Assembly: GCA_010093815.1 (NCBI GenBank)
Contig: ML996581.1
Strand: one strand, 5' to 3'
DNA: 64,000 bases
Origin: Pseudovirgaria hyperparasitica
Lineage: Eukaryota
The translations under genes were made by a program, and so were the position numbers. Below the pieces are notes generated by a model. That model was not told the DNA's origin and did not search any database. It saw nothing but the letters and a program-made list of their open reading frames with translations. Position 1 is the first letter of the stretch, and every line of letters begins with the position of its first letter. This document shows, piece by piece, positions 1-64,000 of this stretch.

Positions 1-562
1 CTGTGTTTATAATAACCGTTGTAACAGCATTCTTTGGTCTGCTTGCTGTGCTTGGAGACGCGAATTATAAGCTTGAACATACTAAGCCAGAACAGAACTG
101 GTCCGGTTTGCTCATCCATACACCTACCATCTGGCCTAGACAACTGTTCAATAATGTACGGTCTATAAGCTGATGCAAAGATAGAATTGTCAGAATGCGT
201 GACCTAATATGCTAGGGTCTTGTCGGTACTATTGCTAGAATGGTAGATGTTTTTGGGAAAGTATGAATTCAACGCTCGCGTGATGCGCCACCACTGTTTT
301 CTGTTCGTACTTGACTTTGATTGGCTACCAATGAATTCTTGAGATTCATTGTTCTGATATTAGGTTGTTAGTTTCGAACAATACATTATTAACTGAAAGC
401 TCTTACGTTATCCATATTAACTCCATGGGTGAGACTGCATTAGCGTTATGAAACCTGCCAGGCAGAATTCGGTTTTGTAGAGCATCGATGTCGATATTTT
501 TGGGTATTATTGCACTGATATATATGTGTCCATTCAAGCTAACTCATCACTAGTTAGGTGCT

Positions 563-1867
563 TCATGCCTTTACTATATCATTGGTCGAGATATCAGTCT
601 GCGCATAACTTTCTGCGTTGACCATCGGTGGCTTGATAGGCAGCAAGAACAACGAGGCCCCAATAGCAATGACCAATAATCTCCAGAGGATACTGACCAC
701 TGTGTCAGTGATATATGCAGGTCCCCAATGATGGTATTCCAGTGGGCCCACGTGAGTGCCAATAATCTGTTCCAACCCCTTCAGGCAGAACAGGGACGAC
801 ACGATAATGAGAGGGGATCGGAAGCGAGTCACCTCCTATAAGAATGGACGATCAGCTTCAATACCCGTAAGAGTCGGTCACCTTCGTAGACTTACGTATG
901 CCAGATTGTATGGTTCGGACTGGTTGTACTTATCCTGTGCATCAAGATCCATTGCATTCGCCGGTCGAGGCGGGTAGCAATCTCGTTTGACCTTCCAAAC
1001 ATACACTACGCTGCCAATCATGAAGAGAGACCAAACAACCATGACCGACTCGTACCCGTTGCCAATGTGTTTCGCTTTGTCAAAATCACCAAACTCCCCC
1101 AGGTTGAGAGCATTGTCATACGTGATGCTCTGTGTCCCATGATGCGCAATCATGATCCAGTACGCTGTAAGAAAGCCCCAAGACACCGCCGTCAAGGCGC
1201 ACATGAAGAAAGCCAAAGCCCATGCGACGTATATGAACGTGTTGGCAAGCGAACGCTTCATATAGAGTGCCCGGAAGTAACTCGTATACTTCTTCATCGC
1301 GTATATGGCATAGCCCAGCTCCGTGATGCGCCACAGCAGCTCGCTGAAGACGGGGTAGTAGAAGAAGGTAAAGGGCCTTAGTTTCCAGTCCATGAAGGAT
1401 GTGAGCGTGATGATATCGAGCACCTGGACACTTACAAGCACACACACAAGTCAGCAGTAAGCACAAGGCAGAGAGGACACCAGAGCACATCTCACACTAT
1501 GAAGCACAGCGTACACGCGATAACGCTATATCTCTTCAAGCCCTCAATCACTCTAGCTTTACGCGTCAGGATCCCCTCGCGCGTCCCGATAACGCCCTGC
1601 ATAAACATCACAACCACCCCAAGCATGATCGTAATGATCAGAAATGCAAGGAGAGCGATTGGCGAGCGCTCCTGCTCGTACACATCAGCTTATGGGATTT
1701 TCCGCGCAGTGCACAAACAGACGTACGCATTCTTGTGCATTAAGCAGGACGCGTGCCTTGCCCGTTAACGTCGTGACATCGACGGGCACAAACCTAGGAG
1801 CGCACATGTTCCATGATCGCGCAGGGCCTGGGTATCGATTGCTCCCAAAACCAGTGGTGCGCACCAT
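563..1867 (-). CDS. Orphan multi-pass (about 6-7 TM) membrane protein, about 4 exons
   Basis: Four consecutive minus-strand ORF segments (1685-1867, 1492-1683, 878-1447, 563-832) joinable by short GT-AG introns (e.g. gtacgt...gctgat...cag before E-R-S-P-I); repeated long hydrophobic stretches. Start is ATG 1867 or a downstream ATG near 1807. Confidence 0.6.
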
Positions 1868-2019
1868 GTTTTGCGACGCTGGGTGATGTCGGGGGAGGGT
1901 GGAAGGGAATCAGACAATGCGGTCTTGCGATGGACATTTTGGCGGGGCCAGGGGTCATCTTAAAGCTCGACTATGGTATACATTGAATCCACTTCGCTAG
2001 GGTCTGATGGTTGCAGATC

Positions 2020-2700
2020 CGGTAAAGCTTGGCCTAGTGCTAGCCTATCTAGCGGATAGCAAGGGATCCGAGAACTTAGCTCTGGCTCATAATCGCTTAT
2101 CCATAGTTTATTCTTATAGTGACTGTCCTCTAACACCTAGTGCGATAATATATAGGAATAGCGTCTATGTATTCACACTTGACTCGACAACACCTTGGTG
2201 TACAATGAGTCTAGCTAAGGCAAGGATAAGGCTATGCGTAGTACATAGAGATTGTCTTAGACTATCGAAGTAGTCGGTCTTTCCATTCAATCCTATGATG
2301 ATATTAGATGGTTTTAAATCAAAGAAATAAGGTATTTTTGGTAAAGAGCAACCACGTAAAATATGAACGATGAATTATTCGCTACAGAACTTGCAATTCT
2401 TCCATGACTAGTTTAAGACTATATAGGAGTAGGCTAGTTGGTAGTACTATAATTACACAAGCTAATAAGTTACGTGGGAAGTTACTAATATTCTTAGTAA
2501 TATCCACCGTAATAGTACGAACATGGCTCTACTGGTGTCGCATTGTATTATACAGAAGTACCTAATTAACGATCGTATTTTCGAAAGACTACTAGGCAAG
2601 GTTAATGGAGCGTAAATGATTACGCATTGGGTTGATACTATTGTATAGTGAAACTAGAATCCGTCAAATAACAGTACGAGTCCAGGCAATCCTATCTAAG
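2020..2700. other. TpA-rich degenerate tract (RIP-like relic)
   Basis: Visibly dense TA/TAG/CTA words and frequent stops compared with flanking genes; original element not recognisable. Confidence 0.4.
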
Positions 2701-2999
2701 GGCGCCCCTATTGAAAGAGAGAGACGACAGAGGGAGCATTTGATCTCAAATAGACGTCTTGCGAGGAGCTTCGATTCTGGCTGTCTATTCAAAAACGAGG
2801 CATATGTTACTGCAAGAAGAAGTAGAAGTTGCGAGTAGATGTGGATAGACGGATTTTTCGACTTCAGCAAGGAGACTTATGACCTGTTCACATGCATGTG
2901 GAAAAGGGTCTATCTAGGAGATCACCATTGTGCTAACATTCCCTCCATACATCTGACAGGTATTCCAACCATGCTTCGGTCCATGAATTGTTAATCCTG

Positions 3000-4535
3000 T
3001 CAATAGCCACCACATTTCATACTATTCACCGAACTGTTCTGCCCGGCCGTCAAAACCAGCAGTCTGCTCTCGCCCTCATCCAGATCAACAGTCATTCCAT
3101 CCAAAACACCCAGATCGGTCGCTTTCCACACATCCCTGACATTCCAAGTTCCACCAAGACCAAAATGCTTAAACTCGACCGACATTTTCTGTACACCACT
3201 CATCGCTGTTCCAAAGCCCCCTTCACCTTCATCGGGGCCGTAGTTGGCAAGTACAACAACACTCTTGCATTGTGCTGACATCTCCACACCCGCGATCCAC
3301 GCTTGCACCTGGGCCGGAGAATTACCACCTCCAGGATTAACAGGCTGCATGGGATAATACGACGTAAAATTGGCTACATCAAGGGCTTCCTGGTTTGTGT
3401 ACAGGTTCATGCCGACATGATCCAAGTTTCGCATATCCGAGCCAGTAATCAGTGGCGCTCCGGCTCCAATCCAGTGCGTCATGACACTCTGGCGCTTGAC
3501 ATCGCTGATACCCGATATCGACTTGTCGTTGCCGTTGAGTAAGCTGTCCAAATCAGGGCGCACGCGCAGAGCCAATCCAGCATCGATCAGGCCGGCTGTC
3601 GCGGCAAGGTACCATTGTCTGTAGTTCTCAATCGCGCGTTGAACTTTCTGCCACTGGACCAGTGTTTTTGCGCCGCTCTGGTTGATGTCTTGATCAGTGC
3701 GCATGGCGTCTGTGTTGGCGTTCCATATCGGGAGATAGGTAGCGTTCCTTTCGAGCTTCCAGGATATGTGCAAGCGCATGGAGCGGCTTGGGAGTTCGGT
3801 TTGAATGGCATTGTGAAAAGCTCGAACTGAACCGGAGTTGTCCGGTGGGAGGTTCGAAGAGTTGCCGGCTTCTGGAGATCCAGGGGTGATGAAGTCAAGC
3901 TTGATGAACGAGATACCACTGCGTGCGAAGCATAAATGTGGTAGCTACGGACGGAACTATAATGAAGAAGAGAGTTACCTTTGCGCATAGAAGCGAACGA
4001 CACTATTGTGCCATTCTTGTACACCGGCTCGGGTGAACTTTCCATTGCTGTCCATTGAGAAGTCAAAGTCACATCTCGCAAACCCGTTATTGTTTCCACT
4101 CATGGTATCGGCGATGGTGATATTGGTCCCCTCAATGGTCTTGCTCATATCTTTGCAGAATGCGCCCGGTAGTAGATAGACTCCGACTTTGACACCTAGA
4201 GGCGCAAGCTCTCTGGTAAGTCTGGCGATGTCGATACTGTTGGTGTCGTTATAAGGTCGGCCATGCTCATCACCATGATCTCCAACACTCCAGCCGCTGT
4301 CAAGAGAACAGTATTCGAATCCAGCATTGCCCAGAGTCTCTCGCATAGTAGTACACTGCTTAAGTACGCTGTCCGTATTATAAGTGAAGCCTCCAACTGC
4401 ATCTGGGTTGGATTGCAGTGCGAATGAATTCCATCCTCGCGCTGCTTCAAGGAAGCCATCAGTGCTAGCGTCGTATGAAATGAAATTCAGCCCTTGTATA
4501 AGAGGGAGAAGGGCAATGAAAACTAGCGGGTTCAT
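3000..4535 (-). CDS. Secreted glycoside hydrolase family 27 (alpha-galactosidase-like), 2 exons
   Basis: Signal peptide MNPLVFIALLPLIQG; ARGWNSF and CSLDSGW motifs; intron 3919-3978 joins to SGISFIKLDFITPG (KLD nucleophile region); MRTDQD, PDLDSL; C-terminal VRDVW beta-sandwich. Confidence 0.9.
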
Positions 4536-4855
4536 GTTTAAAAGTGTCACGGATCATCATATAGACTGCCGGGGGAAGCATCTTATACTTGCAGCTCAAA
4601 AGACCAGTAAGAGGAACCAACGAGACCAGAAGTCACAAGTCAAAGGTGTCCACCGCATCATTGGCCCCTACTTTCCCAGTATTGGCTGGTGCAGAGCGAC
4701 GCATTAATCAACCAGGATACCCTGAATCCAGACCTCGGCATATACAACCGGAATACTGTCCGAGGGCCTAAATTAGGATTTTAGGATCAGTCAGTCTAAA
4801 TGGACGAATTGTGCTTGCATACTATGCCAAGGTATTAGGATCGCTTGTGGTTGAG

Positions 4856-4901
4856 TTGAATCCAGTGGGGTATATTTAGATGTATACCCCACTTTATTCA
4901 A
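4856..4901. promoter_or_regulatory. Imperfect inverted repeat containing two opposed SYGGRG (CreA/Cre1-type) sites upstream of GH27
   Basis: Arms TTGAATCCAGTGGGGTATA (4856-4874) and TATACCCCACTTTATTCAA (4883-4901), 17/19 complementary; contain GTGGGG and CCCCAC. Confidence 0.4.
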
Positions 4902-4929
4902 TTTGACTCCAGTAGTCTGACCAATTAAA

Positions 4930-5330
4930 TTGAGGTTATCTCGTCTTAGCACCAGGGCATGCATAGTGGCTTTAACCTACTAGAACTCTAGTATCAAATC
5001 CTTATTATATTATATAATTAACTCTTACTCTCTCTAGGTTCTTTAGGGAATCTGAATGTACCATAATATATTATCAGTGAGGCTCTTGCCTAGAAGTAGG
5101 CGATTTATAACCTTTGCAGACCCCTGTCGTAGTGTTGTAGCAATAGAATAGTTATTTTGCGAGATGCAGATTGAGCTTGTATTCTCTATTATAATTTTGG
5201 CTTAGGTTGAGGTTGTATGGATTGAGATTGTATGTGCTGAAGTCTACCCGAGTCAAGGACTCAAGGTTAGCAATGAATGGTAAGGCTGCCAGAAGTCGAC
5301 AATAAGGTTACTAATAAACACTGAGTACTA
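4930..5330. other. AT/TpA-rich degenerate tract (RIP-like)
   Basis: Sequence such as cttattatattatataattaactc; no ORF in the track. Confidence 0.35.
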
Positions 5331-6129
5331 ACGATCACCATCTCCGTCCCCGCCTTGAATATAGACATATATTACAGCCTCCACAAGACACCCTAAAAAG
5401 GGATACTAAGCAATTGACCCCACATTCAATCCTCTACCCCATTCGGTTTGCATTTTGCCGGACTGCGGAAGGTTTCGAATACTGTCCTAGATAGGCTAAG
5501 CGCCAAGTCAGTAAGGATCAGGGATTTTCGCTTTTGATCTACAATGTCGGGAGCCCCGTTGTACCTCCGCAAGCCTTAGACGCCATGACGTTACATTTTA
5601 ATCTACAGGTACATATGGGAGGATCTTGCCCCCACCCACCGTTGTACAAGTACGGTAGCTACCAAGCATTCGATCGTCGTCAATGTCTTGCATAGTCATG
5701 GTGATGGTGGTCTATGGTATGGTATCCAATATTTTAATTGTTAGCGTAGCAAGTGTTTGGCTTCTTATATTGGTACCAGGTAGTGTCTCAATTCAGATAG
5801 GATCTAAACCCCGCTGGGTAATGATAAATTGCCTGATCAGATGGAAATCTTAAATATCCTGACAGCAATGAACGGATCAGGATCTCCCATGCCACGCTAA
5901 CCACGATCACCCAAGAAACCCAGTGGTGCTATTGGATCAATTACAACCATGGGTGACTGAGTATGTGGAGGCTTAACAAGCATGTCAAATACCAGATCAT
6001 CCGTTCACATAAGCACGGCGCATTCGCACGTAAACGGACTACTACATGGGTCTCATGACCTATGCACACAGACATACACGTCAACCCCATCATATCGTCA
6101 AGTTGTACATTACATGGCATTCCCCAAAG

Positions 6130-6879
6130 CTACGTCAATTTTTTCAACTTGACATGCCGCGTCTCCCTTGCCTCCGCACTCTCAATCACCAGCTCCACCA
6201 TTCTATCCTCAATTTCCTTCCTTTTCCGAAACTCCTCCCCTTTCCCCTCGCTCTCCCACCCAATAACCAACACAACCCCCTTTCCCTCTACCCCTGTATG
6301 CTCCAGATTTTCGTGCGTGACGCCCGCAGCGGAGCCCAAAAACCCGGATCCCGCATCCTCCCTTGCATGGCGTAGCGAAGCCTCCACAAGTGACAAGAAG
6401 TCTCCCGGCGGTCCATTTTCGAAGTAGAACGTCGTGATCTCCGTGACAGGCGCCGCCAGCGCCAACGCAAATGTATCGCAAGGCTGCAAGTCAACGTGCA
6501 GGATGACGCCAGGGCCCGTGATCCACGGGATGAATTTACGCGCAAAGTCGCCGTAGTCGGCGGACTGCTGGAACGCGCGATGGTCGTCGATGGAGTCCCA
6601 GACTGGCAGCATGGGTCAGGGGAGAGGGTGTTTAAAGGAATGCTGCTAAAAAGTGCTTTACAAGTTTGAGCACTCTCGACCGCGTTTGGGGAACTTACCG
6701 ACACAGAGATGTACTTTGCTATTGTCTTCGAGCTGGACACCCGAGTAGATAGCTTGACATCCTTCCTGTTCGTACATGGTGGTGATAGTGTCACGCATGA
6801 CAGTCGCGGCCTCGCTGCCTGGCTCGCGCGGATCGGCGCCGGGGAGTAGCGGGAAGACGGCGAATTCTATAGTCGGCAT
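6130..6879 (-). CDS. Dimeric alpha+beta barrel (ABM / antibiotic biosynthesis monooxygenase-like) protein, 2 exons
   Basis: Exon 1 MPTIEFAVFPL...GVQLEDNSKVHLCV, intron about 6603-6699 (gtaagt...ctgac...cag), exon 2 WDSIDDHRAFQQS...APVTEI...VLVIGWES, a tandem ABM-like pattern. Confidence 0.8.
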
Positions 6880-7280
6880 TTCGCGACAAGGAGTTCCCGA
6901 GAAGGTGATCGTACGACTATGTGAAATGAGTGACCAAGATGTTTATGGTGGTGCCCCTGCGTCAAGGAGATCTACCACTTTGGCTGTTTCGGGTGTTGAC
7001 AGCGGCTTACCCCGCACGCCCGGCTGTTTCTGGCAAGGCTGTACGTATCTATTGCGTTCGTCCATGATGACAGATGCACATGGGCTGCCTGTGTTCTGTC
7101 ATATCGACATCTTTAGCGCCCCTGCTACGGTCCGTCAGACTCGGCTGCCACGCTCGAGCCTATATTCATAAGCAGTATCGGGAGGCACTCTAAGCTCTCC
7201 TTATGCTCAGAAAACGGCGTTGCCTCACATGCCTGCGCTTGCCGGTCCAGAGCAAGCAAGAGAATACACTAAATAAGTAG

Positions 7281-8200
7281 ACACGTCGAACGAAAAAAAA
7301 AAGATTGCAGTCTTCCACGGAAGTTTTCGATACTATGGCCCTGTTTGATGATATGAAGCCAATTCGGGACCAAATGAAGTTCTTGCAAAGATCACAGCTG
7401 TGTCTTCAGAGTATCAAGACACTGAGGGTGATGAGCTTTCCGAACGAATGAACGTGAAGGACCAAGCCCAGAGATCGCAGTCGTAATAGGCCGCAGAACC
7501 ACCACAAAGCTAAGACGCGCAACATCAATCATACCATGCTCCGACATGGCCGGCTCCATCATCTCGGTGGGCCCAGACCTCAATGAGAATATCTCAACGA
7601 TGAAGAAGCGTGTGCACTATCCATTGCATCTGTTACAACATGATTGCCAATCAATGGCACGCGTTCCCTCGGGCAGCCCGGCGGCGTTAGTGAGATGGTA
7701 CGCTTACAAAGAGCCGGGAGGAGTTGCCATTAACAGGCCTGATATCAGGTACCAGCGGTGCCAGGGCTATCGTATGGTCTTCGTCCGATGAGAAGTTGGC
7801 CAAGGGTCGGAAGCTTGGAGCCGCGTACACGATAGACTATAACACCAATCTGGATTGGTAGAAGGATGTAAGTGGAGTCACTATGGCGAAGGCTTCAACA
7901 TTGTCGTCGAAGCGTGATGCGAAGACGCTGTGGAAGAGCTTCGATTGAATTGTGTACCTGAGTGGAAAGGAAGTTGAGCCCGGTGATCGATTGAACACGA
8001 ATGTGCTGGCTTTGAGGGGGAATGTTGCCTTGAAAGGAATATTGAACGAATCGAGAGATTTATTTGATAGGCCCTGGGATTCTTCGAGCATCACTAGATC
8101 CGGCCAGTAGTTGAGTGGACGTGGACATTCGAGGGCGCCAGGGATGCTCTAAGCTATATCTCCAGTCGAAGCCACCCTGGAAGTTGTTATCCGCGTGTAA
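7281..8200 (+). pseudogene. Pseudogene of a zinc-type alcohol dehydrogenase-like MDR oxidoreductase
   Basis: Colinear fragments across changing frames: NEVLAKITAVS, IIPCSDMAGSIISVG, EEACALSIASVT, GGVAI, SSSDEKLAKGRKLGA, IDYNTNLDW*, AKTLWKSFD*, YLSGKEVEPGDRLNTNVLALRGNVALKGILN, IRPVVEWTWTFEGARDALSY, VVIRV*; several stops, frameshifts and an internal deletion. Confidence 0.8.
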
Positions 8201-8841
8201 TAACGTGAATTCAAGGCTTAGTACGAGCCTAGCTGAGCCTGTACATGCACTGAAGTCATCTGAGGATGGACGGAGGCTTTGCAATGTCTGACCGCGGTCT
8301 ATACTTTACCAGAAATACTTCCAGTTGCAAGGGACCTAACGAGGCCCGAACTTTGAATAGAGGTAGAAGCTGAAACATCTCTTCACTAGTGCAATTGCAG
8401 GAGGTATAGGGAAAGCTACGAGGCCTCGAAGCAATGTGATCATTACTATCGCGAAATCAGGTGGGACTCTCTTGCAAGTCTGGAGCATGGAGAGCCAAGA
8501 AAAAAGCGAAAGGAAAGGGTGACCTGCTGCTATCTGGCAAGGAAGGAAGGTTTCGAAGCATTTAGGCAACAGAAAGAGGTGGCGAGCTGTAATTTAGCCA
8601 CCAATCCGACGCAGCGCTCAAGTACAAGAACACTAACCTTGGATATGCTGTATCGACAATACTGTTCTATCAATGTGTGGGTTGAGTCATCTCTAGGGTC
8701 GATCATGAGTGACTATGATTCTGGACAACAATTGCTGCAGTGGCAAAGTCGAGCTGTGTTAGGGCTGCAAATGGCCCCTTTTAAACATCGGATCGTAGTC
8801 TAGTTGCTAAGTCCTCGCACTTCGGACTTTCGGGAAGATCG

Positions 8842-8859
8842 TACTCGGACTTCCGAGTA
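8842..8859. promoter_or_regulatory. Perfect 8-bp inverted repeat with CGG-N4-CCG core (candidate Zn2Cys6 site)
   Basis: TACTCGGA-CT-TCCGAGTA; related TCGGACTT at 8822-8829; TATAAAAA at 8901; ATG at 8983. Confidence 0.45.
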
Positions 8860-8982
8860 TCCATCGTTGATTCGAAGGTCACTTGCAAAGGACAGTGACG
8901 TATAAAAACACGTCTTTTGTCTCAACTATCTGAATATTCCCGCTGCTACAGGTCATCAGTCTTCCAGGATATCGTGAGCAAG

Positions 8983-10070
8983 ATGTCGAATTCGAAAACC
9001 TCAGCCCAACTTCAACTCACTCAACGTGGTGGTCCCTTCAAAGTTGCCCACGTACCGACGCCCACACCAGGCCCAGATGAAGTCCTCATCCGCCAACGTG
9101 CTATCGCACTTAACCTCGTCGACGTCAAACAGCGAGATCTGGGCATTGGTATTTCGCGCTGGCCACATGTGCTCGGTATCGAAGGTGCCGGCATAGTCGA
9201 AGCCGTAGGAAGCAACGTGCGTCATGTCCGACCAGGCGACGAAGTAGCTGCATGGGAAGGTTCAGGCGCGATGCAGGATACCTGGGGTGGGGCGTATCAG
9301 GAGAGTGTCGTCGTGCCGGCGTATCTTGTGTTCAAAAGACCCCACAACATCAGTCTTGAGGAAGCTGCCTCGCTGCCGTAAGTACATCGCATCGCCCACT
9401 TCCCAGGTCGAGACTGATGTTTCTCAACAGCATCTGTTTCACGACAGCTGTCAGCGCCATATACAATAGTCTCAGTATACCTCTCCCTTTCTTGACAAGC
9501 TTACCCCCTAATGGAGAGCTACCATCTTCTGTGCTCGTCCTTGGCGGAAGCTCAGCAACAGGCGCGTCCGCAATACAGCTGCTACGCAAGGCTTGTCCGG
9601 ACCTACCTATAGTTGTAACGAGCTCTAGTAAACACTCAGCCAGGCTCAAAGGTTTGGGCGCGACGTCTGTGGTCGATTATAAGTCGCCTGCGGTCATCAC
9701 TGACATCAGACGTGAATCGCCAAATGGCGCTGGAGTTGATATGATACTTGACTGCGTGTCAGCAGGTGCTTCCCAGACTGACATCTGTAATGTCTTTTAC
9801 GACGCTGGACCAAAGAGGTACGTCGCGGTTGTGACAGGAGTACCTGTCCCTGTGCCAGAGGATGTGACACTGCTTGAGGCTAATGCCTGGACGATGATGG
9901 GCGTAGAAGGTGGTAATGAGATTATTGCATCGTTGACGAAGCTCGTGGAAGGCGGTATCTATAGGACACCACTTCCAGTCCGCAACGTAGGTCATGGATT
10001 AGAGACCTTGCCGGACGTCTTAGATGAGGTTGTAAAGGCAAGCGGTGAAAAGCTTCTGCTTTCCCTCTAG
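8983..10070 (+). CDS. MDR-family enoyl reductase-like oxidoreductase (LovC/TOXD-like), 2 exons
   Basis: PGPDEVLIRQRAIALNLVDVKQ, VLGIEGAGIVEAVGS, ISLEEAASLP, VLVLGGSSATG, KASGEKL; intron about 9378-9430. Confidence 0.9.
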
Positions 10071-10627
10071 ATCTAGGTACTCAAACACTTTGAATATCTT
10101 GCTACTGCTAAGGCACTATCCATCGTCCGTTCGTGTCGTCTTACTCGAGCGTAGCCACGTGGAATGTAATACTACCGTTCCAATGATTCCCCACCCGTCA
10201 TTTAGGCAAGGAAGTGCGCATCATGATGCATATATGATACTATCGCGAATGAGGCGTAAGCTGCGGGACGTATCGGGGCCCGGTTGGATACTGGACAAGT
10301 CAAAATCAGATGGCAGATGATATATGCTTGCATTATACCGCTGTGGTGATAAATACCGTAGTGGAGAGCGGAGTTTGGATTTTAACTACGCCACTCAAGA
10401 GTGTTGGCTAACCCCTATTCACATTAGTAGCGGGCTCTGCGGTGGTGGAGGGTATATACACTAGCCGTTTACGGCAATTAGCGCATACTCATGGTTATGA
10501 ACATTGTAGACTTGAAATGTATAAGTAAAGGTTCGAATCGCATCGTAGAATTCTATGATCAAACAAACTCAGCATTGAGTTTCACAGTTACTACCATTTC
10601 AATCAATCACTTACCAAAGTAGCCATC

Positions 10628-11683
10628 ATGGGACTCGGAGGTGATATAGTTCAGATGAACATTGGGCAAATCTTCCAATCACCCTTTGTTCCCTCAGTAG
10701 ATCTCACTGGTCAAACTATCGTGATAACTGGCGCGAACACTGGTCTTGGATTCGAAGCCGCAAAGCATCTGTATGAGCCAATACCTCCACGACTTCCTAT
10801 TGCAATACTTACATGAACCATTTATAGGTACAGCTTGAACGTTTCGTACCTCATTCTTGCTTGCCGATCCGAAAGGAAAGGTGAGAAGGCAAAGAACGAT
10901 GTTATAGCGAGCTCGAGAAGGTCGACTCCTGGCAAGGTCGAGGTCTGGCCGCTCGATATGTCAGACAACGCATCTATATTGGCTTTTGGAGAGCGACTCA
11001 AGACTTTGCCTTGTCTTGATGCTTTCATCGCCAATGCTGGTGTGGACAGAAACCATTTTGAGTTGGACCAGGGATACGAGTCGTGCATTACGATCAATGT
11101 AATCTCAACATATTTGGTCGCGTTCCTAGCCCTACCGAAGCTTTACGAATCATCCAAGCTGAATGGGAGACCATCACGACTGGTCATCGTTGGAACCGTT
11201 GTCCATATCTTTGCAAAGCACGAGTACCTTGTGCTACCTCAACCTGGACAAGTGTTTGCGTCTCTCAATAACGATCAGAAGGCCGATATGGGTGATCGTT
11301 ACAACCTTAGCAAACTCATCTCTTTGTTGAGTCTGCAGCAGCTTGCGAAAGAGGCATCGATAAAATATGGCCAGGACACCCCGGTAATTTGTTTTCCAAA
11401 TCCAGGATGGTGCAGGACAGAGCTCTTTCGGACCAATAATGGCGGGCTTGGAGGCAGGATCGGATTGCGCCTGATTGGAAGATCAGCAGAAGAAGGATCT
11501 CGCGCGCTCGTACATGCCGCAGTCACTGATGAAGATTTCCATGGGAAGTATATCAGCGAATGTCGGGTCAAGCCAGTCTCGACTTGGATGAGAACTGACG
11601 AGGCACCCAAGGTGGGCATCAAAGTATGGGCGGAATTGAAAACCATCCTGGAGCATATACAACCTGGTGTTACTCAGCTGTAA
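10628..11683 (+). CDS. Short-chain dehydrogenase/reductase (retinol-DH/WWOX-like), 2 exons
   Basis: TGANTGLG cofactor motif, IANAG, catalytic YxxxK (RYNLSK), PGWCRTEL; intron about 10771-10828. Confidence 0.92.
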
Positions 11684-11693
11684 AACATTAGAA

Positions 11694-13674
11694 TCATCTT
11701 AAGTCTCCCAAGAAAGATTCCCAATCAATGTAGCATAGCATTTCCAGATCTTCCGACGATATTGGCTGGACACTGGCGTTATCGAATATACCATCTTCCA
11801 GCTTCGTGAGATCGCCATGAGAGTATCGCTGCTCTGTTATCGTGCTTTGCAATTCCTTGTTGGCTGTCGGGGACGCCGTGGTCTCAGCGTGTGATTCCTG
11901 AGCGTTTGATGCATCTCTGACCACTCTAGCCTTGCGCATGAGCTTCTTCATTGCATCCCAAAGGATTTCGTCTTGATCAGAGGCCCCTAACAGATCAAAA
12001 CTTCTCTCAGCAACGTCCCAAGCTCGTTCGATTCCAGAGTTAGTCCTAGGTTGGCAGAGCTCGGCAAGGAGAACGGCCAGAGCGTACCATTTTGGCCACG
12101 CAAACCACGCCCATGGCTTAAAACGCGCATCGTCAGCTTTTAGAAGATTACTTTCAAGTATGAGCCTGGCCACTTCCAAAATGTCAAAATCATCATCAGG
12201 GGGAGGCACCATCCCCTTGATACGATGCATTGGACGACGAGCGATGAGTTGTAAGGTTATGCTCATGCCGGCGCAGGCATTCTTGGTAAGCAATTGAAAT
12301 GCATGATTGGGGTCGCAAAATTGAGAACACTTTTCTGTGAGGGCGGCAGCGCATTCTCCTGGTATGGCAGACCGATACTGCCAGTCTCGTTGAACGACAG
12401 GCCGTCCATCGACATCTTTGGGTACGTGCAGAACCTTTCGCATATGAATGAGCATCTCGTAGGTTGCGCAGCAGTACGTCATATCGCTGAAGGAACGTCT
12501 CGGCTCAGGTGGTATGTGGTCCTGCGGAGAAATATCCCAATCGTTGATGTGCAACGGTGGCGATATGAAAAGTGCTCCGCCGCCGAGAGCCGAGTGTAAC
12601 CCAAGTCCGAAAGCAGCTCGAAGGTCCAAAATTCCTATAGAGTACCATAATCGACGTCTCATTTCATTCTCGTAAGGCATACGATGAGCATCGCCTTCGT
12701 CCGTATCCAAAGCGAGTGCTTGTCCGATTCGCACTGCGATTGCGAGAAGAGAGTGTGCTTTTCTTAATCCACACTCGATCTGGTATCCCACCTGATATAG
12801 GTCAGTGCTTTCATTTCTACATACAGAGAGGGAGACTCACAAGATAAATGATGTACGCTTGTAAAACCATGAGGTCGGTTGTGGCAAGCAGTCCAGCCCG
12901 GGAGAGGTATACCTCGGTCGCCAGACGGTATCGCCTACGGAGTACTAACTTGTCCTCCTTGAACCATACAAAACATTCTTCGTCATCGATACTACTCACA
13001 CTGGTGTACATCACAGCGAAAGCCAATGCCTCACTACGTGGTGATGTTGTGCCTTTTGACGCATGAGGATTGAGCACAACATTGTATATTTCGTCTCGGT
13101 GAGTAGGTTTGAAAATGGGGTGAACACGATGATAATAGATGTCGAGCAAGGCTGAGGCCATATCTACAAGCGGTCGATTTAAGATATCTGGCTGAACAAA
13201 ACACGATGTGTCTCCGTAAAGTAATAAATCAAAACTATGCTGCTGATATAAATCCGGCGCGTTCTGGACTGGATCATCAGGTTCATCGACCGTGAGATCA
13301 TGGAGTATATCCTTGATCCCGGCGATTTCGGCTTTGGCATCGATCACGGACTGTGCACGCTCGGTGCTGGCTGTGTCATCACTGTCTGAAGGCGGCGTTG
13401 GGTGTGACTGGTGAGTAATGTCTTTTTGGTCCATGAGCAGCTTCTCGAGTCTCGCAACTCGTTGTCGCAAGTCCTTTCCGTCTCGCTGAAGGGCATGTCG
13501 ACCTCTAGGAAGTCGAGTACGTGAAACAGGGGTACACTGTGTGCCAGATCGGACGCATGTTTGGCATGGGGTCATCTTGTCGCATTTTCTTTTGCGCTGT
13601 TGGCACTGGAGACAGGTAAGCTGGACCTCTGGTTTCTCAGCAACGCTTGAAGCTTCATAATGTCCAACGAGCAT
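11694..13674 (-). CDS. Zn(II)2Cys6 transcription factor with fungal-specific TF (middle homology) domain, 2 exons
   Basis: CLQCQQRKRKCDKMTPCQTCVRSGTQC binuclear cluster; LRQRVARLEKLL coiled coil; EMRRRLWYSI; intron 12792-12840. Confidence 0.93.
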
Positions 13675-13814
13675 GGCGACCAGATGATAATGTAGCACGA
13701 CGCTTGATTGAAGGGAGTGCAATATATGATGTATGATAGATGGGACCATAATCAACAATGAGAGTTCGGAGGAAATGATACTGAAGAAGCGTGAGTGAAA
13801 TCATGACGTATTCC

Positions 13815-13914
13815 TGCCTCAGGCAAAACCGCTAAAATAGTACGCGCTAACGGTCCTTGTTGGAACAAACAAACATCTTTTCCAACTCAGTCGCTCAGAT
13901 TACTACCTCAGGTA
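13815..13914. promoter_or_regulatory. Two related 11-bp palindromes TGCCTCAGGCA (13815-13825) and TACCTCAGGTA (13904-13914)
   Basis: Read directly in the divergent intergenic region upstream of the Zn2Cys6 gene. Confidence 0.35.
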
Positions 13915-14763
13915 AATAAGCAAAGAAGAAACGAGATTGCGGACTCTCTTAGCGTGATATGCTAACACTAACTTCGTCTCCAGCTGACAAACACTGCTTA
14001 CATGTAGGGTCCGTGTACCCTCTATGTAGACTTGGCAACGACGACGACAACATAGAGGCTGAATCGAACCCGTACGTTGTACTTACTTCTTGATACGCGG
14101 TTTCCGACAACGACATCACCAACGTCGACATGCGTTCGCACTGCGGCAAATCGACTCCATAGCTCAGTGTGAGTTGGTGAGGATGTTTTCTCTCCAGATC
14201 GGCCTATTGAGACCAAGATAAACCTATAGTATGGAACAGAGGCTGTGCGGCTGTGAATTCGAACAGTCTAGCTCATGCTGACCTTGTATCGGCTGGCTGT
14301 CAGTGATAATGAACGACGCCCCTTCGACGGTCGCGCTCCTCTAGTCAGATGCAATGGCGACAAGTGAGGCACAAGTAGGTCAGCGGATGCCTCCGCTATA
14401 CCGTATAGGGGACGACAAAAATAACAGGCCCTAAACATCGTGGTCTAAGTAGATGACTTAATGTCTGAGGCGCACTTACAAAGACTCATGGCTATTGATC
14501 ATTTCAAGCCATGGATGCCTATCATACAAAGTCAAAGCCCTATATGCTTTGTAGAGTTGCCGATAGCCGAAGTGCATCACATATTCAGCTCTTGCCACAT
14601 CAGCCTATGCTTCAAGAGTGGCGGATCTAGGCTCATTTGAGTGAAATATCACCACAGTGGAAACCACTATAAAGACCATCGCTCCGTGGTCGATATCAGA
14701 GGTTCTTCATCCGAGCAGTCTTTGGATTTGACTTTCCGTGCATACGCTTTTCTAGTCAAAAAG

Positions 14764-15713
14764 ATGGCTCAAGCCCTATTTTCTATCATTGCTCTAGCAG
14801 CTGTAAGTGCAGCAGCAGCAGTTCAATCACCTGTCGATGCCCATGATATCCTCGAACGAGCAGTAAACCCTAAGACAGTAAACACTCTGTCAGCTGCTCA
14901 ACTGCAAGCCCAGCGACAGGGCTTGATTCTGGCTGGTTCTGAACAGAACCGCCTCAATCTTCTGTTCCCCAATGCCCCTGATGCAACCAACAATACATAT
15001 CAGGTATGATTGATCGCATATATTGCTTTTATGAACTAACAGGAGGTGACAGTTCATAAACAATACTGTCAAAGCCCCGACCGGCGGTACTGTTTTTCTT
15101 GGAACTGTCGAAAGTTTTCCTGCGCTTTATAGCACTGACGTTTCCATTGGCATCGGGTTTGTCAATCCTTGTGGCCTTAATACCCCGTAAGTCTCCAAAT
15201 GAAAGTACCTTTTACCACCATTCTCAAGTCTATATTTTCAGGCACATACATCCTCGCGCGAACGAGTTCCTCGTTGTCACTCAAGGCACTCTCATTGCGG
15301 GCCTAGAGCTCGAACAAGATAATGGCTACGGCAACGTCGTTGGCGGTGAGCCAAACGTGCTAGGTCCCATTCCTCAGGTCAATGCCACTCTCACGAACTA
15401 CACTGGCTTTCTGTTTCCCAAAGGCCTCACTCACTGGCAATTCAACCCCAACTGCGAGCCTGCGGTCTTTGTTGCTGCGTTTGATAGCTCTGATCCGGGT
15501 CGTGCAGAAGTTGCGCGATCTTTCTTTTCTGTTTATCCTTCAGAAGTGGACCTCTCCGCCACTGGCTATCAGACAAACTACCTCAGCTCTGCTGACGTCG
15601 ACCAACTTCGAGCGACTGCCAATAACCAGGCCGTGTCTGTTGTGCAGTCTTGTGCTAAAAGATGTGGAATTCCATTTCAGAAACGGGATCTGCATGAGTT
15701 CTTGTTTGTGTGA
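14764..15713 (+). CDS. Secreted germin/spherulin-1-like cupin protein, 3 exons
   Basis: Signal peptide MAQALFSIIALAAVSAAA; spliced PCGLNTP|HIHPRANEF germin box and FPKGLTHWQFN second motif; introns about 15004-15051 and 15187-15241. Confidence 0.88.
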
Positions 15714-15887
15714 GCTTATAGACACGACGACATCAGGCCTTCGGCACTCTAGTCTTTACCATTGTGAACACAATATCTACTTTTTTGCTTTGTCCTATCT
15801 CTTGTTAGTTCTCTCGTCGCGTTTTAGATATCATCCTGAGATGCAGGTACATACACTAGCTTTTTTAGGTAATTATGTCTTAGTCCT

Positions 15888-16820
15888 TTAGATACTAGAA
15901 TGCTCCTTTAGGAACCCCTCCATCGTCTTAGGCCGGACATTGAACTGGTCATTTTGTAGACTCGTCAGATTCCATATTCCCTTCACACAGAAGAGATGAA
16001 ACCACAGTCGATGCCAATCCCAGAATCCTCTTCTCCCACCAATTTCCTTCTTCTTTTCCGCCAATGCTTCCAACTCCGCCACAGACCCCTTCTTCCTCAC
16101 GACGACCTCGATATTCCTGACCTTCTGATACCTCTCCACCAACTCATTCAAACTTGAGACCCAAGAACACACGCTCACAAACCCGCCTTCCTCTGCCCTC
16201 GGCCCTGTAACAACCTCCACTCCCCACTTCCCTGCATCCTCCTCTGTGGTGAAAAACCAATCCTCGTCCCCTGTGCCCCAAACATTCATGACCCTCCTCC
16301 CATCCTCCCAACCAATTACACCCCCTTCGAACTCCGTCGTGAATCCCGTCTGTCCCTCCGTGCCAAAGAACACCTCTGCCAGCATCCCGCTCAGAATATA
16401 CAGCGGCCGAATCGACGAGGTAATCTCCGCACACTTGTGGAACGCAATCGCCGCATCATATACTGGCTCGTCCTCGCCGAAGCGGATCTTGCGCCAGTCG
16501 TAGTTCCAGCTAGCAGTAAGGAAGCGCGTCACGCCGGCGCGTTCGGCAGCGCGCAGGAGCAGCAGTTGGCCGTCAAGGTGCAACTCCGGCATGCCGGCGT
16601 AGGCGCAGATGATAGCGTCGACGCCAGCAACAGCTGTCTCGAGGGCTGCAATGTCGTGGTAGCTGGTGCTGGTGACGAAGGACTCGAGTTGAGAGTGGAT
16701 CGTTGGGGAAAGTTTGGCGGGCGAACGTGATAGGCCACGGATGCGGTGGCCTTGGGCAAGACCGTATGAGGCGGCGTGCTGGCCGATGTTGCCTGTGATG
16801 CCGGCGATGAGGATTAACAT
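15888..16820 (-). CDS. NmrA-like atypical SDR
   Basis: MLILIAGITGNIG Rossmann motif; LDGQLLLLRAAERAGVTRF; VWGTGDEDWFFTTEEDA; single exon. Confidence 0.9.
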   Translation of the reverse strand: MLILIAGITGNIGQHAASYGLAQGHRIRGLSRSPAKLSPTIHSQLESFVTSTSYHDIAALETAVAGVDAIICAYAGMPELHLDGQLLLLRAAERAGVTRFLTASWNYDWRKIRFGEDEPVYDAAIAFHKCAEITSSIRPLYILSGMLAEVFFGTEGQTGFTTEFEGGVIGWEDGRRVMNVWGTGDEDWFFTTEEDAGKWGVEVVTGPRAEEGGFVSVCSWVSSLNELVERYQKVRNIEVVVRKKGSVAELEALAEKKKEIGGRRGFWDWHRLWFHLFCVKGIWNLTSLQNDQFNVRPKTMEGFLKEHSSI

Positions 16821-17281
16821 GGTGGGTGAATCCGTGTGAATAGGATCGAATGGGATGATGACTTGGACTTGGATGTCTAGACGTCCCCTTTATATGCCTG
16901 GACTTTTAAGGAGCCTATCTCCAAAAATACATGTTACCTTGTCGCTAGTGGTTTTTGAAAGATGAGGGAATATGAATCATCGAGCTAAAGGTCGCCCCCA
17001 ATGAAGTTTAAGAGTGATCGGTATGCCTAAAGTAGTTAGCGTATGTCTGAAAATCCCCGGCGGACTTGATGTCATCTCTCAATTGTGGCAGTGGTCATCA
17101 AATACAAGATTAGGATAATGACATGTGGAGTTAGCGCATGTCAACATACCGGACTGTTGTGAACATATAGTGGCACCTATATCATACAATTTGAGCCCTC
17201 GTGAGTCCTGCCCAGATGCCAGTTATAGTGAACCATTGATGCCCAGACTGCTTGAAAGTATAACAGTGTTCATCCGCTGTT

Positions 17282-18354
17282 CTACTCCGGTTCTTGGTCC
17301 TTGTGTTTCTCCTTCAAGCCTGCAACATCAATACCGCACAGCTCTGCTTTCTTAACAATAGATTTGGCCTTGCCAACCACCGGGACATCGATCATCTTAC
17401 CATCCAAAGTCCAAGCACCCCTACCTTGCGCATCAGCCTTTTGATCTGCGATCAGTATCCGTACCGCCCATTCAACCTCCTTCTCCCCAGGCGAGAATGC
17501 CCTCTGAGCTGTCTCTACCTGACCCGGATGAATCAATTGCTTGCCATTGAAGCCCATTCCCTTTCCACCCAGGCATTCCTCCTCGAGCGTTCTGAGGCCC
17601 TCTTCGCCCTTGAAGCTGGTGCATACCAGGTCAATCGTGCTAGGTAGACTATGCGCTCGAGCAGCCGTGACAATTGCACTACGGGCATAGAGAAACTCCG
17701 AGAGTGATGGTGTGCGTGTGATTGACAGATCAGTCGCGAAGTCTTCAGCCGCAAAAACGAGACCAGAGAGATAGGGGCTAGCTTTACAGATAGAGTCGAG
17801 GTCCATGACGGCTTTTGCAGATTCGATCAGGGCGACTATGGATAGAGGCGGCTTGTCAGATTTGGCCGATATGTTACTTGATGAGGGATGTCGTGAGGGG
17901 AGGGTATGCCGTAGTACATCGGTGACAAAGTGTAGGTCTGCTGCAGAGTTTACCTTGGGTACGACGATGGCATCAATATTTGGGGCTTTGAGCTGGGTTT
18001 GTGTTAGCCGCTACTCGGTCCAGTGATTTTAACGGCTAGAACACACCACTTCCTGTAGATCATCCAACGCGAGACCTGTATCAACAGCATTGATGCGAAC
18101 AGCTTGCTCCCGGATGCCCTGAGCACGGGGCTGCTCCATCAATTGACGGAGATTGCTACGCGCTTCAGCTTTCTTGCCTGGAGTGACAGAGTCTTCGAGG
18201 TCGTAAGCTATACAGTCGACATTTAAGCCTCTTGACTTGTCTAACATCTTTCTAGAAGATCCAGGGACTTTATCTCCATTAGCTGTTGTACTAGCAACGT
18301 CATTTAAGGAAAGCTACCGTATAGAAATGCCCGGCGAATGATTGGTGCTGCCAT
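17282..18354 (-). CDS. Citrate lyase beta-subunit-like protein (CitE/CLYBL, HpcH/HpaI family), 3 exons
   Basis: RRAFLY|VPGSS, YDLEDSVTPGKK, AVRIN, IVVPKVNSA, LIESA, FAAEDF, GFNGKQLIHP, GKMIDVP. Confidence 0.93.
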
Positions 18355-18642
18355 CTTGATCAAATGTCTCTGGGTGGTGATCTCGATTGTCTACATAGGT
18401 CTAATTGGAGAATATCCCGTATCAAGGAGATAGTTCTTGTGAGTGAGAAGGGCGAGCTCGGTTATTGTTGCCCGAGGTTAGTGTGTTTGGTTCCGTCACA
18501 AAAGCCTGCTCCTTTAAAGCTCCTTATCATTTATATCCTAGTAAGTATTAGCTCCCTTTCTAACGTCTCTCAAGCATCGTGTTCTTAGCACTGCTAAGAG
18601 CTTCGTAGTGCCGACTTCAACAAGACCTTCATCGCCTCGAGA

Positions 18643-19351
18643 ATGGAGAACCCACAGCCCGAAGGCATTCTCAGCTGGCGTCTCAGCAGCCATCCTATCA
18701 CGCTGCTATGCTTCCTCGGCTTCAGAATCTGTGCGCCACTTACACCCCAACTCGCACGTCGTACTAACAAAGCATAGCATCTCTCCTCGTCTACCTCCTC
18801 GGCGGCCTCTTCACTGGCAATTATGTCCTCATCTTCATAATTACGATCATACTCCTCGCCATGGACTTCTACTACAGCAAGAACATCGCCGGACGCCGGC
18901 TCGTTGGCCTGAGATGGTGGAATGAAGTTGACACGTCCTCGGGTGATTCATCATGGGTCTTCGAATCCGCAGATCCTAGTACACGAGTCATAAATGCGAC
19001 GGATAGGCGGTTCTTCTGGCTTGCGTTGTACGCACAGCCGTTCCTGTGGGTGGTGCTGGCGTTTGTAGCCATTGTGTACTTGGAACCTATTTGGTTAACG
19101 CTTGTTGGTGAGTGACATACCTGAAGTGCCGTGCGAGAATGCGCCGAGACAGGATCGGGCTGTTGCATTGCTACACAGCCAGCTTACAAGATACAGTTAT
19201 CGCGCTGGTGCTAACGATCACGAACACTTTGGCATTTTCGCGATGCGACAAGTTCAGCCAGGCCACCAATTATGCATCTAGTGCGTTGTACTCCGGTGGT
19301 CTAGCAAGAAATATCGCAGGTGGAATGGTCAGTCGGTTCTTTACGCGATGA
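18643..19351 (+). CDS. TVP23: Golgi membrane protein Tvp23, 3 exons
   Basis: [51 protein letters not shown]. Confidence 0.93.
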
Positions 19352-19575
19352 GAATGGATATGGCGTCAAGCGAAGCTGAGTGACATAGCGTTTCGGTATG
19401 GCATGAGTGAAGAATAAATGTACCAGTGGGAATGAATTGTATTATACGACATGGTCGTCCGTCCCATGATTCTTTACTTGGAAACATCCCCTACCATCCT
19501 TCCCATTATATGGACCACCTTATGGTGTTACCCATCGATGATAAAACAGATCCGTCGTAAACACTGGACGATGCA

Positions 19576-20545
19576 TTAGATCTCGCGCTTCTTCATGCCC
19601 TAAATGGCCGCAATTCAGACCAGCACAAGAATATCAGCTTTTCGTATCATGTCCACTGCAGCACGTCTCAATCGTTCCAACAACGGTCTCGTTTCAAACC
19701 TAGTCAACGCCTCCCTTGTCGAGTTCAGATGCGCGAACACCCCGTTAGGCAGGAGCACTTCCAAAATCCCACACAACGACTCCCAGCTCAAGGGAGGATC
19801 AAACACCAACACTTCTCTAATCACTCTCTGCGGCGTCCCCCCCAACTCATTAGCCGAATTCTCGTCTTGAGAGCGCACAACCTCACGCTGCCCGACACCT
19901 GATGACCGGCCTTTCACACCTACCAGAACGATCATGTCGCGCTGCAAAGCAATATACGACCGCCTGAACACGGCATCGAACGGCCAAAAAAACTAAATAC
20001 GCGCTTCGCCCCGTCAGGATCTCCAGGATGAAGCCGCGTGAAGGAAGACATAGAGCCAGGTGTCGGGCGAACTCCGCTGCGTGAGGACGATGTTGGCGAT
20101 TCGGGTATGCAGCGAACAGCTCTTCGGTAAAGAGGCAGCAGGGGTCGTCGCTTAGGGTCTATGCAGTCAAGTCGTATAATGCACGAATGGTCAAGTCGTA
20201 TGCCATGCTCGGTGCAGGATGTACGTGGTGGGTTTCTAAAGGAGCGTCTCGAGAGGCGTGCAGATGGCCTGCTGCGTTGTAGCGTACTCATACATGATCC
20301 GGGCCGGCTCCGACCAGCACTAGAAGTGCTCACTGTTCTTGTTCTTCAATGTTGCGTTGAAGTGGTGTGGGCAACGCATGCATAGTACTCGGAAGACTAT
20401 ACAGACTGCGTCTACGTATCGGGCCAAGGGCTTCCAGAGATACATAAACGTTATTCCTGTTCCCTGGTGACTGAGAACAAGGATATTCATTGGAGTTGGT
20501 CTTGGCAACATAGGGGTCTGCGAAAGTTAAAATTCCGTTTTTCAT
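19576..20545 (-). pseudogene. Pseudogene of a fungal P-loop sulfotransferase-like protein (Sulfotransfer_4-type)
   Basis: Colinear fragments in shifting frames: PMNILVLSHQGTG, VYVSLEALG, HHFNATLKNKNSEHF*CW, SDDPCCLFTEELFAAYP, IVLTQRSSPDTW, LVFDPPLSWESLCGILEVLLPNGVFAHLNST; frameshifts and stops. Confidence 0.72.
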
Positions 20546-21319
20546 AGTAAAACTGCTCAGGTATTCTGTCTAGGGATACTGTTCTATACGATCAATGGAA
20601 GCAAACGAGGCTGCATGAAGGTTGGATAGTGGACCTTTAGTAGAGCTTGAGGAAGTAGGTGTGACAAGAACACTTCCAGCTGTATCTGATTAGATTAGGA
20701 TCGAATGTTCTACTATCCTAGATTAGAATGTAAATTGGGGCGTTGAATAGAGAGTAATGGTATTATACAGCATTCGATCATGGTAAGACGTCGAGCAGTG
20801 TCAATCATTACTAGACAGACCACTTAATCCATAAGCTCACAAGCCCACAAGCAACACGAGGATTACTGAGGCCAGCTCCTTTGCTCATCCCTATGCAGTG
20901 CAACACGTCCTTGTCTCTGACATCAAGTCAGGAAGTTCCTTCTTGCTTGGAAGACTATCCCATACATTTGTTCCTCTAACACTAGCCCATACACACTAGT
21001 AGATGTGCTCTTGTAAGTTGGACGGCTATACGGCTCTTATAGCCCTGTGCTGTGCTCCGTGTAAGTGGATCGTCACAATCTGCCAAGCGATTAGTCCGCA
21101 TCTTGATGCATTGTCTACCACGCAATATGCAAGGTCGTTGCCGACGACGCAACATGCATTGTCATTGTCCGCGACATACAATGCATTGCGCTAGGATAAT
21201 GAGTGGCATAGAGACACGTAATGCCAAATAAAAAGGCGTGCATCGACCCTTTCTATCCTTAAAGGGACTCTTCATATTTGTCAATCAGCTGAAAGTTCCC
21301 TATCTTCATACTAGACACA

Positions 21320-22384
21320 ATGGTTACGTCTATGGGCACTCCGTCAGTAGGCGCAGACGATGAATGGTCGCCTCTTAGGTCGGTTATTGTTGGACGTGCC
21401 GGGCGAGCGTGCTTCCCGGCTGCTCCATTGCCGATGATAGATGCGACAATGCCTCGAGATCATATCCACCGCTTCCAGCCACAATCACTCTTTCCTCCCG
21501 ATATAATCGAAAAGGCCGAGGTCGAACTCGATTGCTTAGCCGATATCTTGCAGGATGCCGGCATTCGAGTTTACCGGCCTCCTGAAGACATCGATTGGTT
21601 GGCCAGTGGTGGATATACGGGCGCCATGCCTCGAGATGGCTTGATCACCATCGGTAATACGGTTATTGAAGCCTGCTTCGCCTGGCCATGTCGAGCAAGA
21701 GAGGTCGAGATGGCGTACGGGGGCATCCTCGAGCAGCTGACTGAGGAGGACAAGGGCGCTCAGGTCGTTCGACGAACAGCAGACACTCTTGCAGACACTC
21801 TACTCGACGATCTGAACACTAGAACACAGGGGCAGTGGATCATCAACAATAGCCGTCCTGCCTTCGACGCTGCAGATTTCATGCGCTTTGGAAAGGTCAT
21901 CCTGGGTCAATTGAGCCATGTCACAAACCAAGCAGGAGTAGACTATCTGCAGAAGCACATACCGTCAGGATACAGCATAGAGATATTAGCTGTAGACGAC
22001 CCGAATGCAATGCATATCGATGCCACGATATTACCATTGCGCGAAGGGCTCCTAGTGTATAACCCGAAGAAAGTTACGGAGTCTGCCTTGCGCGCCCATA
22101 AGGTCCTCGCAAACTGGGAGTTGGTTCCGTTTCCCTTCGTTCCACAAGAGCCCGAGGCGCCTCCTCTATTCATGACCAGTCCTTGGCTTGCACTCAATGC
22201 TCTTGTATTGGATGGACGTCGCATCATAGTAGAAGCCAGCGATGAACAGACGATAGACTTCTATTCAAGCCTGGGGATGACCTGTATTCCATGCCCTTTC
22301 AAACATGTAAATAGCATTGGTGGATCCTTCCATTGCGCCACGGTTGATTTGGTGAGGGGCATATATGCTACATTTGTAGGATGA
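21320..22384 (+). CDS. Amidinotransferase (L-arginine:glycine amidinotransferase-like), intronless
   Basis: EWSPLRSVIVGR, GAMPRD, FDAADF (catalytic Asp), DPNAMHIDAT (His), GGSFHC (Cys nucleophile). Confidence 0.93.
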   Translation: MVTSMGTPSVGADDEWSPLRSVIVGRAGRACFPAAPLPMIDATMPRDHIHRFQPQSLFPPDIIEKAEVELDCLADILQDAGIRVYRPPEDIDWLASGGYTGAMPRDGLITIGNTVIEACFAWPCRAREVEMAYGGILEQLTEEDKGAQVVRRTADTLADTLLDDLNTRTQGQWIINNSRPAFDAADFMRFGKVILGQLSHVTNQAGVDYLQKHIPSGYSIEILAVDDPNAMHIDATILPLREGLLVYNPKKVTESALRAHKVLANWELVPFPFVPQEPEAPPLFMTSPWLALNALVLDGRRIIVEASDEQTIDFYSSLGMTCIPCPFKHVNSIGGSFHCATVDLVRGIYATFVG

Positions 22385-22657
22385 ACAAAAACTTTTTTGT
22401 AGTAAACAAAAGTCATTCTCATCTGGAAAACACTCTAAATCCGGCTAGCTGTGAACCCTCGTTCCTTCCCCCTACCCCGTTCCCGTTAGCCCCACCATGA
22501 CGTCGATCCGACGCAGACAACGAAATGAATAAGTTAATATAGTATAGGTACAGTCATCACGCGTCAACATCAAAAGGCAGTTCGAATAAAGATTATTCTG
22601 CAAATACATGCTCCCAGCTACAGTCAATTGACGTAAATCCAACAGAACATTCAGATC

Positions 22658-23774
22658 ATGGCGAACGCAAGCAGAAAAGAAATCCTGGGCAAAGTCTATA
22701 AGATGATCCCACCTATGCTTGAGAGCTTCCATAAAGGTACTTCGCTGCCTGTGACTCACTTCAAAGATCATGTACTCACTTTGTTGTTTGCACAGGCCAA
22801 CTAGGCCGCGTCGCTGTCATCGGCGGCAGCGAGGACTACACCGGCGCACCATACTTCTCCGCCATGGCCTCCGCAAAGCTCGGCTGCGACATGGTAAATC
22901 CATCCATCCCTTAGCGACCGCAATTACACAAGATCAGATCCTACTAGACCTCCCATGCTAACAACAGTCCCAGTCACACGTCATATGCGAGCCAGCCTCG
23001 GGCGCCGTCATCAAAAGCTACTCCCCAAACCTCATGGTGCACCCCTACATGCGCCAGTCGAAAAACGCATCATCCACCGAAACCCTCGACACGGTCGCCT
23101 CGAGCATAACCGCCATGCTACCACGCCTGCATGTGCTTGTTATAGGCCCAGGCCTGGGCCGCGACGCGCTGATGCAAGACACATGCGCGCGCGTCATCGA
23201 AGCAGCGCGGGCGGCGTCGATTCCGTTTGTGTTGGACGCCGACGGACTAATGCTAGCGACGGAGCGGCCGGAGCTGGTGCATGGGTACAAGGACTGTATC
23301 CTGACGCCGAACGTGGTGGAGTTTGGGCGGCTAGCGAAGAAGATGGGTGTGGATATGAAGGGTGATCCGACGACGCTGTGTGCGGCGCTGGCGAAGGCGT
23401 ATGGCGGCGTGACGATCATTCAGAAGGGGGCTGTGGATACGATATCGAACGGTGAGCATACGTTGGTGTCGGATGGCGAGGGTGGGGCGAAGAGGAGTGG
23501 GGGACAGGGTGATACTTTGACAGGGAGTCTTGCGACGTTACTTGCATACCGGAGTGCTTATCATGAAGGACTGTGGGACAATGGTGGAGAGATGGAGAGA
23601 TTGGAGACGTTGGCGCTGGCGGCGTACGGGGGAAGCGCGATTACGCGGGAGTGCTCGCGGCTGGCTTTCAAAGAGAAGGGGAGAAGTCTACAGGCTGGAG
23701 ACTTGACGGAGCATGTTCATCAAGCGTTTTTGAACGTGGTGGGCGAGCCAGGGACCTGTACTGAGAAGTTGTGA
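22658..23774 (+). CDS. NNR2: ATP-dependent NAD(P)HX dehydratase (YjeF-C/Carkd), 3 exons
   Basis: [71 protein letters not shown]. Confidence 0.93.
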
Positions 23775-23997
23775 GCATAGTGCGAATGCTTGTCAAAATG
23801 TAAAATCATATCAGAAACAGCGACGAAGTGAGTGACGGGACAGCAAGATGCAAAGGAATTGCAACAATAGCCGCTCACTGGCGGTACAATATCTCTCTAA
23901 CTCTATGCAATCTTTGCATTGAAATATTATCTCCATTTAAACAGCCCTCTCAAGCATCTTGACCCTCGCGAGCTTTTGGTCTTACTTCCGTTAAAGA

Positions 23998-25647
23998 TCA
24001 CTCGTCTTCGCTTGTGCCTCTCAACGCTTTCTTCTTCACAGCTAGATCCTGTTTCAAGCTCAAGAGTTTCTGAGCAGCCCTCTTCCTGAGCAAAGGATTC
24101 TTCTGTTGCTCATGCTGGCTGTTGGCAATCTCGACTTCCTTCTCCAAATCGGCGACTTCCTCCATGAGCTGAGCCTGTTCTTGCTGCCTCGCCAGTTCAT
24201 CTTCATCCACCTCTTCATTCTCAGCGGCTCCGTCATCATCATCGTCGTCGTCATCGTCGTCATCTTGGTCGGTCCCATCGGTGCCACCAGGGGTACCTGC
24301 GGAGTCGCCAGGAGTTTCAGTTGTCGGAAGAGCGATGTTAGATGAGTCGCCCAGTGCGTGCAATGCAGCTTCATTCGCCGATACGGCCGTGATTGGCTCT
24401 TCTTGGTCGTCGTCGTTGCCCAGTTCGTTCATCATCTGCTCCATCATATCGTCGTCATCGTCATCCGCTTCCGCGTCAACATCAGCCATTCCAACAACCT
24501 CTCCATAAGCTTCACCACCCATCTCTTCATCAGCTTCCATGTCCATGTCGCCGTTGGCATCTTCGTCGGCGTCGGGACCGGAATCCTGGGCTTTTTCATC
24601 GGGGTCAATTGACTCATAGTCGGTTGTGCCGCCACTGGCACGTGCGGCCTCATCTGCCTGAATGAGTCGCTCGACTTCCTCTTCGACGGCTACAATGGTG
24701 CGGTAACTCACACGCTTGCGAAAGCGCCTTTTACGGACGTAATGCATCGGAGGTGTGAGGCCATGGGGATACTGGTATAGACCTTGAGTATCTGAGTCGT
24801 AGACCCTTTGAATCTCCGGGGGTAATTTGTAGTTTTGAACTTCTTTGTCGTCTTTTGCGGGTCCGAGGACTAAGAGCATTTGACTGATATCAGCACTTTT
24901 GTACCAGCCTTTTTTGTCCCAGCTTTTTGTGCCTTCGATGATACACGGTAGGTCTACGAGGATAGCAGCGTAGTAGTTGTTTCTTATCCGCACGCTCACA
25001 CGTCTCCCTTCCTTATCCCAGAATTTGAACGCCACATGAAAGCCTTCTCCAATTGTCCTTTCCTCTATCGCCTTGCGCAAGAGATCGCAGTCCTTTCCAG
25101 GCTCCATACGCAAGATGAGTTGTGACTCGATCGCAGGATCATCTTCCGCATCTTCAGCTTCACTGTCATAGCCCACTCCAAGAGGCCTCTCCGGTTTTTG
25201 TCCCTTGGCTTTAATGACCAACATTTTTGGTTGTGTCTCTTGCCGCTTGGGCTTTAATTTGAGTGATATTGAGGGTGTCCGTGAAAGTGTGCCCGGCCCA
25301 ACACCGGTAGCTGGTGAGGGTGGTATAATTATGCTCGGTCCTTTAGTCTTCGCCCGCTTTGGATTTGCGGCCTCGTCGCCATCGTGAGCACGTTTCTTCG
25401 ACTTTGCCGTAGGCGTACCGTCCGTGTCTTTTGTTCGTTTTGTATACTTTCTCTTTTGCTTTGGAGCTACAGAGTCTGTCAGAGCGGTGTTACCTGCCGA
25501 GGCAGCTGTTGCTGAGGCCGGCGCCCCTGGCTGTTTGAAGGTGATCTTGAGTGGTGCACTGCCTGGTGTCTGCGCGACGCTTCCAGGTGAGCCTGCACCT
25601 GTAGGAGTCGTGCCCGACGTATTGAGCTTTAGCTTCAGAGGAGCCAT
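23998..25647 (-). CDS. TAF7: TFIID subunit Taf7 (TAFII55 N-terminal domain)
   Basis: IESQLILRM, LVDLPCIIEGTKSWDKK, KSADISQML, PHGLTPPMHYVRKRRFRKR; acidic C-terminus with coiled coil. Confidence 0.95.
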   Translation of the reverse strand: MAPLKLKLNTSGTTPTGAGSPGSVAQTPGSAPLKITFKQPGAPASATAASAGNTALTDSVAPKQKRKYTKRTKDTDGTPTAKSKKRAHDGDEAANPKRAKTKGPSIIIPPSPATGVGPGTLSRTPSISLKLKPKRQETQPKMLVIKAKGQKPERPLGVGYDSEAEDAEDDPAIESQLILRMEPGKDCDLLRKAIEERTIGEGFHVAFKFWDKEGRRVSVRIRNNYYAAILVDLPCIIEGTKSWDKKGWYKSADISQMLLVLGPAKDDKEVQNYKLPPEIQRVYDSDTQGLYQYPHGLTPPMHYVRKRRFRKRVSYRTIVAVEEEVERLIQADEAARASGGTTDYESIDPDEKAQDSGPDADEDANGDMDMEADEEMGGEAYGEVVGMADVDAEADDDDDDMMEQMMNELGNDDDQEEPITAVSANEAALHALGDSSNIALPTTETPGDSAGTPGGTDGTDQDDDDDDDDDDDGAAENEEVDEDELARQQEQAQLMEEVADLEKEVEIANSQHEQQKNPLLRKRAAQKLLSLKQDLAVKKKALRGTSEDE

Positions 25648-25706
25648 CTTGGTCTTTGGTCGTCCGTATGACCACTCAGCAGGAAGGTTTTGATATGACG
25701 TGAAAT

Positions 25707-25848
25707 GATGAGATAGGTTTGAATGAAGTGTGAACGCGAACGGCAAGTAAAGTGGATCGCGCCCAGCGTTGCCAAGGCTGGCTTGTGATTTCGAGGTGGC
25801 CCGAGCGGGTGCGCTAGAGGAATCTACGTCAATTAGTGAAAAAGTTTA
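25707..25848 (+). promoter_or_regulatory. PAC-like (GATGAGAT) and RRPE-like (TGAAAAAGTTT) elements in the TAF7/PWP1 divergent promoter
   Basis: GATGAGAT at 25707-25714 and TGAAAAAGTTT near 25837; consistent with PWP1 being a ribosome-biogenesis gene. Confidence 0.4.
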
Positions 25849-25905
25849 TGGATGGTCAAAAATATATTCCGACTTGCGCAATAATTAGTTTAGACGTGTA
25901 CCTCC

Positions 25906-27615
25906 ATGTCTATGATTACAGCAACAACGTGGGTGCCGCGCGGACATGCGGCGCCCTTCCCCAACAAATATGAATTCGACGAGGAGGAATATAATCGCAT
26001 TGCAGAAATGGCAAAATTACAGCTAGATGATGCCAAAGAGGATTTGGCAGAAGCAGAGGAACAGAATTTGGAGGCGAGTGAAGAGCAAATGGATACAGAG
26101 GAGAAGCCAAAGAGCAAAAAGAAGAGCAAGGGCGACAAATCGAATGGCGCATCAGAGAAGGACGAGTATGCTGAGCCACCCGTGGACCACATATTGTAGT
26201 AATAGTATCACTGACATGCTGATAGAGATCTCGATGACGATCTGAAAGAATACGATCTCGAACACTACGATGACGACGAGGAGGATCGAGAAGGAGACGG
26301 CGACACCATGGGTATGTTTGGCAACATAAAAAAGCTAGTCTACCACGAGTCCAACGCCGACGATCCCTACATTACGCTGAAAGATGACCCTGAAGATGAC
26401 GAAGATCGGGAAGAGCTGCAGATTTTGGCAACAGACAATCTGGTCCTTGCCGCGCGAATAGACGACGAAGTTGCTCATCTGGAAGTCTATGTCTATGAAG
26501 ATGAAGCCGACAACCTTTACGTCCACCACGATATCATGCTGCCCGCTATACCGCTGGCTGTGGAGTGGCTAGACGTCCCGGTTGGTAAAGGGGCATCAAG
26601 TGTTGAGAACGCCAAAGGTAACTATGTCGCTATTGGCACGATGGATCCGGACATCGAGCTGTGGGACCTCGACACTATCGACTGCATGTATCCGAATGCC
26701 ATTCTTGGCGAGGGCAACAGCAGCAACACGAAGAACAGTACGACACCCAAGAAGAAAAAGAAGAAGTCCAAAAAGCCAAACGACACACACCACGTCGACG
26801 CCGTCCTCTCCCTCGCTGCCAACCGCTCTCACCGCAACCTCCTCGCCTCGTCCTCCGCCGACACCACCCTCAAGCTCTGGGACCTCTCCACCACCACCTG
26901 CGCCCACTCCTACACCCACCACACCGACAAAGTATGCACCCTCGCCTGGAACCCCAATACCCCAACAGTCCTCCTCTCCGGCTCCTACGATCGCACTGTC
27001 GTCGCCTCGGACATGCGCGCCCCGACCGCCACACCCCCGCGCTGGGGCGTGGAATCCGATGTCGAGACAGTGAAATGGGACCCGCACGCCGAGCACACAT
27101 TTTACGTCACCACCGAGTCCGGCATGGTGCACTACTTCGATGCCCGCGTCGCGCCCAGCACACCCGCGAAGTCAAAACCCCTCTGGACTCTACAAGCCCA
27201 CGAGGACGCCGTTGCCTCGTTCGATGTCAACCCCGTGATCCCAGGGTTCCTGGCCACGGGCTCGGCGGACAAGACAGTTAAGCTGTGGAACGTGCATCCG
27301 GAGACGGGACCGAGCATGGTTGTCAGCCGCGACGTCGGCGTGGGCAAGGTGTTTGCAACGAGCTTTGCGCCGGATGCGGAGGTTGGGTTTCGGCTTGCTG
27401 TGGCGGGGAGTCAGGGGGCGGTGCAGATCTGGGATACAAGTACGAATGCTGGGGTGAGACGTGCGTTCGCGAGCAGGGTTGCGCCGTTGAAGGAAGGCGT
27501 CGAGGTCAAGGAGCGGATGGTCGGTGTTGCGGAGAGCGATAGTGATAGCGAGAGCGGGAGTGATGAGGAAGATGAAGGAGCGCAGGACGGGTGGGAGAGT
27601 ATGGACGAGGACTAG
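25906..27615 (+). CDS. PWP1: Periodic tryptophan protein 1 (WD40, ribosome biogenesis), 2 exons
   Basis: MITATTWVPRG, DDDLKEYDLEHYD, LEVYVYE...NLYVHHDIMLPA, WD40 repeats; intron about 26166-26225. Confidence 0.95.
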
Positions 27616-28791
27616 ATATATAAAGAGAGGAAATCAAAAGTTCAATTGATACCCGCTGTTAGTTCTCAGCATACTACTACCTACGTATTAGATGTTGTGA
27701 ACGTGAAACGACACATGGTATATGAGGACGTAGCCCCTGGACGACTAGAGCCGTATGCTCGAGCAGAATACAGAGAGTTTATAGGGGTCAGAACGGCGCG
27801 AAGCAACTGAATCTTACGGTACGGCGTTTCCAATTGTATACCAGACTTTGTGAATCTAATATGCTTCCAGTACATGCTAATTCTATTTACAGAACCCCTA
27901 TCCTAAAGTGTGATATCTTTCAAGATGGATGCACATCCTCCCTCGCCATACACTACCAATCCTAGAGACGGCGTCATACAATATCATTACTGTCTCACTG
28001 CCGCGAGGGTCCTGTTCACCTTTGCAGCACACGACACCCTAACCCCATTCAGCCCAAACGGTCAATGCACCCAATCGCGTCCCGACTCAAGCAACCCTTG
28101 ACAATAGCAACGCGCTCTGACTGGCCTGCTGCGTTCAAAGAGGGAAATACGCTAACAAGGTCGTCGAAGCTGCAATTTGCCCCGCGGGAATTATGCGTGG
28201 AGGCGTGGGCACGACTACGTTCATTGTGGGCCGTGGGTCCAGTTGGGTATGGTGTCCAAGGATTTTATATTCACTTGAGTTGAGACTGTGCGACAGAAGG
28301 TGACCATCGGATAGATGATTGGTCAGAGGCGGTTGCTCGTCTGGATTCACAGTCGTCTAAGCGTCGAAGGTCTCGATAAGCGGGGTTTTGCTGCATTTCT
28401 CGAATCGAGTGTTTTGAGGTGGAATCCGACAGTATCTCACTTAGATATCATTCTTTGTGTGCCCTGAGCAGTGAGGACGGTGGTTACACGAGGTCAACAG
28501 CCAGCCAAGGGATGGCAAGGCAGCACCGGTTGCAGCTTCCGTGAGCAAACACATTTTTAACACCAGCCGACCTAGATTCACACGCCTCAATGCTCTTGCG
28601 TCTCCTTTCACTGTCGTGCGATGTCGTGTATTCAGTTTTCAACCCACGTAGCCTGTTCCATATATCGCAAGCTACGTCCATCCAGGTGACCTCGAAGTGA
28701 ACAGAGCCCATCAGTCATAACACCTGAATTCACCACAATCCATCGCGACTTGGTCCCTGCGTCTCCATGGGCCGACGTGTCCGACGAGTAT

Positions 28792-30219
28792 ATGAGGCAG
28801 AATCGCCTCGTTCATGGCTCCCAGCCTCCTACACAGCGCACAATGATAGTCCGAGCATTTCCACCTGCCATGTCATGTGAGAGTCCATTCAGTCCAGTGA
28901 ACGATAGCGAACTGCCGACGCTTATGCCTATTCCGCAAGAGCCTAAGATCCGCCCTCCAGATCCCATTGACACAGAACCGCCGGATAAGGGATCGCTTTT
29001 CGTTCCACCGTCCCCCTTGTCGACGAAACGCCCTTCGCCGCCTCAGTCACCACTTCGCTCTGCCGATTTGATCTATGAAGACGATGTACTTGGTCCGCAG
29101 GACATGCTCGCCGATGAAGAGCTCTTTACAGCAAATCCCCAGCACATTGCATCCAGTTTATTACCGAGTCCACTTCCCCTCAGTGGCGGCCTCTGCGGTT
29201 ACCAACCGCCAATACCGCAAAACACGCATTGCCCTGTGTACCGCCGCTGTTTAGTGCGACCAGAGATGCACGCTTCAGATGGCGTATGGGACGGGAACGC
29301 TTGGCAGGGCACACGCGGCGAGGACATCCCAACGACGATGATCTGGGCCAGACCGGGAATGACACCACCAGCCGAAGTTGCGGAGTTCTGGGAAAGGCTC
29401 TTGTCCATGGTGGATATTGGGCAGCAGCAGCCGGATCCGGCATGGATGAGCAAGTCGCGCTTCACGCATGCAGGATGGGAACAGTACGATGACAACGTCA
29501 TGCGCGGCCAGGACGATATGTACAAGATCCGTGATGGGCGTGGGAACGCGAGTCGAGATATATTTGCATTGGGAGGCCTGATCATCAAGAGTAACCATCG
29601 GCGGATAGGTGACAAAGAGGATCCCCTGGAGTGGAAATATGAGCGTGATGATTCCCGGGAGGTCAATGTACGCGCGTTGATTCATCGCTATGCGCCATTG
29701 GTCGCGCAGCATATGCCTCCGCCACGTTTGTATTTTGCGGGGTTGCTCAAGGGAAAGAATGTGTTGGTCTTGGAACGCATCAAGGGCACCAGCGTAGGCC
29801 GGTTGATACCAAGGATCAAAAGCCATGAGCTGGAGTGGATCCGCGAGATTTTGCGAGCCGCTATTAGTCTGCTTATGATTCCCGCCGCCAACAATCCAGG
29901 TGTGTTTCTGATGCATAACGAGCTTCTGCCACACAACGTCTTTATGAAATTTGGCACGGTGGATATATACGGCCATCAATCCATCAAGTATACGTTGGAT
30001 CCTCACGAGCCATTGCCGACGAACCTTGGACTTGCTGGTTTGATTGATTGGAAAGAGCTCGTATGGGCAGAGCCGCAATCGTGTATTGGAAAGCATCAGC
30101 TGACCTTCATGGGTGGATGGCCCGGGGCGGAATTGGAGTTACGGGAGAATGCGTCGGAGGCAGAGAAGAAGACAAAGATCTGGCATGACTTGTACGCCGG
30201 GCTATCCGATGGGACATGA
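28792..30219 (+). CDS. Pro-rich N-terminus plus APH/choline-kinase-like phosphotransferase fold
   Basis: RDIFALGGLIIKS, PRLYFAG...VLVLERIKG, LMHNELLPHN (Brenner-like), AGLIDW; start uncertain (several ATGs). Confidence 0.65.
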   Translation: MRQNRLVHGSQPPTQRTMIVRAFPPAMSCESPFSPVNDSELPTLMPIPQEPKIRPPDPIDTEPPDKGSLFVPPSPLSTKRPSPPQSPLRSADLIYEDDVLGPQDMLADEELFTANPQHIASSLLPSPLPLSGGLCGYQPPIPQNTHCPVYRRCLVRPEMHASDGVWDGNAWQGTRGEDIPTTMIWARPGMTPPAEVAEFWERLLSMVDIGQQQPDPAWMSKSRFTHAGWEQYDDNVMRGQDDMYKIRDGRGNASRDIFALGGLIIKSNHRRIGDKEDPLEWKYERDDSREVNVRALIHRYAPLVAQHMPPPRLYFAGLLKGKNVLVLERIKGTSVGRLIPRIKSHELEWIREILRAAISLLMIPAANNPGVFLMHNELLPHNVFMKFGTVDIYGHQSIKYTLDPHEPLPTNLGLAGLIDWKELVWAEPQSCIGKHQLTFMGGWPGAELELRENASEAEKKTKIWHDLYAGLSDGT

Positions 30220-30346
30220 TGCTACGACATATCCATATCGTGTCACATTGCGGAATCTTCGGATACTCGTAGTGGTGTGATATATCTTTTGGAAAATGGC
30301 GTTTGTTGGACAGCATAGCTGAACAATTATCGCCTTCATAGAATGT

Positions 30347-31945
30347 TCAATCTATTTCGTTACCTTGAAATCTTGGAAGCAGCGCGACGTTCCAACCACG
30401 AAAGACCTGACTCTTCACTGGGAGAATGTTTTTGCTTTCTTCTAGCGCGCCTTGCAGCTCCACATATAATCTCGATGGGATTCTGACTTCTTCGACCGAC
30501 GTACTCTCGACGTCCTCTCCAGTCTGAGTGACAAAATCCTGCCAGAATACCTTCATCGCGCGGGTGGGATCCAGGCGTTCAGAATTTGGGGGTTGATATG
30601 AAGATGAGAATGTTAAGTCTGGCGTGAAGATCCAAAGGAGCAAGCCAGACATTGAAGTATTGGCTGTGTCGTGTACAGCTATTTTGCGAACGCCTTGGTT
30701 TTCAATCGTGAAGAGAAAGAGTGCCGAGATCCATTTCACTATGGCATGATTGCCTGGCGGGAGATTGGTGTCGAATGGCATGTAGGAGAGGGCCCATTTC
30801 CAGACACGATATCCATCCGCTCGCTCGTCTACCATGCCGACTTCGGCTGCGCATTGCTTACAATGTAATGTGTTGTCGGGCTTAGTCTGGTCCGCTCAGC
30901 ATGGGTGACAACATACTGTCCGTTGATCATAACAGGCTATCAGACTTGAAACAATGAAGGACGTTTGATGTATTGATATGGATGATACATGGCACTGAGT
31001 GTGTCTTGACTAAAATCCATCTGAGCCCAAGACTGGGGACTTGATGAGTGCAATCGCGCAAGACGAGGCATGCTGCTGAACGAAGTAACCCATCACACCT
31101 GCGCGGAGGGTAGACCGCGTAAAGCAGTTGGTGCGTTCGCTTTAGGACGTTTGTATCGATGACCGAACCATGGAGGAAACGAGAGGCCAACTTCTTGACG
31201 CCCACAGTTGCATGATGTAGTGAAAGTAGTGATGAGAATACGAGAGTTGTAGAAGACTGTGAAAGCTTACCTTGATAGAACGACAGTCGTCACTGGCGAG
31301 TAGGAAGTATGCGATATCTACGAAACCCATACCTCCAATGGCTTGGATTTTGCTACCTGCCGCATATCCCTTGGTGTGAACAGCTTCGTCGTGAATTCCG
31401 TCCTCAGTGTCAGGCTTGTGACAATGCCAGAAGTCCATCATCTCTGCCCAGTTTTCGTTTGGTAAGTCTTTCCAGAGAGTGATAGTATCCTCAGGCGGTG
31501 CTATACTCTTCACGCTCCCGGAAGATGGCGAGTTGTTCAGGACAGCGGTTCCACAGTTCCGACAGCTGAACTTGCCTCGTCTCCTCACAAGACTCGGAGC
31601 TGACCACGGCACCCAATTGTCTTCCTGGAGTGCACCATTCTTGGCGGGAGAGTCTTTGATAAGATGACTCCTATGGTTGTGCTCTTCAAGCATCAGGCGT
31701 AGCTGTAAATCTTTCGTCGCCTGTTTTGGAAGCTCGAGAACGGCATTTGCACCGCCTTCGATTGCTTTCGGGAGATGAATGGTGGCAGAAACCTCTTCAT
31801 GACTGAGCGTGAGGGTTGTAGCATCAGCTGAGATCTTCGCCTTGGTTAGCGGAGTACTTTCTGTCGACAAGGAAGCGGTGAGAGTAAGTGTGCGAATGTT
31901 GAGCAGATGCTCCGCATACAGCTGGACGATAGGTTCAGAGGTCAT
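30347..31945 (-). CDS. IPA1: HECT-like E2C-binding protein (UBE3D / yeast Ipa1 family), 2 exons with a 384-nt intron
   Basis: LYAEHLLNIR, CRNC, WKDLPNENWAEMMDFWHCHKP, spliced IK|TKPDNTLHCKQC, LLLWIFTPD; intron 30887-31270 (gtaagc...gctgag...cag). Confidence 0.88.
30997..31205 (-). ncRNA. Candidate intronic box H/ACA guide snoRNA (snR81-like; U2 snRNA Psi42 pocket)
   Basis: Hairpin 1: lower stem GGGCGU/ACGUCC, pocket AAGAA / GAUAC, upper stem UGGCC/GGUCA, ANA-type box (AAAGCGA) 14 nt after the pocket; last hairpin GUCUUG/CAAGAC followed directly by ACA-CUC; about 208 nt, inside an unusually long intron. Confidence 0.75.
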
Positions 31946-32221
31946 TGATGGTGATCTGCAGATGTGAGAGTACCTGAAGTCCCTCTACAGCATGTAAGAT
32001 TATTATTTATCCTGTGGAACATAGTAGCGAGTAAACACGTAACCTTGTCTACTCCAACGGGTGCGTGTTCGAGCAACCCGGATGAAGGATGTAGACAGTC
32101 GAAATGTTTAGCCGAAGTTTAAGCGTTTATATGCTCCAGGTGTTCGTTTGAGAGCTATCTGGCGCGGCTTGACGAACGAACAAGTCGCATTTCTCTTCGA
32201 CCATTCTTCTCTGTTGTGACC

Positions 32222-34695
32222 ATGGCTGCTGCTGTGGGAGAACAGTTTCTTAAGGGGGAGACCGCCCGGAACACCCGTGGTCTGCTTCGCATCATAATTC
32301 TCTGTACTATTGCGGCCGCGGCCGTATCAAGTCGGCTGTTCAGTGTGATCCGATTCGAGAGTATCATCCACGAATGTATGATGGACGCAGCACTCTAAGT
32401 TGTATAACGATTGCTAATTGGCTCTCAGTCGATCCCTGGTTCAACTTCAGAGCAACCAAATATCTCGTACAGCACGGATTCTACAGCTTTTGGGACTGGT
32501 TTGATGACCGTATGTAAAGAGCACTGGATGGACGACATATCAGCAGATAGCTGATACAATATACAGGAACATGGCATCCTCTCGGACGGGTCACTGGTGG
32601 AACACTCTACCCCGGATTGATGGTCACCAGTGGTGTCATCTACCACATCCTACGATTTCTCACCTTTCCTGTCGATATTCGTAACATATGTGTACTTCTT
32701 GCACCAGGCTTCTCGGGGTTGACGGCACTGGCTGCGTACCTCCTTACAACAGAGATGTCCACCTCTCCATCGGCCGGTCTTCTTGCGGCTATATTCATGG
32801 GTATCGCACCTGGATACATCTCTCGATCTGTCGCCGGTAGCTACGACAACGAAGCTATTGCCATCTTCCTGCTGGTATTCACGTTCTACCTGTGGATAAA
32901 GTCGGTGAAGGAGGGCTCTGCCCTTTGGGGTGCACTGACTGCACTCTTCTATGGCTATATGGTATCTGCGTGGGGAGGATACGTGTTCATCACAAATCTG
33001 CTACCTCTGCACGCCTTTGTGTTGATCTGTATGGGCCGCTATAGTGCGAGGCTGTACGTAAGCTACACAACCTGGTACGCCCTTGGGACATTGGCTAGCA
33101 TGCAGATTCCCTTCGTCGGCTTCCTGCCAATCAGGAGTAGTGAACATATGGCCTCACTAGGTAATATCCGCGGTTGCGCTCTAAGGTTCAAAGTTGCTAA
33201 TCTCTTGTCTCAGGCGTCTTTGGACTCCTCCAGATCGTTGGCTTCGTGGAATACATTCGCAACCAACTGCCGAGCCGACAGTTCCAGACCCTTCTCAAAA
33301 GTCTCGTAGTGCTTATCTTCGTCGTTGCGTTCGGTGGTCTTGTGCTCCTGACTGTGTCGGGTGTCATCGCTCCTTGGTCCGGACGGTTCTACTCACTTTG
33401 GGATACTGGCTATGCCAAGATACATATCCCAATCATTGCCTCAGTCTCGGAACATCAACCCACAGCATGGCCCGCGTTCTTCTTCGACCTCAACATGCTT
33501 ATCTGGTTGTTCCCAGCTGGTGTATACATGAGCTTCCGCAGTCTGAAAGACGAGCATGTCTTTATTGTCATTTATGCTGTCATGGCCAGTTACTTCTCAG
33601 GAGTGATGGTCCGACTCATGCTGACGTTGACACCCATCGTGTGTGTAGCTGCCGCCATCGCGCTCTCACAAATCCTAGACGCTTATCTCGTAATTGAAAC
33701 CCCCAAGATCGAAGGCGCAAAGTCAAATGGCGAGACCACAAAGTCAGCGGCGTCGACTGCGCCAACTCTGATATTGGACCCTCTGAGATCTACTAGGTCT
33801 CCACTGGTCGGCATTTATTCGTATATCTCCAAGGCCACAGTGGTCGGGTTTGCAAGTGTCTATCTATTATTGTTCGTCCTGCATTGTACGTGGGTCACAT
33901 CAAATGCGTATTCTTCGCCATCTGTTGTCCTTGCCAGCAGACTGCCTGATGGCAGTCAGCACATCATCGACGACTACAGAGAAGCATACTATTGGCTCAG
34001 ACAGAACACTCCCGACAATGCTAAAATAATGTCATGGTGGGATTATGGCTATCAAATTGGAGGCATGGCGGACAGACCGACCCTTGTCGACAACAACACC
34101 TGGAACAACACTCACATTGCTACAGTCGGCAAAGCCATGAGTTCGCGTGAAGAAGTCAGCTACCCGATCATGCGCCAGCATGAGGTTGATTATGTTCTGG
34201 TCGTTTTCGGTGGTCTATTGGGCTACTCGGGAGATGATATCAATAAGTTCCTATGGATGGTTAGAATCGCGGAGGGTATATGGCCAGATGAAGTTAAAGA
34301 GCGCGACTTTTTTACTCCGCGTGGAGAGTACAAAGTTGACGATGAAGCCTCGCCAACGATGAAGAACAGTCTGATGTGAGTAGTATCAGGTGTTAGTACG
34401 GTGCCCATTGCTGATACGACATAGGTACAAAATGTCATACCACAACTTTGGCAACTTGTTCCCTGCAGGACAAGGTACAGACCGAGTTCGAGGAACACGA
34501 CTTCCCTCGGAGAATCCCCAATTGAACACGATTGAGGAAGCTTTCACAAGTGAGAACTGGATCATCAGGATCTACAAGGTCAAGCCCTTGGATAATTTTG
34601 GTCGAGATCATTTCAGCGCGACTGCCTTTGAAAAAGGTAACAAAAAGAAGCGTGCGAGCAAGCGAAAAGGTGCTCGAGTTCTAAGAGTAGAATAG
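32222..34695 (+). CDS. STT3: Oligosaccharyltransferase catalytic subunit Stt3, 5 exons
   Basis: FESIIHE|FDPWFN, SRSVAGSYDNE, SVSEHQP, WWDYG motif, DINKFLWM. Confidence 0.98.
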
Positions 34696-35443
34696 AGGGA
34701 CATTTAGTTGAGTAGTAGATTTCATTCACCTGATAACAGATATCCGTAGGCCACGGAAGTATCGAGAGGCATTTGTGGTTTGCAGAAGTAACCCAATTGT
34801 AGCAGACGAAATAACCTATGCGGGCCTGCTAAGGCTTCTCACACAAAAGCATCCACTGTAAACTAAGAAGTCACTGTAATTGTTTCTGGGTTCTGTCTGT
34901 TCTTGCTCCCGACCAAAATTCTATATAGGTTGTCTTTAGATGAGGTGGATGTGGTGGTTTAAGTGTCTACGGTCTGGCAAAGTCGCACGTTCCTTCCGTG
35001 TCGTGCTGTTCAGCATCCCGGTCCTTGGCCTTCACTGATTCACTTCCGTTCTACACGACACAACGTCGCCATCTTCGACATCTTCATTGTTGTTCCATTC
35101 TGCTCGGTTTCCTTCACCCTATTACGCGATCGTCTCGCTTTCACTTGGGCTCATACAGGCATTCTATTGAAATCGTATCCCACGGACCTCATCTTCACTC
35201 GGATCGGGCACTGACAGACCTAATATCCTCCATTGTGGCTGTCTAACGCAGCTCCTCTTGTTTGACACCAGAAACACGATACCAGTTCAATCTGACTTGG
35301 CGTGAGTCAATTCTTTCGATGTACGTTACTGTTCTCGACCTCTCAACGACTCTCTAAACTTGCCATTTGTCTAGAACACATCTCTGCCTCCCACATACAC
35401 CCAATTCCTCTCTTTTGTCTCGCCCGCCAACAATTCAAACGTC

Positions 35444-37699
35444 ATGTCGAAGGAAGATGGGCCAACAATGGGGGACCACGCTTCTACCTTTGGATTAATG
35501 CCCATCTCCAGATCTAGACCTGAAGGAGACGTCGACTTACCTAGGATATACCCCAACATCGTACAACCGACATACACAGCCGGGTTTCAGTACCAATGGC
35601 AATACTCAGTTCCTTATAATCCATATTGGCAATTGGCTCCTCAATCTTACCATTACCCTGAAACTCCAATTGTCGAACCGGAGTCAGAGTTAAGTTCGGC
35701 CAAAGAAGAGTCGGAATCAGAAGCAAGGGAGGACGTCATTGACAAATGTCCTAAAGGATCCACATCTAATCAGACGGTTGTAAGTATGCCTTCTTGCCAC
35801 CTTCAAGCTCATGCAACGCCCACTAGCTCGGTGGTACACTATTGCGGTGTATGTAAGAAGCCACGATCAAGGGGTTACCATCGTAGCCATCCAGTCTCAC
35901 CGGAAAATCCCGCCGAACAGGGAGTCTGTGGTAAATGCAAGAGGCCAAAATACAAATACTACGACGGTACTCAGGAGGCTTATCACATACGCATTCAAGA
36001 TGGTGATGCGCACCATGCTAGAGGACGTTCGCCTCCCAGCAGCTATCGTGTGATCAATTACCGCAATGAACATGAAGAGGTTCCCCAAACCCGTTGCCGG
36101 ACTGAATCAGTGAGCCGTACTCGTATCACTATTCGTGACAGCAGTGGGAGCGGTAGAAGCCACCGTTCTTCACGCTCAGACTCTCTGGCAGATCGGCCGG
36201 GCGAATCTACGCGCCGGAAGCTCATTCGTCGAGAGTCTCCTCCACCCCTATCACGACGCAGCCTGGAACCTGCTCGACTCTACAACGATGATGTTCGGGC
36301 GTACGCTGGACCGCGAGGAGGGCATCATACGACATCTCAAAATGACACTAAATTCACCAGTCGATCACAGTCTCAACACACCCAGAACGAACCTTCAAAG
36401 GATGTGGACGCCCAAGGACGTCTTGCATCACACCCTATGCCTTTTAGATATGGTCGAGCTGTCAGAGTCGAAGAACAGTCATCATCGTCTCCACTACCCT
36501 CAAAATTACGCAAGCCTGATCCATCACGAAGAAAAAGTTATCATTTGCCTCATTCATCGGTACCGGCGAAGCCGTTCAATCCAGCACTCGCAAGCCCTGA
36601 AAGGCCTATAGCAACCCGTTCGCGACTTACTAGCGAGCCGCTAGAATATAAGCCCGACAAAGCGTCGAGGCAGAGATCAACATCCGCCGAAAGAATAACC
36701 GTTCGAAACTGTTCACGGACTCGACATTCCTCGCCTGGTACTGGTGCGAAGAAACCTCGTGGCATTCTCAGGTCTCCAAGTAGGCGCCGGTCTGAGACAC
36801 CACAGCTTAGCTCAAGAGATCGAAATAATAATGCCAGCGGCGATACGACAGCTGCCGAATATGGCGGCCCACGGGTATCCTTCTCCGGGCATTCTGAGGC
36901 CTTTCGAAAGGATTCAGGTATAACAGAAGCGAGTGCGACGGCTTTCAAACCAAGAGACAGACGTCACTTTGGCGCCGACGCTCAGTATGGTAGTCGTGAC
37001 AGTTTTCATGCACAATCCAGCGATGGTAAGTACTGTTTTGCGCCAAATCCCAGAGTCTCGGTGTTCACCCTTTAAAGTTAATTGAGTACAGATCTTTACG
37101 AAGTTCCAGACTCGAATCGTCAAGCCGTGTCTACCTCAGTATTTGAGCCTGACACCTTATATGATCCCTATAGTCCTCCATCAACACATGTTGTGGAGCG
37201 AAGCACCTATCACCGTTCCAGATCCCGTCATCGCTCACGATCCCGCACTCGACGTGGCCGAGCACTCTATCGCTCATCATCCCCTACACCTATAGCGCCA
37301 CGATCAACATCGCCTGGGTTACCAGTTTCATCTAGATCCCCTAAGCGTAGACATGTCACGATCCTATCTCCTCGCGACCCCTCATCTAAAAGACTACGGT
37401 CGCCGCCACCTGCTGGAAAACCTTGGAACCGCGACTGGGAAAGCGAAAGCTCGGAAGAGGGTAGTGTCGTACTGAAGAAGAAGCCAAGTGTGGTAGAGGT
37501 ACGCCAGAAGCTACCTAACGGCAAGGTGGAGCGCTGGATTGAAGTCCGCGAGCAGGTCAAGGATACGCTTCGGCGCTCTTCAGAAGCACCTCATTGTATT
37601 GATAGTAGTAGTAGTGGCCATCATCGTCGTTCTAGGGCGGGGGACACTCATTTCGATAGCGTCGAGAGGGGGCGACGGAGCGATAGGGAGTATTCGTAG
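35444..37699 (+). CDS. Orphan Arg/Ser/Pro-rich protein with a small Cys/His cluster, 2 exons
   Basis: 543-aa ORF plus in-frame exon after intron 37026-37091 (G|AT CTT TAC); motif HYCGVCKKPRSRGYHRSHP...VCGKC. Confidence 0.65.
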
Positions 37700-38109
37700 C
37701 CTGCTTTCTTCAGTAATGAGCAAAAGAATATTTCTGACGCAGTTTATGGCTCTCTTGCAACTATACTGTAGTTACTAGAGGTGAAGCATATCTCAATGCT
37801 TCTGGACATGGGAGAGCACTCATACTCATATACTAAGGGTCAGCTAATGTACCCTCTTTTTCATCACGGCAAAAACGGGCGCATAGACTTCTAACACTGT
37901 GGATAAGTTCCAGCCAAACGCAGTCACCATCAAAATTGCCGCCGTCTACCAACGAATATCCACGTTCCAACATGGAGAAACACATACTTGCTCCGAAGAG
38001 GTCGTAGAGAAGAAGAATGGCGCCAGTGAAGGACTGAAATCTTCCAAGAATCACTCGTCACTTGAAGGGCACGTATACAACCACAGATGTGCTTGAAATT
38101 CTCAATTTA

Positions 38110-39051
38110 TCAACTATGATAGTTATTGAAGCGACGGTGATGTGGTCTCGTATCGAGCAACTTTGCACAAATAAGGAGTACGCCTGGGAGGATTATGAAA
38201 AGGACAATAACACCCACGAACTTCAGACGGTAATCAGAATCATTCTTCATCTGCCAACAGAACTTCTTCCAGATATGCTTCGGCAGGTAGTAGAACCATG
38301 AAGCGGACTTCTGTCTGCACAGTTCACGGAACTCTGCAACACGACCCCGAATGGAGTTCTCAGGAGGTCCAGTTTCCTGATTTCCAGGCAGATTTGGCCA
38401 GTCATTTTGACTGACGGGAGGATTGAACGTGATTCCCTCCGCGGAATGAGTTGTGGGAGCAGGGGTTGATGCTACGCGTACAGAGTCGCTGGCGTCCTGA
38501 AGTGGGCTAACGGTAGTAGTTACTGCAGAACCTGGTTGTTTTGGATATGGTGCAGTCCGCACAGGACCTCTAGCAGGATCGCGTGTCTCTGGTCCACTCC
38601 TAGTCGTGACTTTACACTGTACAGGTCGCAAGGGAACAGCAGATCTGCTGCTTTCGCCAAAGCGATGTGTATGGGCTTCGACATTAGACTCGAGAGCTGT
38701 AAACGGATAAGTGTCACTTCTTTCTTGATATGGCGGAAGTTCTGTGGATGGTGTATGCAGAATGGATCCGGTCCCGCTGACACTTGGCGTTTCGGTTGTA
38801 GAGTTGGCTGGAGGATCTTCGCAAGTCGCCTGCTCGTGAGATGGAGCAGTGACGGCAGTGATGTTGTCTACGTCATCTTCAGGGTTGGAGCTGGTGGTCT
38901 GAGCAGTGTGTACGGAATTATCGTCGGTGCTCTGCGGGTGATGTTCATTGCTTTCCGTTCTAGCTTCGGCAGAGTTGGGCTCCGGGACGACCGGAGGAGC
39001 GTCGAAGTGGTGGTAAAAGAGCGGATCATGGTCGTCATGGTTGGAAGACAT
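38110..39051 (-). CDS. Hypothetical disordered Ser/Thr/Pro-rich protein with one C-terminal TM helix
   Basis: 313-aa ATG ORF; hydrophobic FVGVIVLFIILPGVLLICA near the C-terminus. Confidence 0.55.
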   Translation of the reverse strand: MSSNHDDHDPLFYHHFDAPPVVPEPNSAEARTESNEHHPQSTDDNSVHTAQTTSSNPEDDVDNITAVTAPSHEQATCEDPPANSTTETPSVSGTGSILHTPSTELPPYQERSDTYPFTALESNVEAHTHRFGESSRSAVPLRPVQCKVTTRSGPETRDPARGPVRTAPYPKQPGSAVTTTVSPLQDASDSVRVASTPAPTTHSAEGITFNPPVSQNDWPNLPGNQETGPPENSIRGRVAEFRELCRQKSASWFYYLPKHIWKKFCWQMKNDSDYRLKFVGVIVLFIILPGVLLICAKLLDTRPHHRRFNNYHS

Positions 39052-39675
39052 ATTGAAGGGAGTGCTGGTACAGTGATGGCCCTAGAGATATATAGCAGTC
39101 GATATGAGATGAAGTTTAAATGATAGACAGCTGGGTAATGAGAGCTGTGTATGGTTGATGAAGGATGGGAAGAAAAAAAGGACGATGATAGCGAAGAATG
39201 TGGAGGAGGCCCCAAGGGGCTGAGGACGCAACTGCCAACTCCAATATATGTAAGGTCGGTGATTCATTGGCACTTTCCAAACCATTGGACGGAATCAGCG
39301 CTTGCGCTTGGTCCAATGATTCGATCTGAACAATGTGCACAGGATTTCAAGAGCACGACAAGGAGTGGATGTGCCCAGCTTCAAAGTCTGAGTCCTCCCC
39401 AGTAGCCAAAATAATCAAAGAATGGTAAAATGTTCTTGACGGCTGGCTCGGCCATGACAGAAGAGCGAAATTTGAGGTTCGCCTGACTTGATTTGAGAGA
39501 TAAGGAAAGTAGCAATGGTACGTGAGTCTGGTGACATGTGTAGCAGAGGTCTCCTATGTTGAAGAATCGTCGGACTGATGTCATATCACTGTAAGATTGG
39601 CTCCGTTTGAAGATATTACTGAAAAGACCGCGCCCGCTCCAGAAGAATGAGTTATGTTACATACCGATTGTTAGC

Positions 39676-41025
39676 TTAGTCGTCACCCCCATCGGCAGGC
39701 AGGGTCTCAATTACATCCTCCACGACTTTAATCAGCTCGTCAATATCAGGCCTTTCACTAGGCTCAACCACGAGACACCGTCTCACCACTTCTTTCACCT
39801 CGGTGCTGATTTCCTCTTCGGGGCTAGCTTTTTGCTTCCCTCTTTGTTGGCCCTCGTCTGGAAACCTCCAGTCACCACCAAGGACACACATGCTCAAGCT
39901 CCCACCCGTCTCTTCCGAGCGAGCTTCGAAGGGAGACTTGCCCACTAGACAGGCATACAGAGTGCATCCAAGTGACCATATGTCGACTTTAGTATCAACG
40001 ACACTCCCAGTCTTGACATCAAAGAGCTCGGGTGCACGATACGGCATAGTACTATGTTCACCAGCTTCATCTTGGACGGCTAGCGCAAGGGAACGAGACG
40101 TGATCGGCGTTGGTGATGGCGCGAGAGAGCCTAGGTCCATAAGAATAGGTGCTCTACCATCGTCCGCAATCATTATATTTCCTATGTCGAAAATCAATAT
40201 GAAGTAGAAATCGACCTGAGATTTCTTCTTACCAGGTTTTATGTCGCGATGCGCGTACGCCCTTTGTTGCCCAGGCGCATGTCCCTCCTGGCTTATTGTG
40301 ACCTCTCCCTCCATCAGCGGCTCCGCCTCTACTTCTTCCGTATTCCTATCCTCCTTTTTTCTCCTTGTGTGCATGGCCATCTCTTCCGCATCATCGTCAG
40401 CCTCCGCGGCTTCTCTCCGTACTCTCTTCGCATTGTTCAGACTCTGTGCGCCACCAGGTCCTTCCTTGACTTTGTATTGATGCATTGCCTTGAGTGCTTT
40501 GCACACGCCCAGGAATAGGACCATGAGCTTGCGCTCAGGAAACTTCGTATGATTCACCAGGTTCGCATTGATCAAATCTTGAAGATTGCCGCGCCTGTAG
40601 TATGGGAGAACGATGTATACGGTTTTTGCGCCCGGATCAGATTTATCTGATGCTACGCTGTAGTCGATGCTGTGTATTATATTGGGATGGGGTGCAAATA
40701 GGCTGTAGGCTTCCACCTCCTTCATAGCGTGCGCGACGGATTCTTGGCCGAATGGACATCTTATTTTCTTAAGCGCGTAGAGTTGCTGTGTAGAATCCTG
40801 GACGAGATATACGTAGGAAAAGCCACCCTGTCATTGCCATGGTCAGTCTATGACAATCATGTTGATAATGCCTAGCAGTTCTGTAAGTGGACCTACTTCT
40901 CCTAGCAGTCGCAATATCTTAAAACTCCGCGAATTGATCTTGAGCTGAGGAGTCCCCGGAAAGCAGACCATACAGTTGGTCAGGGAATACACAAGATCCA
41001 GGAAGTATGATGCGACTGCAGACAT
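39676..41025 (-). CDS. ENV7: NAK/STK16-family Ser/Thr kinase Env7, 3 exons
   Basis: N-terminal NCMVCFPG (acylation cysteines), LLGE|GGFSYVYL, HRDIKP|GN, MDLGS, STMPYRAPELF, DIWSLGC. Confidence 0.93.
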
Positions 41026-41508
41026 CTTCACGTTTTGTGACCGGCGGCGAAATCGCAGCCCGTAGTCGTGTCGCTCGCCAAGTGCCCTAAGGTGTCAAAG
41101 GGTGACCAGAACCTGAAATCACGACGGCCGAAGTGAGATTAACGATTTATATGAGCGTCAACTTGAAGGACAGACAAAGTATACGATCTTGTCTCAGCTT
41201 CGTCGTTGCTGATGGCGCAGTAGCTAGCGCCCCGGAGCTGTTGTTACTAAGCAGCGTGTCTGGCTGCAATTGAACAATTCTATCTGTGTACCTGCGCCCA
41301 CATTGGTATCGCAGAGTATGTAAATATTATACAGATATAGCATGAAGCGTACTAAGCAAGGTGCCCGAAGCTCTACATCGAGGTATGTAGCTGGTAAATT
41401 CGTGTATACAGGAGTAGTATTCAAAGTTGATGTAATTAGAAAGTTGTAGATGAGTGTATACTGGCAGACAGCGACTACACAAGCGCCCGGAGGAATCAGC
41501 AAGCATCA

Positions 41509-42709
41509 CTAACCTTTCTTCCCTGCGGCTTTTTCCTCTTCTGCCAAGGCATGCGCAACCCCTCTCTTGATCCCTTCTTGTAACGGCACAATCGGTCTAT
41601 ATCCCAATCTAGTCTTCGCCTTGGTGATGTTATAGTATCGTGTCATCGCGAGATAATTGACCCTCTGTCTTGTCAGGTTCGGTTGTTTGCCGAATAAACC
41701 GAGAATCGTCTCCAGGATTGTAGCGATAACGTAGGCTAATCCTTTCGGTAGCACCCAGACTTTGTGTGGAGGTGGAACAGGGCCGCATTCTCGCCAAGAA
41801 GCGCGCGCGTAATCCCAGAAGTAGACAGGCTCGTCGTTTGTGATGAAAAAAGCTTCACCGTCCACCTTTTCAGTGTCCAGAGGTACTGTGGGCATCATCT
41901 CGTGAGTTGCCATGAGAGCGGTCGCAGCGAGGATATGGGCATGTGCCAAGTTGCCAACGTAGGTGAAGTCGAATAGATTTTGATTGTCCCCGACTTGAAA
42001 GTTGATGGACCGTTCGCGATAGGCTTTTACAAGGGCGCTGACGTTCTGTCTGTCTCCTTCGCCGAATATACCAGCAGGACGTAGGGCACAAGTAAAGAAC
42101 CCTGGGGTCTTGCGATTTGCTTCAGTGACAGCTATCTCAGCGTAGCCCTGAGCGCAACTTTAGTCTATACTCAAACTCGAATCTTTGTGACTCTCTGGAG
42201 CATACCTTGGTGCTAGTGTAGTACTCTGATTGCGCATCGCCCAGGACCATGGGGTATCTCTCGTCAGCGTTGATGAGGCCGGTCTCAGGGTCACAGATGA
42301 CACTCGCACTACTTGTATACACGAATGCTTTAACTCCAGTCTCCTGTGCAGCCTGGAGAAGCGCTTTCGTCCCCTCTACGTTGACTTTGTATAACAGCTT
42401 CTTGGGCAATGTTGGTACTGGGCTCGCAGTATGTATAACGACATCGAGTTTGAACTGCTGGAAAAGCTCCGAGATCTTAGCGGTATCTGTGATGTCTTGC
42501 GCATGATAGCTGACTTGCGGACTAGAGTTACGATTGCTCTCAGTGCGTAAGTCGAGGACGAAGATTCTCGTGTCTGGAAACTGCTCCAAAAGGACCCGCA
42601 CAATGTGGTGGCCGAGGAAGCCGCACCCACCTACGACGCAGACATTCCCGAGAGTTGACCTTTTCCTCTGCTGGGGATTGACGATCTCTTCCGACAGGAG
42701 TCTCTGCAT
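41509..42709 (-). CDS. ERG26: C-3 sterol dehydrogenase / sterol-4-alpha-carboxylate 3-dehydrogenase, 2 exons
   Basis: VVGGCGFLG, HTASP, FVYTSSAS, YTSTK, LRPAGIFG, FDFTYVGN, GEAFFITNDEP. Confidence 0.93.
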
Positions 42710-43480
42710 TGTGGTAGGTAGAACCTGTGAATGTTGCGACACGCAATCCTGTAATTTGGACTCTGGAAGTTAACATTATGAGAAATCGGCGCTCGGGCCA
42801 GGAGCTACCAGTAACGGCAAGTTACGACACAACGGACAGGGGTACCGAAAAACGGAGCTTTACGGGAATTCGCGTTCATCACCGGTGTCCGCTGAACCAG
42901 AGTCCATGCCGAACACAACTCTGTACATCAGCAATTTGGGGGTAAAAATTGTTGGTATATTCTGCTTTCGGCGACAAAGTCGAGAAGTGCCCACTTTCGT
43001 GAGATTTTCGTGGCGAGAATAGTAAGCTGAGAACTCGAGACTCAAGTGTGTATTAAGCATCGATTCAAAAGAGTTCCAGCTAGAAACATATTACTTAGTG
43101 GATTTTGATGACTTACAATCCAGGGCTATTCTCTCTATATTTATGCGCCGATCGGGTGAAACGCAGAGCGAGAAACTGCGACTTATTGCTACCATTGAAC
43201 CCTAAAGACAACCATGCAACACCATACCGAAAATGCACATCGTGAAGTCATTATGTAGTCGCCTTGCACTATCGCAGAGGCAAACCATCCGAAGCTTCTT
43301 GTGACGCCACCGTAAATAATCTTCAAAGCCGGGTATTTAACCTTCCGTTATTCGCCAGATGAACATATGCGATAAAGTCGATGAGTCCATACTTTTCGGC
43401 CATGGATATGCTGTAACATTCAGTACCTGGATCCATGTCAGTTCTGTGCATGACTCCATATGGGTGTGTCCTTCTGTTAC

Positions 43481-45010
43481 TTACTCCGAGCTGTCCTGAA
43501 CCGAACGACGTAGTTTGCGATTGTACAACTTCTTATCCTCGGGGGTACCCCAGAACAATTTAGCTGCTTCAGGGTTGACCAATGTTCGAGGATCGTACGC
43601 AGGGGATTCTTCTTCAATGGCGGCTACTATGGCATCGATATGACTTCTAATATCGTCTTTCTTCGGCGATTCATAGCAAACCACACCGTGCTTCGAGAGG
43701 CGATGATGAAATAAGGGTGTCTCACAAATGACGCGTGGTAACACTTCTGGGAACCTAGGGCTAAGATAGATCTTGAAGCGGAACATTCCACCATCCAGGT
43801 TGGTCATCGGTCTTCCAAAAAGAATCAGCTCCCACACGAACGGGTTTTTGTCGACCAAAGTAAGGTCCAGTGAAACCGCATCATTGTGCTTGAAGTGCTC
43901 GCTTGCTTGCTCGAACTGTCGTTGTAGATTACTGGCGATGCCTGATTCCTTCTCGATCGATATCTTTCCTTCATTTGCCCATTCCTGAGTCTCATCTACA
44001 AGCTTTTCCCGGATCTCTGCCAGTCTCTTCTTCAGCGAGCCGTAGTTGAAGGATCCTTCCATGGTATTACTCGGCCCTTCGAATGGCATTTTTTCGAATT
44101 TTGAGCCATCTTTGTATTTAGCATGCTCCTGTTCCATTGTCTGCAGATATGAATCGTAGTACCACATGAAACGGCGCTTGCAGAGATCTCTAAATGGCTC
44201 GAACGCCGCCTCTACTGCGGTGTTTTGGTAATCTTCCTCTGCATCATATACCGTGACCGACTGTGACTTGTCCCGATTGATGCCCAGATAACCTTCCAAT
44301 CGGTCAATGATCGATACTCGTAACGTCTCGTGTCTGATCTTAGCGGCATATGCCTGTACATTCTTTTGATCGTAGTCAGACTTTGAATCTTCAAACCCTG
44401 GCTCGTTCTCGTACGGATTTGGCGACATCAAACTCTGTATAGAGATCAAGATGGACTCTAAGCCTTGCGCAGAAGACCATTCTTCGCCAGACTCGCCTCT
44501 CCATGTCCCAAGTATCGACAAACAGACCTTTCCCTGTGCGTAAATATTCGGGTTGAATCGCGTGCGGCCGCCATTAGTCGTGATCGCATTGACGTGAGGC
44601 GCTTTCGTGGGATATTCTAGAAACGGTAAGCTCAACCATACACGAATCAGCCATTGGAATAATTACCTCTACCAAACCTGACGTGAAACTATGCACATAT
44701 ATCAGAATTAGTCTACCATTGGCAAGTAAGTCTCATGAATTACCTCAAAAAAGCCGAACTCATAGGGTGTATCAGGAGGACCGATTATCAGCGCCCGGAC
44801 GCTTCGAACGTCTATGTCGCGGCATGCAACTGCAAGGGCTGTTCCCACTGTTAGTTATTGTGGACATGACCGACGCGTATGAACCGACATAGATCAGGCC
44901 CTCGTTGGATCTCTCCTAGTTCCTAAGGCACATGTTAAACCACAGACACCTTTCCGAAATTACACACAGAGTCTTACACGAGTTATGCGGAGAATGGACT
45001 GGTTCGACAT
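43481..45010 (-). CDS. Ubiquitin-conjugating enzyme (UBE2Z/BIRC6-like) with a second C-terminal UBC-like fold, multi-exon
   Basis: MSNQSILRITR, LIIGPPDTPYEFGFF, RFNPNIYAQGKVCLSILGTW (catalytic Cys); second domain WELILFGRPMTNLDGGMF...PRFP. Confidence 0.9.
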
Positions 45011-45541
45011 GATCTCTCGGATCGCACACTCTAAAGTATGTAGCGTTCAAGAATCAACCGTGGGTGCGTGTGGCAGATCGATGGAAGATGGCGATCATAA
45101 AGGACCGTTTGTAAGACGACACAGCTTAAAAGGTAAAAAGAGTACTGGGGGAGGTGAACGTAAAGGTGAAGCTCAAGGTGCGAAGCGAAATCCTGGGTCT
45201 GGTTCCCAAGGCTGTGCTGAGAGATGAACCTGGTAACACGCTCAACACTGTGCCGGATAGCAGACTGGAGGATCATGGTATGGTTATTTAATTTAGTTAC
45301 CTAGGTCCCTCCACTGTAATTGTCCTAAAGTAACAAAAATGCAGTTATGCAGCTGCCCACCCCTGCCCCTCCATTCATACCCCTACCCCTCTATTTTGCT
45401 AGAAGCTTGGACCTACCAGGTATTCCATAGTCCGTATGGATCGTTAGCAGGTTCAACGCCAAGACGTCGCCGTTAGGTATCGAATCTGGACTCACAGTGG
45501 GGAGCAATGTCTGCGCAATGACCAAGACATGAAAACTTAAC

Positions 45542-46108
45542 ATGTACGTATCTCGAGATTCGCAAGTGCAAGACCGACGAAAATACTGACAGCCCGTAGG
45601 GTCGTGTTTGCGCTACTCGTCATCAACAAGGCCGGAGGTCTCATCTACAATCGTGAGTTTCACTCCGGCCTGAACAAGATGAGCAGTAACGACTATTTGA
45701 TACTTGCCGGTACTTTCCACGGGTATGCTTGCATCCATGCTCCAGTCCACTCGAACGCTCACACTACCTAGAGTCCATGCTATAACGAAGTCTCTTTCCC
45801 CTCTACCGCGTACTCAATCCGCCAACGGCACCTCTGCCAGCGCACCATCTCCTTTCGTAAATCGTCCTACAGGCCTAGAAGTCCTAGAATCCGCACACTT
45901 TCGGCTGCAATGCTTTCAGACTGTAACGGGCACGAAGTTTCTCCTTTTCACCGAGCCTCAGCAGCCGAATGTGGATAACGTTATGAAGAGGATATACGAA
46001 CTATACTCCGACTACGTTATGAAAAATCCTTTCTATACAGTCGAGATGCCGATACGTTGCGAGAAGTTTGATAGGAGCCTAGACGCTTTCGTGAAAGTCA
46101 AGAGCTGA
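45542..46108 (+). CDS. TRS23: TRAPP complex subunit Trs23 (sybindin-like), 3 exons; start codon split AT|G by intron 45544-45599
   Basis: M|VVFALLVINKAGGLIY, NDYLILAGTFHG, FQTVTGTKF, IYELYSDYVMKNPFY. Confidence 0.93.
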
Positions 46109-46391
46109 ACTACGCACCAGTTGGAGAAAAAAACTAAAACATCGAATTAAGACGCAGGTCCGATGAGTAGGATGGCGCATCATGGAGCTGAAGGGCCAGG
46201 AACCGTAGAGCCCTAGTTCCGACCCATAATCACGACGTTACTGGATAGAAGTAACTTTATATATCTAGATGGCTGGCAGCTTTGGCAGGATCTAATCAGA
46301 AGCATGAGCTTGGACCTCTATGGATGATGTTATGGTACATGAGCGCCACGTGTGCAAACCTGTAGTTGTTTGATTCAACGAGATACTCTTG

Positions 46392-47437
46392 TTATGCAGT
46401 GTCCATCTTATCAGGGTCGTCGTCTTTCCTGTCTTTCCCCCTCCCACTGCCACCCTCCTCGGGAATATTCTCCAGATCTGCCTTGCCTGTCTTTGCCTCT
46501 TCGTCCTTCTTGTTCTTTTCCTCCCTGGCCTTGGCTTCTTCGTAGCTCATCCTCAATGCCAGTGCCAGTTCTGGATCAACCGAAGGATCAACGTATTCGA
46601 AGTCATTTGAGCCGCCTCCCGATCCGCCAGGGTGGCCGTCGGTATCTCCACTGCTAGGCACCGCACCGCCCTCATTTACAATGACAGATGAGTTGATAAA
46701 TTCAAACAGTTGTGTGTCCCCGGGAGGACACACCAGAAGACGAGATTCGTGTTCGTGTGAATCCAATGGAGCACTAGCAGTGTGAAAGTTCTTGATGAAC
46801 GGTGTCAGCTTGCTTTCGACATTATCTCCTAGTTCTCCAAAGGCGATCACATCGATACTGATATTGTTCTTCTTCAGGAAGGTTTTTGCGAGTGTTTGGA
46901 GTTCGGCAGCGGTCTCTTCGAGGGGGGAACAGATGAAGGCAATGATGCGTTGACGTTGTGATTTGTTTTGCCTATTTCTGAGTACCATCTGGAAAGTTGA
47001 GTAAGAATTTAGCGTGTGTTTCCCCAGACCTTCTTTGAAAACTAACCTGTGCTATGCGGATCGCCGTCCAGAACCTTATCCTTCCATGGATCTTAAGCTC
47101 TTTGTTGCCTAATGCTGCCATCGAATGGCCAGGTTCGGTTTGCGGAGTAGTAAGGACATCAGGACTACTACCAGCCATGGTTATCAAGCCAACAGCAGAT
47201 TCCGGGTTCGACGCGTGCTTTGCTTCGTGAATCCTATTGACAGCATATTCTTGAGCTTTCCATCGGGTCTCGCTAGAGTCTTGTCAGGAACGTGAAGGGA
47301 GGCGATTAAGTGAGAACTGACAGGTAGTCTCCGTTCCTGCTGAATTCGCTGTTGTCCAGCCTAGAATACGCATGTCAGCTCGTCTCGTGGACTCATCGAT
47401 GAGGAGCATACAGGATCATAGTCGCTTCGAGCACCAT
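46392..47437 (-). CDS. RPN10: 26S proteasome subunit Rpn10 (VWA + UIM), multi-exon
   Basis: MVLEATMI, DNSEFSRNGDY, NPESAVGLITMAG, QRQRIIAFICSP, VDPELALALRMSYEE. Confidence 0.95.
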
Positions 47438-47913
47438 CGTGACAAAATGGTCCACCAAGGAAGGCTTCTCTCACAAGATTCGAGTTGAAGTTAAAAGTAG
47501 ATTTCGAGGTGCGGACAACGGTCAGAGTGAAAACCGAAAGATATTAGGAAAGCGCTGCAATTTGAAGCAAGTCAGCTACTATCGATGAGCTATCTGGAGC
47601 TGCGCGAGTGCTGGTGCTTAGTCAATGCGAAGTCATAGGGTACCTAGAGGTACAACCACGGGTAAGTAATTAGCGGCTAGGGTCTATTACCTTAACCTTG
47701 TACGCGCCTAGATAGTCCGTGCAGTGCCAGTTCCTCATTCGAGCTCTTTACCTCTCTAACAACCATCACACTTCACCACACGAAAGACTTCTAATCAGCA
47801 CTATTTGCACTCTAAGTCACGGGGAGTTATCGAGTTCAAATAGAGACATACATCATCCGACATTTTCTTGCCCGACTTCCCACGAGTCGCGTCGCCAATT
47901 AGGACGTGTTGCA

Positions 47914-48724
47914 ATGGCGAACGGAACACCAAAACAAACAAACAGCAACATCAAAGACAGCGATGCGAACCACGACTTTGCGGTCTCAGACCAGGCCAAA
48001 ACTATCCTGGTAAGCAACATCAAGCTTGAAGGTTTGTCTATCTCAATGAGCATCCCATATTATAGTCGCTAAAATTGCTGTAGTTGCCGAGAGAGCGCGA
48101 AAGCTGCGCACTCAGAGCACGCTGCATGCACAGGGTCTTCGTTCTCGACTGGGAATGCGCGTCAACCGCATTCCGCGAAGCCTGAAAACTGCTAATGTCC
48201 TCGACTTGCTTGATCGTTACACGGATCCTCCTCAAAAGCCAACTAATCCACTCTCATCACGTGTTGGAGTTCATGGAGACACACAGACCATCCAAGAAAA
48301 GTCTACATCAGCATCGGGAGACGAAAGTGCATCGATGCCTGAGGCAAAGTTGGTGACAGCATCCAAATCGAAGCCAACAGCGACAGGCAAAGCCAAGAAC
48401 CCCACAGGATCAAAAGCCAAACCCCCTTCAGCACCAAAAACGAGGACGGTGACGGCGCCTAAGGCGAAGACCATCCCAGCACCAAAGGGGAAAACAGCAG
48501 CGCCAACTGTCAGAACACGCGGTCTGAAAAGATCCAGCAATGAACTCTCCTCTGACAACAAGGAAAATGTCCATTTAGATGTCCCGAAGAAGCGCACGAA
48601 AACTGCCGCCGCTGCTGCAATCTCCACCGCTTCTAGTCGTGCAAAGAGAGCACCTGTTGCGAAGCCTATTGCGCCAACTCCCGTTCCAGTGGCATCAGGT
48701 CGCACATTACGGGCTCGCCACTGA
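47914..48724 (+). CDS. Borealin/Nbl1 N-terminal domain protein, 2 exons
   Basis: LVSNIKLE|VAERARKLR...GLRSRLGMRVNRIPRSL; basic low-complexity tail; intron about 48032-48083. Confidence 0.75.
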
Positions 48725-49194
48725 AAGTTTTCTACCGCTTGGGTGATTGATCGGCGAAAAGTTGGCCTTCGTGTTAGAAGTTTGAGCGATGAGGTATACC
48801 CTATTTAGCATTAAGGCGTTCGGAAATCGGGGTACTTGGGCGTTCGGGTTTCACGTTTATACGATACAGTACAATGACATATAATGATCATCAGATTCCA
48901 AGGGTTCACTGCAGAGGGTGTGAAGTTTAGTACATCCAGCAATGCGACCCAGCATAAGGTAGCTCTATCTCACCTCACTTTAGGCATATGTAATTATATA
49001 GGCAGAAACGTTAATCCTTCCAGATGGAAGGAGTCTCACCTTTCGTGATCGAAGCGTGACTGGAAACGCGACTGCACGTGATGTGTTACTAGTGTGCTCC
49101 AGAAAAAAGTTAGTGCATCTGTTTGAAACTTCGTAACTATCCTTTGCCAGACGAATCCATCTGACACATTCCACAAAAGACTCCACCACATATC

Positions 49195-50115
49195 ATGTAT
49201 GTTTGATACGAACGACTGTCACTACTCAATGACTAACGGTGTTTTGTTAGGTTTCTCCTCCGCCGTACTGCGCTGAAAGCGCTTTCCGCTCCTTCCTTTT
49301 CCCAGTCTGTCAAATCGCGAGCTCTCAATTCAGCTTCTCCCGCCATCAACAGGCTACAAAGACCGATCCTCGCGTTTTCACTGCAACGTCGTCTATACAG
49401 CGATGAGATTGTGAAAGAGCAGGAGCCTTCCGCTGCACCAACAGATGCAATAGATAATGCGCCTGTAGAAAGCTCATCTATTCCAGTCGAGGAAAATACT
49501 GCCACAGCAGAAGCAATATCAAGCTCGGTCTATGTCGGAAACCTTTTTTTTGAAGTGACTGAGGATCAACTTGAACGAGTGTTCTCACCCTTCGGCAAAA
49601 TTGCTCATATCTCCCTCGTTTGCGATAATCGTGGTCTAAGCAGAGGGTATGTTTTTCTTACATTAAACCCAATATGACTAACACGCGGTCACAGGTTTGG
49701 CTTCATCCGATTCGAACGTCCAGAAGATGCAGATGCTGCCTGTTCCAGTCTCAATCAGCAGGTCTTTGAGGGCCGTCGTATGGTCGTCAGCAAGCAGACC
49801 GTCAAACCATCTCGTCGAACTATCCCCGATATTACGACAATGGGCGAACCGACGAGGACGCTGTTTATCGGGAACATGTCGTTTGAGATGTCGGACAAGG
49901 ATCTCAATGACCTGTTCAGAGACGTTCGCAACGTACTTGATGTCCGCGTCGCAGTCGACCGGCGGACTGGCCAACCCAGAGGTTTCGCACATGCTGACTT
50001 TACTGATGCTGAAAGTGCTAAACAGGCGGCTGAGTTGCTTGCAGGCAAGAGCGTTTATGGCCGTCAGCTACGCGTTGATTTCTCCCGGCCAAGCTCACAG
50101 AACCGCCAGGTCTGA
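49195..50115 (+). CDS. Two-RRM RNA-binding protein with probable mitochondrial presequence, 3 exons; start codon split AT|G by intron 49197-49250
   Basis: M|FLLRRTALKALS...; RNP2 VYVGNL and LFIGNM; RNP1 RG|FGFIRF and RGFAHADF. Confidence 0.88.
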
Positions 50116-50640
50116 ATATGAGCTTTGAATGTTTATCCAGTCTCAGTTTGAGTCCGAAGGATATGTCCAAGGGTCTAGGACTGGGTTAATTGTACTGATA
50201 GCGTTACCTTGTGTTTTCTGGGACATCAGGCATATTTTGTCACTTCTTGCTCTCAGTATCATCAAACATTCCTTCTTGTAAAGTACCGGTTCAATGTACC
50301 ATAGATTGACGATTCCGTCCCTGGCAAATATGACAGGACTGGCATGCACATAATACATATCGAAGCCTCTACTCCAACGCGGGTCGACTATGTATCACGA
50401 TTCTTTATGCCTGTTGTGGTACTCTCGTACATGGGAAGCCTGAGGCACTCTTACCAGTTCATCCCTGGTACTTTTGCCCCACGCGCTGCCGAGGTTGGAT
50501 GGCCTTTCCCCATCAGCGTCCTCCGCTTTCGACGACTTACGTTCCCCTCGACGGGTTCGTTATATGCAAATTATTTTCGGCTGTCACCTCCAGACATTAA
50601 TAGTATCGATCATCATAGTCTGGAACAATCCTCAAACTCC

Positions 50641-52623
50641 ATGTCTTTTCTAGGTGGCGCGGAATGCTCTACCGCGGGTAACCCGCTCAGTCAGTTCACC
50701 AAACATGTGCAGGACGACAAGTCCTTGCAGCGCGACCGTTTGGTCGGGAGGGGGCCTGGTGGAATTCAGGAGGGCATGAGAAGCCAAGTTATGCGAGGTC
50801 AAGACAATGTAAGTCAGACACGCACCTAACTCTCGCAAGCTCACTCTGTTGTAGATGATGGACGAGTTTATGCACCAACCAAATCAGATCCCACAAGGCC
50901 CAGCATCGCCCTTCGCTATGGAGCAGATGCGGCGTGAACTAGAAAGGGCCTCTCACCGCACACCATCTCCTGGGTGGGCCTCCGAATTTGATCCTGGGGT
51001 GGAAGGCCACGCATCGCAGTCCACGTTCCAGCACTCGCAGCCGTCACATTTCAATACTTCCGAATTTCAAAGATTCCAGCATGTACAACAGAACAGCACG
51101 GCAAGAACAGCGAGTCCAATGAATGGCCCAAGTATGGGGTATCAACAACCAATGAGCAGCATGATGGGAATGAATAATATGGGAATGGGCATGGGCATGG
51201 GTATGGGTATGGGTATGGGTGTGGGGTACTCGCCCTACCTGCAACAACAACAGCAGCAGCATGGTATGATGCAATCCGAGAATCAAGAGGGCAAGGGTAA
51301 AGGCAAGCTGGTAGAGCTCGATGACAAAGATTGGGAGGCTCAGTTCGCGCAGCTCGAGACGGATCAGACGAACCTGGACGATGCAGCGAATGCTGCTATA
51401 GAACGTGAACTGAATGATGTTGATAGGTTAGTACATCTTGAAGATATTCGTGGTGACCTTGAAACCATCTGGCGAGGTACCCAGACTTATACATCAGACA
51501 TAGGCAACTCATGGACGAAGAAGATTTTGCGGAACACATGGGTGATTCTAGAGAGTGGGAGGGATTTGATTCCAATCCTCTGAATACCTTTGGTGCCTCC
51601 CGCGAACCAGAGCTCGAGCAATACCTATTTGAAGAGGATAATCTGTTCAAGACCCTGCATAATCCGTTCGAAGAGGGCGTGAAAATCATGGAGGAGGGCG
51701 GAAATCTCTCTCTGGCCGCATTAGCATTCGAGGCAGCGGTACAAAAAGATCCACAGCATGTCGAAGCATGGACCAAACTCGGCTCCGCACAAGCACAAAA
51801 CGAGAAAGAGACTCCGGCAATCCGAGCACTACGACAGGCGACCCATCTGGATCCCGGAAACCTGGAGGCTCTGATGGGACTTGCCGTGTCTTACACAAAC
51901 GAAGGTTACGACACTTCGGCTTATCGTTCGCTCGAACGCTGGGTGGCAACCAAGTATCCTAGTCTCATCACTGAACCTCTGTCGAGCGGGGAAGACATTG
52001 GATTCACAGACCGACAGGTGCTACACGAAAAAGTCACAGACCTATTTATCAAGGCAGCTCAGCTATCGCCTTCCGGTGATCAAATGGACCCCGATGTACA
52101 GGTTGGACTTGGTGTTCTGTTCTACGGTGCCGAAGAGTTTAGCAAAGCTGTTGATTGTTTTGGTGCTGCGCTCGCATCTACAGAATCAGGGACAACAAAC
52201 CAAAGGTCACAGATACACCTCTTGTGGAACCGCATGGGTGCAACCCTAGCCAATTCTGGACGCTCCGAGGAGGCCATCGACGCCTACGAGCGTGCTCTTG
52301 CGCTGCGGCCTAACTTCGTTCGAGCACGGTACAATCTCGGGGTCAGCTGTATCAATATCGGTGTTTATGAGCAAGCCGCGCAGCATCTGCTGGGTGCCCT
52401 AGACATGCACAGGGTTGTCGAGAGAGAAGGGCGAGACAAGGTGCGCGAAGTCGTAGGAGACATTCCGGAGCCAGAAGTGGAAAGAATGCTCGAACACAAC
52501 CAGAGTACAAATCTGTTCGACACGTTACGAAGAGTGTTCATTCAAATGAACAGGAGAGACCTCAGTGACAAGGTCGGGCCAGGTATGAACCTGGATGAGT
52601 TCAGAAGCGCGGTGGATTTCTGA
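50641..52623 (+). CDS. PEX5: Peroxisomal targeting signal 1 receptor Pex5, 3 exons
   Basis: N-terminal AECSTAGNPL (conserved Cys), WASEF / WEAQF motifs, TPR repeats (AALAFEAAV, LWNRMGATLANS, RARYNLGVSCINIG); introns 50809-50854 and 51427-51503. Confidence 0.96.
51179..51220 (+). repeat. Coding hexamer repeat (ATGGGH)7 encoding (MG)7, followed by poly-Q, in PEX5
   Basis: atgggaatgggcatgggcatgggtatgggtatgggtatgggt. Confidence 0.85.
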
Positions 52624-52939
52624 CGGCCTCCATCTCCGATCATCTATTATAACAGCTTCACCAAAATCTCAGCCGGCGTTGGAGTTTGAATACAAGGACT
52701 GGCAGCCGAGGGACAGTGTCCTCATTAGCCCGTAAATACTGTACTGTATTGAATATGCATCTTACACACATGTATACACCCAGGTTCCGTCAATACGTCG
52801 TCTTCGAATTGAGAGACACTACATGTCGGACTCAAGACACGTTCACAGAGCAGCCAACTCGGGCAGCCAACTCAGGCTCTATTCAAAGCGCGATGACAAC
52901 CATGTGTGGTCGAGTTTTCGACACATAATCTAACGGTTA

Positions 52940-53575
52940 TCCTGGTCTTCGTTCTTACCAGCCTAGCGCAAGCTCTCCCTGATCCAAACCGCAGTTAAGA
53001 ACACAAGCCGAGGGAGGAAGCACCTAGCTCATATGTAGCTATCTCCATGACTTTTTAGGCTGTGTACTTTTGGGAGAAAGGCAGTCCATCTGTGTGGTGT
53101 ACCGGGCTCGACTCGGTGGATACCGACTTGACGGATGCAAGGTGACGATTAAAAATGACAGGGGAAGTTGATTTTATCAGGTTGGAGCGGAGTGTGGAGT
53201 GAGCATTCCCATGGCCGACTTATCATGGTCTTTTGTTGGGGAATGTTGGGAAGATGGCTCATACATACCGAGTTTCGTCTGTAACAAGAAATTGAGCTAA
53301 TGAATTGCATCGCTAGCAACTCTTGTGCTGTTGAATCCACACGCACCAAACACTTGTCGTGTCGACATGATCGATTGTCATATACTCCTGCTGTCTACTG
53401 GATCTAGAGCTTGCAAATACACAGCCCAAGAGCGCTAGAAGTGTCGGTATAAAATGCTTTTTCCAATGAGGCAAATATCCTCCTTGACCGACATACTCAA
53501 GAAGCCCCGCTGTGCTATTCGCGTTTGTTCATTCCTTCGTCTAATCAGCCCATAGTAGCTCCTCGAGGCCATCTT
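52940..53575 (-). pseudogene. Possible highly decayed bZIP-type gene remnant
   Basis: Fragment RRRNEQTRIAQRGF followed, after a frameshift, by SRRIFASLEK resembles a bZIP basic region and zipper start; remainder broken by stops. Confidence 0.25.
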
Positions 53576-53779
53576 GAAATCTGGTTTGTGTTGTCGAATT
53601 GATTCAGAAAATAGCTTTTCTTGAGTAGATGGATAGATGTCGTGTGTCGCACAACCAACACCCTTCTACCCTCTTCGTCACATTACATGTAATCTCATGC
53701 CAGCCAGTCACACATACACCCGCCGGCTGCTCATGCCACCCAGCTCCTCCTTCTCTTGCTCAGGCACTTTCAATTAGTT

Positions 53780-54520
53780 TTCTACAGACGTAGTAGTAAT
53801 ACAGTACAATAGATGGAATACGACATCTGTACTCTGCGAGTACGTAAGCACGTGTAAACGACTAAAACCAAGCTCTACGTGATAATAATCATGATGTAGT
53901 TTGTAATACCTAATTTTAGAAAAAAAAGATATTATTAATGTAAGTTATCGGGCTAATACGTGTGTAAATCATGATAACATGCAAACATAGTAGTAGTAGT
54001 ACTAAATACTACTTTCTATCTTTCTCTTCTTCTCTATTACTATAGAATAGTAGTTCAAATAAGATAAGAGAATATTTAATAGAGGTTGATAGAGATAGAT
54101 AAAATTTAGAAATTCCTATATCTATAGATCTAACTTCTGGGAGTAGAAAATAGTCATATAACCGACTTATATAGCGGGTTTACTTAACATATCTAATCTA
54201 ATATATATATATATATCTATAGCTCTATATTACTTGGATAAACTTAATAAACTTATCTTAGACTAGAATAGTCCAACTATATATGTTCTAGAGAGTAGTC
54301 TACTTAAAACTATCTATATGTATAAAGGGCCTGTAGAAGAAGAAGAAGCTAAAAGCTATCCATAACTAATGAATAAAGCTCCAAGTATTAATTAATACGT
54401 ACGTAGCTATAGATAGAAGTAAGAAATCTACTATACTTTCTTATCTAGATCAAGTAGATTACTATGTTTACTACATACTAGATAACATGCTTTAGACTCT
54501 ATAGCTTTTGTTACGAACAG
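53780..54520. other. Strongly AT/TpA-rich tract, probable RIP-inactivated repeat or transposon relic
   Basis: Runs such as atatatatatatatatctatagctctatat and tagtagtagtagtactaaatactact; no ORFs. Confidence 0.6.
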
Positions 54521-55061
54521 GGATATCACGGTAATGGTATGATGATTGCTATCTCTATCTAGTGAAACATCTCTTACAGATGTCTGTCATTATTGACAGG
54601 GTGACTTGGTGCTATCAAATAGTGCCAATCAATAGGTATAGACATAGAATGCACTGCTAGAAACCCCAATAATAAGCCATTGAAGTTTGGTCGATAATAT
54701 ATATCTAGGCCTAATCTATCGCAAATTCATTAGCAGCAACCCCAACGCATTTACCTGTTTTAGGTGACATGGTGTCTATAAAGCGGCATATATACACCCA
54801 TTTGGACAATCAATGCAATAGTTCGCAAGGGACGAATGGAGAGGGGAGCCACGGAAGCTGCCCAGGTGCGTTAAACCAGGTGTCACAGCTTGTAGTTGTG
54901 AATCTTAGCTTGATAGTCGTTATTCGCTTGTTTGCGTGAGCCTCCAGCTGTCCTCTCGTGCGGCATAATCCATCGCGCGTCTATTAAGTCATGATGGTAT
55001 ACTGCACCCAATACAGACATTTCGATGGGTATGCAAGTAAAGTTCATCTGCTACAAAGGCC

Positions 55062-58000
55062 TTAGAGATTCGCAAATTCGAAGGAAGGTGAACCAGGTTC
55101 AGCTAAAGAAGCTGCTTTTGGAAGCGCATTCAGCTTGTCGCTCCCAGCGTCATCCTGCACCAGGAATATGTCCACTTCTTTCAACTTGGGAATTGTCGCT
55201 TTCAAACTTGGTGCCAGCTCCCCTAACACTTTGATCTCGTCGAATCCAAGCTTCCTCTCGAATACCGTGCTTCTTGACTCTCCCGACTCTAATCTCCGCT
55301 TGAGCAATTGAATGAATGGCATCGCTTTCTTCATGTCGGCTCTGTTAATCTTCTCACCCACTTTTTTAACATCCAGCGTCACTCCGTCGAACATCTCACG
55401 CACCAAATCTATGTACTCAATCTGCCAAGCAGGCCACGACTTTGCAGCAAAGATTGTCAAGCGTTTAAATTGGTTTGGATCGTAATTGGAGTGTTTGCCT
55501 TTAGCAATGCGTTTCTGTTGCGTGCCCTCCAGAGAGCTGATAGTCGCCATGATTGAACGTATGTAACTAGAAATTGCGGTAAGGGACTCTCTAGGCTCAG
55601 GTACTTCGGGAAATGGAACAGATTGAATCGTTGACGGCTATAAGAATAATCAGTAGTGCCTTGGATGCGAGGAACGGTATCATTCGGGTCTTTTACGATA
55701 GTAAATAACATACCTTGTTCAGAATCTCTCTCCAGACGTGTTCCGACCAATGCGGAGCAATAACGCAAATCATCTGTGCTTGAAGTTCAACGAAGCGATG
55801 AACACAGTCATGGTGCATGCCGACCCCTGCAGATGTGGTGGAGATGCGGTAGCTGTCGCGTGCTGCTGTGAAGTCATAGAAGCCTGACTTGAGGGCTGCT
55901 TTATAGTTGGTCCTATTTGTTTCGTCAGCGCATGTAGTGTTGTCTATATGGATCAAGTATACTTACGTCGCGAAATGTTGGACCGTTGCCCGCACAAGAA
56001 TGTCAAGTTCATTCTCAAAGAGCTCATCCCAGAATAATTTTGATCCTCCCCTTTGATCTGTATCAGAAGTTTTGGATCGCTTTCCCTCCTGAAGTCCATG
56101 ATATGCCTCATTCTCTTTCAGGATTCGTGCTCCGGTAATCACCTCTTCAATCCACTTTCGAAGTTCGTAAAGCTTCAAGATAATGGCGTTTGCCACGTTT
56201 TCCTCGAAGTTCGCATCTTCCACCCCGTCGCCTCCGTCTGCAAGGGCAATTCGCGTGGCATCTGCTCCAAATTTCCTGATTGCAGCATCCAGCGTTAGGA
56301 AATTGCCACTACTCTTACTCATTTTACTGCCATTCAATGTGACATGACCATTAATCCTGATTCCCTTTGGTAAATATTGAGGCGAGCATTTGCCCCACAA
56401 TGCTTGGTGGACGTAGAGAAAAAAGATGAGATGGTTGGTAATCAGATCCTTTCCACTGACACGAACGTCCAGTGGGTACCAATAAGTAAACTCTCTTCGC
56501 ATTTTCTCAAGAGTGTCTTTGTCGATATCCGTCTCGACTTCATGTCGAATGGCGAAGATGTAGTCCCACACATCATCAGTCATTTGTGGTACCTGAATAT
56601 TGGCAATACCTGGCTGGGTGCCATACATGTTGCCATGTAGATAGTGGGCAACCGTGTAGTACGCCATATAGATTGTAGAGTCGGACAAACCCTCTACGAG
56701 TTCTGAAGGATCCCAGGGCAGCTTTGTGCCAAGGCCATATTGTCGGGTAACGCACCACTGGGACATCCATGCCAGGGTATTCTCGATTGCGTGTTTCGTT
56801 GAGGCCGTAAAACAGTTGAATCCTTGCCCATCGTTGTTGCGGACATGCCCAAGGACCTCATCACGCCATGTCTCATCGAGGTCTCCGTAGGTCAAGAACC
56901 ATTGATCTAAATATGCTGCAACGCAGTCGTCGCCAGATCGCGATATGGCTCTTCCATCGGGCTCGCAATATTCAATCGCATCGTGGGAATCTATCAAACT
57001 TTGTCGAACAAGGTTCTTGGCATCTTGAACCAACATTCCCGAAAATTCGCCCACGATTAGCGTTCCTTGATAGAAGCCTACTTTATACGCTTGCTCTTTT
57101 GCCTCGGCCAGCCTCTGGGTGTCTTTTGGAGAGTTAATCTTCATTTGCTTTACAAGAGTCGGAGCAATAAGATTGCCATGGTTAGGTGTGTCAATGATAG
57201 GTAAGAGCTCCAAAGACACCCACTCCGAACTGATTCCATAAAAGTCTGCCTTTTTTGACAACTCTATGGTCATAGCGTAGTCATCGGGACTATCAGATGG
57301 TACGGATGTGACGACACCGGTGCCCTTTGTTTCCGAGATGGTATCCATGGGAATGACATAAACCTCTCCTTGACGGCTCAATGGAGCACTGACTGTAGAA
57401 CCAATGACATCAGACCCGCTGAGCTCTACGACCCTTTGGACGATTCCCCAATCTAGGCCAGTGAAAATGCCCTGAAAAGCCATGTTGCGAGCAGCTCTGT
57501 TCGTGACAAAGAAGAAGTCCGTCTCCGAGACTCGGAAAATGCCATAGGTGATTGCAGGTGAGACGAATACATTAGTTTGTCCGTACATTGTTTCGGGACG
57601 GAGGGTAGCCGGAACCATGTATATATTAGCATCAGCAGGTATTTTACCTTCTAGAATACGTTGTGCTTGTTCGGACCATTGCTTGACTTTACATTTGATA
57701 GCTGTGTATTCTTGCGTTCGAACAGATTCTCCCTCAGCTCTGTCGTGATCTAGGCAAGGCTGCCGGTCCTTTGGCGAGTAAATAGAATATCGCTTGCCGA
57801 AACGAATTTTTCCCAGCTCTTTTAATCGTCGCATTTGCCACTGTACGAATGAATCATAGAACAGATTTGCTTCGGTGGTGATGAAGCTCCGCCTCCAGTC
57901 AATTGAGCACCCAAATGCAGTAAAATGCTCTTGCCACAGCTTCGGGAAGTATTGTAGCCAGTATTGGGGGTTAGCGAATTTGTAGATCTCTGTACGAGGT

Positions 58001-58798
58001 ATGCCTAAGGACAACATAACTTGGAATTGGTATTTGGCCTTGACGGACTTCAAAGCGGCCTTTCCTGGAATGAACTTGAGCTGAGTCTAGCAAGACTTGG
58101 CTTGAAATCTCCTTACCTTTTCGAACATTGGTGAACTTGGTGATATCTTCCTTCGTCTGCGCTTGTGTTGAGTCAGGAGATGCAACCACGTCTCCATCGT
58201 TATTCTCATCGTAGTCCGCGAAATCAATACCAAACAGATTGATCTCGTGGACAAGTTTATCTGCACATGCCTTGATTGGCATGCCAGTGGCATGGTAACC
58301 CTGGGGATACAGCGTTCGCTTTCCCTGGGCTCTGGCAACACGAGCCGCAAACTCAATCTTGGACATGGTGAATGCATGTCCCAAGTGTGGAGAGCCGTTG
58401 ACATATCTATCTAGATCAGCTGATTGCCATCTGCAAGTAAAGATTCTCCTTTACGGATATGCCATTGTTCCTGGCCAAAGTCAATCTAAATTGTAGGAAT
58501 GGGTGACCAGTATCATTACTCAAGAACTTCGGCACTCGAGCACGTAGCTCTTCATGGCTCATGGATCCTGGAGGATATTCTGAGCATGAAGGCGCATCAG
58601 CTTCGAAAACCCTCTCATCTTGCCAAAGCTTCTGGTATTTCTTCTCGGTTGCTTGCAGAACGTCTCGTTTCTCTGTCTATAGGGGTATCATTAGCGACTG
58701 GAAGAAGTTTAGGATCGATTACTCGGTACATTTTCGATCTTGATAGTCAAGTGAGAATGTTGGTCTGGATCTGTGATCCCGACTAGTTCAAGGGACAT
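55062..58798 (-). CDS. Cytosolic-type leucyl-tRNA synthetase (divergent), about 7 exons
   Basis: Spliced [24 protein letters not shown] (HIGH-like), [11 protein letters not shown]1 editing motifs [13 protein letters not shown] and [20 protein letters not shown]; six GT-AG introns restore a continuous frame. Confidence 0.93.
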
Positions 58799-58949
58799 TG
58801 CTGATTGCGGATGCGGAAACGCGACGAGTTGAAGAAGTACTGTAATGTAGTTCTCGTTTGTGCAGCTTCGCCTTTGGCGAGATTATATCGGTGTAACCAT
58901 AGTTGCATCCTGGGAAAGCTTGGCAGCCGATGTCCGTCCATGCTGCGTG

Positions 58950-59400
58950 CACATGATTTATAGTAGAGATGATATCTTGTAATATGCTTAGCTATTGATA
59001 TATATTAATTATAAAAGCACTACTATATACTAGTTTTGTATGATTACGCGCTAACTACTATACCAAAAGGACCGAATTTCAAAGCTACTAATTACTGCTT
59101 TGACGGTGGTTCCCGCTGCTTAGCTAGGGCTGAGCTACATGGTCCGTGCCTTATACACGTGCGTGACTCATAACAGTGACTTCTTACAGTATAACATGGA
59201 CATTTCCTATATTTCCAATAGTTATATTTTTACAGTTAGAGATTAAGATCTCGAGAATTGTATACTAATAGAGGCCAATCATAAAAGAGGTAAGAGAGAC
59301 AAGATATGTTACTGTCATCTATTATTAGATTATTGAATATACTGTACTAGACTACTATCAGAAAGTTCCTTTGAGCTAACTAGTAGTGCTATCTAGTCTC
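58950..59400. other. AT/TpA-rich RIP-like tract
   Basis: e.g. tattgatatatattaattataaaagcactactatatactag; no ORFs. Confidence 0.5.
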
Positions 59401-59600
59401 GGCGGATCAACGGTCTCTAACGCAACCAACGATGAACAAGGCTAGACGGCATCGCTACTAGCAACCACACCTCGCCCCCCCCTAACAGATCTATACCATC
59501 AAAGTCGCAAAAGCGGGTTCATCCAGCACCACGCTGTGGACACCTTCTCTTACTTCGCTTTCATACGACTCTGACATCCATACTCCCCATCTCCTCGGCC

Positions 59601-60835
59601 ATGCCACTACGCATCGGACAAGTCCTCCAGGGGGCCAGAGGCGTATATGAGTTGCTACAGCCGCTAAAGGGCTCCAGCGTCTTCAAGGCCAAAGTGCTAT
59701 CCAGCTCTTCTTCTGCGCCTCAGTCAAAGTGGTAAGACTATATATCTACAGCCCTATATCTAGGGGTTATGACGTACTTACTTACTCACCATCACTCACT
59801 CACTCACTCTAGGGCTGTCGTTAAAACGGCAGGTACAGATGATGAGAGGATGTGCCTGAGACGCGAGTACCGTAACTATAGCATTCCTGCAATCGCATCG
59901 AGCCCGCATATCCGGGCTATGTGCGATACTATCCCGTCGGACTCGAAGCATGAAGATGAATTACCATGTCTGGTGTTTGAGTGGATGGACGTTGACCTTA
60001 GATCTGTGTATGCGATCGATTTCCGGTCTAGGCCGGCGTTGCCTAGAGCGGTGTCGAAGGCGGTGCTGTCGGCTCTGCATACGCTCAAGACGCTTGATGC
60101 GGTGCATACAGGTAGTGGATTCTATCTCTGTTCTATTGCGTGATTGCTGATGGATTGAATTGTTAGATGTCAATCCGAATAATATCTTTATTACCAATGC
60201 AGATAGTGATTGTCCGGTCGTTAAGCTTGGAGATTTGGGAGTTAGTAAGTATATATAAAACATAGTTTTACTAGACTAAGTTAACCTCTGACCTGCTTAG
60301 CAATCAAAGATAGCTATACAAAACAACGCGCCCAAAGCCTACCATGTCGAGCTCCAGAGGTCTGGCAAGGCTATTCCTGCCGACACGCCTCAGACGTCTG
60401 GTCACTGGCAGTCACAGTCCGTATCAATCAGAATCCGGATATCCCAAGACACGCTAACCCTACAAGCTAACCACCAAACTCTCACCCCTCCCCCTCTTCG
60501 GCCACCTCGACAAGATCATCGAAGGCGAGACCGAAGCATGGTGTATCGCCAAGCTCATCTGTCTCGTCGGCCCCATAGGCCAGCCCATCAACCCAGCCTA
60601 CGAAGACGAGTTCGCGCTCGCGCGACAGCTGGCCGTCATGGACCACCCGCTTACGCGTGTACAGTCCAAGCTTGTGCAGAGAGGCCACTGGCGGACGGAG
60701 CTCGAGTATATTCCCGACCCGCCGGTGCCGCGGGATTTGCTGGATTTTATCGGGGAGATACTGGTCATGGATCCTGAGAAGCGGCCGACGGCTGCGCAGG
60801 CTTTGCAGCATCCGTATTTGCAAGCTGCGTTGTGA
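59601..60835 (+). CDS. Fungal CMGC/SRPK-like Ser/Thr protein kinase, about 5 exons
   Basis: AVVKTA (VAIK), LVFEWMD, VHT|DVNPNNI, VKLGDLG, CRAPEVW, SDVWSLAV, DPEKRPTAAQALQHPYL. Confidence 0.85.
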
Positions 60836-61396
60836 AAGGGGGTAAGATATCCACTGTGTTTGTATGTGTAAATTTTGATGGTTTGTAGGATTAGGTGGCC
60901 TCGATTCATGGCTATCTGTTTCATTAGGACTTCACCCGCCCACGACTGTATTACTTACTGTCATTTTATAGTATGCCTGTTAGCGGTATATGCTCCCTGC
61001 TCATCATCTAAAAGAACTGTACTATACTACACTACACTATACCATATATATACCATACATATTTAGATTCTCTAGATTATCTCCCCCTTATACTCCAATC
61101 TTTTAACATTCCTTAAAAAAACATTTGAAATATATATACACACACAAATATAATACACACAGAACCCTCCTACCAAATTCCATCACAACAATCCGTACGT
61201 AAGTACGTTCTATTTCTACCTTAATTTCACCTTATTCCACTGCCGTGGTACTGGAGCTGGACTGTAGTGGACTGTAGTTGGATTGGACTGGAGCTAGACT
61301 TTCGCTATAATATATATACATATACACATATACCCCAATTCAATTGCTAGCAATGAAGACGAAGAAGTGTCTGGGGATGTCATGTATATACAGGGG

Positions 61397-61397
<1 letters not shown>

Positions 61398-61492
<95 letters not shown>

Positions 61493-61502
61493 NNNNNNNN
61501 NN

Positions 61503-61597
<95 letters not shown>
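61398..61597. repeat. (CA)n microsatellite spanning a 10-N assembly gap (61493-61502)
   Basis: About 95 bp of pure CA repeat on each side of the Ns. Confidence 0.98.
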
Positions 61598-61598
<1 letters not shown>

Positions 61599-61949
61599 GA
61601 TAGATATACACCATCATGCATTCACGCGCACATGAGTATCATTCCATTCCGAACCTAAACACAGCTCAACAGCAGCGCAAAACAAGCTACCGTCCCGCCA
61701 TCCGTAGTCCACAGTCCAGCAAGTACGAATATCCGACTTCAAACGTCCGAAACCATCCGATCCGATGCGATCCCCGACCCGAACCGAGACCTCAAATCTA
61801 AGCCCTCCTACATAATACAATCCCCACGAGCAAACACTCTGAATATAGGCATAAAGCCGATGCGATGTGCTGCTGATATAATGTGCTTGTGAACATGCCG
61901 TGAATATGCCTGTGTATGATACGATCCAGCCAACCAACCAAAACCCCCC

Positions 61950-64000
61950 TCACACAGCAGTCTCCGTCTTGACAACAACCGGCGCGGCCGCCTGTGCAGA
62001 TGTGCCGTTTGCGAGGCCGCCTGCTTGCTCTTCCTGCACCAGGACATGCGGGCGCCACTTCTGCAGCACTTTAGCGGCGCGGGCCTTTGCGCCTTCGTAG
62101 TTGCGGTATAAGTCCTCGATTGCGTCGATGCAGAGGTCGCGTACGGGCGGTCTGGTGATGATGCAGTATCTGTGATTTTACCAAAAGTCAGTCGCGGAAC
62201 GAGGATTTGGTGAAATGTAGGGTAATAAGGAGAGAAAAAGAGAGAGAGAGGAGAGAGGAAAACGTACAGCAGTGAAGTCACAACCATGTCGACGCGCTCG
62301 GGATCTCGGGCCAGGTCTTTGACGGCATCGATGACGTCCTTTTCCAGCCCGGGGATCTCGCCCATGAAGCGGATGAGCACGTTCTTGTCCTTTGCATCCA
62401 GATACGGCAGGATGCCGTTGAGCAGCTTCATCGTCCAGGCGCGGTAGTTTCTCGACACCACCCTGCCCTCGTGCTTGTTGATCATGAAGTCGCCGTACCA
62501 CTCCTCTGTCAGCCAGGCGATGGCGACGTCGATCCGTCGGCGGAAGTCTTCGACAACGTAGTGCCACAGATCGTCGCGGATCGAGTTCGAAATCGCCTCA
62601 GGCGTCACGGAGGAGGGCTTCTTTTCTTCGCTTTTCACGGCGTTTGGTGCTGCGCTTATGCCGGCGCTTGCCCTTGTGGCCAGGCGGACGATGATTGTCA
62701 CCCATGAATTCCGGTCGTAGCTGCTGGCCGCCAGCCTGTTGAAGCCTGCTTTCGGCGCAGTCTGGCGTGTGCTCGGGCTCGTGGAGCTCATCACGCCAAA
62801 CAGGCGCTTCGCCGTTGCCTTGCACGTTTCAGCAAGCTGTAATTCAGAGAAAGGCTCGGGGGGAGGGAGTTTGAAGGTTCCTAGAGATATAGGAGCCTGG
62901 TCTATACCTCTTTCTTCTGTAGTGTCAAGTCTGTTTGCAAGCTGCTCGGCATCCTCGGGCGGCTGGAAGTCGGGCTCGTATTCATCGTCATCTTCAGCCA
63001 TGGCCTGTTGTTTCGCCGCTTGGGCGGCCATTGCTTGCTGCCGTGACTTGCCCAGCTCTAGATATTTTGTGCGCACCAGGTTCAGTGCATTCTGAAGCAT
63101 GGTTTCGTCCACTGCTTGTAAGAGCGGAACAGTTATCCGCGCGACGGTGTCTTGAGGGATAGCTGTCACGTCGAAGGATTTGATGATGGGGTCTTTCGTT
63201 ATGCCGAAAAGCTGCGCATACGTCATGGTCGTCGGGATTGGGGTGATCTCAGGGGGTTTCGTATTTTCTGGAGCCAGCTTCTGTCTCTTGGTCTGGTCCA
63301 CACCATTAGTGGGCTCGACTGGCGCTGATCGCTTCCGAGTGCTCTCGAAGTACTCTATTCGTGCACGTTGCATCCGCTCAATGTATTGCTGTATTCGTGG
63401 GTTCATCGGATTCTCAGGGGATCTGAGACTAGTCAGCGGAAACATCCTGAACATGTAATCTTACACAAGTCATACTTCTTCATCGAGTTCACTAGGAGCG
63501 CCCTCGTTGTCTTCTCCACCGATTTGACCACCAGTTTGCTTCTCGACGTCACAGGGCCGCTCACAAGCTTGACCGGATGGAAGTTGAGCACCTGCGTTAT
63601 TATCTTGTTCGCAATCGATGCCCGACTTCGAATGAGGCTTCCTAAGCTATTCAGTGTTGCAGTCACAAGCAGTGGGTCACTACCAGCCGTCAGCGTCCGT
63701 TCTCTCCATGCTATTTGTCCAACAGACCTGATGTCTTCTTGTAGTGTGCCGAGCAACCGGTCAAGGAGACCGGAAGCCTCTGCTTCGAGGTTCGAGGGGA
63801 TCAATATTGGGTGGTCGCGAGGCACGAGCGCAAGGGAGATTTCGTTCAGGTCAGGCCGCTATATCCAAACGTCAGTCACCGTGGACGCTGGCGAGAGCTT
63901 GACTTGATTACGTACCCGGGGATCTTTTATCACGCCAGGCGTCTGTGTCTGAACAACTCGTTGCACGAACTTGATGCAGCATATCCGAACTCCAGGCATC
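61950..64000 (-). CDS. PTA1: mRNA cleavage/polyadenylation scaffold Pta1 (symplekin family), 5'-partial
   Basis: CIKFVQRVVQTQTPG, LEAEASGLLDRLL, KSVEKTTRALL, GFNRLAASSYDR, DFRRRIDVAIAWLTEEWY, LARDPERV; last exon YCIITRPPVRD...ETAV* ends at 61950. Confidence 0.9.

Follow-up and report, generated by a model that had tools for sequence, protein, structure and literature searches.

The sole intron of an Ipa1/UBE3D-like gene in the stretch of DNA analysed here (64,000 nt in all, hereafter the window) is predicted to encode a guide RNA of the box H/ACA class, about 205 nt long, the first pocket of which would select the U2 snRNA uridine equivalent to U42 of yeast. We give this reading a probability of about 0.7. 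Judged from the orthologous sequences, many Pezizomycotina have members of the predicted family at this one place, in the corresponding intron of the host gene. Because the putative guide is conserved within its intron and its U2-fitting pocket is invariant, it probably supplies the guide that has been missing for one conserved pseudouridine of U2 in these fungi. The support for the element is comparative, not energetic.

The proposed action of such an RNA begins with the spliced intron, which would be trimmed to release an RNA that would accumulate stably and be bound by the H/ACA proteins Cbf5, Nhp2, Nop10 and Gar1. The internal loop of hairpin 1 would then form pairs to either side of the U42 equivalent in U2 snRNA, leaving that uridine and the next G unpaired at a distance of 14 nt from the hinge box, so that Cbf5 would turn the uridine into pseudouridine. 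The last hairpin would supply the ACA domain. The model supposes that U2 has the textbook sequence in these fungi.

The host gene and its intron

The host gene lies on the minus strand and has the following parts.

31271..31945, minus strand: first exon of the gene (HECT_2 / UBE3D / Ipa1-like), 225 codons; Pfam PF09814, E = 3.4e-49, profile positions 1-194
30887..31270, minus strand: the one intron of this gene, 384 nt with GT..AG ends; placed by profile continuity and a contig joint
30347..30886, minus strand: second exon of the gene, 179 codons and the stop, from the list of open reading frames; Pfam PF09814, E = 6e-37, profile positions 202-369

The preliminary description of this DNA had proposed the intron from the letters, and it proves genuine: the HECT_2 profile continues from one exon to the other, and both the length of a database protein and a contig joint agree with the splice. 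Exon 1 is 100% identical to the protein in question (P0001), whose 404 aa equal the 225 and 179 codons of the two exons. In contigs of two runs from one sample (X1 and X2), position 30886 is joined to 31271 with GT..AG ends on the minus strand, and exactly 384 nt are skipped. A 442-nt contig from the same runs spans the intron unspliced, alongside the contigs with the spliced joint. These runs consist of contigs only, of a kind that is not on record; both spliced and unspliced forms are visible in them, and a small RNA is not something that contigs can show.

Layout of the predicted RNA

For the predicted RNA, the 5' end is assumed to lie at the foot of hairpin 1, and the 3' end at 3 nt past the ACA. 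Its parts, from 5' to 3', are as follows.

30997..31203, minus strand: predicted H/ACA RNA, about 205-207 nt; aligns along its length with 33 relatives
31198..31203, minus strand: hairpin 1 lower stem, 5' strand GGGCGU; pairs with 31145-31150
31192..31197, minus strand: hairpin 1 pocket, 5' strand CAAGAA; AAGAA is complementary to UUCUU of U2
31158..31191, minus strand: upper part of hairpin 1 with its loop; 5 stem pairs by RNAalifold
31151..31157, minus strand: hairpin 1 pocket, 3' strand GAUACAA; GAUAC is complementary to GUAUC of U2
31145..31150, minus strand: hairpin 1 lower stem, 3' strand ACGUCC; pairs with GGGCGU, by folding and covariation
31137..31143, minus strand: hinge box AAAGCGA, an H-box variant; starts 14 nt past the G of GAUAC
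31069..31136, minus strand: middle hairpin; conserved top UACCCUC (31106-31112) opposite GAUGGGUU (31087-31094)
31003..31064, minus strand: last hairpin; lower stem GUCUUG (31064-31059) / CAAGAC (31008-31003), 6 pairs
31048-31058 and 31009-31016, minus strand: last hairpin pocket, CGCGAUUGCAC and AUUUUAGU; upper stem UCAUC/GAUGG, 5 pairs
31000..31002, minus strand: ACA box, 14-15 nt past the top of the last pocket; 3 nt more to 30997

The stems, the pockets, AAAGCGA, the last hairpin and the ACA plus 3 nt all read on the minus strand as the preliminary description had written them, and the first and last hairpins, folded alone, take exactly the shapes described. Its account of the middle hairpin is not confirmed: in place of the proposed pairings GAACG/CGUUC and CGCGG/CCGCG, the relatives back an ACCC/GGGU helix, which is 93.9% paired among them and has several invariant letters. 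Folded alone, the middle hairpin reaches -23.3 kcal/mol (z = -2.0). The folding energy of the whole RNA is no better than that of shuffles (z = +1.0), and the first and last hairpins have z-scores of -0.05 and -0.7.

The element has the hairpin-hinge-hairpin-tail plan of the H/ACA class, with internal loops in the first and last hairpins, a hinge box and an ACA. It departs from the classic two-hairpin form by the extra conserved hairpin between the hinge box and the last hairpin. The copy in the window lacks a canonical H box: its AAAGCG(A) fails to match ANANNA because the sixth letter is G. The consensus of the family at this place is AGAUCAA, of which AGAUCA is a canonical ANANNA; in the 33 aligned relatives the first and seventh letters are invariant A and the third is A in at least 90%. 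The hinge box follows the G of GAUAC at 14 nt, the ACA follows the top of the last pocket at 14-15 nt, and these spacings are the same in the alignments. The guide rule places 14-16 nt between the target uridine and the box (PMC2780460).

Conservation and covariation in orthologous introns

An orthologue search yielded 80 loci from metagenomes. In seventy-five of them the corresponding intron, downstream of exon 1, contains this 5' hairpin as well; among the remaining five, four lie on contigs that end too early and one (L056) is without the intron. Alternaria-, Friedmanniomyces-, Penicillium- and Verruconis-like fungi are among those with the element. Thirty-three relatives, with the window left out, made up the alignment set, from which a covariance model of the 5' hairpin and H box (R1) was built. 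When both strands of the 64 kb were searched with R1, there was a single match, at 31132-31205 on the minus strand, with 56.6 bits and E = 1.1e-12. The model also matched 62 of the 80 loci at E <= 0.01, once in each, and the scores of the other members lie at 53-80 bits, except for one outlier at 26.9.

Conservation is concentrated in the pocket and the ACA. The letters AGAA of the 5' pocket strand, GATAC of the 3' pocket strand and the ACA itself are each invariant in all 33 relatives, and the A that precedes AGAA is present in at least 90%. Among 55 distinct hairpins the 3' strand reads GATAC in 45, GATAT (which pairs via wobble) in eight and TATAC in two. When the share of the same base was taken over 54 other introns, the pocket and the ACA gave 0.82, 0.93 and 0.99 (the last being the ACA), the adjoining exon ends gave 0.44 and 0.31, and the intron flanks 0.30 and 0.16.

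The stems, on the other hand, vary in a compensated manner. In the alignment of relatives, 89.6% of cells are paired, compared with 81.2% in shuffles, and changes on both sides occur in 17 of 26 pairs. The covariation measure is 0.406 as against 0.254 for shuffles, none of 500 of which reached 0.406, and it is at most 0.152 when the partners are slid. Within the lower stem of hairpin 1, one pair of columns is GC in 22 relatives and AU in eight, and another is CG in eight, AU in seven and UA in four. The upper stem has 93.9% of its cells paired and includes a pair that is CG in 15, AU in five and UA in five; the last hairpin also has the same plan and covarying stems in the relatives. In one lineage the upper stem of hairpin 1 has been wholly rebuilt and the pocket retained, which would make this a clean case of a guide RNA that stays in a single host intron as its upper stem is rebuilt. 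The alignment of orthologous introns that the preliminary description had suggested as a check thus speaks for an intron-encoded RNA of the H/ACA type, with conservation in the orthologous introns, covarying stems, invariant GAUAC, AGAA and ACA, and a constant 14-nt spacing.

The first pocket and U2 snRNA

The U2 motif used for comparison is 18 nt long and is not from this organism; two of its letters are assumed. The others were taken from the text of the preliminary description and from guide motifs given in PMC5473140. Against this motif the pocket in the window makes 5+5 pairs (5' plus 3' side) around yeast U42, all ten of them Watson-Crick, which is a minimal pairing. Complementarity grows on both sides along the U2 sequence in other lineages, up to 9+7. 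Counted as contiguous pairs over the 55 distinct hairpins, the match is 5+5 in 27, 6+5 in 14, 9+7 in nine (from two lineages whose upper stems differ), 8+5 in one, 4+7 in one and 7+0 in two; for L012 the script gave 4+5 from a wrong anchor, and 6+5 is found by eye. The 5' pocket strand lengthens to UGAAAAGAA in two lineages.

The U2 site was also the best among 1193 scanned uridines, comprising those of 18S, 5.8S, the first 1127 nt of 25S, the U2 motif and L123, a putative LSU-like contig that carries the sarcin-ricin loop. Its mean score was 10.87 and all 34 members scored at least 8 there, compared with a mean of 6.71 and two of 34 members for the next-best uridine. A hit among viral contigs (L122) was rejected as a further source of 25S, being chimeric and without an Rfam match, and a motif search for the missing middle part of 25S gave no match. 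U2 itself was not found in the fetched loci, the viral contigs or five bacterial assemblies with fungal rDNA. The guide geometry that had been claimed for the 5' pocket at the U42 equivalent stands, given the invariant letters, the growth to 9+7 and the first rank among the 1193 uridines.

The pocket could instead belong to a real H/ACA guide that acts on some other RNA (rRNA in the unscanned part, an snRNA, a tRNA or an mRNA), the fit to U2 being coincidental or secondary. Pairing is only 5+5 in 27 of the 55 distinct hairpins, the two conserved A's after GAUAC are not both paired with U2, and the scan left out about 400 nt of 25S (roughly 1128-1520), all other snRNAs and the tRNAs, any of which would leave room for another target. 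The U2 site is nevertheless a known pseudouridine in yeast (PMC4931107), and the gap between 10.87 and 6.71 separates it from every site in 18S, 5.8S and the available 25S. Furthermore, where the pocket changes in particular lineages, the changes extend along U2 on both sides, to 9+7. We therefore regard a different target as unlikely, and we continue to prefer U2 as the partner of the first pocket.

The last pocket and a possible second U2 site

The last pocket had no consistent target in 18S, 5.8S or the available 25S. Its consensus in the family is GUUUCA for the 5' strand, with a 3' strand that starts GAU(U/A)A. The 18S site AAUC-UU-GUGAAAC, a lead that presumably corresponds to yeast position 1415, was rejected after it gave good pairing on one side only, and none for the window. 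A site in 5.8S makes 4+4 pairs with the last pocket. The 25S site equal to yeast 1051 was likewise rejected: the window makes 2+2 pairs there (measured on the fungal 25S sequence L113), and five of 34 members reach the threshold, only by way of implausible long-range stems.

By its family consensus the last pocket would fit targets with the pattern U(A/U)AUC-UN-UGAAAC, and the stem-loop IIa region of fission-yeast U2 probably reads much like this. In a more ambitious reading, the RNA would be a three-hairpin, scaRNA-like guide devoted to U2, with the first pocket directed to Psi42, the last pocket perhaps to a second U2 site, and the middle hairpin serving as a protein-binding or localisation element; its home in the Ipa1/UBE3D intron would link production of a U2-modifying RNA to how the host gene is expressed and spliced. 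If true, the intron home would have been fixed for several hundred million years, the supply would be tied to a regulator of the mRNA 3'-end endonuclease, and the high proportion of unspliced transcript would point to regulated processing. As a whole we consider this extended scheme rather doubtful. The host gene and the position of the intron are conserved; a functional tie to 3'-end processing is speculation.

Alternative readings: action in cis, decay or chance

The intron structure might act in cis, for example by setting the splicing rate and with it the amount of the Ipa1-like protein, and produce no guide that works in trans. Such a role would fit an element that always occupies one and the same intron of this gene, and it would fit an intron-spanning contig whose depth comes near that of the spliced joint (19.5 and 23.8 in one run, 54.3 and 65.4 in the other), although contig depths are a poor proxy for level. 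It would leave unexplained the invariant ACA, the hinge box at 14 nt, and a single-stranded pocket that is better kept than the neighbouring exons. A true snoRNA of these fungi likewise keeps to one host intron (PMC8216456). A purely cis-acting structure seems to us quite improbable.

A similar, low probability attaches to the idea that the family is real and the copy in the window is decaying, with no working RNP any more. Several features of this copy are suggestive of decay. The hinge box has G at its sixth letter, the U2 pairing is at the 5+5 minimum, and the 5' strand of the last pocket has G where most relatives have U. Moreover, two models of the last hairpin (R2 and R3) leave the window copy at less than 3 bits, not above noise, whereas R3 matches 56 of the 80 loci with 26-80 bits. 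Against this, hairpin 1 scores well inside the range of the members, the last hairpin retains a lower stem of six pairs, an upper stem of five and an ACA at 14-15 nt, and the G at the sixth hinge letter is shared with several Alternaria-like members. The host protein shares just 47% identity with its nearest relative, so divergence of the window copy is expected.

An origin of the hairpins by chance, given the length of the intron, is a reading that folding z-scores near zero might bring to mind. It is refuted by the R1 match in the window (E = 1.1e-12 from a model that never saw it), by the R1 matches at 62 loci and by the presence of the hairpin in 75 of the 80, and we give it next to no credence.

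Significance and comparison with known guide RNAs

Pseudouridines in the branch-site region of U2 aid spliceosome assembly, and in budding yeast each of them has a known maker. The predicted family would fill a gap by providing a U2 guide in filamentous fungi. In the literature examined, insofar as its texts were available, this group has no recorded H/ACA guide that acts on an snRNA; the available part of a Neurospora crassa survey has no such guide among its predictions (PMC2780460), and a covariation screen of 2021 lists other RNAs in its available part (PMC8216456). We found no description of the present RNA in the literature on fungal snoRNAs, U2 guides and UBE3D introns, a comparison that lay outside the surveys' supplementary family tables. 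The pair of guide and target would be directly testable in model moulds and crop-associated fungi. The RNA is of an ordinary kind, so the advance would be incremental.

Rfam, which we take to include a model of snR81, gave no family at the gathering score in the window or in nine orthologous loci. At E <= 10 the intron and one orthologous locus (L003) were without a relevant match, the intron giving one chance C/D match on the wrong strand. The RNA had been described as snR81-like. This holds for the 5' pocket, which like that of Saccharomyces cerevisiae snR81 is complementary to U2 at about position 42, and both RNAs are of the H/ACA type and about 200 nt long. It does not extend further: the present element is intronic and has a third, middle hairpin, and its 3' pocket misfits the 25S site at yeast 1051. 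In yeast the 5' pocket of snR81 guides U2 position 42 and its 3' pocket guides that 25S site (PMC4931107), and in the available part of a fungal snoRNA survey the snR81 family is traced only within Saccharomyces (PMC5824354). With neither an Rfam match nor a fitting 3' pocket, the RNA probably represents a new H/ACA family that would act like the 5' hairpin of snR81, and orthology with snR81 is not supported.

Among other H/ACA RNAs of Pezizomycotina, a close parallel is the "H/ACA snoRNA intronic" (#04), which also occupies one host intron across classes and was also found by covariation. Its host carries the annotation vacuolar sorting protein, its predicted target is 18S 743/744 and it averages 177 nt in length (Gao, Jones and Rivas 2021, PMC8216456); it and the element described here are different RNAs. 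Nc ACA9 of Neurospora crassa, a 201-nt intronic orphan known from cloning and Northern blot (Liu et al. 2009, PMC2780460, Table 2), fits in size and intronic location when compared by description only, and may, as a lead, be the same RNA.

Vertebrate scaRNAs such as SCARNA8 (PMC5473140) are likewise H/ACA guides that act on U2 and not on rRNA. As regards the CAB box (ugAG), roughly 70% or more of the members of the present family have an AG in the loop of the last hairpin, where it is not invariant. Another parallel is pugU2-43/44 of Schizosaccharomyces pombe, a fungal guide RNA of the H/ACA type directed to the U2 branch-site region. It is encoded downstream of RPC10 and is not intronic, and it uses its 3' hairpin to target the next two uridines (Deryusheva and Gall 2017, PMC5473140), with guide motifs that overlap the stretch of U2 paired by the first pocket here.

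The host gene and its intron

Both reading frames flanking the element match the Pfam HECT_2 profile (PF09814, the UBE3D/Ipa1 family), exon 1 (31271-31945, minus strand) over profile positions 1-194 and exon 2 (30347-30886, minus strand) over positions 202-369. Exon 1 is 100% identical to a 404-aa NCBI hypothetical protein of Pseudovirgaria hyperparasitica, a length equal to that of both exons together (225 + 179 codons); the host protein shares only 47% identity with its closest named relative. Evidence on splicing came from assembled contigs, a form of data uninformative on small RNA, of two runs (X1 and X2) of one sample; the kind of the runs is not on record. In both runs 30886 is joined to 31271, with exactly 384 nt skipped between GT..AG borders on the minus strand, and a 442-nt contig running through the intron (30859-31300) is also found. 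The spliced joint and the intron-crossing contig, together with the profile and length match, show that 30887-31270 is an intron of the host gene and that spliced and unspliced forms were both in the sample.

Rough contig depths for the spliced joint versus the intron-crossing contig are 23.8 versus 19.5 in one run and 65.4 versus 54.3 in the other. These near-equal values hint at much unspliced or intron-derived host RNA, within the limits of rough depths and a run kind not on record. Three database proteins (P0036, P0061 and P0088) have 100-150 extra residues inserted precisely where the intron lies, starting in each case with V (GTN). In these gene models the snoRNA-bearing intron has been read through in frame, an annotation artefact that makes the proteins look longer than they are.

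Hairpins and boxes of the element

The following features were read from the sequence of the intron:

31203-31198 / 31150-31145, minus strand: lower stem of hairpin 1, GGGCGU / ACGUCC
31197-31192 / 31157-31151, minus strand: internal loop of hairpin 1, CAAGAA opposite GAUACAA
31143-31137, minus strand: hinge box AAAGCGA, starting 14 nt past the G of GAUAC
31069-31136, minus strand: middle hairpin, between the hinge box and the last hairpin
31002-31000, minus strand: ACA directly after the last hairpin (GUCUUG/CAAGAC), with 3 nt more to 30997

The minus-strand reading in the preliminary description (first and last hairpins, internal loop and boxes) proved exact in sequence, and the shapes described for the two hairpins were exactly reproduced when each was folded alone. 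Folding energy lent the element no support, with z = +1.0 for the whole RNA and, hairpin by hairpin, -0.05, -2.0 and -0.7. The hinge box of the family reads A-N-A-N-N-R-A, with which AAAGCGA in the window agrees, yet it is non-canonical with respect to ANANNA.

Classic H/ACA RNAs lack a middle hairpin of the kind seen here. Its top, with UACCCUC opposite GAUGGGUU, is conserved in sequence as well as in pairing, with several invariant letters (columns 128-165 of alignment A3), and is too tight for a pocket; the hairpin may serve to bind a protein or to localise the RNA. In most cases, though not invariably, the terminal loop of the last hairpin contains AG (as CAG, GAG or UAG; alignment A5), a feature reminiscent of the CAB box in Cajal-body RNAs.

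Conservation and covariation in relatives

Searching metagenome contigs with a host-protein alignment yielded 80 loci, 62 of which had separate matches to both exons, interrupted at the same codon by a gap of about 240-550 nt (mostly 300-430 nt). Hairpin 1 is present in 75 of the 80. Four of the other five are contigs that end before it (L034, L050, L065 and L071), and the fifth (L056), about 30% identical, is a distant homologue on a contig of 1128 nt that has neither an intron at this position nor the element. In a MAFFT alignment of 55 distinct introns, including that of the window, the elements named in the preliminary description are conspicuous.

Share of the 54 other introns with the window's base
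CAAGAA: 0.82
GAUACAA: 0.93
ACA: 0.99
Intron flanks: 0.30 and 0.16
Adjoining exon ends: 0.44 and 0.31

Affiliations represented among the loci, judged from identity to the nearest named proteins
Alternaria-like fungi: 92-98%
Friedmanniomyces-like fungi: 74-91%
Penicillium-like fungus: 74%
Verruconis-like fungi: about 56%
Fungi nearest a Leotiomycete: 43-52%

From this range of nearest named proteins, the element spans several classes of Pezizomycotina.

Run on plain MAFFT alignments, RNAalifold recovered hairpin 1 as a lower and an upper stem separated by the pocket, along with a short ACCC/GGGU helix atop the middle hairpin; in the last hairpin it recovered three helices. Among 33 relatives, with the window excluded, 89.6% of alignment cells are paired versus 81.2% in shuffles, and 17 of 26 pairs have changed on both sides. 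The covariation score was 0.406 versus 0.254 in shuffles (reached by 0 of 500), and at most 0.152 when partners were slid by 1-3 columns. All 33 share, without variation, AGAA and GATAC in the pocket, the ACA, hinge-box letters 1 and 7 and, in the lower stem, two G-C pairs. Furthermore, one lineage has swapped the entire upper stem for a different structure while retaining AAGAA and GAUAC (or GAUAU), the behaviour expected of a guide sequence.

Model R1, a covariance model covering hairpin 1 and the hinge box and trained only on the 33 relatives with the window left out, gave a single match across both strands of the 64-kb window, at 31132-31205 (minus strand; 56.6 bits, E = 1.1e-12), and one match in each of 62 of the 80 loci. 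A longer, rebuilt top of hairpin 1, starting CCGGCC, was seen in L026, L030, L035, L038, L039, L043-L045, L057-L059, L066, L074 and L078; R1 missed these loci except for a weak match in L074. Two models of the last hairpin (R2 and R3), one of which finds 56 of the 80 loci, including some outside its training set, did not raise the window's last hairpin above noise. Diverged in sequence, this hairpin keeps the family plan: a lower stem of 6 pairs, the pocket, an upper stem of 5 pairs and ACA at a distance of 14-15 nt.

The first pocket and U2

The U2 target was an 18-nt branch-site motif, UAGUAUC-UG-UUCUUUUCA, assembled rather than taken from this organism or any relative; its first two letters are presumed. 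Its sources were the text of the preliminary description and complements of guide motifs printed in PMC5473140. Against this assembled motif the window's pocket forms ten Watson-Crick pairs (GAUAC:GUAUC and AAGAA:UUCUU) around an unpaired U-G. The rule given in PMC2780460 places the pseudouridine 14-16 nt from the box.

Contiguous pairs to the U2 motif (5' side + 3' side) in 55 distinct hairpins
5+5: 27 hairpins, window included
6+5: 14 hairpins
9+7: 9 hairpins, in two lineages with different upper stems, UGAAAAGAA with GAUACUA or GAUAUUG
8+5: 1 hairpin
4+7: 1 hairpin
4+5: 1 hairpin (L012; wrong anchor in scoring, 6+5 by eye)
7+0: 2 hairpins, with UAUAC

Pockets that differ thus lengthen along U2 on both sides. 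Among 1193 uridines (18S, 5.8S, the first 1127 nt of 25S, one putative LSU-like contig and the U2 motif), the U2 site had a mean score of 10.87, with at least 8 in 34 of 34 members, and the next site 6.71, with 2 of 34. The 18S, 5.8S and 25S sequences came from fungal rDNA inside a bacterial assembly.

The proposal of an intron-encoded H/ACA guide is supported by the intron joint, conservation in relatives, covariation and the R1 match, and the proposed fit at the U2 uridine equal to yeast 42 (Psi42) by ten pairs and the top rank among 1193 uridines, with U2 as the assembled motif. We conclude that such a guide, with a first pocket fitting this uridine, is supported; what we infer is a mature RNA with its proteins, the sequence that U2 has in these fungi, and modification of the uridine.

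Eukaryotic 18S rDNA was found in at least 41 contigs (L081-L121) of public bacterial or archaeal assemblies, in which the region following the primer site varies (yeast-like, mould-like and other forms). They are contaminants of those assemblies. Another contig (L122), filed as viral, starts with about 100 nt resembling LSU rRNA and continues as GC-rich unrelated DNA without an Rfam match, and is probably a chimeric assembly.

The last pocket

Across the family, the 5' strand of the last pocket has the consensus GUUUCA, with UUGCA in the window versus UUUCA in most relatives; the consensus of the 3' strand, G-A-U-(U/A)-A, starts with an invariant G. No site in 18S, 5.8S or the available 25S was matched consistently. 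The 25S site equal to yeast 1051, guided in yeast by the 3' pocket of snR81 according to PMC4931107, is unsupported as a target, the window scoring 2+2, and a candidate 18S site pairs on one side only.

Comparison with known guide RNAs

The label "snR81-like" holds for function only: hairpin 1 would work much as the 5' hairpin of yeast snR81 does. Membership in the snR81 family is unsupported: the window and the orthologous loci searched matched no Rfam family, the 3' pocket differs, and the element lies in an intron and has one hairpin more. A fungal snoRNA survey traced snR81 within Saccharomyces only (PMC5824354). We found no description of the element in the literature, survey supplements with possible family lists being outside the scope of the search. 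The Schizosaccharomyces pombe guide for U2 43/44 differs in adjoining RPC10 and acting through its 3' hairpin (PMC5473140), and a 2021 covariation screen reports an intronic H/ACA RNA of Pezizomycotina, but with another host gene and an 18S target (PMC8216456). A Neurospora crassa survey predicted no pseudouridine guide for snRNAs and lists Nc ACA9, an orphan H/ACA RNA 201 nt long and located in an intron (PMC2780460); judged by that description, Nc ACA9 could be a member of the same family as the element.
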